Assembly (NCBI GenBank): GCA_035940575.1
Contig: DASZER010000016.1
Span: 18,258 to 82,257 of the forward strand
Length of the DNA: 64,000 nucleotides
Origin: Frankiaceae bacterium
GTDB taxonomy: Bacteria > Actinomycetota > Actinomycetes > BP-191
Direction of reading: 5' to 3'
Positions 1 through 64,000 of this stretch are shown one piece after another (the first letter of the stretch is position 1; every line of letters starts with the position of its first letter). The translations under genes and the position numbers were made by a program. The notes under the pieces are model-generated. The model was not told where the DNA came from and ran no database searches. It saw nothing but the letters and a program-made list of their open reading frames with translations.

Positions 1-884
1 TACGTGTTCGCCGCCGCGAAGTTGGAGTACTCCCACGGCAGCGCGCGGCACGCCGACACCGCGAGCAGGAAGTCGTTGAGCAGCTCGTCGTCGGGCGCCG
101 GGTCGGGCCTCGCCGGCGGCGGGCCCACATCCCCTGGCGTCACGCGGACCGAGAGCAGGTCCTCCTCGTCGCCGCCGGGGTACCGCGCGCGCAGCTCCAC
201 GCCGCCGCGCCACCGCTCCACGACCACGGCCTCCGCGAGGTAGTCGTCGTCCTGCTGGTCGCGGCACGCGCGCCGCGCGTCCGCCACCTCGTCGGCGACC
301 GCCCCGCGCAGCGGCGCGAGGTCGACCGTCCAGCGGTCCCTGTCGCCTGTGGGCCGGAAGTCCGGCTCCAACGCGTCGAGCTCCGCCTCGACGGCGTCCT
401 CGACCTTCAGGGCGGGCTTCTCGCAGCCCTCCGCCGGGCGCAGGAGCCAGATGGCGACGGGCGGCGCCAGCAGCGGCGCGACGTGATCGCGGAACGGCCA
501 CTGGAACTCCGACCCGCCGTAGAACCTCCCGCTCGCCAACGGCATCAGGCGCTCGTTCGCGACGCCCGCCCCTCGCGCGTCGAGGTGCGCGACGAGCGCC
601 CCGACCTCGCGGCGGACGAGCGCGGCGTCGTACGGCTCCGACCTGGTGTAGACGTTGCCGGCCTGCGTCCGCCAGAACACGCCCGACCAGCGCGCCGCCG
701 GCGTCGGGTCGCTCCCCTCGGCCGGGAACGCGAAGCGCCCGGCGCGCACGTCGTCGGGGAGGAACGACAGCACCGACCGCGCGCCGTCGAGCACCGCGTC
801 GAGCGGGTCGCCGGACCGTTGCGGCGTCACGAGCGCCACCGACGCCACCGCCACGGCGAGCGCGGCGACGGTCGTGCGGTTCAT
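1..884 (-). CDS. Secreted hypothetical protein, 3' end truncated by the window edge
   Basis: The reverse strand reads ATG (882-884) then MNRTTVAALAVAVASVALVTP, a signal-peptide-like start, and stays open to position 1. The ATG overlaps the phzF stop as ATGA. It is absent from the ORF track only because it has no stop inside the window. Confidence 0.45.
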   Translation of the reverse strand, partial: MNRTTVAALAVAVASVALVTPQRSGDPLDAVLDGARSVLSFLPDDVRAGRFAFPAEGSDPTPAARWSGVFWRTQAGNVYTRSEPYDAALVRREVGALVAHLDARGAGVANERLMPLASGRFYGGSEFQWPFRDHVAPLLAPPVAIWLLRPAEGCEKPALKVEDAVEAELDALEPDFRPTGDRDRWTVDLAPLRGAVADEVADARRACRDQQDDDYLAEAVVVERWRGGVELRARYPGGDEEDLLSVRVTPGDVGPPPARPDPAPDDELLNDFLLAVSACRALPWEYSNFAAANT

Positions 885-1753
885 GCCGCGGGCGTACCCC
901 GCACGTCGTCGGGCACGCGGATCACGCCCGCCGCGACGGCCACGGCGCCGCCCGCGACGCGGCACTCGACGGCCTCGCCGCCGCGCGTCACGACGGTGCC
1001 CTCGATGCGGCTGGGACGGCCCATCTCGACGCCCTGGCTGACGGCGTACGTCGTCTCGCCGTCGGCGGGGACGTAGCCTGCCGCCGCGAGCCACGCGCCG
1101 AACGCCGCCGCCGCCGAGCCCGTCGCCGGGTCCTCCAGGACTCCGGCACCCGCCGCGAACACCCGCGCGTGCGACGTGCGCGCCGCCGCGTCCCACGCGA
1201 ACACCACGACGCCCGCCGTCCCGCCCGACACCTCGCGCAGCCGTACCGAGTCGGGTACCGCGCGCGCGACGTCGGCGGCGGACACCTCGACGTAGACGAA
1301 CGGCAGCCCCGCGGTGCACTCCCGCGCCTCGCCCTCGCCGTCGAGGCCGGCCGCGCGGAGGTACGGCGCGCCGTCGACCGGCGCCGACACCGACGGCGTC
1401 CCCGCCGTCAGCTCGACGCGCTCGGCGGAGACGGAAAGCGGGAGGTCGCCGGCGCCGCAGCGTTGCGTGACCGCGCCGGCGCGGAGGCGTTCGAGCGAGT
1501 GCAGCAGCCACGCGGTGCCGACCGACGGGTGGCCCGCGAACGGCAGCTCCGTCTCCGGCGTGAAGATCCGCAGCGTGTACGACTCCTGCGTGACGGCGAG
1601 CGGGAACGCCGTCTCCGACAGGTTGAACTCCTTGGCGATCGCCTGGAGCGACGCCGTCGGCACGTCCTCCGCGTCGAGCACCACGGCGAGCGGGTTGCCC
1701 GCGTAGGCGCGGTCGGTGAACACGTCGACCACGTGGTACGGCAGCTCCTTCAC
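881..1753 (-). CDS. PhzF family phenazine-biosynthesis-like isomerase
   Basis: 290 aa. The N-terminus MKELPYHVVDVFTDRAYAGNPLAVV and the overall length are typical of PhzF/YddE proteins. Confidence 0.85.
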   Translation of the reverse strand: MKELPYHVVDVFTDRAYAGNPLAVVLDAEDVPTASLQAIAKEFNLSETAFPLAVTQESYTLRIFTPETELPFAGHPSVGTAWLLHSLERLRAGAVTQRCGAGDLPLSVSAERVELTAGTPSVSAPVDGAPYLRAAGLDGEGEARECTAGLPFVYVEVSAADVARAVPDSVRLREVSGGTAGVVVFAWDAAARTSHARVFAAGAGVLEDPATGSAAAAFGAWLAAAGYVPADGETTYAVSQGVEMGRPSRIEGTVVTRGGEAVECRVAGGAVAVAAGVIRVPDDVRGTPAA

Positions 1754-1788
1754 GGCTCCCAGCCTAGGGCGGCGGTAGCCTCGCGAGC

Positions 1789-3042
1789 ATGACGACGGCC
1801 ACCACGCGCGTGTTCTGCGCGCGACTCTCGGGGCTCGTCGTGTTCGACCCCAACGGCGACCAGGTCGGCCGCGTCCGCGACGTCGTCGCGATCCTGCGCC
1901 TCGGCGGCCAGCCGCCGCGCGTGCTCGGCCTCGTGCTCGACGTGCAGCGGCGGCGGATCTTCGTGCCGATCCTGCGGGTGCGCTCGTTCGACGCGTCGCA
2001 GGTCGTCCTCGCGAGCGGGACGGTCTCGCTGCGCCGCTTCGAGCGCCGCGCCGAGGAGACGCTCGTCCTCCAGGACCTGCTCGACCGCCGCGTCGACGTG
2101 CTCGAGACCGGCGAGCAGGTCGTCGTCTACGACTGCGCGATGGAGCAGACGCGTACCGGCGACTGGCAGCTCACCCGCGTCGCCGTGCGCCGGCCGGGGC
2201 GCGGCGTTCGCAGGCGCGGCCACGAGCAGGAGCTGCGCTGGGACGAGGTCAGCGGCTTCGCCCTCACCGAGGACAACCAGGGCGCCGACAACCTGCTGGC
2301 GGCGTACGAGGGCCTGCGCCCCGCCGACCTCGCGAACGAGCTGCACAACCTCTCCGACAAGCGCCGCATCGAGGTCGCCGCGGCGCTCGACGACGAGCGG
2401 CTCGCGGACGTCCTGGAGGAGCTGCCCGAGGACGAGCAGGTCGAGATCATCGAGACCCTCGACGCCGAGCGCGCCGCCGACGTCCTCGAGGCGATGTCGC
2501 CCGACGACGCCGCCGACCTGCTCGCCGAGATGTCGGAGGCCGACGCCGCGCGCCTGCTGGAGCGGATGGAGCCCGACGAGGCGGAGCCGGTACGCCGCCT
2601 GCTCCTCTACGCCGACAACACGGCCGGCGGTCTCATGACGACCGAGCCGATCATCCTGCTGCCGAACGCCACCGTCGCCGAGGCGCTCGCGCACGTCCGC
2701 AACCCCGACCTCTCCCCCGCGCTCGCGTCGCAGGTCTACGTCTGCCGCGCGCCCACGGAGACGCCGACCGGACGCTTCCTCGGCATCTGCCACATCCAGC
2801 GGCTGCTCCGCGAGCCCCCGTCGGCGCTCGTGTCCTCGATCGTGGACACCGACCTCGACCCGCTCGGCGCCGACGCGTCGCTGCGCCAGGTCACGCAGCA
2901 CCTGGCGACGTACAACCTCACGGCGGTCCCGATCGTGGACGAGGGCCACCACCTGCTCGGCGCGGTCACGGTCGACGACGTGCTCGACCACCTCCTGCCC
3001 GAGAACTGGCGCGAGGAGGAGGTGGACGGTGGCGCGGGCTAG
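1789..3042 (+). CDS. MgtE N-terminal domain plus CBS-pair protein (soluble MgtE-like, no membrane domain)
   Basis: 417 aa. The acidic helical MgtE_N region (LEELPEDEQVEIIETLDAERAADVLEAMSPDDAADLLAEM) is followed by CBS-like segments. There is no transmembrane part. Confidence 0.75.
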   Translation: MTTATTRVFCARLSGLVVFDPNGDQVGRVRDVVAILRLGGQPPRVLGLVLDVQRRRIFVPILRVRSFDASQVVLASGTVSLRRFERRAEETLVLQDLLDRRVDVLETGEQVVVYDCAMEQTRTGDWQLTRVAVRRPGRGVRRRGHEQELRWDEVSGFALTEDNQGADNLLAAYEGLRPADLANELHNLSDKRRIEVAAALDDERLADVLEELPEDEQVEIIETLDAERAADVLEAMSPDDAADLLAEMSEADAARLLERMEPDEAEPVRRLLLYADNTAGGLMTTEPIILLPNATVAEALAHVRNPDLSPALASQVYVCRAPTETPTGRFLGICHIQRLLREPPSALVSSIVDTDLDPLGADASLRQVTQHLATYNLTAVPIVDEGHHLLGAVTVDDVLDHLLPENWREEEVDGGAG

Positions 3043-3586
3043 GGACCGGCTGGACCAGCCGCGCGTCCTGCGCCGGGGCCTGCCGCGCCCGCACTACGAC
3101 CCGGACGCGTTCGGGCGGTTCTCGGAGACGATCGCGCGGTTCATCGGGACCGCGCGGTTCCTCGTCATCCAGACGATCATCTGCCTGCTCTGGGTCGGCT
3201 ACAACGGCTACTTCGGGCTGCAGGCGCACCGCGCGAACGAGGAGTGCCGCGACCTGCGCCGCGCCAGCCCGGCCGCCGAGTGCCGCGACGACAGGGACGT
3301 GTTCGACCCGTACCCGTTCATCCTGCTGACGCTCGCGCTGTCGCTGCAGGCGGCGTACGCCGCGCCGCTGATCCTGCTCGCGCAGAACCGCCAGGCCGAC
3401 CGAGACCGGGTCTCGATGGAGGAGGACAGGGCGCAGTACGCGCGCTCCGTCGCGGACACCGAGTACCTCACCCGCGAGGTCGCGGCCGTCCGCCTCGCCC
3501 TGGGCGACGTCGCGACCCGCGACTTCCTGCGCTCCGAGCTCGCGCGCCTCGCCGAGGACCTCAAGGACGACGACAGCGGCGCGTAG
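3029..3586 (+). CDS. DUF1003 family membrane protein
   Basis: 185 aa with two TM helices and a conserved charged C-terminal coil. Its start overlaps the end of the preceding MgtE_N/CBS gene, and this pairing is common. Confidence 0.7.
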   Translation: MARARDRLDQPRVLRRGLPRPHYDPDAFGRFSETIARFIGTARFLVIQTIICLLWVGYNGYFGLQAHRANEECRDLRRASPAAECRDDRDVFDPYPFILLTLALSLQAAYAAPLILLAQNRQADRDRVSMEEDRAQYARSVADTEYLTREVAAVRLALGDVATRDFLRSELARLAEDLKDDDSGA

Positions 3587-3590
3587 CCGG

Positions 3591-4169
3591 CTAGCGCAGG
3601 CGCCAGGAGCCGTCGCCGAACGCGTCGTCCAGCGCCTGGTCCGCGATGCCCGCGACGGAGTGCCCGTACGCCGGCTCGCCCGCGTCGGCGAGCGCCGCGA
3701 AGTCGTAGAACAGCGAGCCCGTCGTGATCTGCGGCGGCAGCACGTCGACCGGGATCGACCACGTGATCGTGCTGCCGGTGACGGTCAGCGTGATGACGCT
3801 GTCGTAGACCTCGTCCGCGCACTCGGCCCACACCTCGCCCGGGACGGTGCCGCCGAGCGTCATGAGCAGCGCGCCCGGCGTGTACCTGAACCACACGACG
3901 CCGCAGTCGCGCACGACGGACGACAGCTCGTAGGTGTACGGCACGCCGTCCTTCGGCGGCGCGGCGAGCGTCATCGTCGCGACCAGGGCCTTGTCGTTGC
4001 CGCGGCCGCTGGTGCTCCACCTGGCGCTCACGATGTCGAGCTCGGCGGCGCCGGTGACGGCGTCGCCCTTCGGGTCGGTGATCTGCGGGCGGTTCGGCGA
4101 GGCGTACGCCGACGGCGCGAGCAGCGCGGTCGCGGCGGCGACGGCGGCGAGGAGCCGCGGTCGCGTCAC
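3591..4169 (-). CDS. Secreted protein, paralog A of a repeated ~200-aa family
   Basis: The GTG start at 4169 overlaps the stop of paralog B as GTGA. The signal peptide is LLAAVAAATALLAPSAYA. It has the family motifs PQITDPKGD, LDIVSARWS and TITWSIPV. The 333-aa track ORF is an upstream over-extension. Confidence 0.7.
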   Translation of the reverse strand: MTRPRLLAAVAAATALLAPSAYASPNRPQITDPKGDAVTGAAELDIVSARWSTSGRGNDKALVATMTLAAPPKDGVPYTYELSSVVRDCGVVWFRYTPGALLMTLGGTVPGEVWAECADEVYDSVITLTVTGSTITWSIPVDVLPPQITTGSLFYDFAALADAGEPAYGHSVAGIADQALDDAFGDGSWRLR

Positions 4170-4738
4170 GCCATCCGCCAGGAGCCGTCGCCCTGCGCGT
4201 AGTCGAGCGGCTCGTCGGCGATGCCGGCGACCGAGTAGCCGAAGATCGGCTCGCTCGCGTCGGCCAGCGCCTCGAACTTCGTGAACACCGCGCCCGGCCT
4301 GACCTGGGAGGGCAGCACCGCGACCGGCATCGACCACGTGATCGTGGTGCCCTTCACGGTCGTGGTGACGACGTCGTCGTAGATGCCGTCGCCGCAGGCG
4401 GCCCAGCCGGTGCTGACGTTGCCGTCCTGCCGCGCCGAGACGCTGCCCGGGTGGTAGGAGAACGACACCTCGCCGCAGTCGCGGACGTCCGCGCGGACGT
4501 GGTACGCGAACGGCACGCCGTCCTTCGGCGCCGCGGCGAGCGTCATCGTCACGACGAGCGCCTCGTCCGCGCCGCGACCGGCGGTGCTCCACCGCGCGCT
4601 GACGATGTCGAGCTCGGCCATCCCGCCGCGGACGTCGCCCTTGGCGTCGCGGACCTGGGGGCGGTCGGAGGCGCCGTACGCCGCAGGCGCGAGCAGCGCG
4701 GTCGCGGCCGCAACGGCCGCCACGAGTCGGAGTGCCAC
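4166..4738 (-). CDS. Secreted protein, paralog B
   Basis: GTG start at 4738 sits 2 nt after the stop of paralog C and is preceded by a GGAGGA ribosome-binding site. It has the signal peptide and the PQVRDAKGD, LDIVSARWST and TITWSMPV motifs. The 530-aa track ORF is over-extended. Confidence 0.7.
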   Translation of the reverse strand: MALRLVAAVAAATALLAPAAYGASDRPQVRDAKGDVRGGMAELDIVSARWSTAGRGADEALVVTMTLAAAPKDGVPFAYHVRADVRDCGEVSFSYHPGSVSARQDGNVSTGWAACGDGIYDDVVTTTVKGTTITWSMPVAVLPSQVRPGAVFTKFEALADASEPIFGYSVAGIADEPLDYAQGDGSWRMA

Positions 4739-4740
4739 GG

Positions 4741-5367
4741 TTAGCTCATCCTCCACGTGCCGTCGCCTACGCCGTTGTCGAACGACTGGCTCGCGCCCGA
4801 CGCCAGCGGGATGCCGAACACCGGGTCGCCCGCGTCGGCTGCGGCCGTGAAGTCGTAGAAGACCGAGCCCGTCCGGACCTCCGACGGCAGCGCCGCGACC
4901 GGCACCGACCACGTCATCGTGTTGCCCGCGACCGCGAACGTCACCTCCTCGACCAGCAGCGTCGAGCCCGTCGTGTCGGACGTGCCCGCGCCGCACTCGA
5001 GCCACATCGTCGCGGTCTGGTCGGCGTCGGAGATCGCGGGCTGGCCGAGCTCGTCGAGGTACGTCACGAGCGCGCCCGGCGAGTACTCGAAGATGACGGT
5101 GCCGCAGCCGCGCACCTGGGACTTGAGCTCGTACGCGAACGGCGCGTCCTTCATCGGCACGGCCGCGAGCGTCAGCGACGCGACGAGCCGCGCGCCCGCG
5201 CCGCGCCCGGCGGTGCTCCAGCGCGCGGAGACGATGTCGAGCGAGGCGACGCCGCCGCGCACGTCGCCCTTGGGGTCGGTGATCTGCGGGCGGCCGGTGG
5301 CCGCGCCCGCGGGGGTGGCCAGCACGGCGGTGGCGGCGGCGAGCGCCGCGACGAGACGGAGTCGCAT
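4741..5367 (-). CDS. Secreted protein, paralog C
   Basis: 208-aa ORF starting MRLRLVAALAAATAVLATPAGA (signal peptide). It has the PQITDPKGD, LDIVSARWST and TMTWSVPV motifs. Confidence 0.75.
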   Translation of the reverse strand: MRLRLVAALAAATAVLATPAGAATGRPQITDPKGDVRGGVASLDIVSARWSTAGRGAGARLVASLTLAAVPMKDAPFAYELKSQVRGCGTVIFEYSPGALVTYLDELGQPAISDADQTATMWLECGAGTSDTTGSTLLVEEVTFAVAGNTMTWSVPVAALPSEVRTGSVFYDFTAAADAGDPVFGIPLASGASQSFDNGVGDGTWRMS

Positions 5368-5403
5368 GGGGGCAGGGGCCTTTCGGGGGTGGTGGGGGTC
5401 GAG

Positions 5404-6030
5404 CTAGCGCAGGCGCCAGGTGCCGTCGCCGTACGCGCTGTCGAGCGACCCGCCCGCGATGGACTGCGGGGAGTGGCCGACGACGGGGTCGCCGACGTCG
5501 GCGATGGCGCTGAAGTCGTAGAACACCGAGCCGACCTCGATCCGGTCGGGCAGCGCCGAGACGGGGACGGACCAGGAGATGGTGTTGCCCGCCTGGACGA
5601 ACTGCAGCTCCTTGTAGAGCAGCGCCCTGCCGTCGGAGTCCTCGGCGCCGGAGCCGCACGCGGTCCACACCGTCGCGGTCGTGTCGCCGTCCGAGACCAG
5701 CGGGTGGTTGACGTCGTCCGCGCGCGTCATCACGGTGCCCGGCGTGTACTGGAACCACAGGGTCCCGCAGTCGCGCACCTGCGACTTCATGTCGTAGATG
5801 TACGGCACGTCCTTCTTCGGCGGGGCCGCGAGCGTCAGCGTCGCGACGAGGCGCATCGCGTCGCCCTTGCCCGTCGTGCTCCAGCGGGCGCTCACGATGT
5901 CGAGCTCGGCCATGCCGCCCTTGACGTCGCCCTTGGGGTCGCGGACCTGCGGGCGGTCGGTCGCGGCGTTGGCCGGCACCGCGAGAAGCAGGGTCGCGGC
6001 GGCCAGCGCGGGAACGAGTCGAAGTCGCAT
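5404..6030 (-). CDS. Secreted protein, paralog D
   Basis: ATG at 6030 is preceded by a GGGAGG ribosome-binding site. It begins MRLRLVPALAAATLLLAVPANA and has the same motif set (PQVRDPKGD, LDIVSARWST, ISWSVPV). Confidence 0.75.
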   Translation of the reverse strand: MRLRLVPALAAATLLLAVPANAATDRPQVRDPKGDVKGGMAELDIVSARWSTTGKGDAMRLVATLTLAAPPKKDVPYIYDMKSQVRDCGTLWFQYTPGTVMTRADDVNHPLVSDGDTTATVWTACGSGAEDSDGRALLYKELQFVQAGNTISWSVPVSALPDRIEVGSVFYDFSAIADVGDPVVGHSPQSIAGGSLDSAYGDGTWRLR

Positions 6031-6113
6031 CTGAGGGGCCTCCCTATGGGGTGGTACGGCATCCAAGAGCCCCGGGGACGGCGGGTGGTTCGCTCGTCCG
6101 TAGAATCGCCGCC

Positions 6114-6974
6114 ATGACCGTCGCGGCCGCGGAGCGCGGAACGGCGCAGTCCCGGCTGCGCTGGGAGCTGCTCGCCAACCTCGTCCGCAAGGACCTCAAG
6201 GTGAAGTACCAGAGCAGCGCGCTCGGCTTCATCTGGTCGCTCGCCACGCCGTTGCTGCTGCTGACCGTCTACTACCTCGTCTTCGGCTTCATCCTCCGCA
6301 ACGGCGTCCCGAACTTCGCGGTCTACCTGATGGCCGGCCTGCTGCCCTGGAACGCGTTCTCCACGGCCGCCGTCTACGGCTGCGGCTCCGTCGTCGCCAA
6401 CGCGAACCTCGTCAAGAAGGTCCGCTTCCCCACCTCGGTGCTGCCGCTGTCGGCGGTCGGCTACGCCGCCGTCCACTTCGTGCTGCAGATGGGCGTGTTC
6501 TTCGCGTTCCTCGCGCTGTTCCACCGCAAGGCGTTCGGGCCGCAGCTCGTCCTGCTGCTGCCGGCGACGCTCGTGCTGATCGTGTTCGCGAGCGGCGTCG
6601 CGATCCTCGTTGCCGCGCTGACCGTGCGCTACCGCGACGTGCAGCACCTCCTCGAGGTGCTGCTGCTCGCGTGGTTCTGGCTGAACCCCGTCATCTACGG
6701 CATGCAGCTCGTCCGCGCGCAGCTCCTCCCGCGCGGCGCGTACTGGGCGTACTTCCTCAACCCGATGGCCGGCGTCGTCACGGCGTACCAGCGCGCGCTC
6801 TACGTCACGCCCGACGTCCCGACGGTCGTCGGGCCGCAGCAGGTGCTGGCGTACCACGGCTACGGCGGCTACCTGCTCCAGCTCGGCGTCGGCATGGCCG
6901 TCTCGCTGGTGACGCTCGCGGTCGCCGTCGTGGTGTTCAAGCGGATGCGCGGCGACTTCGCCGAGGAGCTCTAG
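6114..6974 (+). CDS. wzm: ABC-2 type polysaccharide exporter permease (Wzm/TagG/RfbD-like)
   Basis: Six TM helices and the KDLKVKYQSSALGFIWS ABC-2 signature. It is divergent from the paralog array and is followed by the ATPase with a TAGTG overlap. Confidence 0.8.
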   Translation: MTVAAAERGTAQSRLRWELLANLVRKDLKVKYQSSALGFIWSLATPLLLLTVYYLVFGFILRNGVPNFAVYLMAGLLPWNAFSTAAVYGCGSVVANANLVKKVRFPTSVLPLSAVGYAAVHFVLQMGVFFAFLALFHRKAFGPQLVLLLPATLVLIVFASGVAILVAALTVRYRDVQHLLEVLLLAWFWLNPVIYGMQLVRAQLLPRGAYWAYFLNPMAGVVTAYQRALYVTPDVPTVVGPQQVLAYHGYGGYLLQLGVGMAVSLVTLAVAVVVFKRMRGDFAEEL

Positions 6975-8176
6975 TGGGTCAGCCCGCGATCAGCGCGCGG
7001 GAGGTCAGCAAGCGGTTCCTCATCCACCGCAAGCGCGCGACGAGCCTCAAGGAACGCTTCATCAACCGCGGCGCGCAGGCCGAGGAGTTCTGGGCGGTCC
7101 GCGACCTCTCCCTCGACGTCGAGCCCGGCGAGACCGTCGGCCTCGTCGGCGCCAACGGCTCCGGCAAGTCGACGACGTTGAAGCTGCTCGCCGGCATCCT
7201 CCAGCCGACTTCGGGCACGGTCACCGTCAACGGCCGCATCGCGTCGCTGCTGGAGCTCGGCGCCGGCTTCAACGGCGAGCTCTCCGGCCGCGACAACGTC
7301 TACCTCAACGCCTCGCTGCTCGGCCTGTCGCGCAAGGAGGTGGACAGGCACTTCGACGACATCGTGGCGTTCAGCGAGCTGGCGCCGTTCATCGACAACC
7401 AGGTCAAGAACTACTCCTCGGGCATGTACGTCCGCCTCGGCTTCGCCGTCGCCGTGCACATCGACCCCGACATCCTGCTGGTGGACGAGGTGCTCGCGGT
7501 CGGCGACGAGGCGTTCCAGCGCAAGTGCCTCGACAAGATCGAGCAGTTCCAGCGCGACGGGCGCACGATCCTGTTCGTCTCGCACTCGCTGGAGCTGGTC
7601 GAGCAGATCTGCTCGCGCTCGGTCGTCCTCGACCACGGGCGCGTCCGCTACATCGGCGAGCCCGAGTTCGCGACCGGCACGCTGCGCGGCATCCTCGGCA
7701 CCGACAAGCCGCGCGAGACGGCGGTTCCCACGATCGTGGACGACCCGCGCGGCGGCGCGTACATCCACGGCGCGACCGTCAGCGACCGCCCGGGCGGCGA
7801 GCCGCGCAGCGACTTCTTCGGCGGCGAGCCGCTGTCGGTGCGCGTCGAGGTCGAGGTGCTCGACGGCACCGACCCGATCGGCGGCCAGGTGACGCTGATC
7901 GTGCTCGGCGCGGGCGACATCCCGATCTGGGTGATGGGCCAGGACGGCCGGGGCGTCGTCCCGCCGGTGCCGGGGCGCTACCACGTCGACTTCGTCGTGC
8001 CCGAGCTGCCGCCGGTCGTCGGGTCGTTCATCTTCGCGGTGTCGGTCAACGACCCCGACACCGACGACGTCCTCGCCCACGCGCGCTTCTACGAGACGCT
8101 GCACTTCAAGGGCAACACCAACCTCGGCATCGTGGACGTCCGCTACACGGCGGAGACGTGGCGGGCCGACGGGTGA
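6974..8176 (+). CDS. wzt: ABC transporter ATP-binding protein (Wzt/TagH/RfbE-like) with a C-terminal substrate-binding extension
   Basis: Walker A GANGSGKST, signature YSSGMYVRLGFAV, Walker B ILLVDE. A ~170-aa C-terminal extension resembles a Wzt_C carbohydrate-binding domain. The GTG start overlaps the permease stop. Confidence 0.85.
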   Translation: MGQPAISAREVSKRFLIHRKRATSLKERFINRGAQAEEFWAVRDLSLDVEPGETVGLVGANGSGKSTTLKLLAGILQPTSGTVTVNGRIASLLELGAGFNGELSGRDNVYLNASLLGLSRKEVDRHFDDIVAFSELAPFIDNQVKNYSSGMYVRLGFAVAVHIDPDILLVDEVLAVGDEAFQRKCLDKIEQFQRDGRTILFVSHSLELVEQICSRSVVLDHGRVRYIGEPEFATGTLRGILGTDKPRETAVPTIVDDPRGGAYIHGATVSDRPGGEPRSDFFGGEPLSVRVEVEVLDGTDPIGGQVTLIVLGAGDIPIWVMGQDGRGVVPPVPGRYHVDFVVPELPPVVGSFIFAVSVNDPDTDDVLAHARFYETLHFKGNTNLGIVDVRYTAETWRADG

Positions 8177-9453
8177 CCGCCCGCGCGACCGTCGTCGTCG
8201 TGAACTGGAACGGCGGCCACCTGCTCCCGCCCTGCCTCGACGCGCTGCGCGCGCAGGACGTCCAGGACTTCGAGACCGTCGTCGTGGACAACGCCTCCTC
8301 CGACGGCTCGGTCGAGATGCTGCGCCGCGACTACCCCGAGGTCCGCGTCGTCGAGACCGGCGCCAACCTCGGCTTCGCCGGCGGCAACAACGCGGCGCTG
8401 CGGACGTTCGCGACGCCCTACGCGGTGCTTCTCAACAACGACGCGGTCCCCGAGCCCTCGTGGCTGCGCAACACGCTCGACGCCTGCGCCGACGGCGTCG
8501 TCGTGACGCCGAAGATCGTGTTCCTGCCGCGCTTCGTGCGCCTCACGCTGACGACCGACGGGTTCGTCCCCGGCGGCGCGGACCCGCGCGAGCTCGGCGT
8601 GCGCATCCACGGCGTCCAGGTGGACGGCGCTCCCGCTCGTGCGCTCTGGGAGCGGCTGACGTACGGCGACGAGGGCGGCTACACGTGGACCCGCCCGAGC
8701 GGCGAGTGGCTGCTGCCGGTGGGGCGTTCGGTCACGCTCACCTGGGCCGCCGAGCGCGACAAGGACGTGACGATCGGGTGGCCCGGCGGCTCGGCGACGC
8801 TGCGCGTGACGGAGGCGGGGGGCGAGGCGACGTTCGCGCTGCCCGAGGACGTCGAGACCGTGGACGTCGTGAACAACGTCGGCGGCATCGTGACGACGCT
8901 GGGCTACGGCGCCGACCGCGGCTTCCAGGAGGTCGACGAGGGCCAGTACGACAAGCCGGAGGACGTGTTCACGTTCTGCGGCAACGGCGCGGCGTTCCCC
9001 CGCTCGGTGATCGAGAAGGTCGGGGTCTTCGACGACGACTTCTTCCTCTACTACGAGGACACCGACCTGTCGTGGCGTGTCCGCGCGGCCGGCTACGACA
9101 TCCGCTACGAGCCGACCGCCGTGCTGCGCCACCACCACAGCGCGAGCAGCGGCGAGGCGTCGTACGTCTTCCGGTTCCACGTCGACCGCAACCGGCTGCT
9201 GATGCTGACCAAGAACGCCACGTGGCGCCTCGCGCTGCCGCAGGTGCTCCGCTACCCGGTGACGACCGCGTCGATCGCGGTGCGCGCGGTGCGGACCCGC
9301 AACCGCGCGGCTCTCGCCGACACCAAGCGCCGCCTCCGCGTGATGGCGTCGTACCTGCGCCTGCTGCCCCGCATGCTCGCGCGCCGTCGCGCGGTCGAGC
9401 GCGTCGTGTCCCGGCGCGAGCTCGAGCGCCGGTGGCTGGTCGAGCACCGGTGA
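8173..9453 (+). CDS. Family 2 glycosyltransferase
   Basis: Starts TVVVVNWNGGHLLPPCLDALRAQDVQDFETVVVDNASSDGS and has the YYEDTDLSWR (DxD/ED) region. GTG start overlaps the wzt stop as GTGA. The 642-aa track ORF is over-extended. Confidence 0.8.
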   Translation: MTARATVVVVNWNGGHLLPPCLDALRAQDVQDFETVVVDNASSDGSVEMLRRDYPEVRVVETGANLGFAGGNNAALRTFATPYAVLLNNDAVPEPSWLRNTLDACADGVVVTPKIVFLPRFVRLTLTTDGFVPGGADPRELGVRIHGVQVDGAPARALWERLTYGDEGGYTWTRPSGEWLLPVGRSVTLTWAAERDKDVTIGWPGGSATLRVTEAGGEATFALPEDVETVDVVNNVGGIVTTLGYGADRGFQEVDEGQYDKPEDVFTFCGNGAAFPRSVIEKVGVFDDDFFLYYEDTDLSWRVRAAGYDIRYEPTAVLRHHHSASSGEASYVFRFHVDRNRLLMLTKNATWRLALPQVLRYPVTTASIAVRAVRTRNRAALADTKRRLRVMASYLRLLPRMLARRRAVERVVSRRELERRWLVEHR

Positions 9454-10508
9454 GGCTGGGGCTCGACGCGACGCCGCTGCTCGGGCAGCGCAGCGGCGTG
9501 GGGACGTACGTCGCCGGGCTGCTCTCCGGACTACGTCAGGTGACGCAGCCTCCCGAGGTCGTGCTGACGGCGTTCACCTGGCGCGGCACCGAAGGGCTGC
9601 CTGACGGGTACGCCCGGGGGCGACGCTTCCCCGCGCGCATCCTGCAGGAGGCGTGGATGCGCGCCGACGCGCCGCCGGTCGAGTGGCTGTCGGGGCGGGT
9701 GGACGTGTTCCACGCCACCAACTACGTGCTGCCGCCGTCACGCAAGGCGGCGGGCGTGCTGTCGGTGCACGACCTGTCGTACGAGCACCACGCCGACACG
9801 GTCACGGCAGCCACGCTGCGCTACCGGACGCTCGTGCCCCGCGCGCTACGTCGCGGGGCGTACGTCCTGGCGCTGACGGAGACCGTCGCGGGCGAGGTGC
9901 GCGACCACTACGACCTGCCCGCCGACCGGGTGGGGGTGGCGCGGCCGGGCGTGGACGAGGAGTGGTTCGCCCCCGCGGCGCGCCCGGCAGGGCTGCCTGA
10001 GGAGTACGTGCTGTTCGTCGGCAACCGCGAGCCGCGCAAGAACCTCCCCGTCCTCCTCGACGCGATGGCGCGGCTGTGGCCGAAGGTGCCGCCGCTCGTC
10101 CTCGTCGGCCCTTCGGGCTGGGGCCCCGCGCTCGACGCGTCGGGGCTGCCGCCTGAGGCGGTCGTGATCCCCGGCTACCTGTCGGAGGAGGCGCTGCGCG
10201 GCGCCGTCGCCGGGGCGAGCGCGCTGGCGTTCCCCTCGCGGTACGAGGGGTTCGGGCTGCCGCCGGTGGAGGCGTTCGCCTGCGGGACGCCGGTCGTGGC
10301 GAGCGACATCCCGGTGCTGCGCGAGGTGCTCGGGCCGCACGCGACATACGCCGCCGCGGGCGACGCGGAGGCGCTGGCGGCCGCGATCGCGGAGGCGCTG
10401 GACGCGCCGCCGACGTCCGCGGAGGCGCGGCGGGAGCACGCGCGGCAGTACACGTGGAGGCGTTGCGCGGCGGAGGCGATGGATGCGTACCTGCGAGCCC
10501 TACGATGA
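9450..10508 (+). CDS. Family 4 (GT-B) glycosyltransferase
   Basis: C-terminal GT1/GT4 signature (FPSRYEGFGLPPVEAFACGTPVV). GTG start overlaps the GT2 stop as GTGA. Confidence 0.8.
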   Translation: MRLGLDATPLLGQRSGVGTYVAGLLSGLRQVTQPPEVVLTAFTWRGTEGLPDGYARGRRFPARILQEAWMRADAPPVEWLSGRVDVFHATNYVLPPSRKAAGVLSVHDLSYEHHADTVTAATLRYRTLVPRALRRGAYVLALTETVAGEVRDHYDLPADRVGVARPGVDEEWFAPAARPAGLPEEYVLFVGNREPRKNLPVLLDAMARLWPKVPPLVLVGPSGWGPALDASGLPPEAVVIPGYLSEEALRGAVAGASALAFPSRYEGFGLPPVEAFACGTPVVASDIPVLREVLGPHATYAAAGDAEALAAAIAEALDAPPTSAEARREHARQYTWRRCAAEAMDAYLRALR

Positions 10509-10534
10509 CGCCCGTGATCGGCAGGTGAGCGACG

Positions 10535-12079
10535 ATGCGTAGGGCGGCGGTCTACAACCGCTTCTGGCACTCCATGGGCGGCGGCGAGCGCCACTCCGGC
10601 AAGATCGCCGAGGTGCTGGCCGCCGACGGGTGGCACGTCGACCTGATCGGCCACACCGACGTCGGCCGCGACAGCCTCGCCGACCACCTCGGGCTCGACC
10701 TCTCGGGTACCACGCTGCGGGTCGTCCCCGACAAGGGCGACGCGGCGCTGGTCGAGCTGTCGGAGGAGTACGACCTGTTCGTCAACGCGACGTTCATGTC
10801 GCGGCTCGCCCCGCGCGCCAAGCGCAACGTCTACCTCTGCTACTTCCCGACGCCGTTCGACTACAACGTCGAGCGCTGGCGCCAGGTCGTGCTCCGCCAC
10901 GTCGCCCCGCGCATCGCGCGCGGGCTGCCCGACCACCTGACGCACGGGCTCGGCTGGTACCCGCCCGAGGGCGGGCTGCGGCGGTCGTGGGTCTGGTCGC
11001 AGGGCGACGGCGTCGTCGTGATCCCGAGGGGCAGGCGCAAGAAGGTCTCGATGCTGCTCGGGCGCCCCGGTGGCGACCCGGTCGAGCTGACGTTGCGCGA
11101 CGGCGAGGGCACGGTGCTCGCGCGGGTGACCGTCACGCCCGACTTCCGCAAGCACACGTTCGACCTCGGCGCGGGCACCGACGGCATGGAGCTGCACTTC
11201 GTGTCGGAGACGTTCACCCCGGCGGTGAACGACAACCGCGACCTCGGCGTGGCCGTCTCGCGGCTGCGGCTCGTCGACGGCGACGGCGGGATGCGGTGGT
11301 ACGTCGTGCACCGGCTGCCGTGGCTCACGCTCGACCCGACGGACCTGTCGTTCCTGGAGTCGTACGACGAGGTGCTGGCGAACTCCGAGTACACGCGCGG
11401 CTGGATACAGAAGCTCTGGAAGCGCGACGCGGCGGTGCTGTTCCCGCCGATCCGCATCAACGACCTCGAGCCGTCGGCGACCCGCACGACGTCGATCGTC
11501 ACGGTCGGCCGGTTCTTCAGGCCGGGGCTCGGGCACGCCAAGCGGCAGCTCGAGATGGTGCGGATGTTCGGGGAGATGTACCGCGCGGGCGGGCTCGAGG
11601 GCTGGACGCTGCACGTCGTCGGCGGGTGCGAGCCGTCGCAGGTGCCGTACCTCGAGGAGGTCCGCGCGGCCGGCGCGGGGCTGCCCGTCGAGCTGCACCC
11701 GAACGCGCCCCGCTCGGAGGTCGAGCGGCTGCTGGACGAGGCCTCGGTGTTCTGGTCGGCGACGGGCTTCGGCGAGAACGAGGACAAGGCTCCGTGGGCG
11801 ATGGAGCACTTCGGCATGACGACCGTCGAGGCGATGGCGGGCGGCTGCGTGCCCGTTGTCATCGACCGCGCGGGGCAGCGCGAGATCGTGCGGCACGACG
11901 TGGACGGCTTCCGCTGGTCCACCCCGGCCGAGCTCGCGCAGTACACGCGGATGATCGCCTCCGACGACGCCCTGCGCGCGCGGCTCGCGGGCAGTGCCGT
12001 CAAGCGCGCGGCGGCGTTCTCCGAGGACGCGTTCGCGGAGCGCTGGCGTGAGATCGCGAAGGACCTCGGCCTCGGCTAG
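10535..12079 (+). CDS. Family 4 glycosyltransferase (large, 514 aa)
   Basis: C-terminal GT4 motif (EHFGMTTVEAMAGGCVPVVIDRAGQREIV). It is the last gene of the wzm-wzt-GT operon. Confidence 0.8.
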   Translation: MRRAAVYNRFWHSMGGGERHSGKIAEVLAADGWHVDLIGHTDVGRDSLADHLGLDLSGTTLRVVPDKGDAALVELSEEYDLFVNATFMSRLAPRAKRNVYLCYFPTPFDYNVERWRQVVLRHVAPRIARGLPDHLTHGLGWYPPEGGLRRSWVWSQGDGVVVIPRGRRKKVSMLLGRPGGDPVELTLRDGEGTVLARVTVTPDFRKHTFDLGAGTDGMELHFVSETFTPAVNDNRDLGVAVSRLRLVDGDGGMRWYVVHRLPWLTLDPTDLSFLESYDEVLANSEYTRGWIQKLWKRDAAVLFPPIRINDLEPSATRTTSIVTVGRFFRPGLGHAKRQLEMVRMFGEMYRAGGLEGWTLHVVGGCEPSQVPYLEEVRAAGAGLPVELHPNAPRSEVERLLDEASVFWSATGFGENEDKAPWAMEHFGMTTVEAMAGGCVPVVIDRAGQREIVRHDVDGFRWSTPAELAQYTRMIASDDALRARLAGSAVKRAAAFSEDAFAERWREIAKDLGLG

Positions 12080-12591
12080 CCCGTCACCTCGAACGGCGTG
12101 TAGTCGCAGGTCGCGGGTCGCGTGTAGAAGAAGTAGCGGCCGGGTGTCGTCGCTCCGCCTCCGACGTCCTGGATGGGGGCGAGCCGGCGCGGGACCGTCC
12201 AGGTGATGCGGAAGCGGCCGTTCGCGTCTTGGTGGAAGCGGCCCGGCATCGCACCCCCACGGGTGCCCGGCTCCCAACCCTCGTTCCTGAACGAGAGCGT
12301 GACATGGCCGTCGGCGGCCGGGCTGCAGCCGACGCCCTCGATCGTGACGACGGTGCCTTCCGGGCCGGAGGCGGGGCAGACGCGCATGTTCCGCGTGAGG
12401 CCGAGCGAGCAGCCCTCGCGCGGGAGCAGCGTCGGTGACGGTGCGGGCGACGGCGTGAGCCTCGCCGTCCTCAACGGCGCAGGGGAGGCGGTCCCTCGGC
12501 CGGACGGTGACGGTTCGACGCAGGCGACGGTGACGAGCGCGATCGCCACGGGCGCGACCCGCGCTACGACCGTCGTCATCGTGCCTGCCAT
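12076..12591 (-). CDS. Small secreted or lipoprotein-like hypothetical protein (paralog 1)
   Basis: 171 aa with a hydrophobic N-terminus, a Pro/Ser-rich linker, and a C-terminus CDYTPFEVTG. It shares ~60% identity and an identical 3' end with the next gene. Confidence 0.6.
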   Translation of the reverse strand: MAGTMTTVVARVAPVAIALVTVACVEPSPSGRGTASPAPLRTARLTPSPAPSPTLLPREGCSLGLTRNMRVCPASGPEGTVVTIEGVGCSPAADGHVTLSFRNEGWEPGTRGGAMPGRFHQDANGRFRITWTVPRRLAPIQDVGGGATTPGRYFFYTRPATCDYTPFEVTG

Positions 12592-12613
12592 CCGTAGAGG
12601 ACTCGCACTGTGG

Positions 12614-13108
12614 CTAGCCCGTCACCTCGAACGGCGCGAAGTCACATCCAGGCGGGTGCGACACGACGTAGTACGTGCCGGGGCGCACGGCGCCGCCGCC
12701 CTCGCCCTGGAGCGCGCCGATCTTGGCGGGGACGGTCCAGTCGAGGCGGAAGTAGCCACGGGCGTCGGCGGTCGCCGTCAGCAGCTCGGCGCCGCGCGTG
12801 CCCGGCGACCACCCCTCGTTGCGGAACGACACCTTGACGGTCGCCGACGGCGAGCACCCGACGCCCTCGATCGTGAGGGGCGTTCCGACGTGCCCCGAGG
12901 CGGGGCAGACGCGCAGGGTGCCGACCCGGGCCGCCGAGCAGCCACGGCGCGGGGGCAGCGTGCGCGCGGGCGCCGGCGGAGGCGCGTGCGTACGGACGGC
13001 CGGTGACGCTACGGGCGCCGCGAGCGGCGCGCCGTGCGGCGCCGCGCATCCCATCGCGGTCATGACGACGGCGACGGCGACGGCGAGCGCGAGCGTCGGT
13101 GTCGGCAC
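12614..13108 (-). CDS. Small secreted or lipoprotein-like hypothetical protein (paralog 2)
   Basis: 164 aa with the same architecture. RVCPASG, TIEGVGCSP and SFRNEGW are shared with paralog 1. Its C-terminus is CDFAPFEVTG. Confidence 0.6.
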   Translation of the reverse strand: MPTPTLALAVAVAVVMTAMGCAAPHGAPLAAPVASPAVRTHAPPPAPARTLPPRRGCSAARVGTLRVCPASGHVGTPLTIEGVGCSPSATVKVSFRNEGWSPGTRGAELLTATADARGYFRLDWTVPAKIGALQGEGGGAVRPGTYYVVSHPPGCDFAPFEVTG

Positions 13109-13126
13109 GCGGCCATTGTGCGCGCG

Positions 13127-15934
13127 CTACGGCACCGAGGGGCCGAGGACGGTCGACTTCGTCAGGTCGTCGGCGACGACGGGGATCGTCGGGACGGCGA
13201 CGAGGCCGAGGCGCTTGGTCGGGCCCGCAGGAACGGAGCGGCGTACGCCGTCCTGCACGAGCCAGCGCGAGCCGTCGGGCAGCCGCACCCACGCGCCGTC
13301 GGCGGGCGCGGCGAGCGGGCCGACGGGCAGCGCGAGGTCGGCGGCCGTGGCGGCCAGGGCGGGGCGCCCGAGGTAGGTGGAGACCAGCGACGCGGCCAGC
13401 GGCCGGCGCACGCCCGCGTCCAGCACCCACACCGACGTGCCGTCGGTGACGAGCGAGCCGGCCGGGTGGCGGGCGGCGTTCGACAGCGCCGCGCCCACGG
13501 GGAGCGAGCCGAAGTCGGACGGGCCGAGCGCGGGCAGCGACGCGGCGCCGTAGCCGAGCGCCTTGGCGGTCACGACGACGAGGCGGCCGTTGTCGACGAC
13601 GCGGACGACGCCGTCGGAGCCGCGCGCGGCGAGGCCGTTCGGCGGGACCCAGCGGGCGGTGACGAGCGAGTTCAGCTCGGTGCCGGCGGGCGCGACGGGC
13701 ACGCGCGGGTCGAGCGCGACGAGCGACGCGTCGATGACGCGGCGGGTGAGGCCGGTGATCTCGACGTACGACGCCGTCCCGGTGCGCAGCAGCGTTCCGG
13801 ACGGGTGCCTGTCCCCCACCGGCTCCCCGAGCGGCAGCGCGGCGAGGTCTTCGGCGGTCGCGACGACTGCGGACGTGAGGCCGAGGGGTGCCGTGCCGAC
13901 CGGGCGCCAGGCGCCGTTCGAGACGACGACGAACGACCCGTCGGCGCGCTTGAGCACGACGCCCTCCGGCGGGGCCAACGGCGCGCCCACCGGCAGCGCG
14001 AGGTCGGCCGGCTTGGCAGCGGCGACGGCGAGCGCCTTGGACCACGCGGTACGCGATACGGGCGACGTGAACGGCCGCCGCACGCCGGACTCGATCCGCC
14101 ACGCGCCCTCGGCGGTGGTGACGACGGTGCCGTCGGGGTGCGCGTCGTCGCGCGTCCACGGCGTGCCGACAGGGACGACGTCGAGAACGGCGTCGGGCAG
14201 CAGGCGGGCGGCGGAAAGGCCGAGCGCCGTGGCGACCGCCGACGTCACGGGACGGCGGGCGCCGTCCACGACGAGCCACGCGGCGCCGGCCGCGTTGCGG
14301 ACGTACATGCCGTCGCGCGGGCCGCTGAACGGCGCGCCGAGCGCCGCCTTCTGGCCCGGGTACGCGGGCAGCGGCGGCGCCTGCCGGATCGCCGACAGCA
14401 ACGCCGCCGACGCCGGGTACAGCCGCCCGCCCTCGACCACGGCGAACGGCACGCCGGACGAGCCGAGCGTGGCGCCGTTCGGGAGCGGGGAGACGACGTC
14501 GACCCGCTGCTTCCACGCGTACGCGCGGGTCGCGGCGTTCCACGACGACAGCGTCAGCTCGTAGCGGTCGGGGACGACGAGCGCGCCCGACGCGTCGCGC
14601 AGGTCCCACGTCGCGGCGAGCGCCGTGGACGTCGAGGTGCCCTTGTACGTGCGGAGGACGGTGCCGCGCGCGTCCCGGACGTCGAGCTGCCAGGACTGCG
14701 TGGCGGGCACGCCGGAGCGCACGGTGACGCCGGACGTGAGGTACATCGGCGTCGGGGTCGACACCGTCGGCGTGTACAGCGACGCGCCCATGAGGCTCTT
14801 GATCGCGGTACGGATCGACGGCAGCCGGTTGTACGTCTGCGTGCCCGGGCAGGCGGTGAGGCCGGCGTCACGGTGGCCGGAGACGTTGTTGAAGCGGACC
14901 TGCGTGCCGTTCTCGTACTTGGAGCCGCCGCGCGAGGTGAGGACGGTCGTCGCGAGCGGGTTCACGAAGTGCAGGGAGAACTTCCACGCGAACGTCCTCT
15001 GCACCGCCGCGAGCTGCGCGGACGAGGGCGCGACGGAGGAGTAGTTGCCGAGCAGCGAGACGCCGAACGTGTCGGTGTTGAACCCACCCGTGTGCGCGCC
15101 GATCACCGGGCGGTCGACGCCGCCGTAGCGGCCCTCGAACACGCGGCCGTACTTGTCGACGAGGAAGTTGTAGCCGATGTCGCTCCACCCGCGGCTCTGC
15201 GTGTGGAACGCGTAGACGCTGCGCACCATCGCCGCCGCCTGCGACGACGAGTACGAGTTCGACGTGTCGGTGTGGTGGACGAAGCCCATCCTGATGGTGT
15301 CCGAGTACGACGGCGTGCCGTCGCGCAGCGACTCGTCGGCGCCCCACTGCGCGCGCGTGACGATCGGCGGGCGGCCGACCGACGCCTCGGCGGACGCGCC
15401 GAAGACCGGCGAACGTCCCACGGCCGCGTCGGCGTCCGAACGTCCCGGGTCCACGAGCGACACCCGCACGTCGCGCGGCGCGTGGCCGCCCGCGACGGCG
15501 AGCCGTACCTGCCAGCCGTCCGAGGGGCCCGCGTACCAGGGCGCGGTGCCCGCGCGCTGACGGGCCGCCTCGGCGGCGTCGGGCTCGTGGTCGGGGTCGG
15601 CGTCGAGCGCGTGCCAGCCGGTCCAGCGGCCGTCCTGGCGGACCCGCGCCTCGACCCTCACGTCGCCGAGGCCGCGGTCGTGCGCCCACGTGACGCCGAG
15701 CGCCTCGAACCGTGCCGACCCGTTCTCCGCCGTGACCGCGAGCGGCCGGGTGGTGGAGGGCCCGGCGAAGCCGGCGCCGCGGCGTACGGCGGCGAGGTCG
15801 ACGCCGCGTACGGCGTGCTCCCGGACGGTGGGCGCGACGGGCCGCGGGCGGGCGGCGGGACGCGACATCACGGGCAGTGCCAGCGCGACCGGGGTCACGG
15901 ACAGGACGACGGCGGTCTTCAGCAGGCGGCGCAC
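13127..15934 (-). CDS. N-acetylmuramoyl-L-alanine amidase (Amidase_2/PGRP domain) with a long C-terminal repeat region
   Basis: 935 aa with a signal peptide. The catalytic region is RAQWGADESL, FVHHTDTSNSY, GWSDIGYNFLVDKYGRVFEGR and GAHTGGFNTDTFGVSLLGNY. It is followed by at least six degenerate ~60-aa repeats (VRRP..S...LG......DLALPVG.PL). Confidence 0.8.
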   Translation of the reverse strand: MRRLLKTAVVLSVTPVALALPVMSRPAARPRPVAPTVREHAVRGVDLAAVRRGAGFAGPSTTRPLAVTAENGSARFEALGVTWAHDRGLGDVRVEARVRQDGRWTGWHALDADPDHEPDAAEAARQRAGTAPWYAGPSDGWQVRLAVAGGHAPRDVRVSLVDPGRSDADAAVGRSPVFGASAEASVGRPPIVTRAQWGADESLRDGTPSYSDTIRMGFVHHTDTSNSYSSSQAAAMVRSVYAFHTQSRGWSDIGYNFLVDKYGRVFEGRYGGVDRPVIGAHTGGFNTDTFGVSLLGNYSSVAPSSAQLAAVQRTFAWKFSLHFVNPLATTVLTSRGGSKYENGTQVRFNNVSGHRDAGLTACPGTQTYNRLPSIRTAIKSLMGASLYTPTVSTPTPMYLTSGVTVRSGVPATQSWQLDVRDARGTVLRTYKGTSTSTALAATWDLRDASGALVVPDRYELTLSSWNAATRAYAWKQRVDVVSPLPNGATLGSSGVPFAVVEGGRLYPASAALLSAIRQAPPLPAYPGQKAALGAPFSGPRDGMYVRNAAGAAWLVVDGARRPVTSAVATALGLSAARLLPDAVLDVVPVGTPWTRDDAHPDGTVVTTAEGAWRIESGVRRPFTSPVSRTAWSKALAVAAAKPADLALPVGAPLAPPEGVVLKRADGSFVVVSNGAWRPVGTAPLGLTSAVVATAEDLAALPLGEPVGDRHPSGTLLRTGTASYVEITGLTRRVIDASLVALDPRVPVAPAGTELNSLVTARWVPPNGLAARGSDGVVRVVDNGRLVVVTAKALGYGAASLPALGPSDFGSLPVGAALSNAARHPAGSLVTDGTSVWVLDAGVRRPLAASLVSTYLGRPALAATAADLALPVGPLAAPADGAWVRLPDGSRWLVQDGVRRSVPAGPTKRLGLVAVPTIPVVADDLTKSTVLGPSVP

Positions 15935-16013
15935 GGGCGGGTCCAGGGGGCTAGAGGACGTTCACGACCACTCTCTGTCGCGTCGTCACCCGGCGTCCCC
16001 GACTTGACCTAAT

Positions 16014-16886
16014 TCACATCCGTAACTCAGGTATCTCCGCGAAGGCAGCGCGCAGCGCGTCGCGCCAGTGCGGCAGCGGGGCGAGCCCCGCCTCGCGCCA
16101 CGCGCGGTCGGACAGCACCGAGTACGCGGGCCGCGGCGCGGGCCGGGGGAAGTCCGCCGTCGTGCACGGCGTCACCCGCTCCGGGTCGGCGCCGAGCTCC
16201 TCGAAGACCGCGCGGGCGAACGCGTACCAGGTCGTGTCGCCGGCGTTGGTGCAGTGGTAGATCCCGGGCGCGGGGCGGTGCCGCGCGAGCGCGACGAGCC
16301 CGCGCGCGAGGTCGCGCGACCACGTCGGCGAGCCGCGCTGGTCGTCGACGACGGACAGCGTCTCCCGCTCGCGCTCGAGGCGGGCCATGGTCTTCACGAA
16401 GTTCGTGCCGACGGCGCCGTAGACCCAGGCGGTGCGGACGACGTACGACCCCGCCGACACCGCGAGGACGGCCTGCTCGCCGGCGAGCTTCGTGCGGCCG
16501 TAGGCGGAACGCGGCCCCGTCGGGTCGCCGACGTCGTACGGACTCGTGGCGTCGCCGGGGAAGACGTAGTCCGTCGAGACGTGGACGAGGCGCGCGCCGA
16601 CGGCCTCCGCGGCCAGCGCGAGGTGCGCGGGGGCGGCCGCGTTGGCGGCGTACGCCGCCTCCTCGTCGGTCTCGGCGCCGTCGACGTTCGTCCACGCGGC
16701 GGCGTTGAAGATCGTCAGAGGCCCGGGGATGTCGCGCACCGACAGCGCCCACTCCCCCACGGCCGCGCGGACGGCGGCGCCGTCGGTCACGTCGAGGTCG
16801 GCGCGCGTGAGGCCGCGGGCGTGCGGGAGCTCCAGCAGGAGGTCGGAGCCGAGCTGGCCGCCGGCGCCGACGACGAGGGGACGCAG
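16014..16886 (-). CDS. rmlD: dTDP-4-dehydrorhamnose reductase
   Basis: RPLVVGAGGQLG, VHVSTDYVF, YGRTKLAGE and GIYHCTNAG. It lies immediately downstream of rmlB. No ATG or GTG is available, so a CTG at 16886 or 16895 after a GGAGAAGG ribosome-binding site is the likely start. The start coordinate is uncertain. Confidence 0.8.
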   Translation of the reverse strand: MRPLVVGAGGQLGSDLLLELPHARGLTRADLDVTDGAAVRAAVGEWALSVRDIPGPLTIFNAAAWTNVDGAETDEEAAYAANAAAPAHLALAAEAVGARLVHVSTDYVFPGDATSPYDVGDPTGPRSAYGRTKLAGEQAVLAVSAGSYVVRTAWVYGAVGTNFVKTMARLERERETLSVVDDQRGSPTWSRDLARGLVALARHRPAPGIYHCTNAGDTTWYAFARAVFEELGADPERVTPCTTADFPRPAPRPAYSVLSDRAWREAGLAPLPHWRDALRAAFAEIPELRM

Positions 16887-16891
16887 CGAGG

Positions 16892-17863
16892 TCAGCGCAG
16901 GGCCGCCTTCTCCTTGAGCGGGCGCCACCACGCCTCGTTCGCGCGGTACCACTCGACGGTCTCGGCGAGGTGCTCCTCCAACGAGCCGCGCGGCACGTAG
17001 CCGAGGCCGCGGATCTTCGCGTCGTCGATGGCGTAGCGGCGGTCGTGACCCTTGCGGTCCTCGACGTACTCGACCGACTCCCAGTCGGCGCCGCACGCGT
17101 CGAGCAGGAGCTGGGTCAGCTCCTTGTTCGTGAGCTCGACGCCGCCGCCGATGTTGTAGAACTCGCCGGCCGCGCCCTTGTCGATCGCGATCTGGATGCC
17201 GCGGCAGTGGTCGTCGACGTAGAGCCAGTCGCGGACGTTGAGGCCGTCGCCGTAGAGCGTGACCTTCTTGCCCTCGATGAGGTTGGTGACGAACAGCGGC
17301 ACGACCTTCTCGGGGAACTGGTACGGGCCGTAGTTGTTCGAGCAGCGCGTCGTCGTGATGTTGAGGCCGTGGGTCACGTGGTACGCCCGCGCCAGCAGGT
17401 CGCTGCCGGCCTTGGCTGCGGAGTACGGGGAGTTCGGGTCGAGGCGGTCGGTCTCCACGAACTCGCCGACCGGGATCGAGCCGTAGACCTCGTCGGTCGA
17501 GACGTGCAGCACGCGCGGGATCTCGTGGCGCACGCACGCGTCGAACACCGTCTGCGCGCCGAGCACGTTCGTCAGCACGAAGTCCGCGCCGCCGTGGATC
17601 GAACGGTCGACGTGGGTCTCGGCGGCGAAGTTCACGACGACGTCGTGGCCGGGGAGCACCTCGTCCAGCAGCGACGCGTCGCAGATGTCGCCCTGCACGA
17701 ACCGGTAGCGCGGGCTGTCGGCGACGGGCGCGAGGTTGGCGAGGTTGCCCGCGTACGTGAGCTTGTCGAACACCGTCACGTGCGCGTCGTCGCGCTCGGT
17801 CAGCGTCGTGCGGACGTAGTGCGAGCCGATGAACCCGGCGCCGCCGGTGACGAGGATCCTCAT
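16892..17863 (-). CDS. rmlB: dTDP-glucose 4,6-dehydratase
   Basis: MRILVTGGAGFIGSHY, the YSAAKAGSD active-site motif, and NNYGPYQFPEKVVPLF. The internal ATG at 17863 fits the family N-terminus better than the track start. Confidence 0.9.
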   Translation of the reverse strand: MRILVTGGAGFIGSHYVRTTLTERDDAHVTVFDKLTYAGNLANLAPVADSPRYRFVQGDICDASLLDEVLPGHDVVVNFAAETHVDRSIHGGADFVLTNVLGAQTVFDACVRHEIPRVLHVSTDEVYGSIPVGEFVETDRLDPNSPYSAAKAGSDLLARAYHVTHGLNITTTRCSNNYGPYQFPEKVVPLFVTNLIEGKKVTLYGDGLNVRDWLYVDDHCRGIQIAIDKGAAGEFYNIGGGVELTNKELTQLLLDACGADWESVEYVEDRKGHDRRYAIDDAKIRGLGYVPRGSLEEHLAETVEWYRANEAWWRPLKEKAALR

Positions 17864-17951
17864 GACGCGAATCCTCGCAGACGCCACCGTCCCCTGGATA
17901 CGACGGTGCCCCACCCCCACGACGGGGGGCGGGGCACCGAGGCGCGAGGGG

Positions 17952-18587
17952 CTACTTGCCGACGGCCACGCAGGACGCCGAGCCGGCGACGTAGGTCTTG
18001 CCGACCGCGTCGTCCGCCATCTGCAGCGAGCCGCCGCCGGTGGTGGCGCCGGTGGCGGGGTTCGGGACGTACGCGCCGAGGACCCAGTACGTCGTCATCG
18101 TCAGGCCGAGCAGCTTGGTGCTCGGCTTCGGGTTGCCGTACGTCGTCCACGCGCCGACGGGGGCGGAGATGCGGATCTCCTTCTTCGCCGTGTCGTAGAC
18201 GCCGGTCGCCGAGCCGAGCGAGCGGTGGATCGAGCCGTCGACCCAGCCGTAGTTGAACGCCTCGGTGGTCGGCGTGACGCTGTAGCTCAGGTAGATCGGC
18301 GTCGCGGCGCCCGCCGGCGTGAAGTCGAAGTAGTAGCCCTGGCCGGTCGGGGCGTCGGAGTTGCTCTTCGACACGTCGGCGAGGCGGAAGACCGCAGTGA
18401 CCGTCTTCGCGTTCGACGCGAGGTCGCCCGAGACGATGTCGAGCGGCGCGCCGTACTCCGAGTCGCCGGTCGCGTCGGTGATCGTCTTGCACGGCGGCGG
18501 GGGCGGCTTGCGTACGGCGGCGTCGGCGATGCCCACGGTGGACGCGGTGAGCGCGAGCACCGTGAGGGCGAGGACAGGTCGCTGCAT
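17952..18587 (-). CDS. Secreted protein, divergent member (E) of the repeated ~200-aa family
   Basis: ATG at 18587 is preceded by an AGGAGC ribosome-binding site. The signal peptide is MQRPVLALTVLALTASTVGIADA. It then has TITDATGDS and PLDIVSGDL (the family N-terminal motif) and a C-terminal VAVGK. Confidence 0.6.
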   Translation of the reverse strand: MQRPVLALTVLALTASTVGIADAAVRKPPPPPCKTITDATGDSEYGAPLDIVSGDLASNAKTVTAVFRLADVSKSNSDAPTGQGYYFDFTPAGAATPIYLSYSVTPTTEAFNYGWVDGSIHRSLGSATGVYDTAKKEIRISAPVGAWTTYGNPKPSTKLLGLTMTTYWVLGAYVPNPATGATTGGGSLQMADDAVGKTYVAGSASCVAVGK

Positions 18588-18677
18588 GGAGGGGCTCCTA
18601 CGAGTTTCCGAGTGTTGGGAGCCGACTTCGACGGTCCAGCGCCACGTCCTGCTTCCGCTCTCGCTACGTTGCTCCAC

Positions 18678-19496
18678 ATGGGTGAACGCTCCGCCGTCGA
18701 GGCCACGCAGGGGCCGCCCCCGACCGTCCGCACGCTCACCGAGGGCCTCGTGTCCCTCGGCGTCCCGCGCGGCGGCGTGGTGCTCGTGCACTCCTCGCTC
18801 AAGGCGCTCGGGTGGGTCGTGGGCGGCGCCGAGGCGGTCGTGGAGGCGCTGCTCGCCGCGCTCGGTCCCGAGGGGACGCTCGTGGTGCCGTCGTTCTCGA
18901 CGCACCGCACGGACCCGCACCGCTGGGCCAACCCGCCCGTGCCCGAGGAGTGGTGGCAGGTGATCCGCGACGAGATGCCGGCGTTCGACCCGCGGGTCGC
19001 GACGACGCGGCAGATGGGCGCGATCGCCGACTGCGCGCTGCGCTGGCCAGGCACGGTGCGGTCGGCGCACCCGCACCTGTCGTTCGCCGCCAACGGCGCC
19101 CGCGCGCGCGAGGTGGTCGAGCCGCACCCGCTGCCGTTCGGCGTCGGCGACACGTCGCCGCTCGCCTCGCTCTACGACCTCGGCGCCTCCGTGCTGCTGC
19201 TCGGCGTCGGCCACGCGAACAACACGTCGCTGCACCTGTCCGAGCACCGCGCGTCGTGGCCGGGACGGCGCACGTACACCGAGGGCGCGGCGGTGCTGGT
19301 CGACGGGCGGCGCGAGTGGGTGACGTTCGAGGACCTCTGGACGAGCGACGACGACTTCCCGGACATCGGGGCGGCGTACGAGGCCGCCGGCGGCGAGGTC
19401 ACGGTCGGTCGCGTCGGCAGGGGCGAGGCGCGGCTGATGCGCCAGCGCCCGCTGGTCGACTTCGGCGTCGCCGAGATCGAGCGCCGCAGGGCCTAG
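18678..19496 (+). CDS. Aminoglycoside N(3)-acetyltransferase family protein (AAC(3)/Antibiotic_NAT-like)
   Basis: 272 aa. VLVHSSLKALGWVVGGAEAVVEALLAALGPEGTLVVP and DPHRWANPPVP are typical of the AAC(3) family. The ATG was placed by frame arithmetic inside the over-extended 555-aa ORF. Confidence 0.7.
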   Translation: MGERSAVEATQGPPPTVRTLTEGLVSLGVPRGGVVLVHSSLKALGWVVGGAEAVVEALLAALGPEGTLVVPSFSTHRTDPHRWANPPVPEEWWQVIRDEMPAFDPRVATTRQMGAIADCALRWPGTVRSAHPHLSFAANGARAREVVEPHPLPFGVGDTSPLASLYDLGASVLLLGVGHANNTSLHLSEHRASWPGRRTYTEGAAVLVDGRREWVTFEDLWTSDDDFPDIGAAYEAAGGEVTVGRVGRGEARLMRQRPLVDFGVAEIERRRA

Positions 19497-19500
19497 GCGC

Positions 19501-20778
19501 CTACGGCAGGAGGCGCGTCAGCATCGAGTCCAGCGGCGCGCCCCTGGGACGGGGTGGCTGGATCGCGCCGACGACCGTCACCGCGCCGTCGGGCGCGACG
19601 TCGGCGTCGAACCCGCTCTCGTGCAGCGCCGTCGTGCCCTGGATCGAGATGCCGTTGCGGCCGAAGGTCGCGTCGGGCAGCCCGGTCACCGCGAAGCGCG
19701 CGACGACGACGTCGCTCGTGCGCCCCACGGCGGCCTCGCCCGAGACCACGATGCGGCCGTCGCCGTCGACGCCGACCGCGTCGAGGACCGTCGCCTCGCC
19801 CGCGGGGACCGACGCGGTGCCGCCGAGGGCGAAGGTCGGGTCGAGCAGGCCGCTCGGCAGGAACCGCACGACCCTGCCGACGAGCGAGCCGCCCGCGGCG
19901 CCCTGCTCGGTACCGAAGCCCGCCGCGACGATGAGCCCCTGCGGCGTCCGCGCCAGCGCGTTGAACACCGTGCCCGGCATCGTGGTGAGGCCCACGCCGA
20001 ACGTCGGGTCGAGCGCGGCGTTCGGCAGGAACCGCCCGAGGAACGGCGTCGGCGCCGCGTCGTCGGGCACCCGCGCGCCGCCGACCACGACGGACCCGTC
20101 GGGCGGCACGACGACGGCCGCGAACACCGTGTCCGGCACGGGGTCGATCACGGTGCCGTTGCCGAAGAGCGCGTCGGGCTTGCCGTCCGGCAGCAGCCTC
20201 GTGACGAACGACGTGAGCGAGCCCGACGACGTGAACGTCACGCCGACGATCCCGATCGCGCCGTCGACGCCGATCGCCGCGTCCGTCGGGACGGCCAGGC
20301 CGCTGCGGCCGACCGCATGGACGAGCCAGCCGCCGTTGCCGAAGGTCCGGTCCGGCTGCCCGTTCGCCGCGAACCGCGCGGCGAGCACGCCCGTGGTGTG
20401 CCCGGACCTGCCCATGCCGACGACGAGGAGGCGGCCGTCGGAGAGCTGCTCGAGCTCGTACCCGACGCTCTCGCCGCCGAGGGTCGGCCGCACGATGCCG
20501 CGCGAGCCGAACGACGTGTCGAGGCGGCCGTTCGGCAGGTACCGCGCGAGGTACACGTGCGCGCGGGAGCGGTCGTCGTCGTACGTCCCCGCGACGACGG
20601 TCTTGCGGTCGGCCGTCCGGACCACGCCGAACGCCGCGTCGTGGCCCCGCGCGACGCTGTGACGCACCCATCCGCGCGTGCCGAACGACGTGTCGAGCCC
20701 GCCGGGCGCCGCCGTGGCCGGCGTCGCGACGATCAGGCACAGCGCCGTGGCGACGACGCTCGCGCGCACTCCGCGCAT
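19501..20778 (-). CDS. Secreted delta-60-type repeat protein
   Basis: 425 aa with signal peptide MRGVRASVVATALCLIVATPATA and repeated LDTSFG/PDRTFGNGG/LDPTFG units. Confidence 0.65.
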   Translation of the reverse strand: MRGVRASVVATALCLIVATPATAAPGGLDTSFGTRGWVRHSVARGHDAAFGVVRTADRKTVVAGTYDDDRSRAHVYLARYLPNGRLDTSFGSRGIVRPTLGGESVGYELEQLSDGRLLVVGMGRSGHTTGVLAARFAANGQPDRTFGNGGWLVHAVGRSGLAVPTDAAIGVDGAIGIVGVTFTSSGSLTSFVTRLLPDGKPDALFGNGTVIDPVPDTVFAAVVVPPDGSVVVGGARVPDDAAPTPFLGRFLPNAALDPTFGVGLTTMPGTVFNALARTPQGLIVAAGFGTEQGAAGGSLVGRVVRFLPSGLLDPTFALGGTASVPAGEATVLDAVGVDGDGRIVVSGEAAVGRTSDVVVARFAVTGLPDATFGRNGISIQGTTALHESGFDADVAPDGAVTVVGAIQPPRPRGAPLDSMLTRLLP

Positions 20779-20844
20779 GGTTTCCCCCCTGGTCCCGCGT
20801 CTGGGAGCACGCCCGTCCGAGGCGGCCTGAGTGCTACTTCGGCG

Positions 20845-21909
20845 TCAGGGGATGGCAACCCTGCTGTGGTCGCCGAGCATCAGCCGCAACGCCTTCGGGT
20901 GCGCGATCGAGCGCGACAGCTCGACCTCCTTGCCGATGAGCGAGTCCTCGATCCGCTGGATGTCCGCGATGTGCGTCGACTCCAGCACGATCGAGTGCTC
21001 GACCTCGGTGCGCTCCACGAGGCACGAGTGGTAGATCGAGGTGAACGGCCCGACGTACGTGTCGACGATCCGCGTGCCCCTGCCGATGATCGCGGGGCCT
21101 CGCACGGTCGAGCGGACGACCTGCGCGCCCTCCTCGATGACGACGCGGCCGACGAGGCGCGACTCCGTGTCGACCGTTCCGTGGCAGGCCGGCTCGAGCG
21201 ACTCCAGGACCTTGCGGTTGCACTCGAGCATGTCCTCGAGGCGCCCGGTGTCCTTCCAGTAGCCGGTGACGAGGTGCGGCTGCACCTCGCGCCCTGTGTC
21301 GATCAGCCACTGGATCGCGTCGGTGATCTCCAGCTCGCCGCGCGCGCTCGGCTTGATCGCGGCGACCGCCTCGTGGATCGGCGGGCGGAACATGTAGACG
21401 CCGACGAGGGCGAGGTCGCTCTTCGGCTCCCGCGGCTTCTCGACGAGCGTCTGGACCCGCCCGTCCGCGCCGAGCTCCGCGACGCCGAACTGCGACGGGT
21501 TGTCGACCTTGGTCAGGAGGATCTGCGCGTCGGGCTGGTCGCGCTTGAACTCCTCGACCAGCTCGGTGATGCCGCCGACGATGAAGTTGTCGCCGAGGTA
21601 CATCACGAAGTCCTCGTCGCCGAGGAAGTCCCTCGCGATGAGGACGCAGTGCGCGAGGCCGAGGGGGGCCTCCTGCCTGATGTACGTCACCGAGATGCCG
21701 AGCGCCGAGCCGTCGCCGACCGCCGCCATGATCTCCGGCGCGGTGTCGCCGACGATGATGCCGACGTCGGTGACGCCCGCGTCGCGAATGGCCTCGAGGC
21801 CGTAGAACAGCGTCGGCTTGTTCGCGATGGGGACGAGCTGCTTGGCCGACGTGTGCGTGATCGGGCGCAGCCGCGTGCCCGCGCCGCCTGAGAGAACCAG
21901 CGCCTTCAT
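20845..21909 (-). CDS. rmlA: Glucose-1-phosphate thymidylyltransferase (long form)
   Basis: MKALVLSGGAGTRLRPITHTSAKQLVPIANKP. At 354 aa it is the long RmlA type. Confidence 0.9.
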   Translation of the reverse strand: MKALVLSGGAGTRLRPITHTSAKQLVPIANKPTLFYGLEAIRDAGVTDVGIIVGDTAPEIMAAVGDGSALGISVTYIRQEAPLGLAHCVLIARDFLGDEDFVMYLGDNFIVGGITELVEEFKRDQPDAQILLTKVDNPSQFGVAELGADGRVQTLVEKPREPKSDLALVGVYMFRPPIHEAVAAIKPSARGELEITDAIQWLIDTGREVQPHLVTGYWKDTGRLEDMLECNRKVLESLEPACHGTVDTESRLVGRVVIEEGAQVVRSTVRGPAIIGRGTRIVDTYVGPFTSIYHSCLVERTEVEHSIVLESTHIADIQRIEDSLIGKEVELSRSIAHPKALRLMLGDHSRVAIP

Positions 21910-22063
21910 GATGCGGCGCAGGCTAGCAGCGCCGCGTGGTCCGGGGCACGTCGCCCCCCTCGCCCTACCGTGCGGAAGGTGGCCCGGGCGCTACCCTGGC
22001 CTCGCGGCGTGCAACCTACGCCGCGGTTCGTTCGTCTGCTCTGTACGTGGAGACCGCCACCCG

Positions 22064-23512
22064 GTGACCGACAACCCGCACGGCCTCGTGCTGCCCCCCG
22101 AGCTCGACCCGCGCGGGTACGCGCGGCCGAAGCCTCGCTGGGCGCGCGTGCTGTCGTGGCTCGCGGTGCTGACGTCGTTCTCCGTGCTCGCGGCGAGCGG
22201 CATCGGCTACGCCCTCTACCGCCACTACGACGGCAACATCGACCGCGTCCTGCTCCACGTCGGCGGAAAGCGCCCGCCCAAGGTCGCCGGCAAGGCGCTG
22301 AACTTCCTGCTCGTCGGCTCCGACTCGCGCGCCGACATGAGCAAGGAGGAGCTCAAGAGGGCGGCGACGGAGTTCACGCCGGGGCGGCGTTCGGACACCG
22401 TCATCCTCGTGCACGTCTCCGGCGACAGGAACCACGTCACGCTGGTGTCGTTCCCCCGCGACGCCTACGTCACGATCCCCGCGCACGGCAAGGAGAAGGA
22501 GCACGACGGCAAGCTCAACACCGCGTTCTCCATCGGCGGCCCCGGGCTGACGATCGAGACCGTCGAGCGGCTCACCAACGTCCGCGTAGACCACTACGTC
22601 GAGGTCAACTTCGCCGGCTTCCAGCGCCTCGTCGACGCGGTGGACGGCGTCGAGGTGTGCCTCGCCAAGCCGGCGAAGGAGCCGTTGTCGGGCATCAACC
22701 TCCCCGCGGGCAGGCAGGTCATCAAGGGGCAGCAGGCGCTCGCGTTCGTGCGCCAGCGCCACGGCCTGCCGCGCGGCGACCTCGACAGGATCGAGCGGCA
22801 GCAGCAGTTCCTCGGCGCGCTGCTGCGCCGGGCCACGAGCAAGGGTGTGCTGCTCAACGTCGCCCGCCTCAACCGCTTCCTCGAGACCGCCACCGACTCC
22901 GTGCAGGTCGACCAGGACCTCGGCTTCGAGGAGATGCGCACGCTCGCACTGGCGCTGCGCGACCTCGACCCGGCGCGCGTGGCGTTCGTCACCGCTCCTG
23001 TCGACAAGCTCGCGATGCGCCACGGCCAGTCCGTCGTGCTGCTGGACGACGTCGCCGGTGCCGCGATGTTCCAGTCGATCGCCCGCGACGAGCCGCTCGC
23101 CAAGCCCGCCGCCGCGCTGCCCGCGAAGCTCACCGTCCCGCCGTCCCGGATCCGCGTGACCGTCCTCAACGGCACCGGCGTCCAGGGACAGGCCGCGCAG
23201 GCCGGCAACGACCTGCGGCAGGTCGGCTTCCGCGTCGTCGGCACGGGCAACGCGGAGGGCACGGCGTTCGAGCGCACGGTCGTCCGCTACAACGCCGGCG
23301 ACGAGGCCGCGGCCGCGACGCTCGCCGCGTCGTTGCACGGCGCCAAGACCGAGGTCGTACGCACCGGCGGCACGTCGCTCACGGTGGTCGTCGGGCGCGA
23401 CTACAAGGAGCCGGTCGCCGTGAAGGTCGCGGGCACGCCCGCGCCGCGCCCGTCTCGCTCGGCGACCCAGGCGCCCGTCGCCACCGCCGCCGACAACGTC
23501 TGCGCCAAGTGA
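22064..23512 (+). CDS. LCP (LytR-CpsA-Psr) family cell-wall polymer ligase with a LytR_C domain
   Basis: A TM helix, then the LCP core ([53 protein letters not shown]), then a C-terminal LytR_C domain. It is divergent from rmlA. A GTG at 22064 was chosen so that it does not overlap rmlA; alternative starts lie at 21908-22043. Confidence 0.75.
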   Translation: MTDNPHGLVLPPELDPRGYARPKPRWARVLSWLAVLTSFSVLAASGIGYALYRHYDGNIDRVLLHVGGKRPPKVAGKALNFLLVGSDSRADMSKEELKRAATEFTPGRRSDTVILVHVSGDRNHVTLVSFPRDAYVTIPAHGKEKEHDGKLNTAFSIGGPGLTIETVERLTNVRVDHYVEVNFAGFQRLVDAVDGVEVCLAKPAKEPLSGINLPAGRQVIKGQQALAFVRQRHGLPRGDLDRIERQQQFLGALLRRATSKGVLLNVARLNRFLETATDSVQVDQDLGFEEMRTLALALRDLDPARVAFVTAPVDKLAMRHGQSVVLLDDVAGAAMFQSIARDEPLAKPAAALPAKLTVPPSRIRVTVLNGTGVQGQAAQAGNDLRQVGFRVVGTGNAEGTAFERTVVRYNAGDEAAAATLAASLHGAKTEVVRTGGTSLTVVVGRDYKEPVAVKVAGTPAPRPSRSATQAPVATAADNVCAK

Positions 23513-25314
23513 TGGGCGACGACCGCGAGAGGGACCCCGGCGCGCCCGAGGACCCGCCCGTAGCGCCCGCGGGCGTGCCGATGCCGGACGCCGCCGAGCC
23601 TCCCGCCGGCCCGCCCGCCCCCGCCGGCCCGGCCGACCCGCCGTCCCCCACCGCGGCCGACCCCGCCGCGGCCGGCGACGACGCCGGAGAGCCGGCCGGG
23701 GACGAGCCGGGCGACGAGCCCGGCGACGAGCCCGGCGACGAGCCCGGAGACGAGCCGCGCACCGCCGACGGCACCCCCCTGGGCCCGCGGGCGGCGGCGA
23801 TCATCGCGCAGGCCGACGCGGAGTCCCGCGCGTCGTTCGGTCCGCGGCGGCGCAGCCGCAAGCGCCGCGTCGTCCGCGTCTTGTCGTGGATCGCCGTGAT
23901 CACGTCGCTGTCGGTGCTCGTGGCGAGCGCCATCGGCTTCGGCGCGCTCGCCGTCATCAACAGCCACGTGACCCGCAAGTGCATCTTCTGCGGCGAGTCG
24001 CAGGAGGCGCAGCGCGCGCGGCCGAGCAAGGCCGAAGGCGAGGACGGCAAGGCCCTGAACTTCCTGCTCGTCGGCTCCGACTCCCGCGAGGGCGCGACGC
24101 CCGAGGAGCTCAAGCTCTACGGCACCGAGGCCAACCCCGGCGGCATCCTCACCGACACGATCATCCTGGTGCACCTGTCGCCGAAGAAGGACAAGGCCGT
24201 CCTGGTGTCGTTCCCGCGCGACTCATGGGTCGAGATCCCCGGCCACGGCGAGGCGAAGATCAACACGGCGTACGGCCGCGGCGAGCGCGAGCGCAAGGGC
24301 AGCGGCCCCGCGACGCTGATCCGCACGATCGAGAACCTCACCGGCATCTACGTCGACCACTACCTCGAGGTGAAGTTCGGCGGCTTCATCAAGATGGTCG
24401 ACGCGCTCGACGGCGTCGACGTCTGCCTGCCGCGCGCGGTGAAGGACCCCGACTCCGCGCTCGACCTCCCCGCCGGGCAGAGCCGCGTGAGGGGCACGCA
24501 GGCGCTGGCATTCGTGCGGGCGCGCAAGTTCGACCCGACGGGCGACTTCGGGCGCATCCGCCGCCAGCAGCAGTTCCTCGGCTCGATGCTGCGCCGCGCG
24601 ACGAGCCTCGGCATCCTCGCCAGGCCGGACCGGCTCTACCGCTTCCTCGACACGATCGCGAAGAACCTCACCGTCGACGACAAGCTCGGCCTCGACGACA
24701 TGCGCAACCTCGCGTCGAAGCTGCGCGGGCTGGACCCGGCGCGGATCGTGTTCGTGACCGTGCCGTACCAGCCGAAGGGCGTCTACCACGGCAAGCAGCT
24801 CGCCGTGGAGCTGGACGTGCCCGCGGCGCAGGCGCTGTTCGAGTCGATCCGCGGCGACGACGCGATCAAGGCCAACGCCTCCCCCGCGCCGACGCAGCAG
24901 CCGAGCGACCTGATCGTGGCGCCGTCGCGCATCCGCCTGCGCGTCCTCAACGGCAGCGGCGTGGGCGGCGCGGCGGGCAAGGCCGCCGACGACCTGGCCG
25001 AGCTCGGCTTCCAGATCCGCGCGAAGGGCGACGCCGACGCGTCGACGTACGCGCAGACGATCGTGCGCCACGGCCCGTCCAAGGCCGACAGCGCGCGCAC
25101 CGTCGCCGCCGCCATCCCGGGCAGCGCGATCCAGCTCGACCAGACGCTCGGCACGACGATCGAGGTCGTGATCGGCTCGCAGTACAGCGGCGTCCGCCCC
25201 GTCACCGTCTCGACCCCGACCGCCTCCCCGACGGCCCCGGTCGCGACGCCGACCTCGACGCCGTCGCCGCTCAAGACGACGACCGCCGCCGACGAGCCCG
25301 AGGGGTGCCGCTGA
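23512..25314 (+). CDS. LCP family protein, second paralog, with an acidic Pro-rich N-terminal tail
   Basis: ATG overlaps the previous stop as ATGA. The N-terminal cytoplasmic region contains (GDEP)x5, followed by a TM helix, the LCP core ([29 protein letters not shown]) and a LytR_C domain. Confidence 0.8.
23701..23757. repeat. In-frame 12-nt tandem repeat (gacgagcccggc, about 4.7 copies) encoding (DEPG)n in the second LCP gene
   Basis: Directly visible: gacgagccgggcgacgagcccggcgacgagcccggcgacgagcccggagacgagccg. Confidence 0.6.
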
Positions 25315-25925
25315 TGCTGCACGCGCTCGCGGCCGTCCTCGGGCGGCCGGTGCAGGCGGAGCCGGGGACGCCGTTCCTGACGTTCTACGACGACGCCACC
25401 GGCGAGCGCACGGAGCTGTCGTACGCCACCACCGACAACTGGGTCGCGAAGACCGCCAACCTCCTGCGCGAGGGGCTCGACGCGCAGCCTGGCGACGGCG
25501 TCGCCGTGCTGCTGCCGCCGCACTGGCAGACCGTCGTCGTCACGCTCGCGGTGTGGGCGGCGGGCTGCGTGCTCGCCGACGACGGGGACGTGGCGTTCGT
25601 GAGCGAGGCGGCTTTCGGTCGCGTGCCGCCGCGCCGCGAGACCGTCGCGCTGTCGCTGAAGCCGATGGCCGCGCCGATGGACGAGGTGCCGCCCGGCGTC
25701 CTCGACTACGCCGTCGAGATCCCCGTCTACGGCGACCGCTTCACCCCGTCGGCCCCCGGCACCGCGCCCGCGGCCGAGCCCGCGAGCGGCCGCGTGATGG
25801 TGGTCGACGAGGACCCGGTGCCCGCGGCGCTGGCGGCCCTGCACGGGGGCGGCGGCGTCGTCCTCACGGTCAACGCCGACCCCGCGAGGCTGGCCGCGAG
25901 AGCCGAGAGCGAGCGGGCGCACTAG
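25314..25925 (+). CDS. Conserved actinobacterial hypothetical protein, possibly the TIGR03089-type family that accompanies LCP genes
   Basis: 203 aa. ATG overlaps the LCP stop as ATGA. The family assignment is from memory. Confidence 0.5.
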
Positions 25926-25936
25926 GCTCCGACGCC

Positions 25937-26689
25937 ATGGACAAGGTTGTCAGCGACCCGACAGCCGCGGTCGCCGACATCCCCGCGGGCGCCTCGCTCG
26001 CGGTGGGTGGCTTCGGGCTCTGCGGCATCCCCTCCGTGCTCATCCAGGCCCTCCTCGACGCCGGCGTCGACGACCTCTCGGTCGTGTCGAACAACTGCGG
26101 CGTCGACGAGTGGGGCCTCGGCGTCCTGCTCCAGGCCAAGCGCCTGCGGCGGATGACCAGCAGCTACGTCGGCGAGAACAAGGAGTTCGAGCGGCAGTTC
26201 CTCTCCGGCGAGCTCGAGGTCGAGCTGACGCCGCAGGGCACGCTCGCCGAACGCCTCCGCGCGGGCGGCGCGGGCATCCCCGCGTTCTTCACGCCGGCCG
26301 GCGTAGGGACGCAGGTCGCCGAGGGCGGACTGCCGTGGAAGTACGACGGCTCCGGCGGCGTCGCGGTCGGCTCGCCGCGCAAGGAGGTCCGCGAGTTCGG
26401 CGGCCGCGAGTACGTGCTGGAGGAGTCGATCGTCACCGACTTCGCCCTCGTCCGCGCCTGGAAGGGCGACCGGCACGGCAACCTCGTCTACCGGATGGCC
26501 GCGCGGAACTTCAACCCGCTCTGCGCCGCCGCGGGCCGCGTCACGATCGCCGAGGTCGAGAACCTCGTGGAGCCCGGCGAGCTCGACCCCGCCGAGGTGC
26601 ACACGCCGGGCGTGTTCGTGCAGCGCGTGGTGCCCGTCGGCGAGGGCGAGAAGCGCATCGAGCGCCGCACCGTACGGAAGGCGGGCTGA
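25937..26689 (+). CDS. scoA: 3-oxoacid CoA-transferase subunit A
   Basis: [16 protein letters not shown], and [15 protein letters not shown]. Confidence 0.85.
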
Positions 26690-26690
26690 C

Positions 26691-27353
26691 ATGGCACTCA
26701 CGAGAGAGCAGCTCGCCGCGCGCGTCGCGCGGGAGCTCGAGGACGGCCAGTACGTCAACCTCGGCATCGGCATGCCGACCCTGATCCCGAACTACCTCCC
26801 CGAGGGCGTGCACGTCGTCCTGCAGAGCGAGAACGGCATCCTCGGCGTCGGCCCGTACCCGGACGAGGGCACCGAGGACCCCGACCTCATCAACGCGGGC
26901 AAGGAGACGGTCACGGTCCAGGCGGGCGCGTCGTACTTCGACTCCGCGACGTCGTTCTCGATGATCCGCGGCGGGCACATCGACGTCGCCGTGCTCGGCG
27001 CCATGCAGGTCTCGAAGACCGGCGACCTCGCCAACTGGATGATCCCCGGCAAGATGGTCAAGGGGATGGGCGGCGCCATGGACCTCGTCCACGGCGCGAA
27101 GCGGCTGATCGTGATGATGGAGCACGCCGCCAAGGACGGCTCGCCGAAGATCGTCAACGAGTGCACGCTGCCGTACACCGGTCGCGGCGTCGTCCACCGG
27201 ATCATCACCGACCTCGCGGTCATCGACGTCACGGACAACGGCCTCGTGCTGCGCGAGCTCGCGCCCGGCGTGACGCTCGACGACGTGCGCGCGGTGACCG
27301 AGCCCGAGCTGGCCCTCGAGGGCGAGCCGAAGGAAATGCCGGTCGCCGGGTAA
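26691..27353 (+). CDS. scoB: 3-oxoacid CoA-transferase subunit B
   Basis: [10 protein letters not shown] and [12 protein letters not shown]. It follows scoA after a 1-nt gap. Confidence 0.85.
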
Positions 27354-27383
27354 ACCGCCGCGTCGCCGAGGCGTCCTTGGGAT

Positions 27384-27908
27384 GTGACAGCGATGACGGG
27401 GGCGGGACTCCTCCCCAGAGACGCGGACGGCGCCGTGACGGCCCTGTTCCGCGCCCACTACGGTTCGCTGGTCCGCCTGGCCGTGCTGCTCGTCGACGAC
27501 GACGGCAGCGCGGAGGACCTGGTGCAGGACGCGTTCGCGCGGCTGCACCGGCGCTGGGCGCGGCTACGCGACGAAGACGCGGCGTACGGGTACCTCCGTG
27601 CCGCCGTCGTCAACGGCAGCCACTCGCGACTGCGAAGGCTGCGCACCGCGCGACGCTACGTCGCGCCCCACGACTCGGCAGCGCCCTCGCCCGAGGGCGA
27701 CGCGATCGTCCGCGAGGAGCACGCCGCCGTACGCGCCGCGATGCGCGGCCTCCCGACCCGCCAGCGCGAGGTGCTCGTGCTGCGCTACTGGGGCTCGCTC
27801 AGCGAGGCCGAGATCGCCGACACGCTCGGTATCTCGCGCGGCGCCGTGAAGTCCCACGCCTCCCGCGGCCTGGCCGCCGTGACCCGCAGCCTGGAGGGAA
27901 CCCGATGA
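27384..27908 (+). CDS. ECF-type RNA polymerase sigma-70 factor
   Basis: 174 aa with sigma region 2 (EDLVQDAFARLHRRW) and region 4 (REVLVLRYWGSLSEAEIADTLGISRGAVKSHASRG). Confidence 0.8.
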   Translation: MTAMTGAGLLPRDADGAVTALFRAHYGSLVRLAVLLVDDDGSAEDLVQDAFARLHRRWARLRDEDAAYGYLRAAVVNGSHSRLRRLRTARRYVAPHDSAAPSPEGDAIVREEHAAVRAAMRGLPTRQREVLVLRYWGSLSEAEIADTLGISRGAVKSHASRGLAAVTRSLEGTR

Positions 27909-29035
27909 ACCCCGAGGACCGTCTCCGTTCCGCGATGGAGGAGCGCGCCGGTGCCGCGCGCACCTCGCCCGACGCCCTCGACGGCGTCTTCACCCGCGTC
28001 GCCAGGCACCGCCGCAACGTCCGCATCGCGGCCGCCGCGGGCAGCGCGATGTCGATCGCGGCCGTCGTGCTCGTCGCCAACGCCGCCATCGGCGGCCGCG
28101 GGGGCGCCGACGTGGTCCCGGCGTCGCCCACGCCGACGGTGGCCGCGTCGTCCGCTGCGGGCACGCCGACGCCGACCGCGAGCGCCTCGCCGACCGCGTC
28201 GCCGGAGCCGACCGACTCCGTCACGGCGATCGCGGTCGCGCTCCCCGACCGCAGGCTCGTGCTGATGGACGGCGCGACCGGCACGGTGCTGCGCACGATC
28301 GCGACGCTGCGTTCCGGCGAGCACCCCGTCGAGCTGTCGCCGACGCACCGGTGGGTCGTGGTCGCTCCCGAGAGCGGCTGCACGCTCACCCTCGTCGAGG
28401 TCGCGACGGGCGACCGGACGACGTTGCGCGGCCAGCGGGTGGCGCGGTTCTCGCCGCGCGACGCGCGCCTCGCGTACGCCGGCTGCGCCGACTCCGCGCG
28501 GGAGGGGACGCCCGTCGTCGTCCGCGACATGCGCACCGGCACCGAGCGGACGCTGGCCTCGCCCCGGCGCCCCGCGAACTGGCCGCAGACGACGCAGTTC
28601 ATGGACGAGCTGACCGGCGTCGAGGCCGTGTCGTGGCGCGACGACGACGTGCTCGTCGTGTCGCGGGCGTACGAGGACTACACCGACACGCTCACGCTGG
28701 ACGTGCGGACCGCCGACGACCTCGGCGACTCGCGGAGGTACGAGGGCGCGGCCGTGCACTTCACGTACGGCGGCCGCTACTACGGCGTCCACGCCTGCTG
28801 CTACCCCGACTGGGACCAGCGGGCGCAGCTGGTGGAGTGGACGCTGCGCGAGAGCGGCTCGACCAAGCGGACCGTGATGGCCGCGCCCGACGCGCTCGCC
28901 TCGGGCGGCGTGGACGGGAGCGGCGCGCTGGTCTACGTCGACAACGGCGACCTGTGGCGGTGGAGCGGGTGGAACACCGACGAGGGCCCGCCGGTGCGCG
29001 TCGCGCGCGGCTTCCTCGGCAACGTCGCCACCTGA
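27905..29035 (+). CDS. Putative anti-sigma or membrane-anchored sensor protein cognate to the ECF sigma
   Basis: ATGA overlap with the sigma gene. A ~45-aa cytoplasmic N-terminus is followed by one TM helix (IAAAAGSAMSIAAVVLVANAAIGG), a Pro/Thr/Ser linker and a ~300-aa extracytoplasmic domain. There is no zinc-finger motif. Confidence 0.5.
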   Translation: MNPEDRLRSAMEERAGAARTSPDALDGVFTRVARHRRNVRIAAAAGSAMSIAAVVLVANAAIGGRGGADVVPASPTPTVAASSAAGTPTPTASASPTASPEPTDSVTAIAVALPDRRLVLMDGATGTVLRTIATLRSGEHPVELSPTHRWVVVAPESGCTLTLVEVATGDRTTLRGQRVARFSPRDARLAYAGCADSAREGTPVVVRDMRTGTERTLASPRRPANWPQTTQFMDELTGVEAVSWRDDDVLVVSRAYEDYTDTLTLDVRTADDLGDSRRYEGAAVHFTYGGRYYGVHACCYPDWDQRAQLVEWTLRESGSTKRTVMAAPDALASGGVDGSGALVYVDNGDLWRWSGWNTDEGPPVRVARGFLGNVAT

Positions 29036-29099
29036 CCCAGGACAGCGAGAGGCCGCCCGCGCGTCGCGCGCGGGCGGCCTCTCGTGGCGTCCGGGAGGG

Positions 29100-29546
29100 C
29101 TACGCCCAGGTGAACGTGTACTTGACCGTGCCCGTCGGGCCACCGGCCCAGTTGCAGGCGATGATCGTGTAGACCGTGCCGGCCTTCTTGACCTTGGCGG
29201 TCAGCGACTCGACGGCCGGGTCGACCGGCTGGGTGCCGCCGCTGTTCGCGATCTCGGCGCCCTTGGAGTCGAGGAGCAGCAGGTCCCAGTCGCCCTGGAA
29301 GCCGTTCAGCTCGACCTTGAGCTTGCCGGCGCCGGGCGCCTTGAACTCCTCCGAGTCGTACGACTGCGGCACGGCCTGCGCGCACACCGAGTACGGGCTC
29401 TGCTCCGCGTAGTTCGAGGGGTCCGGCAGCGGGGCCGTCGCGGTGTACGTCTTGGTGATCGGCTTGCGCGGCGCGGCGGTCGCGGGGACGGCCGCACCGG
29501 CGGCGATCAGCGCGGCGGCGGCGGCGAGAACGGGAGTCGTACGCAT
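29100..29546 (-). CDS. Small secreted protein with a PPC (pre-peptidase C-terminal)-like beta-sandwich domain
   Basis: The internal ATG at 29546 gives MRTTPVLAAAAALIAAGAAVPATA (signal peptide). The pattern GDWDLLLLDSKG...AGTVYTIIACNWAGGPTGTVKYTFTWA matches PPC-domain proteins. Confidence 0.5.
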   Translation of the reverse strand: MRTTPVLAAAAALIAAGAAVPATAAPRKPITKTYTATAPLPDPSNYAEQSPYSVCAQAVPQSYDSEEFKAPGAGKLKVELNGFQGDWDLLLLDSKGAEIANSGGTQPVDPAVESLTAKVKKAGTVYTIIACNWAGGPTGTVKYTFTWA

Positions 29547-29663
29547 CGAGGGCTCCGTCTGGGGTGCGTGGTTGTCTACGGACTCCGTTCGCCGCGCCCC
29601 GGCGAGTCCCTGCTTGAACGGACGAGTGGCGCAAGGGCGACATTTCCGGCACCCTTCGGCCCC

Positions 29664-29891
29664 ATGCGCCGACTCCTGCTGCCGCTCCTCGTGCTGTCCG
29701 TCGTGCCGTTCGCGGGCTCCGCGAGCGCCGGCTGCGACTACGACCCCGAGGGCAACCCCGAGTGCCACGCGGTCGACTGCCTCGCCTGGGACCCGACGCC
29801 GCCGCCGCCGGCCGAGCTCGTCGCGCGGGCCACGTCGGGCGACCCCGCGAGCGTCGCGACCTGGGTGCTGCCGCCCGTCTGCCCGAGCTAA
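29664..29891 (+). CDS. Small secreted cysteine-rich peptide (75-aa precursor)
   Basis: MRRLLLPLLVLSVVPFAGSASA followed by a ~53-aa mature region with 4 Cys (GCDYDPEGNPECHAVDCLAWDPTPPPP....PPVCPS). The ribosome-binding site is weak. Confidence 0.35.
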   Translation: MRRLLLPLLVLSVVPFAGSASAGCDYDPEGNPECHAVDCLAWDPTPPPPAELVARATSGDPASVATWVLPPVCPS

Positions 29892-29898
29892 GTACGGG

Positions 29899-30663
29899 CT
29901 AGAGCGGGATCTCCACGGTCATAGTCCAGACCTCGGTCGGCTCGGCCGTGCCCGCGTAGCGCTGGCGCAGCACCCCGCCCGCGCCGTCGCGCGCCGTCGT
30001 GAACCGCGACGAGCCGTACGCGCTGGTGCTGCCCGTCCTGCCGGTCGGGACGAGCCCCGCGGTCGTGTCGTCGCACGGCTGCTCGCCCGGCTGCTCGACG
30101 CAGATCTCGACGCCGCCCCACGTCGCGGGCACCTCGCGCTTGGGCAGCGTCGTGCGGTACGCCGCCAGCACCATCGACCCGTGGCCGCGCAACGGCGTCC
30201 TGGTGTCGCCGCGGTAGCGCACAGGCGAGTCCGCGCGCACGTCCATCCGCTCCGCGCTGACGGGCACGCGCGTCCGCCGCGTGACGCGCGCGGCGACGTT
30301 GTGGCGCAGCCCGCGCGCGAGCACGCGTACGGTCGCCCGGCCGTCGGCGACGAGGTACACGCGGTATTTGCCGGCGGGCAGCGGCTCGTACGGCCCTGAC
30401 CGCACGACGCCGAAGCCGTGCTCCTGGATCGCGATGACGTCGTCGGCGAGGCTCGCGCCGGTCTTGTGCACGTAGATGCCGCTCACGCGCCCGGACGTCC
30501 GGTACTGCGTGTAGAGCGTGTCGAGGGTGACCTCGGTGTCGAACGTCACGTCGACGTAGCCCGAGCCGTCGCCGGTGACCGTCAGGAACCGGTCGTGGTC
30601 CGCGTACGCGGGCACCGCCGTCGCGCCCAGGAGCAGCACCGCCGCCAGGAGCCTTCGCGTCAT
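29899..30663 (-). CDS. Secreted hypothetical protein
   Basis: The internal ATG at 30663 gives MTRRLLAAVLLLGATAVPAYA (signal peptide) and 254 aa. The start overlaps the thioesterase stop as ATGA. Confidence 0.55.
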   Translation of the reverse strand: MTRRLLAAVLLLGATAVPAYADHDRFLTVTGDGSGYVDVTFDTEVTLDTLYTQYRTSGRVSGIYVHKTGASLADDVIAIQEHGFGVVRSGPYEPLPAGKYRVYLVADGRATVRVLARGLRHNVAARVTRRTRVPVSAERMDVRADSPVRYRGDTRTPLRGHGSMVLAAYRTTLPKREVPATWGGVEICVEQPGEQPCDDTTAGLVPTGRTGSTSAYGSSRFTTARDGAGGVLRQRYAGTAEPTEVWTMTVEIPL

Positions 30664-31166
30664 GTCTCCCCCCTCGACTGCCGGATCGCCTCGCGGCGCG
30701 CGAGGCGGTGCGTTCGCCGGATCTCCGCCTCGCGGAAGCGCCGAGCCGCCACCTCGTCGTCCGCGTCGAACGACACCGGCGGCACCTCGCGCGGCTTGCC
30801 CCGCGCGTCGAGACCCACGTAGACCAGATACGCCGTCGAGGTGTGCAACGCCTCCCCGACCTCGTCCCATCGTTCCGCCTCGACGCGGACGCCGATCTCC
30901 ATCGACGTGCGGCCCGCCCAGTTGACCTGCGCGTGCGCGTGCACGAGGTCTCCGACGTGCACCGGGACGAGGAACACCATCTCGTCCATCGACGCGGTCA
31001 CGGCGCGGCCGCCGGAGTGGCGGGCGGCGACGACGCCGGCCGCGTCGTCCACCAGCTTCATGATCACGCCGCCGTGGATGTTGCCGTGCAGGTTCGCGTC
31101 GAGCGCGGTCATGATGCGCGACAGCGTGCAGCGCGACGCGTCGACGGGGCGCGGGTCCAAAGCCAT
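30660..31166 (-). CDS. Acyl-CoA thioesterase (hotdog fold, YciA-like)
   Basis: 168 aa. LSRIMTALDANLHGNIHGGVIMKLVDDAAG aligns with the YciA-type N-terminus. Confidence 0.75.
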   Translation of the reverse strand: MALDPRPVDASRCTLSRIMTALDANLHGNIHGGVIMKLVDDAAGVVAARHSGGRAVTASMDEMVFLVPVHVGDLVHAHAQVNWAGRTSMEIGVRVEAERWDEVGEALHTSTAYLVYVGLDARGKPREVPPVSFDADDEVAARRFREAEIRRTHRLARREAIRQSRGET

Positions 31167-31274
31167 GACGGCGACGCTATCGCTCTGCCACGCTCGTCCC
31201 GTGACCGACCGCTTCCGCCCGCTGGTCGCCCGGATCGAGCGGGCGCGCGCGACGGCACCTCGGGCGGTGACGGC

Positions 31275-31691
31275 GTGAGCGTGCGGTACCGGCTGACGTG
31301 GCGGCAGATCCTGGTGCCGGGCGTCGTGGCGTTGCTGGTGCCCGGAGCCCGCGCGTTCGGCGACGGCGCCCGGGTCGCCCCGGCGGTCACGGCGCTCCTC
31401 GTGATCGTCGCGATGGCCGCCCTGCGGCGCGCGGAGTCGGTCGCGGACGAGCGGGGCGTCACCGTCACGATGCCGCTCGGCCGCAGGCGTTACGAGTGGT
31501 CCGGGGTGGCCGGCGTCGACCACCCGCGCGTCCTCGGCCAGCGGGCGGTCAGGCTCACCGTCGAGGGCCGCCGCTTCCGCGTCTGGCTGCCCGCGCCGAG
31601 ACACACGCCGCTGGTGTCCCCGGACCCGGGGTTCGAGGAGAAGGCCGCGACGATCGAACGCCTCTGGCGCGAGTCGCGCGCCGCTACCTGA
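31275..31691 (+). CDS. Hypothetical small membrane protein (possibly a bacterial PH-domain type)
   Basis: GTG start at 31275 or 31281. It has one TM helix, then a VTVTMPLGRRRYEWSGVAGVD..RAVRLTVEGRRFRVWLP beta-rich segment. The call is weak. Confidence 0.3.
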   Translation: MSVRYRLTWRQILVPGVVALLVPGARAFGDGARVAPAVTALLVIVAMAALRRAESVADERGVTVTMPLGRRRYEWSGVAGVDHPRVLGQRAVRLTVEGRRFRVWLPAPRHTPLVSPDPGFEEKAATIERLWRESRAAT

Positions 31692-31792
31692 GCAGGTTGC
31701 GGGCCGTCACGACGTCAGGACCCCAGGGTCGCCCCGTTGCTCGTCGCACTGCTGGACGGCCCTGACGTGGCCGTCCACGCTCCGGGGCCGCG

Positions 31793-32338
31793 TCAGAGCC
31801 GCTTGCGGGCGTATGCCAGCCGCTTCAGCTCCGACGGGGCCAGACTGGCGCCACCGGCCTCCAACGCCACGTAGTGCTTCACCACGGCCGTCCAGTCCCG
31901 CGCGTGCCAGGCGGCCTCCGCGGCCCGGCGCGTCCGGCTGTCCGCCAGGTCCCGCGTGTACTCGTGCGACAGCTCGCGGGAGCGAGCCGCGGCCCGCTCC
32001 CAACCAGCGGAGCCCAGACCCAGCAGCTCCGGTGCGACCGCGGATGTCAGCGACGCCAGCTCGTCGACGTACGAGCGGGCGACCGTGGGGTCGTACCCCT
32101 GCCAGCCGTGCGCTGGCCAGAGCTCACCCTTTCCAACGGCCTCCAGTCCCTCATGAAGACCGAAGCGGTCGACGAACGCACCAGGCTCACCGCGGGCGAA
32201 GGTCACGTCGACGAAGCCGTCCCGCCAGTCGCGCGCCACGGTGATCCTCCGGTCGGCTGCGCGCCACACGACGGCGCGCTCGTGGACCGACTCGACCTCG
32301 AACCCCCAGTTGGCGAGAAACGCGAAGCGCTCCCGCAT
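31793..32338 (-). CDS. Hypothetical protein
   Basis: The C-terminal 180-221 aa of the 571-aa track ORF is the only part that does not overlap the acyl-CoA dehydrogenase gene. The start is uncertain: ATG at 32338, with in-frame GTG candidates up to 32458. Confidence 0.35.
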   Translation of the reverse strand: MRERFAFLANWGFEVESVHERAVVWRAADRRITVARDWRDGFVDVTFARGEPGAFVDRFGLHEGLEAVGKGELWPAHGWQGYDPTVARSYVDELASLTSAVAPELLGLGSAGWERAAARSRELSHEYTRDLADSRTRRAAEAAWHARDWTAVVKHYVALEAGGASLAPSELKRLAYARKRL

Positions 32339-32481
32339 CAGAGCGGCCAGATCGTCCGCTTCAGGTCCTGACCCCACGCCTCCCCCTCGCTGGCACACGA
32401 CCGTCACACAGAGGCGCGCCGACGACCAGTCCGACCAGTCCACGTCCTCGGCAGTGACAGGGCATCGTGGCCCTGCTCGAC

Positions 32482-33636
32482 CTACTTGAGGAGCTGTCGT
32501 GCCATCACGACGCGCTGGATCTGGTTGGTACCCTCGTAGATCTGCGTGATCTTCGCGTCGCGCATGAAGCGCTCCATCGGGTAGTCGGAGACGTACCCGT
32601 AGCCGCCGAGGAGCTGCACGCCGTCGGTCGTGACCTCCATCGCGACGTCGGAGGCGAAGCACTTCGCGGCCGCGCTGACGAACGTCAGGTCCGGCTCCAT
32701 GCGCTCGGCCTTGCCCGCCGCGACGTAGATGAGCTGGCGCGCGGCCTCGATCTTCATGGCCATGTCGGCGAGCATGAACTGCACGGCCTGGAACGTCGCG
32801 ATCGGCTTGCCGAACTGCGAGCGCTCCTTGACGTAGCCGAGCGCGTAGTCGAGCGACCCCTGCGCGATGCCGAGGGCCTGCGCGCCGATCGTCAGGCGCG
32901 TGTGGTCGAGCGTGCGCAGCGCGGTCTTGAAGCCGGTCCCCTCCTCGCCGATGATCCGGTCGGCCGGGATGCGGCAGTTGTCGAAGTACAGCTCGCCGGT
33001 GGGGCTGCCCTTGATGCCCATCTTCTTCTCGAGCTTGCCGACGCTGAAGCCGGGGTCGTCCTTCTCCACGACGAACGCGCTGATGCCGTTCGCGCCCTTC
33101 TCGGGGTCCGTGACCGCCATGACCGTGTAGTACGACGACACGCTCGCGTTGGTGATCCAGCGCTTGGAGCCGTTGAGGACGTACGAGTCGCCGTCGCGCA
33201 CCGCGCGCGTCTTCATCGACGCGGCGTCGGAGCCCGCCTCGGGCTCCGAGAGGGCGTAGCTGATCATGCCCTCGCCGCTCGCGACCTTGGGCAGGTAGCG
33301 GTGCTTGATGTCCTCGCCGCCCGACAGCAGCATGCCCTGGGTCCCGAGCTTGTTGACGGCCGGGATCAGCGACGACGCGGCGCAGACCCGCGCGACCTCC
33401 TCGATGAGGATCGCGCTGGAGATCGCGTCGGCGCCGGGGCCGCCGTACGCCTCGGGGACGTGGATCGCGAGCAGGTCGTTGCGCTTGAGCTCCTCGAACA
33501 CGTCCCACGGGAACTCGCCCGTCTCGTCGATCTGCGCGGCGCGCGGGCCGATCTTCGCCTCGGCCATGGCGCGGACGGACTTGCGGAGGAGGTCGTGCTC
33601 CTCGGCGAGGCGGTACGTGTCGAAGTCAGGGTTCAC
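32482..33636 (-). CDS. Acyl-CoA dehydrogenase
   Basis: 384-aa full-length ACAD with GGYGYVSDYPMERFMRDAKITQIYEGTNQIQR at the C-terminus. Confidence 0.9.
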   Translation of the reverse strand: MNPDFDTYRLAEEHDLLRKSVRAMAEAKIGPRAAQIDETGEFPWDVFEELKRNDLLAIHVPEAYGGPGADAISSAILIEEVARVCAASSLIPAVNKLGTQGMLLSGGEDIKHRYLPKVASGEGMISYALSEPEAGSDAASMKTRAVRDGDSYVLNGSKRWITNASVSSYYTVMAVTDPEKGANGISAFVVEKDDPGFSVGKLEKKMGIKGSPTGELYFDNCRIPADRIIGEEGTGFKTALRTLDHTRLTIGAQALGIAQGSLDYALGYVKERSQFGKPIATFQAVQFMLADMAMKIEAARQLIYVAAGKAERMEPDLTFVSAAAKCFASDVAMEVTTDGVQLLGGYGYVSDYPMERFMRDAKITQIYEGTNQIQRVVMARQLLK

Positions 33637-33747
33637 ACGGCCAATCGTAATGGCGCGCCGGTATGGCCCGGATTGGGCCGAACGCCCCCTTCAGTACGGC
33701 ACACGCGGACTATTCAGCCCCGGCGGGGACCCGACGATGACCACTCC

Positions 33748-36078
33748 GTGACCATCGAGGACTACGTCCCCCGGCACGCCGACGCGGCGCCGCCGCGGCG
33801 CCGGCGCCTGGGCGAGGTCCTGGTCGCCTCGGGCGTCATCACCGAGGCCGAGCTGAACGGCCTCCTCGCCGAGCAGGCGTCGCAGCCGCGCGAGCTCCGC
33901 AAGCGCCTCGGCGCGATGGTCGTCGAGAAAGGCATGGCCGCCGAGCGCGACATCGCGACGGCGCTGGCCGCCGTCATGGGCCTGGAGATGGTCGACGTCG
34001 CGCGCCTCGGCGTCGCGCCCGCGGCCGCCAGGCTGATCCCGCGCGCGGTCGCCGAGCGCTACGCCGTCCTCGGCGTCGCGTACGCCGAGGGCCGCCTCAC
34101 GCTCGCGATGGCCGACCCGACCGACGTCGTCGCGCTGGACGACGTACGCCTCTACACCAAGGCCCGCACGATCGTCACGGTCGTCGCGACCGAGGGCGCT
34201 ATCCGCGAGCACCTCGCCCGCGCGTGGAGCCTCGAGGAGGACGCGTCCGACGTCGCCGGCATGTTCGAGGCGCTGGAGGAGCAGGCGCCCGAGGAGGACG
34301 ACGACAACGACGCCGAGTCGACCCCCACGGTCAAGCTCGTCAACGTCATCCTCTCCGACGCCGTCCACGCCCGCGCCTCGGACATCCACCTGCAGCCCGA
34401 GCTCGACGGCCTGCGCGTCCGCTACCGCGTGGACGGCCTGCTGCGCGACGTCATGACGGTGCCGCGCAGCGCGGTCGCCTCCGTCACGAGCCGCGTCAAG
34501 ATCATGTCGGGCCTCGACATCGCCGAGCGCCGCCGCCCGCAGGACGGCCGTACGCGGCTGTCGGTCGACGGCGACCAGATCGACGCGCGCATCTCGACGC
34601 TGCCCTCGATGCACGGCGAGAAGGTCGTCATCCGCCTGCTCGCCCGCGGCGAGGGCGTGCTGCCGCTGTCGCGCGTCGGGTTCAGCGAGCGGCAGATGGA
34701 CGCGATCCTCGACGCGCTCGTCGCGCCGCAGGGCCTCGTCCTCATCACCGGCCCGACCGGCTCGGGCAAGACGTCGACGCTGTACTCCGCGATGACGCAG
34801 ATGCGTACGCCCGACCGCAACATCGTCACGCTCGAGGACCCCGTCGAGGTCCAGCTCCGCGGCATCACGCAGGTCCAGACGAACGAGCGCGCGGGCCTGA
34901 CGTTCGCGGCCGGCCTGCGGTCCGTGCTGCGCCAGGACCCCGACGTCATCCTCGTCGGCGAGATCCGCGACAGCGAGACCGCCGAGCTGGCGCTGCGCGC
35001 GTCGCTGACCGGCCACGTCGTCTTCTCGACCCTGCACACGAACGACGCCTCCGCGGCCGTCACCCGCCTGGTCGACATGGGCATCGAGCCGTTCCTCATC
35101 GCGTCGTCGCTGACGCTCGTCGTCGCGCAGCGGCTCGTCCGCGTGCCGTGCTCGCACTGCGCCTCGCCGTACACGCCGAGCCCGCGCACGCTCCAGCTCC
35201 TCGGCCTCACCGAGTCCGACCTCGCCGGCGCCACCGTCGTGCGCGGCCGCGGCTGCGAGCAGTGCGGCCAGACCGGCTACCTCGGCCGCACCGCGATCTT
35301 CGAGGTGCTGCCCGTCGACCAGTCGCTGCGCGCGGTGCTGACGTCGCGACCCACCGAGAACGCGATCCGCGAGGCCGCGCGCGCGGCCGGCGTGGCGTCG
35401 TTGCGCGGCGACGGCGTCGCCCGCGCGCTGCGCGGCGAGACGACGCTCGAGGAGGTGCTGCGCGTCACGCAGGTCGACCACTCCGCGACCGGCAACCACT
35501 GCCCCACGTGCGACCGCTCGCTCGAGGAGGACATGGCGTTCTGCCCGTGGTGCGCGGCCTCCGTCGGGCGCCATGCGTGCGCCGGCTGCTCGCGCAGGCT
35601 CGACGCCGAGTGGCGCGTCTGCCCGTGGTGCCGTACCGCCGCCGGCGGCACGGTCGCGGCCGCCCCTGCCGAGGAGCCCGAACGCGCCCGTCCCCGCATC
35701 CTCGTGGTGGACGACGACGAGCACGTGCTCGACTTCGTGGAGGCGGCGCTCGTCGACATCTGCGACGTCGTCCGCGCGCGCAGCGCGGAGGAGGCGCTGC
35801 GCGCCGCCGCCACCGAGGACGTCGCGGCGATGGTGCTCGACCTCGTGCTGCCCGACCTGTCGGGCGTCGAGGTCACGAGGCTGCTGCGCGCCGACGCGCG
35901 GACCGCGCTGATCCCGTTGCTGCTGCTGACCGGCACGGACGACCCGCTGATGCGCACCGAGGCGTCGACGGCCGGCGCGGACCTGTACCTGTCGAAGCCG
36001 ATCGAGCCCGCCGCCCTCGAGGCCGCGGTCTGCCTGCTGCTGGAGCGCGCCGCCCTCGCCCCCGAGACCGCCCCCTAG
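33748..36078 (+). CDS. GspE/PilB-family secretion ATPase with an MshEN-type N-terminal domain, two extra zinc ribbons and a C-terminal response-regulator receiver (REC) domain
   Basis: GTG start at 33748. The N-terminus (RLGEVLVASGVITEAELNGLLAEQ) matches the MshEN c-di-GMP-binding motif. The GspE core has Walker A GPTGSGKTSTLY, TLEDPVE, and RQDPDVILVGEIRD..TA..A..A..TGHVVFSTLHTN, plus the canonical tetracysteine CSHC...CEQC. Beyond that there are two further CxxC...CPWC ribbons, then a REC domain with all key residues (VVDDDE, LDLVLPD, LLLTG, LSKP). Confidence 0.8.
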   Translation: MTIEDYVPRHADAAPPRRRRLGEVLVASGVITEAELNGLLAEQASQPRELRKRLGAMVVEKGMAAERDIATALAAVMGLEMVDVARLGVAPAAARLIPRAVAERYAVLGVAYAEGRLTLAMADPTDVVALDDVRLYTKARTIVTVVATEGAIREHLARAWSLEEDASDVAGMFEALEEQAPEEDDDNDAESTPTVKLVNVILSDAVHARASDIHLQPELDGLRVRYRVDGLLRDVMTVPRSAVASVTSRVKIMSGLDIAERRRPQDGRTRLSVDGDQIDARISTLPSMHGEKVVIRLLARGEGVLPLSRVGFSERQMDAILDALVAPQGLVLITGPTGSGKTSTLYSAMTQMRTPDRNIVTLEDPVEVQLRGITQVQTNERAGLTFAAGLRSVLRQDPDVILVGEIRDSETAELALRASLTGHVVFSTLHTNDASAAVTRLVDMGIEPFLIASSLTLVVAQRLVRVPCSHCASPYTPSPRTLQLLGLTESDLAGATVVRGRGCEQCGQTGYLGRTAIFEVLPVDQSLRAVLTSRPTENAIREAARAAGVASLRGDGVARALRGETTLEEVLRVTQVDHSATGNHCPTCDRSLEEDMAFCPWCAASVGRHACAGCSRRLDAEWRVCPWCRTAAGGTVAAAPAEEPERARPRILVVDDDEHVLDFVEAALVDICDVVRARSAEEALRAAATEDVAAMVLDLVLPDLSGVEVTRLLRADARTALIPLLLLTGTDDPLMRTEASTAGADLYLSKPIEPAALEAAVCLLLERAALAPETAP

Positions 36079-36187
36079 GAGGGTTCTGCGAAACCCGGCC
36101 CTGCTGCGCCGAGTCCGCGCGACGCAGGGCGGCTGCGGGCTGGGTCATGCCCCGCAGGCGACCGAGAACGCAGCCGGTCGTACCCTC

Positions 36188-36664
36188 CTAGTCGCAGGCG
36201 GGGCCGCTGCCGGGCAGCGGCCCGACGATCCTCCCGAACGCCGCCGCGATCGTCGCGAGCTCCTCCTGCGTGAGAAGGTCCACGACGTGCTCGCGCACGC
36301 CGCGCAGGTGCACGGGCGCCGCGGCCTTGAGCCGCGCGAGGCCCTCGTCCGTCAGCACGGCGTTGGTGCCGCGCAGGTCGCTCGGGCACGACTCGCGGCG
36401 GATGAGCCCCTCGCGCTCCAGCCGGTCGACCAGGCGCGTCAGGCCGCTGCGGGACAGCAGCACGCGGTCCGCGAGGTCGGTCATCCGCAGGCGGCGGCCG
36501 GGGGCGTCGTTGAGGTGCAGCAGCACCTCGTACGAGCCGAGCGGCAGGTCGCACTCGGCCGTCAGCTCCGCGTCGAGCAGGCGCGTCACCTTGGCGTGCG
36601 CGCGGAGGAACGACCGCCACGCGTCGAGCTCGACGTGTGAGAGCGAGGAGACCCGGGTACCCAT
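36188..36664 (-). CDS. MarR family transcriptional regulator
   Basis: 158-aa winged-helix protein (LTRLVDRLEREGLIRRE). It is divergent from yceI. Confidence 0.85.
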   Translation of the reverse strand: MGTRVSSLSHVELDAWRSFLRAHAKVTRLLDAELTAECDLPLGSYEVLLHLNDAPGRRLRMTDLADRVLLSRSGLTRLVDRLEREGLIRRESCPSDLRGTNAVLTDEGLARLKAAAPVHLRGVREHVVDLLTQEELATIAAAFGRIVGPLPGSGPACD

Positions 36665-36678
36665 GTCTTAGAGGATAG

Positions 36679-36732
36679 TTGCGCATGCAATAAACGTCGA
36701 GTACGTTGCGTTCACAACAGTTGCATACGCAA
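36679..36732. promoter_or_regulatory. Putative MarR operator: inverted repeat TTGCGCATGCAA (36679-36690) and TTGCATACGCAA (36721-36732), plus GTTG-N6-CAAC (36705-36718), in an AT-rich divergent intergenic region
   Basis: The two 12-mers are reverse complements with one mismatch. The region is conspicuously AT-rich for this genome and lies between divergently transcribed marR and yceI. Confidence 0.4.
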
Positions 36733-36757
36733 TCAACTACCGACAGGAGCTCACCCC

Positions 36758-37327
36758 ATGTCCGTCCAGACCACGACCTCGGTCGAGCAGCTCACCGGCA
36801 CCTACGACATCGACCCCAGCCACTCGAGCCTCGAGTTCGCCGCCAAGCACGCGATGGTGACGACCGTGAAGGGCCGCTTCAGCGACTTCAGCGGCGTGCT
36901 CTACCTCGACGCCGCCGACCCCTCGAAGTCCACCGCCGAGGTCACCATCAACGTCGACAGCCTCGACACGCGCAGCGAGCAGCGCGACGAGCACCTGCGC
37001 GGCGACGACTTCTTCGACGTCGCCAACAACCCGACGATCACGTTCAAGAGCACCCGCGCGGCGGCCGGCAAGGACGAGGACGAGTACCGCATGTGGGGCG
37101 ACCTGACGATCCGCGGCGTGTCCCGCGAGGTCGAGCTCGAGCTCACGTTCACCGGAAGCGCGCAGGACCCGTGGGGCAAGCAGCGCGCCGGCTTCGAGGG
37201 CCGCACGGTCGTCAACCGCAAGGACTGGGGCCTGACGTGGAACGTCGCCCTGGAGGCCGGCGGCATCCTCGTCAGCGACAAGGTGAAGCTCAACCTCGAC
37301 ATCGCCGCGGTGAAGCGCGACGCGTAG
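36758..37327 (+). CDS. YceI family protein
   Basis: 189 aa. DIDPSHSSLEFAAKHAMVTTVKGRF and WGDLTIRGVSREVELELTF fit the YceI family. A GGAGC ribosome-binding site lies upstream. Confidence 0.85.
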   Translation: MSVQTTTSVEQLTGTYDIDPSHSSLEFAAKHAMVTTVKGRFSDFSGVLYLDAADPSKSTAEVTINVDSLDTRSEQRDEHLRGDDFFDVANNPTITFKSTRAAAGKDEDEYRMWGDLTIRGVSREVELELTFTGSAQDPWGKQRAGFEGRTVVNRKDWGLTWNVALEAGGILVSDKVKLNLDIAAVKRDA

Positions 37328-37338
37328 CACCGCGGTGA

Positions 37339-37402
37339 TCCGGGCTTGGCTGGGAGCCCGGGAAACACGAAGGAGCCCGTCCCCTCGGGGGCGGGCTCCT
37401 TC
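37339..37402. terminator. Two adjacent GC-rich hairpins (37340-37362 and 37369-37402) between convergent yceI and the family-F secreted gene
   Basis: CCGGGCTtggctggGAGCCCGG and GAAGGAGCCCGTCCCCtcgGGGGCGGGCTCCTTC (stem about 15 bp). No T-tract, as is usual for high-GC actinobacteria. Confidence 0.45.
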
Positions 37403-37417
37403 GTGGAAGCGGAGGGA

Positions 37418-38035
37418 CTAGCTGCCGACCTTGTAGACCGCGTCGGTCTCCGCGCGGTCCACGGACGGGGCGGTGAGCGCGACCTCGTTGCCGCGGGCGT
37501 CGGCGCCCAGGCCGCCCCACACGGCGCCGGCCTTGAGGCCCGCGGCCTTGAACGCCTTGACCGGGATGGTCCACGTGATCGTGCTGCCGTCGATCTTCGC
37601 CGACACGTCCGTGTAGGCGTAGCCCGTCGTGCCGTCGTCGCAGGTACGGACCGCGGCGCCGTTGAGCGAGGCGTCGGGGTTGATGCTCTGCTCGGTCCAG
37701 AACTCGCAGCCGCCGATGTCGCCGACCACGCGGTAGATGCCGATCGTCGGCGCCGCCGCGAGCTTGAGGCTGACGAGGACCTTGGTCGCGGCGCTGCCTG
37801 CCTTGTCCGTGACGATCTTCACCTCGCGGATGTCGAACGCGTCGACCTGGCCGGGGGTCGCGGTGCCGCCCGACGGCCCGGCGCCGAGGCCGGGGTCGAG
37901 CGCGTTGGCGTCGCCGGCGAGGTCGGTGAACACGAGCGGCTTCGGCGCGGCCGGCTTCTTGGCTGCGGCGTTGGCGACGCCCGGCACGGCGAGCGCGACG
38001 GCGAGGGTCGCGGCGGCGGCGGTACGGATCTTCAC
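37418..38035 (-). CDS. Secreted protein, divergent member (F) of the repeated ~200-aa family
   Basis: GTG start at 38035 (VKIRTAAAATLAVALAVPGVANA signal peptide). FTDLAGDANA, DAFDIREVKIV and STITWTIPV are family motifs. Confidence 0.6.
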   Translation of the reverse strand: MKIRTAAAATLAVALAVPGVANAAAKKPAAPKPLVFTDLAGDANALDPGLGAGPSGGTATPGQVDAFDIREVKIVTDKAGSAATKVLVSLKLAAAPTIGIYRVVGDIGGCEFWTEQSINPDASLNGAAVRTCDDGTTGYAYTDVSAKIDGSTITWTIPVKAFKAAGLKAGAVWGGLGADARGNEVALTAPSVDRAETDAVYKVGS

Positions 38036-38177
38036 TGGGAGGTCCCCTTCTGGGTAACGGCCATCTCTGGGTCTTTCGACGCTGGGAAGCCGTGCCCTGC
38101 CCGGCCCCGTACACTGAACGAGCGAGGCGGCAGCGGGACACGCGCCGCACCCCATCCCTTGTGAGGACACGTTCTCG

Positions 38178-39302
38178 ATGCCGACTGTCGAGCAGGTCAA
38201 CGCCGCGCTGGCGACCGTGCAGGACCCGGAGATCCACAAGCCGATCACCGAGCTGAACATGGTCGAGTCGGTGGACGTCGGCGCCGACGGCGTCGTCTCC
38301 GTACGCGTGCTGCTGACGGTCGCCGGCTGCCCGTTGAAGGACAAGATCACCCGCGACGTCACCGAGGCCGTCTCCGCGCTGCCCGGCGTCACCGGCGTCC
38401 GCGTCGACCTCGGCGTGATGGACGACGAGCAGCGCGCGGCGCTCCAGACGCAGCTCCGCGGCGGGCAGGCCACGCGCGAGATCCCGTTCGCGCAGCCGGG
38501 CTCGCTGACCCGCGTCTACGCCGTCGCGTCCGGCAAGGGCGGCGTCGGCAAGTCGTCGGTCACCGCCAACCTCGCGGCCGCGATGGCGGCCAACGGCCTG
38601 AAGGTCGGCGTCGTCGACGCGGACATCTACGGCTTCTCGATCCCGCGCATGCTCGGCGTCGAGGGCCGCCCGACGCAGGTCGAGTCGATGATCATGCCGC
38701 CGACCTCGCACGGCGTGAAGGTCATCTCGATCGGCATGTTCGTGCAGGGCAACCAGCCGGTCGTGTGGCGCGGCCCGATGCTGCACAGGGCGTTGCAGCA
38801 GTTCCTCTCCGACGTGTTCTGGGGCGACCTCGACGTCCTGCTCTGCGACCTCCCGCCGGGCACCGGCGACATCGCCATCTCGATCGCGCAGCTCATCCCG
38901 AGCGCGGAGATCCTCGTCGTCACGACGCCGCAGCTCGCCGCGCGCGAGGTGGCCGAGCGCGCCGGCTCGATCGCGGTGCAGACGCGCCAGCGGCTCGCCG
39001 GCGTCGTCGAGAACATGGCCGGGCTCGCGTGCCCGCACTGCGGCGACCACGTGGACGTGTTCGGCTCGGGCGGCGGCCAGGCGGTCGCCGAGGCGCTGAC
39101 GCGGACCATCGGCGCGCCGGTGCCGTTGCTCGGCCAGGTGCCGATCGACGTGCGCCTGCGCGAGGGCGGTGACAACGGCACGCCGCTCGTGCTCAGCGAC
39201 CCCGACTCCGCCGCCGCGAAGGAGCTGCGCCGCATCGCCGACCAGCTCGGCACGCGTTCGCGCGGCCTCGCCGGTCGCTCCCTCGGCCTCTCCCCCGCGT
39301 AG
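38178..39302 (+). CDS. mrp: Mrp/ApbC family Fe-S cluster carrier ATPase
   Basis: N-terminal DUF59-like domain, deviant Walker A GKGGVGKSS, and the CPHCG motif. Confidence 0.9.
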   Translation: MPTVEQVNAALATVQDPEIHKPITELNMVESVDVGADGVVSVRVLLTVAGCPLKDKITRDVTEAVSALPGVTGVRVDLGVMDDEQRAALQTQLRGGQATREIPFAQPGSLTRVYAVASGKGGVGKSSVTANLAAAMAANGLKVGVVDADIYGFSIPRMLGVEGRPTQVESMIMPPTSHGVKVISIGMFVQGNQPVVWRGPMLHRALQQFLSDVFWGDLDVLLCDLPPGTGDIAISIAQLIPSAEILVVTTPQLAAREVAERAGSIAVQTRQRLAGVVENMAGLACPHCGDHVDVFGSGGGQAVAEALTRTIGAPVPLLGQVPIDVRLREGGDNGTPLVLSDPDSAAAKELRRIADQLGTRSRGLAGRSLGLSPA

Positions 39303-39356
39303 CGCACGCGAAAGGGCCGCGACCGAGGTCGCGGCCCTTCGTCGTGCGCGTGCCCG

Positions 39357-40046
39357 CTACGCGAGCGTGAACGAGTCGCCGTCCTTCGCCGAGTTGTCGA
39401 CGACGCCGTTGGCGGCGCCGCAGGTGCGGCCGAGCTCGGGCGTGTCGTCCGGCGTGCAGGTGTTGTAGTCCTGCAGCTCGCGGACCTCGAACCACAGGTC
39501 CGTGATCTTCGTGCCGGCCTTCACGCCGGAGTCCGCCGGGATCGCGGACATCGGGACGGTCCAGGTGATCGTGTTGTCCTTGATGACCGGCGCGGGGATC
39601 GCGGTGAGGCGGATCGTCTCGTCGATGCAGTCGTCGCGCAGCGCGGACTGCGGGATCTGGTCGTCGCTGCCGGGGTTGGTGTAGTAGACGACGCCGAAGA
39701 TGCCGCACTTCGGCGTCGTGCCGAGCATGCGGTAGACGAGCGCGGTCGGGTCGGGCGGCGTCGGCGGGCCCGACAGCGTCGTCGTGACCGTGAAGCCGGT
39801 GACCGTCGTGACGGTCTTGCCCTTGACCTTCTTCGTCGTCTTCGTCGTCTGCCACAGCACCGACGTGACGTCGGCGTACGCCTGGGTGAGCGGCACCGTG
39901 GTGTTGTCGCGGGTGGCCTCGTGGTTGACGTTGGCCGTGAAGTTCGCGTCACCGGAGGGGTCGGTGACCTGGGGTGCCGGCGCGGCACCGGCGTGCGGGG
40001 CGAGCAGCGCCAGCGCGAGCGCGGGCGCGAGAACGAGACGGCGCAT
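39357..40046 (-). CDS. Secreted protein, divergent member (G) of the repeated ~200-aa family
   Basis: ATG at 40046 is preceded by a strong AGGAGGGGG ribosome-binding site. Signal peptide MRRLVLAPALALALLAPHAGA. PQVTDPSGDANF and NTITWTVPMSAIP are family motifs. Confidence 0.6.
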   Translation of the reverse strand: MRRLVLAPALALALLAPHAGAAPAPQVTDPSGDANFTANVNHEATRDNTTVPLTQAYADVTSVLWQTTKTTKKVKGKTVTTVTGFTVTTTLSGPPTPPDPTALVYRMLGTTPKCGIFGVVYYTNPGSDDQIPQSALRDDCIDETIRLTAIPAPVIKDNTITWTVPMSAIPADSGVKAGTKITDLWFEVRELQDYNTCTPDDTPELGRTCGAANGVVDNSAKDGDSFTLA

Positions 40047-40196
40047 GGGTACGCGTCCCCCTCCTGGTCTGGGTGATGTGAACGCGGCGGAGTTCGCCAC
40101 TGCGAGCGACTCTCCTGTGAGAGCCGCACTGGACGCGTCCGGTTCGCCCCGTTACGTTCGCCGCCGTCCGATCCGTCCGTCCCAGCCGGAGGAACG

Positions 40197-40538
40197 TTGA
40201 ACCGCGCCCTGCTCCCCAGCCTCGCCGCCGTCGCCCTCGCGGGCGCGATCGGCGCGGGCTTCCACACCGTCGCCGGTGCCGAGGACTGCTACGGCCTCGA
40301 CGCCGCACGCGTCTGCGCCACCCCGGACAACACGCCCCGCGTCGAGCCGACCGGCGGGTCGGTCGGCGAGTGCGTCCACGTCGGCTCGTCCTGCACGCCC
40401 GTGTCCGCGCCGGCTCCGGTGGTCTCGCGGGACCCGAAGGGCGGGCCGCTCGTGGACACCGGGTGCTACGTCGGCACCCAGACGTGCGAGGACTGGGCCG
40501 AGGAGCGCCTGCCGCAGACGGCGGCCGCGAGGCCGTGA
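40197..40538 (+). CDS. Small secreted cysteine-rich protein (113 aa, 8 Cys)
   Basis: A TTG start follows a GGAGGAAC ribosome-binding site. Signal peptide MNRALLPSLAAVALAGAIGAGFHTVAGA. The mature part carries 8 Cys. Confidence 0.45.
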   Translation: MNRALLPSLAAVALAGAIGAGFHTVAGAEDCYGLDAARVCATPDNTPRVEPTGGSVGECVHVGSSCTPVSAPAPVVSRDPKGGPLVDTGCYVGTQTCEDWAEERLPQTAAARP

Positions 40539-40542
40539 CCTA

Positions 40543-40842
40543 CTAGGTCGCGTCCGGGTCGTAGGGCGGCCGCTCTCCCGCGGGGAGGGCGGCCGTCGCC
40601 GCCTTCGGCACGTCCGGCTCGTCGTCGTCGAAGAACCGCCGCGGGTCGAGCCTGCGGATCTCGTCCACGTCCACGCCGAACTCGTCGCGCAGGTCCTTCG
40701 AGACGCCGGTCGCCATGCGGCGCAGCTCGCGGACGAGCCTGCCCGCGTCGGCGGCGACCTTGGGCAGGCGCTCGGGGCCGAAGATCAGCATGCCGAGGAC
40801 GAACAGCACCGCGAGCTCGGCCCACCCGAGGTTGTTGAACAA
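40543..40842 (-). CDS. tatB: Twin-arginine translocase component TatA/TatB family (position and size suggest tatB)
   Basis: MFNNLGWAELAVLFVLGMLIFGPERLPKVA is the Tat N-terminal TM plus amphipathic helix. It lies downstream of htrA, as in the mycobacterial sigE-rseA-htrA-tatB cluster. Confidence 0.75.
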   Translation of the reverse strand: MFNNLGWAELAVLFVLGMLIFGPERLPKVAADAGRLVRELRRMATGVSKDLRDEFGVDVDEIRRLDPRRFFDDDEPDVPKAATAALPAGERPPYDPDAT

Positions 40843-40854
40843 CGCGGCTCCCGC

Positions 40855-42042
40855 CTAGTCCGGCTTCTGCCCCAGCGTGACGCGGACGGTGCTCTCGCGG
40901 CCGTCCCTGACGTACGCCACCTCGACAGTCTCCCCCACGCGGTGCGCGCGGATGGCCGCAATCAGGTCTCCCATGCTCGCGACCTTGTGCGAGCCGAGCC
41001 GGACGACGACGTCGCGCGCCTTCAGCCCGGCGACGTACGCGGGCCCGCCCTCGACGACCTCCATCACGAGCGCGCCCTGCTGGACGCCGATGCCGAAGCG
41101 CTTGGCGGTCTGCGGCGTGAGGTCGTTGCCACTGACGCCGAGGTACGGGTGCGTCGCGCGCCCGGTACGGATGATCTGCTCGGCGACGGCGCGCGCCTCG
41201 TCCACCGGGATCGCGAAGCCGATGCTGATCGACCCGCCGCCGCCGCCGAGCACGTTGCCGAGCGAGGCGATCGCCGAGCTGATGCCGATGACCCGGCCGG
41301 CGCGGTCCACGAGCGCGCCGCCGGAGTTGCCGGGGTTGATCGCGGCGTCGGTCTGGATCGCGTCGACGAGCAGCGTCGAGCCGTCCTCGTTCGGGATGTC
41401 GAGCGAACGGTGCAGCGCGCTGATGATCCCGGCCGTCACGCTGCCGGCGAGGCCGAGCGGCGAGCCGATGACGACGACGGGGTCGCCGACCTGGAGGTCG
41501 TTCGAACGCCCGAGGCGAGCGACGGGGAGGTTCGTCACCTTGATCTTCACGACCGCGAGGTCGGTGTCGTCGTCGGAGCCGACGAGCGTCGCCTCGGCCG
41601 TGGTGCCGTCGGCGAGCGTGACGTCGATCTCGTCGGCGTCGGCGACGACGTGGTGGTTGGTGACGATGTAGCCGTCGCGGCCGATGATCACGCCGGAGCC
41701 CGCGCCGTTCGCGACGCGGATGCTGACGACGGCGGGAACGACGTCGCGCGCGATCGCGGCGACGGTACCGGGCGTCGTGTCGCGCGGCGTCGTGACGCCG
41801 GTGGCGACGGTGTAGGAGGGGTCGCGGCCCGAACGCTCCTCGCTGCGCATGACCAGCGCCGCGCCACCCGCGCCGCCGAGGCCGCCGACGAGCAGCGCGC
41901 CGAGCGCCACCGCGACGACGGTGCCGAGCCTGCCGAGGCCGCGTCGCGGCGTTCCGGAGTACGGCGACCAGAGCTGCTCCGTCGAGCGCCACGCGCCGTC
42001 CTCGACCGGCGGCGGCTGCAGCCACGGGTCCTGCTCGGTCAT
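40855..42042 (-). CDS. htrA: HtrA/DegP-family serine protease (S1C) with a PDZ domain
   Basis: 395 aa from the internal ATG. TM anchor, TNHHVV (His), DLAVVKI (Asp), GNSGGAL (Ser), then a PDZ domain. Confidence 0.85.
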   Translation of the reverse strand: MTEQDPWLQPPPVEDGAWRSTEQLWSPYSGTPRRGLGRLGTVVAVALGALLVGGLGGAGGAALVMRSEERSGRDPSYTVATGVTTPRDTTPGTVAAIARDVVPAVVSIRVANGAGSGVIIGRDGYIVTNHHVVADADEIDVTLADGTTAEATLVGSDDDTDLAVVKIKVTNLPVARLGRSNDLQVGDPVVVIGSPLGLAGSVTAGIISALHRSLDIPNEDGSTLLVDAIQTDAAINPGNSGGALVDRAGRVIGISSAIASLGNVLGGGGGSISIGFAIPVDEARAVAEQIIRTGRATHPYLGVSGNDLTPQTAKRFGIGVQQGALVMEVVEGGPAYVAGLKARDVVVRLGSHKVASMGDLIAAIRAHRVGETVEVAYVRDGRESTVRVTLGQKPD

Positions 42043-42050
42043 CGGTCTCC

Positions 42051-43112
42051 CTACGCGAACGGGTTGAACCACGACCCGACGCGGGCGATGCCGTTGCCGA
42101 GCCGCGAGCCGATGCCCGGCCCGGGGTTGCCGTGCGGCAGCGCCCCGACGAGGTCGGCGAGCGTCTGCGCGGGACACTCCGCGACGACCGTGAAGACGTA
42201 CCCGTCCCCGGCCCACACCACCCGTTGCGGGAACGCGCCCTGGACGTGCACGTCCGCGCCCGCCACCTGCTCCTCGCGCCAGCCGTCGACGCTGCCGTCC
42301 GCGAGCCGGCCGCGCTGCTGGAACACGCTGACCGACGAGACGCCGTCGGAGTACGTGAGCTGGAGCACCTGGGCGTCGCCGTCGCCGGTCATCCGCGCGT
42401 CGAACAGCTCGAGCCCGGACGCGAGCCCCTCCGGCACGTGCCAGCCGTCCGAGCGCATCAGCGCGACGTCGGGGAACGCCAGCGGCTGGCCGTCGGCGAC
42501 GGGCATCGCCCGCACGCCGTCCATGCTCGACTCGCGCGGCGACGACGCCGTGCCGACGACGAGGTCGAGGAACGCGCTCTCCCGCACCGTCCGCCCCTCG
42601 CCGTCGAGCACCTCGCGGCGCAGCGGCAGCGACGTCTCCCTGTCGATCCAGTAGCGGGCCGTGGGCGACGTCGAGGGGCGGCGTACCGCGACGACCGTCG
42701 CAAGGCGGCCCGCGACCTCGCCGCTGCCCTCGACCGCGATCTCGTAGTGCTTCGACAGCAGGGTCAACGTGCCGTTGGCGAAGCCGACGACGTCGGGCAG
42801 GCCGCCGGACTCGTCGTCGTAGACGGCGCCGCCCGGGCTCTGCGGCGTGGGCCGCACGCGGACGAGCAGGCCCTGGCCCGCGACGTGCGAGACGTCGACG
42901 ACGGCGCTGGTGGAGCCGTTCGGCGACCAGTACGACACCATCTGCGTGCCGCGGTAGGTGAGGTCCTGCGCGGCGCGGCCCGCGCGTTCGAGCAGGGCGA
43001 GCGCGTCGTCGGCCGCGCTCCACGCGAGCGGCTCGGCGGGCACGGCGTACACGGGCGCGGCGAGCGCCACCAGGCACCCGCCGGTCGCGGCGAGGAGCAG
43101 CCCCCGCCTCAT
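42051..43112 (-). CDS. Periplasmic RseB/MucB-like or LolA-fold regulator of the sigma-E system (hypothetical)
   Basis: 353 aa from an ATG that overlaps the rseA stop as ATGA. Signal peptide [23 protein letters not shown]. It sits between rseA and htrA. Confidence 0.5.
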   Translation of the reverse strand: MRRGLLLAATGGCLVALAAPVYAVPAEPLAWSAADDALALLERAGRAAQDLTYRGTQMVSYWSPNGSTSAVVDVSHVAGQGLLVRVRPTPQSPGGAVYDDESGGLPDVVGFANGTLTLLSKHYEIAVEGSGEVAGRLATVVAVRRPSTSPTARYWIDRETSLPLRREVLDGEGRTVRESAFLDLVVGTASSPRESSMDGVRAMPVADGQPLAFPDVALMRSDGWHVPEGLASGLELFDARMTGDGDAQVLQLTYSDGVSSVSVFQQRGRLADGSVDGWREEQVAGADVHVQGAFPQRVVWAGDGYVFTVVAECPAQTLADLVGALPHGNPGPGIGSRLGNGIARVGSWFNPFA

Positions 43113-43621
43113 CGCCCGAACGACGACAGGATGACGCTGCCGGCCGGGTCGTTGAGCGGGCCGAGGCGCCCGGTGGTGGCGGCGTGGTCCTCGACGAACG
43201 ACTCGACCGGGGGACGTACGGGATGTCCGCCCTTCTCGCCGCCGACGGCGGCGACACCCGCGACGAGCGCGACGCCGAGCGCGGAGTACGACACCGCGCG
43301 GCTGCGCAGCGAGGCGCGCTCGGCGGGGCGGCGCGCGACGCGGCGGCGCGGCGGGCCGGGGCGGGTCGACGCGCCGCGGACGACGTCGCCGTCGTTGCTC
43401 GGCGCCGCGGCGGTGCGGGCGATGTCGAGCAGGCGGGCGTTGAGGCCGCTGGGGACCTCGGGGTCGGACTGGTTGGCGAGCAGCGCCTTGAGGCGGCGCT
43501 GCGCGTCCACCTCGGCGCGGCACCCGTCGCAGCGGGTGATGTGCGCGAGCGCCCGGTCGCGGGCGTCGTGGGAGAGCTCGTTGTCCACGAGCGCGGCGGC
43601 GAGGTCGTCGAGGTGGCTCAT
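43109..43621 (-). CDS. rseA: Anti-sigma-E factor RseA (zf-HC2 type)
   Basis: 170 aa. [12 protein letters not shown] is the zf-HC2 motif, followed by a TM helix. The ATG overlaps the sigE stop as ATGA. Confidence 0.7.
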
Positions 43622-44190
43622 CGGGTGGTCTCCAGGGCCGCGCGGATCTGGGCACGGCCGCGGTGGATGCGACTGCGTACGGTGCCGAGCTTGACGCCGA
43701 GGGTCGCCGAGATCTCCTCGTACGACAGCCCCTCGATGTCGCAGAGGACGACCGCCGCCCGGAACTCCGGCGACAGCGAGTCGAGCGCCTTCTGCACGTC
43801 GTAGTCGAAGAGCCTGTCGTCGACCTCGGTGGCCGGGCTCGGCGCGGTGCCGGCGACGCGCTCGGCGTCGTCGGGCAGCGGGTCGAAGCGCACGCGGTTC
43901 TTGCGGCGCACGCCGTCGAGGAACAGGTTCGTCGTGATCCGGTGCAGCCAGCCCTCGAACGTGCCCGGGGTGTAGTCGGCGAGGGAGCGGAAGACGCGGA
44001 CGAACACGTCCTGCGTCAGGTCCTCGGCGTCGTGCTTGTTGCCGGTGAGGCGGTACGCCAGGCGGAACACCCGCGCGGAGTGCGTGCGGACGACCTCGTC
44101 CCACGTCGGCGGCACCCAGGGGGCGTCCGCGGCGACGGCGGGCACGTCCTCCACGACACCTCCCCGGTCCAGCACGGCGCTTTCCATCAT
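43618..44190 (-). CDS. sigE: ECF RNA polymerase sigma factor SigE
   Basis: Region 2 ([16 protein letters not shown]) and region 4 ([34 protein letters not shown]). The start was chosen at the MMESAV ATG pair. Confidence 0.85.
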
Positions 44191-44332
44191 CTGCTCCAAC
44201 GGACGTTCGCGACAGCGGGGTGCTCCGGACGGCGGACGGCGCCGCCGGGATCGGGTCGGGTTCGGTCCCGGCGGCGTCCGCCATCCTCTGCAACGGCCCG
44301 GGCGCCCGCCGCGTTCCCGTAGGGTTGGCCGC

Positions 44333-44974
44333 ATGGGGAACGCGCGCGGGAGCTGGGAGTACGCCGAGCGCTGGGTCCCCGAGGACGACGCGCTGCGCAA
44401 CGGCCGCCGCCGCGCCGACGAGGTCGGCTGCACGCCGATCGGGCCCGGCGGGGGCGCGGCGCTGCGGCTCCTCGCGGCCGCGGCGTCGGCGCGTTCGGTC
44501 ATCGAGATCGGCACGGGCACGGGCGTGTCGGGCACGTGGCTGCTGCGCGGCATGCGGCCCGACGGCGTGCTGACGTCGATCGACGTGGAGTCGGAGCACC
44601 AGCGGCTGGCGCGGCTGACGTTCGTCGAGGCCGGCTTCGAGCCGTCGCGGGTTCGCCTGATCTGCGGCGCGGCGCTCGAGGTGCTGCCCCGCTTCCAGGA
44701 GGAGGCGTACGACCTCCTGTTCATCGACGCGCTCAAGGCGGAGTACCCGGAGTACCTCGTGGAGGGCGTACGGCTGCTGCGGCCCGGCGGCATCGTCGCC
44801 GTCGACAACGCGCTCTGGCACGACAAGGTCGCCGACCCCGACGCCGACGACCCCGACACCCAGGCCGTGCGCGCGCTCCTGGAGACGGTCGCGTCCGACA
44901 CCGGCCTCGTGTCGGCGCTCCTGCCGGTCGGAGACGGCCTGCTCGTGGCCGTGAAGGGCCTGCTGCCCTCGTAG
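44333..44974 (+). CDS. Class I SAM-dependent O-methyltransferase (caffeoyl-CoA OMT-like)
   Basis: 213 aa from the internal ATG. SAM motif [15 protein letters not shown]. It is divergent from sigE, as in mycobacteria. Confidence 0.8.
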
Positions 44975-45053
44975 CCGCCGCGCGAACCTTGAAGATCGTC
45001 ACGCGGGAGGGCGCGGTGCGGGCTTCACAGAACGTCCAGGGCGCCCGTTACGG

Positions 45054-45845
45054 TCAGATCGTGAAGAAGCGGGCCTTGGCGGCGAACTCCGCGGCGAACG
45101 CCATGATCACGGCCAGGTAGAGCATGCCGGTGGCGGCGCGGATGGAGCCCTCGTTGACGAGCTTGTGCGTGAAGAACGCGAGCAGCGCGCAGACGGCGAC
45201 GAGGCCGAACGCCAGGTAGAGCGTCAGGTCCGAGACGAGCAGCAACGGGTTCAGCGACGCCTCGCTCCCCGTGGGCCGCCCGCCCTTCGCCAGGCCCGCC
45301 GACACCAGCGCGAGCGCGCACCCGGCCGTGTACGCCCAGGCGTGCCAGCGCATCGGGTCGTTCGTGAGCTTGCGGTCCACGAGATACCAGTGGCCGAGCA
45401 GCATGCCGTCCCACGTGGCGCCGAGGAACGCCGCGCCGGTCACCATGGCCGCGAGCCCACCGACCTCCGTCGAGCCCACGCCGCGCAGGTCCGCGATCGC
45501 GAGCACGGCGACGAGGCCCAGGACGGCGGCGAGCGCCCCCGCCCACCGCGCGAGGCCGGAGCGCGCGTGCAGCAGCGCGAGCGTGACGGCCGACAGCAGG
45601 AGGAACGCCCACATCGAGTACGACGCGAACGACCCGCTCTCGCCGATGCGCGACAGCGCGCCGCCGGCCGAGAGCCGGGCGAGCAGCGCGCAGACGACGA
45701 CGGACCAGCCGACGAGCAGGAAGTAGCCGCGCTTCACGACGCCCCACACGGGCGCGACGACGAGCACGCCGAGGCTGCCCAGCGCGAACTCCAGCAGGAT
45801 CACCGCGAGCACCCCGGCGGGCCCGCGGAACTCGGCTGCCTCCAT
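45054..45845 (-). CDS. Integral membrane hypothetical protein
   Basis: 263 aa with about seven predicted TM helices. Its start abuts the pepA stop. Confidence 0.55.
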   Translation of the reverse strand: MEAAEFRGPAGVLAVILLEFALGSLGVLVVAPVWGVVKRGYFLLVGWSVVVCALLARLSAGGALSRIGESGSFASYSMWAFLLLSAVTLALLHARSGLARWAGALAAVLGLVAVLAIADLRGVGSTEVGGLAAMVTGAAFLGATWDGMLLGHWYLVDRKLTNDPMRWHAWAYTAGCALALVSAGLAKGGRPTGSEASLNPLLLVSDLTLYLAFGLVAVCALLAFFTHKLVNEGSIRAATGMLYLAVIMAFAAEFAAKARFFTI

Positions 45846-47330
45846 CTACAGCGACTCGAGCCAGGTCAGCAGCGTGCGCACGCCGAAGCCCGTGGCTCCC
45901 TTCGAGATCTCGTCCTCGTCGCCGTCCGAGCGCGCCGCCGACGCGATGTCCATGTGCGCCCAGCGCCGCCCGTCCACGAACTCCCGCAGGAACAGCGCGG
46001 CCGTGATCGAGCCTCCGCCGAACTTCCCGCCGATGTTCTTCATGTCGGCGACCGGCGAGTCGAGGTCGCGGCGGTAGTCCTCCACCAGCGGCATGCGCCA
46101 GTACCGCTCCCCCGCCTCCTCGGCGGCGCGCAGCAACGCCGCGGCGAGCTTGTCGTCGTTGGCGAACAGGCCCGCGATGCGCTTGCCGAGCGCGATGCCG
46201 ATGGCGCCCGTGAGCGTCGCGAGGTCGACGACGTAGTCCGGGTTCGTCTGCTCGATGCCGTACGCCAGCGCGTCGGCGAGCACGAGCCGGCCCTCGGCGT
46301 CGGTGTTGAGGACCTCGACGGTGCGGCCGCCGTAGTGGCGGATGACGTCGCCGGGACGCGCGGCGGTGCCCGAGGGCATGTTCTCGGCCGCCGGCACGAG
46401 GCCGGTCACGCGCACGGGCAGGCCCAGGGCGGGCAACGCCTGCATGGTGGCGATGACTGCCGCGCCGCCGGCCATGTCGGTCTTCATCGCGGCCATGCCG
46501 TCGTTCGGCTTGATGGACAGGCCGCCGGTGTCGAACGTGATGCCCTTGCCGACGAGCAGCACGCGCGCGCGGTGCTTGCCCGGCGGGTCGTAGTCCATGC
46601 GGATCAGGCGCGGCGGGCGCGCGGAGCCCGAGCCGACGGCGAGCACGCCGCCGAAGCCCTTCTCGCGCAGCTCCTTCGGCTCCATCACCTGCACGGCGAT
46701 GCCGGTGTCGCGGCCGAGGCGTACGACCTGCTTGGCGAGCCACTCGGGCGTCTTGTCGAGCGAGGGCTCGTTCGCGAGGTCGCGCACGAGCGCCGTCGCC
46801 GACGCGCGGTGGCGGGCGCGTTCGAGCGCGGCCGTCAGCCTGTCGCCGGGCTTGCGGGCGGCGAGCACGATCGAGCGGAGCGTCTGCGGCTTCGGCTCCG
46901 ACTTGTGCTCGGTGAACGTGTAGAACGCCAGCCACGCGCCCTCGCAGAACGCCGCGAGCTCCTTCGGCGACGCGCTGGCGGTGACGGCCGAGTAGATCGT
47001 GTCGGCCTTGCCGGCCTTGCGGACGAGCGCGGCGCCCGCCTTGCGGAACGTCGCCGCCGTCGCGTCCTCGGCCGACCCGAGACCGACGAGCAGCACGGTG
47101 CGCGTCGCGCCGATGCGGTCGTACGCGGGCAGCGCGACGACCTCGCCCGCCTCGCCCTTGAAGCCCTCGCGCTCGAGGTGCGCGGCGAGGTCGATGCCCA
47201 GCGCCCCCGCGACCTGCTCGGCACCGACGGGCGAGCCGCCGATCACCGGGATCGCGACCGCGTGCGCGCCGGTCGCGCGCAGGTCGGAGAGGGCGACGAT
47301 GCTCAGGTCCAGCTTGGCCACGCGGTTCAT
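45846..47330 (-). CDS. pepA: Leucyl aminopeptidase (M17)
   Basis: 494 aa. VGKGITFDTGGLSIKP and NTDAEGRLVLADAL are M17 signatures. Confidence 0.9.
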   Translation of the reverse strand: MNRVAKLDLSIVALSDLRATGAHAVAIPVIGGSPVGAEQVAGALGIDLAAHLEREGFKGEAGEVVALPAYDRIGATRTVLLVGLGSAEDATAATFRKAGAALVRKAGKADTIYSAVTASASPKELAAFCEGAWLAFYTFTEHKSEPKPQTLRSIVLAARKPGDRLTAALERARHRASATALVRDLANEPSLDKTPEWLAKQVVRLGRDTGIAVQVMEPKELREKGFGGVLAVGSGSARPPRLIRMDYDPPGKHRARVLLVGKGITFDTGGLSIKPNDGMAAMKTDMAGGAAVIATMQALPALGLPVRVTGLVPAAENMPSGTAARPGDVIRHYGGRTVEVLNTDAEGRLVLADALAYGIEQTNPDYVVDLATLTGAIGIALGKRIAGLFANDDKLAAALLRAAEEAGERYWRMPLVEDYRRDLDSPVADMKNIGGKFGGGSITAALFLREFVDGRRWAHMDIASAARSDGDEDEISKGATGFGVRTLLTWLESL

Positions 47331-47399
47331 CTCCTGCCGGGAACACTGCCGAGAACATGCGGAAGGCGGCGGGAGACCCGCCGCCTTCCGACGCTACGT

Positions 47400-47570
47400 T
47401 CAGCCGTTGCCGACGCCCTTGAGCGCGTCGCCGAGGGCGCTGGCCTCGTCCGCGGAGAGCTCCACGACGAGCCGCCCGCCACCTTCCAGCGGGACGCGCA
47501 TGACGATGCCGCGACCCTCCTTGGTGACCTCCAGCGGACCGTCACCCGTCCGCGGCTTCATCGCCGCCAT
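47400..47570 (-). CDS. DUF3117 family small protein (56 aa)
   Basis: Read directly from the sequence: MAAMKPRTGDGPLEVTKEGRGIVMRVPLEGGGRLVVELSADEASALGDALKGVGNG, with a GGAGGAG ribosome-binding site. It is below the ORF-track size cutoff. Confidence 0.7.
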   Translation of the reverse strand: MAAMKPRTGDGPLEVTKEGRGIVMRVPLEGGGRLVVELSADEASALGDALKGVGNG

Positions 47571-47653
47571 GCTGTCTCCTCCCGCGTACGTGCTCTTGCG
47601 ACGATTCTCCCGCAGATGCCGCGAGGACGGAAACCGGGGCCATACTTCGCCCT

Positions 47654-48430
47654 GTGAACGCCCGTTCCGCGCTGTTCGACCTGTACGGCGACCACCTCCG
47701 CGAACGCGGTGGCGCCGCCCCCGTCGCGTCCCTCGTGAAGCTGCTCGCGCCGCTCGGCGTCGCCCCGCCCGCGGTGCGTACCGCGGTGTCCCGGATGGTG
47801 CGCCAGGGCTGGCTCACGCCGACCCGCGTCTCCGGCGTTCCCGGCTACGCCCTCACGCCGCGCGCCACGCGCCGCCTCGACGACGCCGCCGCCCGCATCT
47901 ACCGCACGTCGCACCAGCCGTGGGACGGCACGTGGCACCTGCTGGTGGTCACGCTGCCCGCGGGGCGCTCGGCGCGCGACCGCGTGCGGGCGGGGCTGTC
48001 GTTCCTCGGCTACGGCCCGCTGGACGACGCGGCGTGGGTCGCGCCGCGTCCCGCGGGCGAGGTCGACGCGCTGCTGGCGGGCGAGGGGGCGCGGGCCGAG
48101 CGGTTCACCGCCTCCCACGACGGCGACTCGGCGATGCTGATCAGCCGCGCGTGGGACCTCGACGGGCTCGCGCGGTCGTACCTGCGGTTCCTCGACGACG
48201 CGGTGACGTTCACCGACGGCGCGGACGCGAACGACCAGGCGGCGTTCGTGGCGCGGTCGAGGCTCGTGCACGAGTGGCGCAAGTTCCTGTTCTCCGACCC
48301 CGCGCTGCCGCCCGCGCTGCTGCCCGTGGACTGGCCGGGGACCAAGGCCGCCGCGTACTTCGACGCCGAGTCGTCCAGACTGCTCCCCGCAGCCTCGCGA
48401 TTCGTCGACGCCTGTCTGGAGATCGAGTGA
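47654..48430 (+). CDS. PaaX family transcriptional regulator
   Basis: 258 aa. The N-terminal winged helix (VASLVKLLAPLGVAPPAVRTAVSRMVRQGWL) and a PaaX-like C-domain. Confidence 0.8.
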   Translation: MNARSALFDLYGDHLRERGGAAPVASLVKLLAPLGVAPPAVRTAVSRMVRQGWLTPTRVSGVPGYALTPRATRRLDDAAARIYRTSHQPWDGTWHLLVVTLPAGRSARDRVRAGLSFLGYGPLDDAAWVAPRPAGEVDALLAGEGARAERFTASHDGDSAMLISRAWDLDGLARSYLRFLDDAVTFTDGADANDQAAFVARSRLVHEWRKFLFSDPALPPALLPVDWPGTKAAAYFDAESSRLLPAASRFVDACLEIE

Positions 48431-48750
48431 TCAAGTACGTCGCGCTGTACCGCACGCCCGAGGACCCGGAGCGGTTCGACAAGGACTACTTCGGGACGCA
48501 CGTGCCGATCGTCAACGACACCCCCGGCCTCGTCCGCACCGAGCTCGCCAAGGTGACGCGGATGATGGTCGGCGAGCCCGCCTACTACCTGCTCGCCGAG
48601 CTCTACTTCGACTCGGTGGAGTCGATGAAGGCGGCGTTCAGGACGGACCCGTGGCGGACCTCCGGCGAGAACCTCCAGTCCTGGGGCGGCATGGACCTCG
48701 TGACGATGTTCACGGCCGAGGTCGTCGACGACAGCGGGAACGCCGTATGA
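48427..48750 (+). CDS. EthD family protein
   Basis: 107 aa. The GTG overlaps the paaX stop as GTGA. The length and fold fit EthD-like proteins. Confidence 0.6.
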   Translation: MIKYVALYRTPEDPERFDKDYFGTHVPIVNDTPGLVRTELAKVTRMMVGEPAYYLLAELYFDSVESMKAAFRTDPWRTSGENLQSWGGMDLVTMFTAEVVDDSGNAV

Positions 48751-49535
48751 GCGACGCCGTCCTCTACACCGTGACCGGCGGCCTCGCCGAGGTCACGATC
48801 AACCGCCCCGACGCCATGAACGCCGCCGACGCCGCCGTGCGCGAGGGGCTGCGAGAGGCGTTCGCGTCGGCGGCCGACGACCCCGACGTGCGCGCGGTGC
48901 TCGTGAGCGGCGCGGGCGAGCGGGCGTTCTGCGTGGGCCAGGACCTCAAGGAGCTGCTGCCGCTCTACGAGGCCGACGACCCCGACCTCGGCGGCATCGT
49001 CGCCGGCTTCAACGACGTCGCGACCGCGCTGGTCGAGCTGCCGAAGCCGACGGTCGCCTGCGTCAACGGCGCGGCCGCGGGCGCGGGCGCGTCGCTCGCG
49101 TTCGCCTGCGACTTCCGAATCGCGGCCGACACGGCGTCGTTCGCGATGGCGTTCTCGAAGATCGGGCTCGTGCCCGACACCGCCGCGTCGTGGACGCTGC
49201 CCAGGCTCGTCGGCGGCGCGAAGGCGCTCGAGATGCTGATGCTGTCCGAGCCGGTCAGGGCCGAGGAGGCGTTGCGGATCGGGCTCGTCACGCGCGTCGT
49301 GCCGGCGGCGTCGGTGCGCGAGGAGGCGGCGGCGTTCGCGCGGTCGCTCGCCGACGGGCCGACGGTGGCGTACGGCTACATCAAGCGGCTCGTCGCGATG
49401 TCGTCGGGCGCGACGCTGGCCGAGTCGCTGGAGTGCGAGGCAGAGCTGCAGGCGGCGGCGGGGCGTACCGAGGACCACGTGAACGCGGTCAGGTCGTTCC
49501 TCGCGAAGGAGCGGCCGACGTTCCGCGGCTACTGA
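48747..49535 (+). CDS. Enoyl-CoA hydratase/isomerase (crotonase family)
   Basis: 262 aa. AFCVGQDLKEL, NGAAAGAGASLAFACDFRIA, and FSKIGLVPD. The ATG overlaps the ethD stop as ATGA. Confidence 0.85.
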   Translation: MSDAVLYTVTGGLAEVTINRPDAMNAADAAVREGLREAFASAADDPDVRAVLVSGAGERAFCVGQDLKELLPLYEADDPDLGGIVAGFNDVATALVELPKPTVACVNGAAAGAGASLAFACDFRIAADTASFAMAFSKIGLVPDTAASWTLPRLVGGAKALEMLMLSEPVRAEEALRIGLVTRVVPAASVREEAAAFARSLADGPTVAYGYIKRLVAMSSGATLAESLECEAELQAAAGRTEDHVNAVRSFLAKERPTFRGY

Positions 49536-49842
49536 CGTAGGCGGGGAACCGCCGCAGGCTCAGCCGCAGGAACCACGCCCAGAACGGCTTCGTGAGCGCG
49601 AAGCCGAGCTCGCCGAGCGTGCCGAGCGCCAGCCACTCGGTCCAGACGAGGCGGGCGCCGCCGGGCGCGGGCTCCACCTCGAACGCCGCCCAGCCGCGCA
49701 CGACGCGGCCCTCGTGGCGTACGACGCAGCGGTACGGCGGCTCCCAGGTCGTCACCGTCATCGGGTCGACGAAGCCGATCCCGCGCCAGCCGGTGAACGC
49801 CTCGATGGTGTCCGGGCCGGTCCGGCGCACGTCGGTCAGCAC
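49489..49842 (-). CDS. SRPBCC-fold (polyketide cyclase/START-like) small protein
   Basis: 117 aa. The overall pattern is SRPBCC-like. The start is uncertain, and it overlaps the hydratase 3' end by 47 nt in convergent orientation. Confidence 0.35.
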   Translation of the reverse strand: MLTDVRRTGPDTIEAFTGWRGIGFVDPMTVTTWEPPYRCVVRHEGRVVRGWAAFEVEPAPGGARLVWTEWLALGTLGELGFALTKPFWAWFLRLSLRRFPAYVSSRGTSAAPSRGTT

Positions 49843-49922
49843 GACCCACTCGCGCTGCCCCGCCCAGTCGGTCGCGGCCGCCCACGCCTCCTCGACGGAG
49901 GCGGGGACGTCGACGGTGAGGC

Positions 49923-50831
49923 TCAGCTCGGCCAGGGCGGCTGCTCCGTCGGCTGCTCAGTCGGCTGCGCGTCGTCGTCCTCGGCGGGTGCCGCGGGAGC
50001 GGCCGGAGCGGTGGGGGTCGCGACGGTGGCGTCGGGGGGCGCGGGGGCGTAGCCAGTCTGGTGCTCGGCGATCGCGTCGACGGGGTCGGCGTCGTCGTCG
50101 TGCTCGACCTCGACGAACGTCGGGCCCTCGGTGTAGCGGCTGCGCGGCGTCACGGCCCACGGGTCGTACGTGGGGATGTCGGGGACCTCGGGGCGGAACG
50201 GGTTCGCCGGGGGCGCGACGAACTCCGGCGTCACCGGGTCGGGCTCCGCGGGCTCTGCGGGCGCGGGCGGGATCGGGTCGACGGGCGTGCCCGAGGGGAC
50301 GTCGCCGGTCGCGTCGGAGGGGACGTACTCGTCCTCGTCGCTCTCGTCCTGCTCCACGGGCGCGACGGGCTCGGCGGGCCGCGCGAACACGCTGCGCTCC
50401 GGCGCCGGGTCGATCGGCGCGAACGCCTGCGCGACCTCCGCCACGTCCGCGTCCCCCGCGGACGCGTCGTCCTCGGCGTCGGCCGGCCCGTGCGCGGCGT
50501 CGAGCTCGGCGTGCAGGTGCGCGATCGTCGCGTCGCGCGACGCGATCTCGGCGGCGAGCCGGTCGAGCGCGTCGTCGACCTCGTCCATCCGGTAGCCGCG
50601 CACCGCGAGCGCGAACCGCAGCCCGAGCACGTCCTCGACCGTCATCGCGCGGTCGCGCGGGATGCCGACGGACGCGAGGTCCTGCGGCTCGTGCGACAAC
50701 CCCTCGGCCTTGCCCGTCACGGCGGCCGCGACCCCGAACACGACCGCCAGCACGGCGAGCACCAAGAAGAGCTGGATCACGCGTGCGTTCCCTTCGGCCG
50801 GCGGCGCGTACGGTCGCGTGCATGGTCCCAC
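49923..50831 (-). CDS. DivIVA-domain membrane protein with an acidic Pro-rich C-terminal tail
   Basis: A TM helix followed by a DivIVA-like coiled coil (MTVEDVLGLRFALAVRGYRMDEVDDALDRLAAEIASRD), then ~200 aa of low-complexity acidic tail. An alternative GTG start at 50780 would avoid overlap with folP. Confidence 0.5.
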   Translation of the reverse strand: MGPCTRPYAPPAEGNARVIQLFLVLAVLAVVFGVAAAVTGKAEGLSHEPQDLASVGIPRDRAMTVEDVLGLRFALAVRGYRMDEVDDALDRLAAEIASRDATIAHLHAELDAAHGPADAEDDASAGDADVAEVAQAFAPIDPAPERSVFARPAEPVAPVEQDESDEDEYVPSDATGDVPSGTPVDPIPPAPAEPAEPDPVTPEFVAPPANPFRPEVPDIPTYDPWAVTPRSRYTEGPTFVEVEHDDDADPVDAIAEHQTGYAPAPPDATVATPTAPAAPAAPAEDDDAQPTEQPTEQPPWPS

Positions 50832-51703
50832 GGGAGCAGCGGCCGTTACGTCTCGGCACGCGGACGTTCGCGCCGCACGAGCCGATCGTCATGGCGATCG
50901 TCAACCGCACGCCGGACTCGTTCTTCGACAAGGGTGCGACGTACGCGCTCGGCGCAGCCCTCGACAGGGCCGACCGTGTCGTGGCCGAGGGCGCGGCCGT
51001 GATCGACGTCGGCGGCGTCAAGGCGGGGCCGGGCGAGGTCGTGGACCCGGCCGAGGAGATCCGCCGCACCGCCGACCTCGTCGCCGCGATCAGGGCGCGG
51101 CACGCGGACGTCGTCATCAGCGTGGACACCTGGCGCGCGGAGGTCGGCGAGGCCGTCTGCGCGGAGGGCGCCGACCTGCTCAACGACGTCTGGCAAGGCT
51201 TCGACCCCGGCCTCGCCGAGGTCGCCGCGAAGCACGGCGTCGGCCTCGTCTGCACCCACGCGGGCGGCGCGGAGCCTCGCACGCGGCCGCACCGGGTGGC
51301 GTACGCCGACGTCATGGCCGACGTCGTCGCGGTCACGACGGGGCTCGCGGAGACCGCCGTCGCCCACGGCGTGCGCGAGGACGGCATCGTCGTGGACCCC
51401 GGGCACGACTTCGGCAAGCACAGCCGCCACTCGCTCGAGGTGACGCGCCGGCTGCCCGAGCTCGTCGCGACCGGCTGGCCCGTCCTCGTCGCGCTGTCGA
51501 ACAAGGACTTCGTCGGCGAGACCCTCGACCTCCCCGTCGGCGAGCGGCTCGAAGGCACGCTCGCGGCGACGGCGGTCAGCGCGTGGCTCGGCGCGCGGAT
51601 GTTCAGGGCGCACCAGGTCGCGGAGACCGTACGCGTGCTGCGGATGGTGTCGGCGATCAAGGGCGACACCGACGTCGCGGTGGCCCGGCGCGGCCTCGCA
51701 TAG
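50822..51703 (+). CDS. folP: Dihydropteroate synthase family protein (FolP, possibly the FolP2-type paralog)
   Basis: 293 aa. IVMAIVNRTPDSFFDKG, VIDVGGVKAGPG, and DPGHDFGKH. No folB or folK lies adjacent. Confidence 0.8.
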   Translation: MVPREQRPLRLGTRTFAPHEPIVMAIVNRTPDSFFDKGATYALGAALDRADRVVAEGAAVIDVGGVKAGPGEVVDPAEEIRRTADLVAAIRARHADVVISVDTWRAEVGEAVCAEGADLLNDVWQGFDPGLAEVAAKHGVGLVCTHAGGAEPRTRPHRVAYADVMADVVAVTTGLAETAVAHGVREDGIVVDPGHDFGKHSRHSLEVTRRLPELVATGWPVLVALSNKDFVGETLDLPVGERLEGTLAATAVSAWLGARMFRAHQVAETVRVLRMVSAIKGDTDVAVARRGLA

Positions 51704-51712
51704 ATTGGGGCC

Positions 51713-52021
51713 GTGGGCGACGTCGTCACCGTGACCGACCGCGCGGCCGAGCGGGCGCGCGAGCTGCTCGCGCGGCACGGCGGCGCGGCGTTGCGGGTGG
51801 TCGTGCAGTCGTCGGGGTGCGACGGGTTCGCGGCGCTGCTCGACGTCGCGTCCGAGCCCGAGCCCGACGAGATCGCGTTCGAGGACAACGGCGTCCGCTT
51901 CTACGTCGACGTGCCCACGATGCTGCGGCTGCCCGGCGCGACGCTCGACCACGTCGTGACGCCGTACGGGGCGGAGTTCACCTGGACGCACGCCGCGACC
52001 TGCGAAGGGGAGAACCACTAG
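51713..52021 (+). CDS. HesB/IscA-like protein lacking the C-terminal CGCG cysteines
   Basis: 102 aa. VQSSGCDGFAALLDV and FEDNGVRFYVD align with IscA/HesB. The C-terminus THAATCEGENH has one Cys instead of the usual two. Confidence 0.55.
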   Translation: MGDVVTVTDRAAERARELLARHGGAALRVVVQSSGCDGFAALLDVASEPEPDEIAFEDNGVRFYVDVPTMLRLPGATLDHVVTPYGAEFTWTHAATCEGENH

Positions 52022-52353
52022 TGGCGATGCCGGAGCGGTACCTGTTCGTCTGCATCAACGAGCGCGCCGAGGGCCACCCGCGCGGGTCGTGCATGCAGCG
52101 CGGCGCCGCCGACGTGTTCAACGAGCTGCGCGAGGCGCAGGGCCGCCACGACCTCACGAACATCAAGGTCGTCTACGGCGGCTGCATGGAGGCGTGCACG
52201 GCGGGGCCCGTCGTCGCGGTGATGCCCGACAACGTCTGGTACGGCGGGGTCACGGTCGAGGACTGCGACGCGATCGTCGTCGAGCACTGCGTGAACGACC
52301 GCGTCGTCGAGATGCTCCGCCTGACCCCCGACGACTTCATCGCGCCCGACTGA
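52021..52353 (+). CDS. Thioredoxin-like [2Fe-2S] ferredoxin family protein
   Basis: About 110 aa. RYLFVCINERAEGHPRGSCMQRG and YGGCMEACTAGPVVAVMPDNVWYGGV fit Trx-like Fd. Start is GTG at 52021 or ATG at 52027. Confidence 0.6.
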   Translation: MAMPERYLFVCINERAEGHPRGSCMQRGAADVFNELREAQGRHDLTNIKVVYGGCMEACTAGPVVAVMPDNVWYGGVTVEDCDAIVVEHCVNDRVVEMLRLTPDDFIAPD

Positions 52354-52435
52354 CGAGGCGCGCCTCGCGCCTCGTCAGGAGCCCGACCCGCGCAGCGCCC
52401 GACTGACGAGGCGCGCCTCGCGCCTCGTCAGGAGC
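52344..52435. repeat. Tandem duplication of a 39-bp unit (52344-52382 and 52397-52435), each containing a perfect 13-bp GC hairpin
   Basis: GCCCGACTGACGAGGCGCGCCTCGCGCCTCGTCAGGAGC occurs twice, 53 bp apart. The ferredoxin stop codon lies inside the first stem. Confidence 0.6.
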
Positions 52436-52577
52436 AACGACGCGCGCGGCGCGCCCCCGAAGGTGACCACCCGGCGCGTGGTCAGGACGGGCCGTTTCCC
52501 GGCGAAATCGTGACGTAGACCCCCGGCCGACCGCATGATGTGCGCGGCACCCGTCCATCACTCCGGGGAGTTCCCGC

Positions 52578-55514
52578 ATGCGCCTGTTCACCCGGCGGTC
52601 CGCCGCCGTCACCGCCGCGATCCTCCTCGCGGTGGGCGTCGCCGTACCGCCCGCGACCGCGGGAGCGGGTCCGGCCGTCATCGACGACCACGACTCGCAC
52701 ATCGCGCCGCGCGCGTTCGACGTGTTCTCGTCGACCGGCGGCACCGTCTACGCCACCGACAACGGCGGGTTCGGGCGCGTCTACCTGGCCCCCGGCACGA
52801 TGACGACGGCCACGTCGACCGTCGACCTCGGCCCGCGCCCGCGGACGTTCACCCCGACGACGATCAGCGGCAGCCGCATCGCGATGCCGGTGGCCGGCGC
52901 GCAGTTCGACACGCCGATCACGCAGGTGCGCTCGTGCCTGATCGGCACGTGCCCGACGCTGTCGACGCTGACGATCCCGGCCGGCTGGGTGTACGCCGGC
53001 AACGCCGAGGACCGCGCGGTGATCTACCACAAGGCCACGAACAACCTCGGCCTCATCGGCTGGACCGGCGGCTCGGTCACCAACCAGTGGCTCATGCCGG
53101 CCGACTACTCCGACGACGACGAGCCGCCCACGGCGCGCGGCGACGCGACCGGCATCGCCGTCTCCGGCGGCGGTGACGTGACGTACGTCAACCGCGCGGC
53201 CGCGAGCGGAGCGGGCACCGTCCACTACCTCGGCGACGGGACGGGCGCCGTCCTCACGCCGACGTACGTCGTCTGGTACATCGTCGGCGTCGTCGAGCCC
53301 GACTTCGACCAGACGCACGTCTACCGCGTGCTGCGCTCGACCACCGAGCCGAACCCGACGCCGGCGCTCGTCCGCGCGCTGACCGACGCTCCGATCGAGG
53401 ACCTCGTCGCCAACGACTTCGGCGTCGCGTACACGATCCCGAGCGACGCCGGGGACGGCACGTCGGCGCTGTGGACCATGGCGTACGACGGCACGCCCGT
53501 GCAGTACGCCCGCCCGCTGACGACGAACGCGCTGGCGCCGTTCCTCGCGACCAACCAGATCCTCATCAACGACCGCCTCGCCGGCATGCCCGGCTTCTAC
53601 AAGGTGACGCCGGGCTCGTACAGCGGCTCCTTGACGGGCCTCGTGCCGGTCCGCGGCGCGAACACGTTCTCGGTCGGCGTCTCCCACGGCCGCGCCGTCT
53701 ACGCCGACGACATGACGGCCGACCTCCCGCTGTTCACGCGCACCGTGACCGACGGCCTCCCGGGTCCGGAGTCGCTCGTCACCGGCGCGACCGCCGGCCA
53801 GGTCGCGATCTCCGGCCCGTACGTCGCGTACTTCCGGTACAACGCGGACCCGTCGAAGATGGACGTCGTCTACGGCCGCCTCGACGGCGCCATGAAGACG
53901 ACGACGGTGCCGATGAGCGAGAGCGGCAAGGTCGCGCTCTCCGGCCGCCGGGTGCTCGTCACCGGCGGCGCGCGCACGCGCGTCATCGACGCCGAGACGC
54001 AGGCGGTGACCGACCTCGGCCACACGTACGCGGCGATCTTCGGCGAGTACGTCGCGATGATCAGCTACGACACCGCGGCCGTCACGCGTCGCAACCTCGA
54101 CAACGGCACGGTCCAGACCGTCCGCGCGGCCGTCCCCGGTTGCGTGTCGCCCTGCGTCGACGACGACAACTGGGCGCTCGCGGCGTGGGGCCACGAGGTC
54201 GTGTACGCGTTCGGTCACCAGGGCACCGTCCCCGACCACGTCGCCGGCCTCTGGAACGGCAACACCAACGCGACGACCGCGATGCCGATGCTCAGCGACG
54301 CCGAGGGCGCGCTGTACACCGAGGTCGCGTACTGGTCGGGCCTGCTGCTCGTGGCCCGCAACAACGCGAGCGTCCGCCTCTACGACATGCGCAACGCCGC
54401 CACCGAGAGCATCGTCGACACGTTCGCCGAGGAGCCGTTCGCGCTCGACGGCAACGTCGTCGCGTGGCGGCCGCTGTCGGACCTCAAGGCCGTCGTCCGC
54501 GACGTCCGCGACTTCGTGCCCGGCCACACGCCGGCGCTGCGCTACCTCGGCGGCGGCGTGCCCACGGCGTTCGGCACCGACGCGGCGCCGGAGTGGGACG
54601 CGAGGCTCCTGCTCTCGCAGAACATGACCGGCGGCACGCTCACGATCCACTCCGGCAGCACGTCCGGGCCGGTCGTGAAGTCGATCCCGGTCAGCACGCT
54701 CAACGGCGAGATCAGCACGACCTGGGACGGCACGGACGGCGAGGACGCCGACGTGGCGCAGGGCACGTACTACTGGACGCTGGAGAGCGGCGGCGCCGCG
54801 CCCGCGCCGGTGCTGCGCGCCAACGGCTCGTCGCCCGTCAGCGGCTCGATCTTCGTCAGCCGCACGGCGCTCGCCGCGCCGTCGCTCACCGCGCCGGCGC
54901 TGTCGACGGACGTCACGCCGTCGACGACGTTCCCGGTGTCGTGGACGCCTCCGGCGGGCGCGCCGGCGGGCACGCGGTACCGCCTCGAGCGGTCCATCAA
55001 CGGCGGCGCGTTCGGCCTCGCGACGACGACCGGCGCCCTGTCGGTCGCGTACGGCGGCTCGCCCGGCACGACGTACCGCTTCCGCGTCGCGGCGGTCGAC
55101 CCGGCCGGTCGCATCGGCGCGTTCAGCTCGGTGCGGACGACCGTGGTGCCGTACCAGGACAACGCGACCGGCACCGTCTACACCGGCTCGTGGGCGACCG
55201 GCTCCGGCGGGTCGTTCTACGGCGGCTCGCACCGCTACAGCGGCACGGCGGGCTCGACGTACACGTTCAAGGCGACGGGCACCACGATCTGGCTGGTCGG
55301 CACGAAGTCGACGAACTACGGCCAGTTCCAGGTCTCGATCGACGGCGGCGCGTACTCCGGCCTCATCGACTCGTACGCCTCGTCGGTGCAGTACCGCAAG
55401 GTGCTGTACGGCGTGGGCCGCCTGTCGAACACCGCGCACACGATCCGCGTCCGCGTCTACGGCACCAGCCGCAGGCCGTACGTCGGCATCGACGGCGTGG
55501 GCTTCCTCCGCTAG
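52578..55514 (+). CDS. Large secreted protein (978 aa) with a fibronectin type III domain and a C-terminal beta-rich domain
   Basis: Signal peptide MRLFTRRSAAVTAAILLAVGVAVPPATA. The composition is Thr/Ser/Gly/Tyr-rich and not Arg-rich. An FN3-like segment spans aa 760-840. The 1144-aa antisense ORF is Arg/Asp/Gly-rich and has no recognisable domain. Confidence 0.6.
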   Translation: MRLFTRRSAAVTAAILLAVGVAVPPATAGAGPAVIDDHDSHIAPRAFDVFSSTGGTVYATDNGGFGRVYLAPGTMTTATSTVDLGPRPRTFTPTTISGSRIAMPVAGAQFDTPITQVRSCLIGTCPTLSTLTIPAGWVYAGNAEDRAVIYHKATNNLGLIGWTGGSVTNQWLMPADYSDDDEPPTARGDATGIAVSGGGDVTYVNRAAASGAGTVHYLGDGTGAVLTPTYVVWYIVGVVEPDFDQTHVYRVLRSTTEPNPTPALVRALTDAPIEDLVANDFGVAYTIPSDAGDGTSALWTMAYDGTPVQYARPLTTNALAPFLATNQILINDRLAGMPGFYKVTPGSYSGSLTGLVPVRGANTFSVGVSHGRAVYADDMTADLPLFTRTVTDGLPGPESLVTGATAGQVAISGPYVAYFRYNADPSKMDVVYGRLDGAMKTTTVPMSESGKVALSGRRVLVTGGARTRVIDAETQAVTDLGHTYAAIFGEYVAMISYDTAAVTRRNLDNGTVQTVRAAVPGCVSPCVDDDNWALAAWGHEVVYAFGHQGTVPDHVAGLWNGNTNATTAMPMLSDAEGALYTEVAYWSGLLLVARNNASVRLYDMRNAATESIVDTFAEEPFALDGNVVAWRPLSDLKAVVRDVRDFVPGHTPALRYLGGGVPTAFGTDAAPEWDARLLLSQNMTGGTLTIHSGSTSGPVVKSIPVSTLNGEISTTWDGTDGEDADVAQGTYYWTLESGGAAPAPVLRANGSSPVSGSIFVSRTALAAPSLTAPALSTDVTPSTTFPVSWTPPAGAPAGTRYRLERSINGGAFGLATTTGALSVAYGGSPGTTYRFRVAAVDPAGRIGAFSSVRTTVVPYQDNATGTVYTGSWATGSGGSFYGGSHRYSGTAGSTYTFKATGTTIWLVGTKSTNYGQFQVSIDGGAYSGLIDSYASSVQYRKVLYGVGRLSNTAHTIRVRVYGTSRRPYVGIDGVGFLR

Positions 55515-55951
55515 GAGAGAAGCAGGCCCGTGATCACCAGGGCGGCCAGCAACGCGAGGCCGACCCAGAGCATGCGGCGCACGCGGCCGCCGACGTCGGG
55601 AGGCACGTACTCCCGGCGGCGGCGGCCGCAGTCGCACACGCCCGGCTCGAACGCCTGGTGCCCCTGCTCGCACACCCACCGCGGGCGTGCCGCGACGTCG
55701 TAGCCGCACTTCTCGCACGTCGTCGGCCGCGCGGTCTGCTGCGTGCCGCAGCGCGGGCAACGGCGGTACGTCGCCACCTCGTGCCCGACGAACCACGCCG
55801 TCCCGCCGAACAGCCCCGCGAACATCGCGAACGACACCGTCGTCGCGCCGAGGTCGTGGTGGAGGAGCTGGGCGACGCCGTACGTCAGCACGGCCGTGAC
55901 GGCGACGGCGATCCACGCCCAGCGGCGCGCCAGCGCGCGCTCGTAGTCCAC
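55511..55951 (-). CDS. Membrane protein with zinc-ribbon motifs
   Basis: GTG start at 55951. It has two TM helices flanking CPRCG...CEKCG and HQAFEPGVCDCG. The start is tentative. Confidence 0.4.
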   Translation of the reverse strand: MDYERALARRWAWIAVAVTAVLTYGVAQLLHHDLGATTVSFAMFAGLFGGTAWFVGHEVATYRRCPRCGTQQTARPTTCEKCGYDVAARPRWVCEQGHQAFEPGVCDCGRRRREYVPPDVGGRVRRMLWVGLALLAALVITGLLLS

Positions 55952-55978
55952 GGGACCACTGTAGGTATCGTCCGCAAG

Positions 55979-57154
55979 ATGGACGACGCCAAGACGCAGT
56001 GGCACGAGCTGTTCCACGAGGTCGTGCAGACCGGCCTGTGCACCGGCTGCGCCGCCTGCGTCATGGCGTGCCCGCGCGACGTGCTCGGCTACGACCACGC
56101 GGTGACGTACCAGCCGTTCAACGTCGAGTCGTCAACCCGCGCCGACGACTGCGTGTACGGCCAGAAGGGCTGCGACATCTGCACGCGCGCGTGCCCGCGC
56201 TTCCGCGACTGGGAGACCGCGTCGGACGTCGCGCTGTTCGGCCGCGAGCGCGCCGCGGACGAGCCCGCTGGCATCGCGTCCGAGGTGCTGCTCGTCCGCG
56301 CGACGGACACCGCGACGTTCGAGGCGGGGCAGGACGGCGGGCTCGTGTCGGCGCTGCTGATCTGGGGCCTGGAGACCGGGCGCATCGACGGCGCGCTCGT
56401 CTCCGACTTCTCGCCGTCTCGCACGCTCGACGCCGTGCCCGCCGTCGTCACCGACCGCGAGGGCGTGCTGCGGACGGCCGGCTCGCGCTACACGTACTCC
56501 GCCAACCCGCTCGCCATGCGCGACGCCGAGGCGCAGGGGCTCAAGTCGCTCGCGCTCGTCGGGATGTCGTGCCAGGCGTCGATCAACGGCACCGTCGTCG
56601 CGAACCGCCTCAACAAGTACGCCAAGCGCATCGCCATCACGATCGGGCTGCTCTGCTCGAAGACGTTCACCTACGACGGCATGTACGAGGGGATGCTCGC
56701 CGAGGAGTACGGCATCCCGCTCGACTCGATCGGCAAGGTCAACATCAAGGGCAAGTTCATCGTCTGGCACGGCCCGGACGACGAGCGGGTCGACATCCCG
56801 CTCAAGGAGACGCACAAGCACACCCGCCCCGGCTGCACGACGTGTCCGGACTTCGCCGCGCAGCACGCCGACATCTCGACCGGCGGCCTCGGCCAGGGCG
56901 ACGGGTGGACGCTGACGCTGGTGCGTACGCAGCGCGGCCTCGAGTGGATGCAGGGGCTCCGCGACGCGGGGCTGATCGAGGTGCGGCCCGGCACCGACGA
57001 CCCGGCGGCGCTGAACCTCATGGACAAGCTCTCCCTCGCCTCGCGCAAGCGCTGGCCCGCCGCGCGGCTCGGGCTCGCCGACGGCGCGGCGGCGCCGGGG
57101 CGCGCGACGCTGCCGGTGCCGTTGCCGATGCCAGAGGTCCGCCCGGGCGCGTAG
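55979..57154 (+). CDS. Coenzyme F420 hydrogenase/dehydrogenase beta-subunit family protein (FrhB/FdhB-like) with two 4Fe-4S motifs
   Basis: 391 aa from the internal ATG. CTGCAACVMACP and CDICTRACP, then a FrhB_FdhB N-domain and C-domain (GCTTCPDFAAQHADISTGGLGQ). Confidence 0.7.
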   Translation: MDDAKTQWHELFHEVVQTGLCTGCAACVMACPRDVLGYDHAVTYQPFNVESSTRADDCVYGQKGCDICTRACPRFRDWETASDVALFGRERAADEPAGIASEVLLVRATDTATFEAGQDGGLVSALLIWGLETGRIDGALVSDFSPSRTLDAVPAVVTDREGVLRTAGSRYTYSANPLAMRDAEAQGLKSLALVGMSCQASINGTVVANRLNKYAKRIAITIGLLCSKTFTYDGMYEGMLAEEYGIPLDSIGKVNIKGKFIVWHGPDDERVDIPLKETHKHTRPGCTTCPDFAAQHADISTGGLGQGDGWTLTLVRTQRGLEWMQGLRDAGLIEVRPGTDDPAALNLMDKLSLASRKRWPAARLGLADGAAAPGRATLPVPLPMPEVRPGA

Positions 57155-57190
57155 CAGGTGCGTCACGCTGCGTGACGAACTCTGTCCCGC

Positions 57191-57901
57191 ATGCGCCGAC
57201 TCGCCGCCGCCCTCCTGGGCGCGTTGCTGCTCCCCCTGCCCGTCGCGCATGCCGCCGCACCCGAGCTCACGATCGTCGCCGACCACCCGTCGACCGTCGC
57301 CGTCGACCTCGACGCGCCGGTCGCGATCGACTCCGAGCATCTGACGTTCACGACGAGCAGCAGGTACGTCGTCATCACCGCGCAGCTCGGCCCCGACGTG
57401 GAGTTCTGGATGGCCAAGTGGAGCGACGGCAACTGGATGGGCGCGGGCACGCTGCCCGCGGGCCACGTCGTCCTCACGGTCTACACGGACGGCCCGATGA
57501 CGTTCCGCACGCGCGGCACGGGGCTGACGGCGCCGCTGACGATCGCGCCGGAGACGCCGGTGCAGGCCACGTCCGAGTCGCGCACCGTCGTCCCCGACGC
57601 GGACGGCAACGTCGAGTCGGACATCGCGTTCACGAACCCGGCCGCGCGAGCGTTCGTGCTGGCGTCGTACGAGCGCTCGTACACCCTGCGCGTGCTGGGG
57701 ACGCAGACGTTCTGCGTGACCGTGTCCGGCGACTACTGCGAGACCGAGTCGCCTCCGGTGTCGTCGGGCAGCGAGCGGCAGGTCGACCAGCACGTCGCGT
57801 GGCCGTACCAGGGCACCGCGCACTCGATCTACCGCGGCACGGGCCGCACGTTCGACGCGACGCCGGTGCTGCACGAGCTCGTCGTGCTCCCGCTCGCGTA
57901 G
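57191..57901 (+). CDS. Secreted hypothetical protein (tandem paralog 1)
   Basis: Signal peptide MRRLAAALLGALLLPLPVAHA. Shares AFTNPAARAFVLASYERSY and a C-terminal HELVVLPLA with the next gene. Confidence 0.55.
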   Translation: MRRLAAALLGALLLPLPVAHAAAPELTIVADHPSTVAVDLDAPVAIDSEHLTFTTSSRYVVITAQLGPDVEFWMAKWSDGNWMGAGTLPAGHVVLTVYTDGPMTFRTRGTGLTAPLTIAPETPVQATSESRTVVPDADGNVESDIAFTNPAARAFVLASYERSYTLRVLGTQTFCVTVSGDYCETESPPVSSGSERQVDQHVAWPYQGTAHSIYRGTGRTFDATPVLHELVVLPLA

Positions 57902-57903
57902 CG

Positions 57904-58620
57904 GTGCGCCTCCTCCTCGCGATCCTCGCCTGCCTCGCGCTGTGCCCGGCCTCCGCGTCCGCGGCGACCGGCGAGGTCGTCGTCGTCGCGAACGGTCCCG
58001 GCGCCGCCGTCGTCACGCTGCCGTCCGACGTGGCGCTCGACCTGTCGGGCGTGACGTTCGAGACGGCGAGCCCGTACGTCGTCCTGTCCGCGCAGCGCGA
58101 CCGCGTCGTGCGGGCGTGGCTCGTGCGGTTCCGCGACGGCGGGACGTTCGGCTCGGCGTCGGCGCTCGCCGCGGGCCGGGTCGCGATCCGCGTCTGGACG
58201 GCGGGACGTACGACCGTCCGCATCCCCGCGCCCGGGCTCGGGCAGCGGCTCACGGTCGAGGCGACGGCGCCCGTGCCGGCGACGGCCGTCACGCGGACCG
58301 TCGCGCCCGACGTGACCGGGACGGCCGCGAGCGACGTGGCGTTCGCCAACCCGACCGGGCGCGCGTTCGTGCTGCAGACCGTAGACAGGGCGTACGTCGC
58401 GAGCGCCGCGCGCGCCGGCACGCTCTGCGTCGCGCCGGGCTCGGACCCGTGCGGCGAGACGGCGGCCGACCCGCGACCGCTGCTCGACGGCAACGTCGCG
58501 TGGCAGGTGCAGCCGGGGCTGTGGTTCGGCGGGCCCGGGCACGCGTACTACCGCGCGACCGAGGTCGCCGCCGGCGGCGGCGCCGTACGTCACGACGTCG
58601 TCGTGCTGCCGCTGGAGTAG
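57904..58620 (+). CDS. Secreted hypothetical protein (tandem paralog 2)
   Basis: GTG start 3 nt after the previous stop. Signal peptide LLLAILACLALCPASASA. Has AFANPTGRAFVLQTVDRAY and a C-terminal HDVVVLPLE. Confidence 0.5.
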   Translation: MRLLLAILACLALCPASASAATGEVVVVANGPGAAVVTLPSDVALDLSGVTFETASPYVVLSAQRDRVVRAWLVRFRDGGTFGSASALAAGRVAIRVWTAGRTTVRIPAPGLGQRLTVEATAPVPATAVTRTVAPDVTGTAASDVAFANPTGRAFVLQTVDRAYVASAARAGTLCVAPGSDPCGETAADPRPLLDGNVAWQVQPGLWFGGPGHAYYRATEVAAGGGAVRHDVVVLPLE

Positions 58621-58671
58621 CGGGCGCGTCGGCGGGGACGTCTCCGTCGCACCCGAAGGAAGGAGCGCCTG

Positions 58672-59832
58672 ATGCCCCCGACCCAGGTCGCCCCGAAGCT
58701 GCTCTCGTGGGCCTCCGACCTCGACCCCCAGGCCGCCGCGCAGGCGGCGCGAACGGCGCGGCTGCCGTTCGTCGAGGGCCACGTCGCCCTGATGCCCGAC
58801 GCGCACGTCGGCATCGGCGCGACCGTCGGCTCCGTCATCCCGACCCGCGACGCGATCATCCCCGCGGCCGTCGGCGTCGACATCGGCTGCGGGATGGTCG
58901 CCGTCGAGACCGACCTCACCGCGTCCGACCTCCCCGACTCGCTCGACGCGCTGATGCCGTTGGTCGCGCGGCGCATCCCGGCCGGCGTCGGCAAGGGCCA
59001 CGAGCACGCCGTCTCCCCCGGCCGCTACGAGTCGCTGGGCAAGCCCGCGACCGGCCTGTCGCCGAAGCAGGCGGTCGTGGCGGCGACGCAGTTCGGCACG
59101 CTCGGCTCGGGCAACCACTTCGTGGAGGTCTGCCTGGACGAGCGTTCGCGCGTCTGGACGGTGCTGCACTCCGGGTCGCGCGGCATCGGCAACCAGCTCG
59201 CGCAGAAGCACATCGAGAAGGCGAAGGGCGTGATGAAGCGCCTCGGCGAGACGTTGGAGGACCGCGACCTCGCGTACTTCGTGCAGGGGACGCCGGAGTT
59301 CGAGCAGTACGTCACCGACATGCTCTGGGCGCAGCGCTACGCGATGGCGTCGCGTGGCGTGATGAGCGAGCGCGCGACGGCGTCGCTGTTCGAGGTCGTC
59401 GGCCGCGGCCGCGCCGTTCGGACGATCAACTGTCATCACAACTTCACCCAGCGCGAGGTGCACGACGGGCGCGAGATCTGGGTCACGCGCAAGGGCGCGA
59501 TCAGGGCCGGTGTCGGCGACGAGGGCGTCATCCCCGGCTCGATGGGGACGCGGTCCTACGTCGTCACCGGGCTCGGCAACACGGCGTCGTACGCGTCGTG
59601 CAGCCACGGCGCCGGCCGCCGCCTCTCGCGCGGCCAGGCGAAGCGGTCGCTGTCCGTCGAGTCGCTCAAGGAGGCGATGAAGGGCAAGTCGTGGCTCGCG
59701 GCCAACGCGACGGCCCTGCTCGACGAGCACCCGGCGGCGTACAAGGACATCGACCAGGTCATGGCCGACCAGAAGGACCTCGTGACGATCCAGCACACGC
59801 TGTCCCAGGTCTTCAACTACAAGGGCCTCTAG
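58672..59832 (+). CDS. rtcB: RNA-splicing ligase RtcB
   Basis: 386 aa. MPDAHVGIGATVGSVIP, GSGNHFVEV, and NCHHNF are RtcB signatures. Confidence 0.9.
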   Translation: MPPTQVAPKLLSWASDLDPQAAAQAARTARLPFVEGHVALMPDAHVGIGATVGSVIPTRDAIIPAAVGVDIGCGMVAVETDLTASDLPDSLDALMPLVARRIPAGVGKGHEHAVSPGRYESLGKPATGLSPKQAVVAATQFGTLGSGNHFVEVCLDERSRVWTVLHSGSRGIGNQLAQKHIEKAKGVMKRLGETLEDRDLAYFVQGTPEFEQYVTDMLWAQRYAMASRGVMSERATASLFEVVGRGRAVRTINCHHNFTQREVHDGREIWVTRKGAIRAGVGDEGVIPGSMGTRSYVVTGLGNTASYASCSHGAGRRLSRGQAKRSLSVESLKEAMKGKSWLAANATALLDEHPAAYKDIDQVMADQKDLVTIQHTLSQVFNYKGL

Positions 59833-59916
59833 AGGCGGGCCGCCCCTGTCCCCAACATTGAAGATCGCCACGCGGGCGAGCGCGGCGTGGGCTGCAACGT
59901 CGGGGGCCGGGGCGGG

Positions 59917-60507
59917 CTAGAGCTCGGCTTCGAGCAGCTCGTCGTCGTCGGGGGCAGGGACGTGGCCCGAGCCCTCGGCGAGGCGTACGGCCTCCTCGGC
60001 GGTCGTGCACCAGACGAGCGCGTCGTTGATGTCGGGCCGAGCGAAGCCCCGCGCGACGAGCTGGTCGATCTGGGCTCGCAACGGCGCGAACGCGTCGTCG
60101 GGGTCGCACACGACGACCGGCTTGTCGTGCATGCCGAGCGTGCGCGCGGTCCAGATCTCGAGCAGCTCCTCCAGCGTGCCGATGCCGCCGGGCAGCGTGA
60201 TGAACGCGTCCGAGCGCGCGTCCATCTCGCCCTTGCGCTCGCGCATGGTGTCGCACACGACGAGCTCGTCGGCGCCGTGGTCGGCGATCTCGCGTTCGAG
60301 CAGGGCGCGCGGGATGATCCCGACCGTCCGCCCTCCCCCCTCGCGAACGGCGCGCGCGACGGCGCCCATCATCGAGACGGACCCGCCGCCGGTGACGAGG
60401 GAGTGCCCGCGCCGCGCGATCTCGGCGCCGACCTCGGCCGCGAGGTCGACGTAGCGCCGCGGGATCGCCTCGCTGGACGCGCAGAAGACGCAGATCGTGA
60501 GGCTCAC
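59917..60507 (-). CDS. LOG family protein (TIGR00730, nucleotide 5'-monophosphate nucleosidase)
   Basis: 196 aa from GTG. VFCASS, GGGSVSMMGAV, and PGGIGTLEEL. The start overlaps the upstream LOG stop as GTGA. Confidence 0.8.
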   Translation of the reverse strand: MSLTICVFCASSEAIPRRYVDLAAEVGAEIARRGHSLVTGGGSVSMMGAVARAVREGGGRTVGIIPRALLEREIADHGADELVVCDTMRERKGEMDARSDAFITLPGGIGTLEELLEIWTARTLGMHDKPVVVCDPDDAFAPLRAQIDQLVARGFARPDINDALVWCTTAEEAVRLAEGSGHVPAPDDDELLEAEL

Positions 60508-61286
60508 AGGCGACCTTCCTGCCGCCGGGCCGCCGCCGCCTTGACGATCACGTCCACGACCTCCTCGACGTCGTCGGTGACCGTCAGGAGGTCGACGTCC
60601 TCGGGGTCGATCTTGCCGGTCGCGAGCAGCCGCTCGCGGACCCAGTCGATCAGCCCGCCCCAGAACTCCGACCCGAGCAGCACGACGGGGAAGCGCGTGA
60701 CCTTGTTCGTCTGCACCAGGGTCAGCGCCTCGAACAGCTCGTCCAGCGTCCCGAAGCCGCCGGGCAGGTTCACGAACGCCTGCGCGTACTTCACGAACAT
60801 CGTCTTGCGCGCGAAGAAGTAGCGGAACTGGATGCCGATGTCGACCCAGTCGTTGATGCGCTGCTCGAACGGCAGCTCGATGCCGAGCCCCACGGACGTG
60901 CCGCCGGCCTCGCAGCACCCCTTGTTCACGGCCTCCATGAGGCCGGGGCCCCCGCCGGTGATGACCGTGAAGCCGGCCCGCGCCAGCGCCGCGCCGAGCT
61001 CCTCGCCCTGCCGGTACTCCGGCGTGTCCTTCGGCGTACGCGCCGAGCCGAACACGCTCACGGCAGGCCCGAGCGAGGCGAGCGTGCCGAAGCCCTCGAC
61101 GAACTCCGCCTGGATCCGCAGCACCCGCCACGGGTCGGTGTGCACCCAGTCGGCAGAGCCGCGGCTGTCGAGCAGCCGCTGGTCGGTCGTCGTCTCGGTC
61201 GCGTGCTCGCGCCGCAGGACGGTCTGCCCGCGCTGCTTCTCGGGCATCGGGTTGCGCGAGGGCAGCGCCGCCGGGTCGTCGGTCAT
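60504..61286 (-). CDS. LOG family protein (TIGR00730), longer paralog
   Basis: 260 aa. VSVFGSART, VITGGGPGLMEAVNKG, and PGGFGTLDELFE. Confidence 0.8.
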   Translation of the reverse strand: MTDDPAALPSRNPMPEKQRGQTVLRREHATETTTDQRLLDSRGSADWVHTDPWRVLRIQAEFVEGFGTLASLGPAVSVFGSARTPKDTPEYRQGEELGAALARAGFTVITGGGPGLMEAVNKGCCEAGGTSVGLGIELPFEQRINDWVDIGIQFRYFFARKTMFVKYAQAFVNLPGGFGTLDELFEALTLVQTNKVTRFPVVLLGSEFWGGLIDWVRERLLATGKIDPEDVDLLTVTDDVEEVVDVIVKAAAARRQEGRL

Positions 61287-61296
61287 GACGATCTTC

Positions 61297-62352
61297 CTAC
61301 CCGAGGTACTCGCGGAGCACGCGCTCGCACTCGCCGATCAGCGCGACGTCGACGGACTCGTCGGCCTTGTGCGCGAGGTTCGGGTCGCCGGGGCCGTAGT
61401 TCAGCGCGGGGATGCCGAGCGCGGCGAAGCGCGAGACGTCGGTCCACCCGAGCTTCGCGACCGGCACGGCGCCGACCGCGTCGACGAACGCCCGCGCGGC
61501 CGGCGCCGACAGGCCCGGCAACGCGCCCGGCGCGGAGTCGGCGACGACGACGTCGTACGGCGCCAGCACCTCCCGCACGTGGTCGGCGGCCTCCGACTCC
61601 GAACGGTCGGGCGCGAAGCGGTAGTTGACCGTGACGGTGCACGCGTCGGGCACGACGTTGCCGGCCACTCCCCCGCTGACGGCGACGGCGTTGAGCCCCT
61701 CGCGGTACTCGCACCCGTCGATGACGGGCCGTCGCGCCTCGTACGCCGCGAGCCGCGCGAGCAGCTCGCCGGCCTTGTGGATCGCGTTGTCGCCGAGCCA
61801 CGAGCGGGCGCTGTGCGCGCGGACGCCCGGCACCGTGACGTGTGCGCGGAGGGTGCCCTGGCAGCCGGCCTCGACGGCGGCGTTCGTCGGCTCCATGAGG
61901 ATCGCGAGGTCGGCGTCGAGCCACGCGCGCGCCGTGCGGGAGAGGCGGCCGAGGCCGTTGCGCTCGGCCTCGACCTCCTCGTTGTCGTAGAAGACGTACG
62001 TGACGTCGTGGCGCGGCGAGTCGAGGGTGGCGAGCCGGAGCATGACGGCGATCGCGGACTTCATGTCCGACGTGCCGCAGCCGTGGAGGCGGCCGCCGTC
62101 CAGGCGCGACGGCAGGTTGCCCGCGACCGGAACGGTGTCGAGGTGGCCGCCGAGCAGCACGCGCGCCGGGCGCCCGAGGGTCGTGCGCGCGACGACGGCG
62201 TCGCCGTCGCGCAGGACCTCGAGGTGCGGCAGCGCGCGCAGCGCGTCCTCGACCAGCGAGGCGAGCGAGGCCTCGTTGCCGCTGACCGACTCGACGTCGA
62301 CCACGGCCGCGGTGAGGTCCGCGGCGGGCAGCGACAGGTCGAGCGCGGTCAC
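61297..62352 (-). CDS. dapE: Succinyl-diaminopimelate desuccinylase
   Basis: 351 aa from a GTG that overlaps the dapD stop as GTGA. M20 peptidase motifs (HLDTVP, GTSDMKS, NEE). Confidence 0.85.
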
Positions 62353-63155
62353 TGCGCGAGGCCGTGCCTGCGCAGGACCTCGTTGAGGTGGAGCTTGTCG
62401 TGCTCGGTGCCCTCGAGGTAGCGCAGGACGAGCAGGCACGGCATCCCGAAGTCGCCGCCGGGGAACGACTTCATCCGCACCGACGACACGCACACCGAAC
62501 GCTCGGGCGCCTCGCCTCGCGGCAGCTCGTCGCCCGTCTCCGCGTCGAACACGTGCGTCGACGCGGTGAGGATGCAGCCCGCGCCGAGCTTCGCGCCGCG
62601 GCGCACCCGCGCGCCGTCGACCACCATCGACCGCGACCCGATGAACGCGTCGTCCTCGACCACGACGGGCACGGCGTTCGGAGGCTCGAGGACGCCGCCG
62701 ATGCCGACGCCGCCGGACAGGTGCACGCGCTTGCCGATCTGCGCGCACGACCCGACGGTCGCCCACGTGTCGACCATCGTGCCCTCGTCCACGTAGCCGC
62801 CGATGTTCACGAACGACGGCATCAGCACGACGCCGGGCCCGCAGTACGAGCCCCATCGCGCGATGGCGCCGGGCAGGACGCGTACGCCCTGGAACGTCTT
62901 CTTGAGCGGGATGCGGTCGCGGTACGTGTAGCGCTCGAACGCGACGTCCTCGACCGCGAGGAGGCGGAACGACAGCAGGATCGCCTGCTTGACCCACTCG
63001 TGGACGACGACCTCGCCGTCGGCGCCGACCTCCGCGACCCGGATCTCGCCCCGGTCGAGCGCGTCGATGACGTCGCTCACGACGCGCCGCGCCTGCAGGT
63101 CGTTCTCGCTCATGCCGTTGCGGCGGTCCCACAGGGCGGCGATGTCCTGCTCCAT
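62349..63155 (-). CDS. dapD: 2,3,4,5-tetrahydropyridine-2,6-dicarboxylate N-succinyltransferase
   Basis: 268 aa from the internal ATG. Hexapeptide-repeat region ([46 protein letters not shown]). Confidence 0.85.
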
Positions 63156-63157
63156 GC

Positions 63158-64000
63158 TCACGGGCTCTCCAGGCGTCGTGCGGCGTCCGCCACCTCGGGG
63201 GTGGTGGCGGTGAGGGCGATGCGTACGTGGCTCGCTCCTGCGGCACCGTAGAACGCGCCGGGGGCGACGAGCACGCCGCGCTCCGCGAGCCACCCGACGG
63301 CGGCCCAGCAGTCGCCGACGTCGGGGTTCGACGCCCACAGGTACAGCCCGCCGTCGGAGTGGTCGACGCGCCAGCCGGTGTCGGCGAGCGCCTCCGCGAG
63401 CAGCGCGCGCCGCTCGGCGTAGCGCTCGCGCTGCTCCTCGACGTGCGCGTCGTCGCCGAGCGCGGCGACCATCGCGGCCTGCACGGGCGCGGGCACGATC
63501 AGCCCCGCGTGGCGCCGTACCTCCAGGAGCGCCGCAACGACGGCCGGGTCGCCGGCGACGAAGCCCGCGCGGTAGCCGGCGAGGTTGCTGCGCTTGGACA
63601 GCGAGTGGACGGCGAGGACGCCGTCGGTGCCGTGGGCGAGCGCGGACGTGACGGGCGAGGTCCAGCCGTACTCGGCGTAGCACTCGTCGCTCGCGACGAG
63701 GACGCCGTGGGCGCGGGCCCACGCGACGACCGCGGCGAGGTGCTCGGGCGGGGCTACGGCGCCGTGCGGGTTGGCGGGGTGGTTGACCCAGAGCAGCGCC
63801 GCGTCCGTGGCGTCGAGCGCGTCGAGCGCCGCGAGGTCGAGCAGCCCGTCGCGCGTGGGCACCGGCACCGGCTCGCAGCCGGCGAGCCGCGCGCCGATGT
63901 CGTACGTCGGGTACGCGAGGTCGGGGAACAGCACGCGCCCTCGCAGCCCCAGCGCCGAAGGCAGCGACGCGACGAGCTCCTTGGACCCGATCGTCGGCAG
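63158..64000 (-). CDS. PLP-dependent aminotransferase class I (possibly DapC), 5' end outside the window
   Basis: The frame stays open from 63934 to the window edge. [15 protein letters not shown] contains the PLP-lysine motif. Confidence 0.7.

Follow-up and report, generated by a model that had tools for sequence, protein, structure and literature searches.

A PilB-type ATPase combining an N-terminal MshEN domain with a C-terminal receiver domain in an uncultured Frankiales-like lineage

The MshEN-T2SSE-REC gene

The window, the whole 64,000-nucleotide stretch of Frankiaceae bacterium DNA that was analysed, carries a gene in which four kinds of domain are joined in a single polypeptide (Table 1). 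Translation of 33748..36078 on the forward strand, from a GTG start to a stop codon at 36076-36078, yields a 776-aa product identical to NCBI HEV2889496.1, described there as "ATPase, T2SS/T4P/T4SS family [Frankiaceae bacterium]". Pfam assigns its domains with E-values of 3.4e-15 for MshEN, 4.1e-130 for T2SSE, 3.2e-07 for DZR and 9.9e-19 for Response_reg. A longer mechanical ORF of 1203 aa that begins at 32467 merely prolongs the gene upstream through a stretch without stops, which overlies an acyl-CoA dehydrogenase gene on the opposite strand. A scan for promoter and terminator consensus sequences around the gene gave no match.

Table 1. Features of the MshEN-T2SSE-REC gene and its product
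Feature	Residues or sequence	Nucleotides	Strand	Basis or remark
Whole gene, MshEN - T2SSE (PilB-type ATPase) - double zinc ribbon - REC		33748..36078	+	Translation, Pfam
Basic run directly N-terminal of motif I	R17-R19	33796..33804	+	Family conservation
MshEN motif I	aa 20-43, RLGEVLVASGVITEAELNGLLAEQ	33805..33876	+	Exact regex match; helices alpha1 and alpha2
Inter-motif spacer	aa 44-52, ASQPRELRK	33877..33903	+	9 residues; canonical 5
MshEN motif II	aa 53-76, RLGAMVVEKGMAAERDIATALAAV	33904..33975	+	Helices alpha3 and alpha4; degenerate at positions 11, 12, 17 and 24
MshEN_C (T2SSE_N1) alpha/beta subdomain	aa 78-159	33979..34224	+	Pfam PF05157, AF2 strands and helices
T2SSE ATPase core	aa 189-572	34312..35463	+	Pfam T2SSE, 434 bits
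Walker A	aa 335-342, GPTGSGKT			Motif scan
Asp box	aa 362-367, LEDPVE			Motif scan
Walker B	aa 397-408, DPDVILVGEIRD			Motif scan
His box	aa 421-431, TGHVVFSTLHT			Motif scan
Zinc tetracysteine site	C468/C471/C503/C506			Motif scan
Double zinc ribbon	aa 581-628, CPTC, CPWC, CAGC, CPWC	35488..35631	+	Pfam DZR and DUF7575, four CxxC pairs
REC domain	aa 651-761	35698..36030	+	Pfam Response_reg (PF00072), 68 bits, cut-off 30.2
REC active site	Acidic pair D656/D657, phospho-acceptor D698, T728, K750	35839-35841 (D698)		

The full-length AF2 model resolves the individual domains with confidence, and its pTM of 0.57 means that the arrangement of the domains relative to one another cannot be read from it reliably. 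Conservation was assessed in an alignment of 81 homologues at 56-85% identity, and 64 PilB-like ATPases from other phyla served for comparison.

The N-terminal MshEN domain

The MshEN motif is a 24-residue element, RLGxx(L/V/I)(L/V/I)xxG(L/V/I)(L/V/I)xxxxLxxxLxxQ, whose definition was checked at its source (PMC5013675). The first-pass annotation had placed a near-perfect copy at about residues 20-43, matching at every constrained position, within an interval (33805-33975) that begins with motif I, includes the spacer and ends precisely with motif II. For motif I the description holds, as all 11 constrained positions fit the regular expression RLG..[LVI][LVI]..G[LVI][LVI]....L...L..Q. More than 100 homologues retain the motif; among the 81 aligned members, G22 and Q43 are present in every sequence, R20 in 79 and L40 in 77. 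The basic run that precedes it has arginine at position 18 in 80/81 and at position 19 in 74/81, and corresponds to the positive patch K5/R7 of Vibrio cholerae MshE (PMC5013675).

The product is rich in the residues that the motif requires (R 9.7%, L 11.7%, L, V and I together 25.4%), so that a fortuitous match in a high-GC protein of this composition might be imagined. This explanation can be dismissed almost entirely. Given the actual amino acid composition, the expected number of full matches is about 5e-8 for one protein and about 8e-6 for the six frames of the window, and the six-frame translation contains no other full motif and no other RLGxxhhxxG core; homology, fold and conservation speak against chance as well.

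The fold is that of an MshEN domain. The AF2 model of the N-terminal domain (pLDDT 92.1, pTM 0.82) contains helices at 21-28, 33-44, 54-60 and 66-77 followed by an alpha/beta part, which together reproduce the two-subdomain MshEN fold of a four-helix MshEN_N bundle and a T2SSE_N1 subdomain, in agreement with Foldseek, Pfam and phmmer. The match to Pfam PF05157 is confined to the second subdomain, where it covers profile positions 2-83 of 90 and scores 56.3 bits (cut-off 23.1). An alignment with the N-terminal domain of V. cholerae MshE had been proposed earlier as a check, and the MshE structure 5HTL is indeed matched both by sequence (phmmer E 1.4e-11) and by fold. Homology extends to the PilF GSPII and PilB N-terminal domains, and residues 16-189 are matched by the NfrB model of NCBIfam, in its MshEN region, with an E-value of 5.2e-16. 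The best Foldseek match is chain B of 5HTL, V. cholerae MshE with c-di-GMP (E 7.9e-9, target-normalised TM 0.78, 28% identity). The N-terminal segment is thus a genuine MshEN domain. Three proteins that do not bind c-di-GMP, PilF GSPII-A (9G1W), XpsE (2D28) and Xanthomonas PilB-N (7LKM), score about as well as 5HTL, and fold similarity therefore cannot tell binders from non-binders.

Motif II and the spacer are where the domain departs from the canonical form. Motif II scores 7/11 under strict criteria: R, L, G, V, V, G and L21 fit, M63 and I69 are conservative changes, and A64 and V76 are true deviations, the latter replacing the terminal glutamine. The core of the motif is well kept, with R53 in 74/81 members (K in the other 7), L54 in 79/81, G55 in 81/81 and L73 in 80/81, and position 69 is V or I throughout. 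At position 76, 63 members have A, 8 V, 4 S and 3 T, and not one of the 81 has Gln. The "second related half-motif" of the first-pass annotation is a related motif of full 24-residue length rather than a half, and "near-perfect" is apt for motif I and not for the site as a whole, given the lack of the terminal Gln and a spacer of 9 residues.

A canonical inter-motif spacer has five residues (PMC5013675), giving a binding unit of 53 residues. The family does not conform to this unit, for its spacer measures 9 or 10 residues in 81/81 members, with R51 kept in 80 of them, while 59 of the 64 ATPases from other phyla have exactly five residues within a range of 4-7. Spacers of seven residues are seen in PilF GSPII-C and Geobacter PilB, and no characterised c-di-GMP binder with a spacer of 9-10 residues was found in the literature searched. 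Throughout this uncultured Frankiales-like clade the long spacer and the absence of the motif-II Gln are fixed; among other PilB-like ATPases both are rare.

The ATPase core, the zinc ribbon and the receiver

The ATPase motifs of the GspE/PilB family and the zinc-binding cysteines are all intact. The nearest solved relatives of the core are the type IVa pilus extension ATPases PilF and PilB, followed by GspE, and PilF is the best full-length match in the PDB. The equivalog cut-offs of NCBIfam are missed for both PilB (TIGR02538, 573 bits against 675.65) and GspE (TIGR02533, 561.8 bits against 630.25). The double zinc ribbon that follows is modelled at a pLDDT of 60-78, and its eight cysteines are invariant in the 81-sequence alignment.

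The receiver is modelled at a pLDDT of 86-98 per 10-residue block, mostly above 93. Response_reg is matched above threshold and each of the five residues of a receiver active site (DD, D, T/S, K) is in place; D698 and K750 occur in 81/81 family members, D656 and T728 in 80 and D657 in 79 (97-100%). A GspE-type ATPase with a C-terminal REC domain had been read from the sequence earlier, and that reading is upheld by T2SSE and Response_reg scores of 434 and 68 bits and by the complete phospho-acceptor pocket. Pfam detects no HisKA or HATPase_c gene among the window ORFs scanned, and the related loci have none either. The C-terminal REC is an orphan receiver, and D698 would presumably be phosphorylated by a histidine kinase encoded elsewhere in the genome.

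Genomic context and distribution

Among about 40 ORFs of the window, Pfam identifies no diguanylate cyclase, no GGDEF or EAL domain, no histidine kinase and no PilC/GspF, PilM or pilin gene, and a GGDEF motif is absent from the six-frame translation. The gene tables of five relatives list no pilus or kinase genes within 10 kb on either side, so that linkage to a platform protein (PilC/GspF), a PilM-type protein or a pilin or pseudopilin is found neither in the window nor in these five loci. A tblastn comparison over nine loci likewise shows conserved synteny without pilus or kinase genes. All 8 related loci share a core neighbourhood of PhzF / MgtE_N-CBS / DUF1003 ... MarR / YceI / Mrp / TatB / HtrA / SigE. 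Two relatives have PAS-GGDEF-EAL genes 6-9 kb upstream, which speaks for c-di-GMP turnover in the clade. Checks of tRNA genes and composition gave no indication that the 30-kb block upstream is a mobile element.

A pattern-limited scan of GTDB representative genomes detected the fused family in uncultured MAGs only; cultured members may exist. Two loci from Margulisiibacteriota and Omnitrophota (L033, L064) resembled full-length members but are not fusions: in them a stand-alone REC gene adjoins a separate MshEN-T2SSE gene, so that receivers and PilB-like ATPases are associated outside the family as well.

Predicted ligand binding by the MshEN domain

Homology and modelling show the four-helix bundle (aa 20-77) and the alpha/beta subdomain, which together would constitute an N-terminal sensor. 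A residue-for-residue transfer from 5HTL suggests that the domain most likely takes one molecule of c-di-GMP, with one guanine held by R20/L21/G22 together with I69/L73, the other by R53/L54/G55 together with L36/L40, and Q43 predicted to hydrogen bond to the ribose-phosphate. Of the residues assigned to these contacts, G22, Q43 and G55 are invariant in the 81 homologues and R20, L40, R53, L54 and L73 are at least 90% conserved. Because motif II ends in Val or Ala in place of Gln and the spacer has 9-10 residues, the affinity is probably about one order of magnitude below that of a full-consensus site, judging from MshE Q61A of V. cholerae, and would lie in the high-nanomolar to low-micromolar range.

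Published substitutions indicate how far the site tolerates such changes. V. cholerae MshE Q61A retains 1:1 binding at 5.9 uM, 11.8-fold weaker, and replacing Leu by Ile at positions 17/21 of motif II weakens it by just 2.4-fold. In both NfrB and MshE, abolishing c-di-GMP binding takes more than one change. PilF GSPII-C, a c-di-GMP binder, shares the "GLA" seen at positions 10-12 of motif II.

Alternative explanations

An MshEN domain may also keep its fold and lose its ligand, in the manner of PilF GSPII-A, XpsE-N and Xanthomonas PilB-N, the last of which binds PilZ. The N-terminal domain would then be a protein-docking platform and the ATPase a single-input enzyme controlled by REC. Throughout the clade the Gln of motif II is missing and a spacer of 9-10 residues lies at the pocket, between Q43 and R53, which is in keeping with this, as is the structural proximity of known non-binders to the model, and Q61V is among the changes listed for XpsE. 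GSPII-A does not bind even when its consensus is fully restored (PMC12002112), so a motif match alone is insufficient, and binding to the third MshEN domain of D. geothermalis is not detectable. We nevertheless consider loss of binding unlikely, if worth real weight. XpsE carries many substitutions (G11V, I19R, L29R, R38G, G40L, L54H, L58C and Q61V) and GSPII-A is likewise multiply changed (S39, A41, H33, R62), whereas here only the Gln position is lost, and the published single mutant at that position still binds. AF2 predicts neither an N-cap nor an extended helix alpha1, P15-P16 preceding a helix that starts at residue 21. Gly-3 and Arg-1 of both motifs, like the Leu clusters, show 90-100% conservation among sequences that are only 56-85% identical, which is hard to reconcile with the absence of a ligand. 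That the ligand is a different one (cGAMP, c-di-AMP or pGpG), or that c-di-GMP is taken up in a different stoichiometry, is far less probable still: the long spacer and the Gln loss are clade-specific and fixed and R51 in the spacer is nearly invariant, but guanine specificity is set by the backbone amides of Gly-3 and the residue after it, intact in both motifs (PMC5013675), and no precedent for a changed MshEN specificity was found in the literature searched.

The second input may be questioned in the same way, the REC domain being a pseudo-receiver or a structural appendage without phosphorylation control. Such domains are common, the N-terminal REC of DrdR being an example, and neither the window nor the flanking 10 kb in five relatives offers a histidine kinase gene. 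Orphan receivers paired with unlinked kinases are common too, however, and here all five active-site residues are present and nearly invariant in a domain that scores far over the Pfam gathering threshold, which makes a pseudo-receiver improbable. There is a similarly slim chance that the remodelled pocket (long spacer, R51, Gln to Ala/Val) alters what the domain senses, or how it does so, and that the ATPase, an orphan whose shared neighbourhood in all 8 related loci lacks pilus genes, is no pilus motor but a c-di-GMP- and phosphorylation-gated ATPase powering another envelope process in uncultured Frankiales-like actinobacteria.

Proposed function

Judged from its sequence, the protein seems, with somewhat better than even confidence, to be a hexameric secretion ATPase of the PilB type, akin to type IV pilus extension motors, that combines two sensory modules, a c-di-GMP-responsive MshEN domain and a phosphorylatable REC domain. 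The two inputs may modulate ATPase activity, the state of the hexamer or the engagement of partners, and REC would be the in-cis counterpart of the separate receiver proteins by which PilB is regulated in trans in other bacteria.

If both binding and phosphorylation hold true, the protein would be a compact model of how one polypeptide lets two unrelated signals gate a secretion or pilus motor. It would also help to gauge how long a spacer and how much loss of Gln the MshEN pocket can accommodate, which would refine the sequence rules by which c-di-GMP receptors are predicted, and a little-studied actinobacterial lineage that is so far uncultured would gain a c-di-GMP effector. Nothing is overturned, and the gain is incremental because PilB-like ATPases bearing MshEN, and fusions of MshEN with REC, have been documented before.

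Comparison with known systems

A first point of reference is V. cholerae MshE (5HTL), the prototype of c-di-GMP receptors among T2SSE ATPases, in which a two-subdomain domain also stands N-terminally on a PilB/GspE-type ATPase. Motif I is identical at every constrained position, both motifs keep the R/L/G residues and the Leu clusters, and the "LRKRLG" that leads into MshE motif I reappears before motif II in the Frankiaceae protein. The differences lie in the spacer (9 residues against 5) and in motif II, which has M-A where MshE has F-L at positions 11-12, Ile or Val across the family where MshE has Leu at position 17, and a final Val (Ala in most clade members) in place of Gln61. MshE has neither a C-terminal zinc ribbon nor a REC domain, and its gene lies inside the msh pilus operon.

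The PilF N-domains of Thermus thermophilus, GSPII-A, -B and -C (9G1W, 8PDK, 6F8L), are homologous domains on a PilB-type ATPase, three in tandem and, unlike the Frankiaceae protein, without REC. The motif I/II segment of GSPII-C gives the best alignment to the Frankiaceae N-subdomain; it too has "GLA" in motif II, and its spacer, longer than usual at 7 residues, contains Pro-Arg. GSPII-A is a documented non-binder although its motif I is good, and GSPII-B binds at 6 nM without the Arg; neither has a spacer of 9-10 residues. E. coli NfrB illustrates MshEN control over another output, a glycosyltransferase regulated by c-di-GMP with a Kd of ~1 uM, where the domain is C-terminal and its motif fully conserved, in contrast to the N-terminal MshEN on an ATPase seen here.

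Control of type IV pilus motor ATPases by receivers in direct contact has been described in trans. Xanthomonas REC-only proteins bind and stimulate PilB/PilT, and DrdR of the same genus acts on the motor by direct contact (PMC13507683); cyanobacterial PATAN-REC regulators of the PixG/PixH type are reported to do likewise. These are separate proteins, whereas the Frankiaceae receiver is fused in cis.

MshEN was originally defined on the T2SSE ATPase family, and the architectures REC-MshEN-T2SSE, MshEN-REC and MshEN-T2SSE-cNMPbind are catalogued in Wang et al. 2016 (Supplementary Table 4). Geobacter metallireducens Gmet_3473 (REC-MshEN-T2SSE) has the same three domain types in one polypeptide, and Desulfotalea DP2226 (MshEN-T2SSE-cNMPbind) carries another regulatory domain at the C-terminal side of its MshEN-T2SSE part. 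The literature searched yielded no experimental work on either kind of fusion and no described MshEN-T2SSE-REC fusion, and the order MshEN, T2SSE, double zinc ribbon, REC is missing from that table. In the 2016-listed REC-MshEN-T2SSE the receiver is N-terminal, whereas here it is C-terminal and a conserved double zinc ribbon connects it to the rest; the listed fusions come from Proteobacteria and this one from uncultured Frankiales-like Actinomycetota. The concept of a two-input secretion ATPase was thus already catalogued in 2016, and the MshEN-T2SSE-REC protein represents a version of this known design that is specific to its lineage.

Gene and Domain Organization

Translation of the ATPase-REC gene from a GTG start codon gives a 776-aa protein that is 100% identical to HEV2889496.1 (NCBI; "ATPase, T2SS/T4P/T4SS family [Frankiaceae bacterium]"), whose source is a metagenome-assembled genome (MAG). 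In a mechanical ORF list the gene sits within a stop-free frame of 1203 aa (32467..36078), the first third of which runs over an acyl-CoA dehydrogenase gene encoded by the other strand. The start at 32467 was rejected: the 1.3 kb stop-free upstream extension is a high-GC artefact (window G+C, 73%), and the GTG at 33748 is the real start.

Features of the window and of the ATPase-REC protein
Feature	Residues	Nucleotides	Strand	Remarks
PhzF/MgtE_N-CBS/DUF1003 trio		881-3586
ORF with Amidase_2 domain		13127-15934		935 aa; otherwise weakly annotated
Acyl-CoA dehydrogenase gene		32482..33636	-
ATPase-REC gene		33748..36078	+	776 aa
MshEN motif I	20-43	33805-33876	+	RLGEVLVASGVITEAELNGLLAEQ
MshEN motif II	53-76	33904-33975	+	RLGAMVVEKGMAAERDIATALAAV; second 24-residue copy
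T2SSE ATPase core	189-572			Walker A, Asp box, Walker B, His box and tetracysteine zinc site present
Double zinc ribbon	581-628	35488-35631	+	four CxxC pairs
REC receiver	651-761			D656/D657, D698, T728, K750
978-aa ORF		52578-55514		weak FlgD_ig/fn3 matches

The closest relatives of the ATPase core are PilF and PilB, both T4aP extension ATPases, with GspE further away; the core reaches neither the PilB nor the GspE equivalog cut-off of NCBIfam. The double zinc ribbon links it to the receiver; all 8 of its cysteines are invariant in an 81-sequence alignment, and model confidence there is moderate (pLDDT 60-78). The listed receiver residues are 97-100% conserved, so that REC looks like a functional phospho-receiver and not a pseudo-receiver. 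In the full-length model the individual domains are confident, while the pTM of 0.57 allows no claim on inter-domain geometry.

The MshEN Domain

Motif I satisfies all 11 constrained positions of the MshEN motif, the definition of which was verified in its source paper (PMC5013675). Full matches are expected by chance about 5e-8 times in the ATPase-REC protein and about 8e-6 times over the window's six-frame translation, and no further full motif or RLGxxhhxxG core occurs elsewhere in the window. This match, its low chance expectation and the second copy bear out the motif and the coordinates claimed in the first-pass annotation.

Homology and modelling together show that the N-terminus is a real MshEN domain. 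A phmmer search of aa 1-161 against PDB sequences retrieved T. thermophilus PilF (3.5e-27), Geobacter PilB (~1e-19), M. xanthus PilB and V. cholerae MshE (VcMshE; 5HTL, 1.4e-11). The Pfam MshEN model covers aa 78-159, the C-terminal subdomain only, and the alignment to the NCBIfam model for NfrB, a c-di-GMP-activated glycosyltransferase, begins at residue 16. An AlphaFold2 model of aa 1-166 computed from 81 homologues (pLDDT 92.1, pTM 0.82) has helices at 21-28, 33-44, 54-60 and 66-77, followed by an alpha/beta subdomain. Its best Foldseek match in the PDB is 5htl_B, MshE with c-di-GMP (E 7.9e-9, target-normalised TM 0.78, 28% identity). The non-binders PilF GSPII-A (9G1W), XpsE (2D28) and Xanthomonas PilB-N (7LKM) score approximately the same, so the fold confirms family membership and is uninformative on ligand competence.

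A Clade-Specific Candidate Binding Site

HMMER aligns two segments of VcMshE, 6-LRKRLGDLLVEEGIVSEAQLEQALN-30 and 37-RRLGDTLISLGFLSETQLLNFLAQQ-61, allowing residue-for-residue transfer of the contact positions. R9/L10/G11 correspond to R20/L21/G22 of the ATPase-REC protein, L25/L29/Q32 to L36/L40/Q43, R38/L39/G40 to R53/L54/G55, and L54/L58/Q61 to I69/L73/V76. Eleven of the 12 are kept or conservatively replaced, and one, the motif-II Gln, is lost.

Among 81 family members (56-85% identity), three residues (G22, Q43, G55) never vary; R20 is retained in 79, L40 in 77, L54 in 79 and L73 in 80, and R53 is Arg in 74 and Lys in 7. Position 69 is Val or Ile throughout; position 76 is Ala in 63, Val in 8 and Ser or Thr in the rest, and Gln does not occur there. 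Between the motifs every member has a spacer of 9 or 10 residues, with R51 nearly invariant; the 9-residue loop of the ATPase-REC protein connects Q43 with R53 at the pocket edge. Because 59 of 64 PilB-like ATPases from other phyla have a 5-residue spacer (range 4-7) and 51 end motif II in Gln, spacer lengthening and loss of the Gln are derived and fixed traits of the ATPase-REC clade. The earlier description "near-perfect" does not hold for the whole binding site, which is a clade-specific, non-canonical variant.

A PilB-like gene from a Phycisphaerae MAG (L062) has LLGEILIELGMASEDQVVEALAEA as its N-terminal motif II, with a 7-residue spacer. This motif resembles that of the actinobacterial clade ("G-M/L-A-S/T ... 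ALAEA", no terminal Gln), so the Gln-less form may occur in more than one phylum.

Competence for c-di-GMP Binding

Published substitutions show what such changes cost. VcMshEN Q61A keeps 1:1 binding with a Kd of 5.9 uM, 11.8-fold weaker; L29V causes a 4-fold loss, and G11L abolishes binding. Leu to Ile at motif-II positions 17/21 of a resurrected PilF domain gives a 2.4-fold loss, and in NfrB binding is eliminated only by more than one change. PilF GSPII-A, whose motif I is good but whose motif II is degenerate, is a non-binder, and it stays inactive with its consensus fully restored; it binds only once the N-cap-stabilised extension of a helix and a lock between the subdomains are removed as well. 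In the ATPase-REC protein P15-P16 stand before motif I and modelled helix alpha1 begins at 21, so a GSPII-A-type block is not predicted. Specific c-di-GMP binding is fairly probable, and any affinity is expected to be lower than that of a full-consensus site. The proposed dual-input ATPase is a reasonable reading that stands only in part: the analysis establishes the domain identity and an intact receiver, and c-di-GMP binding and dual-input control are what we infer.

Gene Neighbourhood and Distribution

A scan of ~40 window ORFs turned up no gene for a pilus or secretion partner, a histidine kinase or a GGDEF/EAL protein, and no frame of the window contains a GGDEF motif. Eight related loci share a fixed order, PhzF(-), MgtE_N-CBS(+), DUF1003(+), ATPase-REC(+), MarR(-), YceI and Mrp; in those with gene tables, TatB, HtrA, an RseB-like gene, an anti-sigma gene and SigE follow. 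It is unlikely that ligand sensing has changed and/or that this orphan motor in a conserved envelope-stress neighbourhood serves something other than a pilus. In two of these loci a large PAS-GGDEF-EAL gene (L084 897-3491, L085 1181-4021) lies 6-9 kb upstream of ATPase-REC, placing c-di-GMP turnover enzymes in the clade.

In the eight loci ATPase-REC is downstream of the PhzF/MgtE_N-CBS/DUF1003 trio by <100 bp to ~1.7 kb; in the window ~30 kb separates them. The intervening block, free of tRNAs and of any compositional (G+C) anomaly, holds mostly cell-envelope and CoA-metabolism genes (ABC ATPase, GT1, the Amidase_2 protein, sugar-nucleotide enzymes, LytR-CpsA-Psr, CoA-transferase, ECF sigma, acyl-CoA dehydrogenase). 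The acyl-CoA dehydrogenase has only ~34% identity to those upstream in relatives.

The MshEN-T2SSE-(DZR)-REC architecture is common to >100 homologues, all of metagenome or MAG origin and under the labels Frankiaceae, Frankiales, Mycobacteriales or Actinomycetota. The homologue from an Actinomycetota MAG (MFD02581; L016 10019-11846) matches in three frames, apparently without the REC part and with Mrp almost directly after, which a frameshift, a truncation or an error of assembly may explain.

Two full-length fusion candidates in other phyla were rejected, their REC being a separate gene adjoining MshEN-T2SSE. A Margulisiibacteriota MAG (L033 9983-13269) has a stand-alone REC gene, MshEN-T2SSE and a T2SSF platform gene in that order, and an Omnitrophota MAG (L064 6573-9289) has MshEN-T2SSE followed by a 286-aa REC-containing protein. 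This adjacency supports functional coupling of REC and ATPase.

Comparison with Known Systems

The MshEN domain was defined on the GspE/PilB (T2SSE) ATPase family itself, and REC-MshEN-T2SSE (in proteobacteria), MshEN-REC and MshEN-T2SSE-cNMPbind are already catalogued (Wang et al. 2016, Supplementary Table 4). The order MshEN-T2SSE-zinc ribbon-REC is absent from that table, and a literature search found no paper on it. In Xanthomonas, REC-only proteins (DrdR) bind PilB/PilT and stimulate their ATPase activity (PMC13507683). DrdR is a separate protein, whereas the fused REC described here is plausibly its in-cis equivalent; the REC and PilB-like ATPase genes that are neighbours in the Margulisiibacteriota and Omnitrophota loci are, in the ATPase-REC clade, joined into one.
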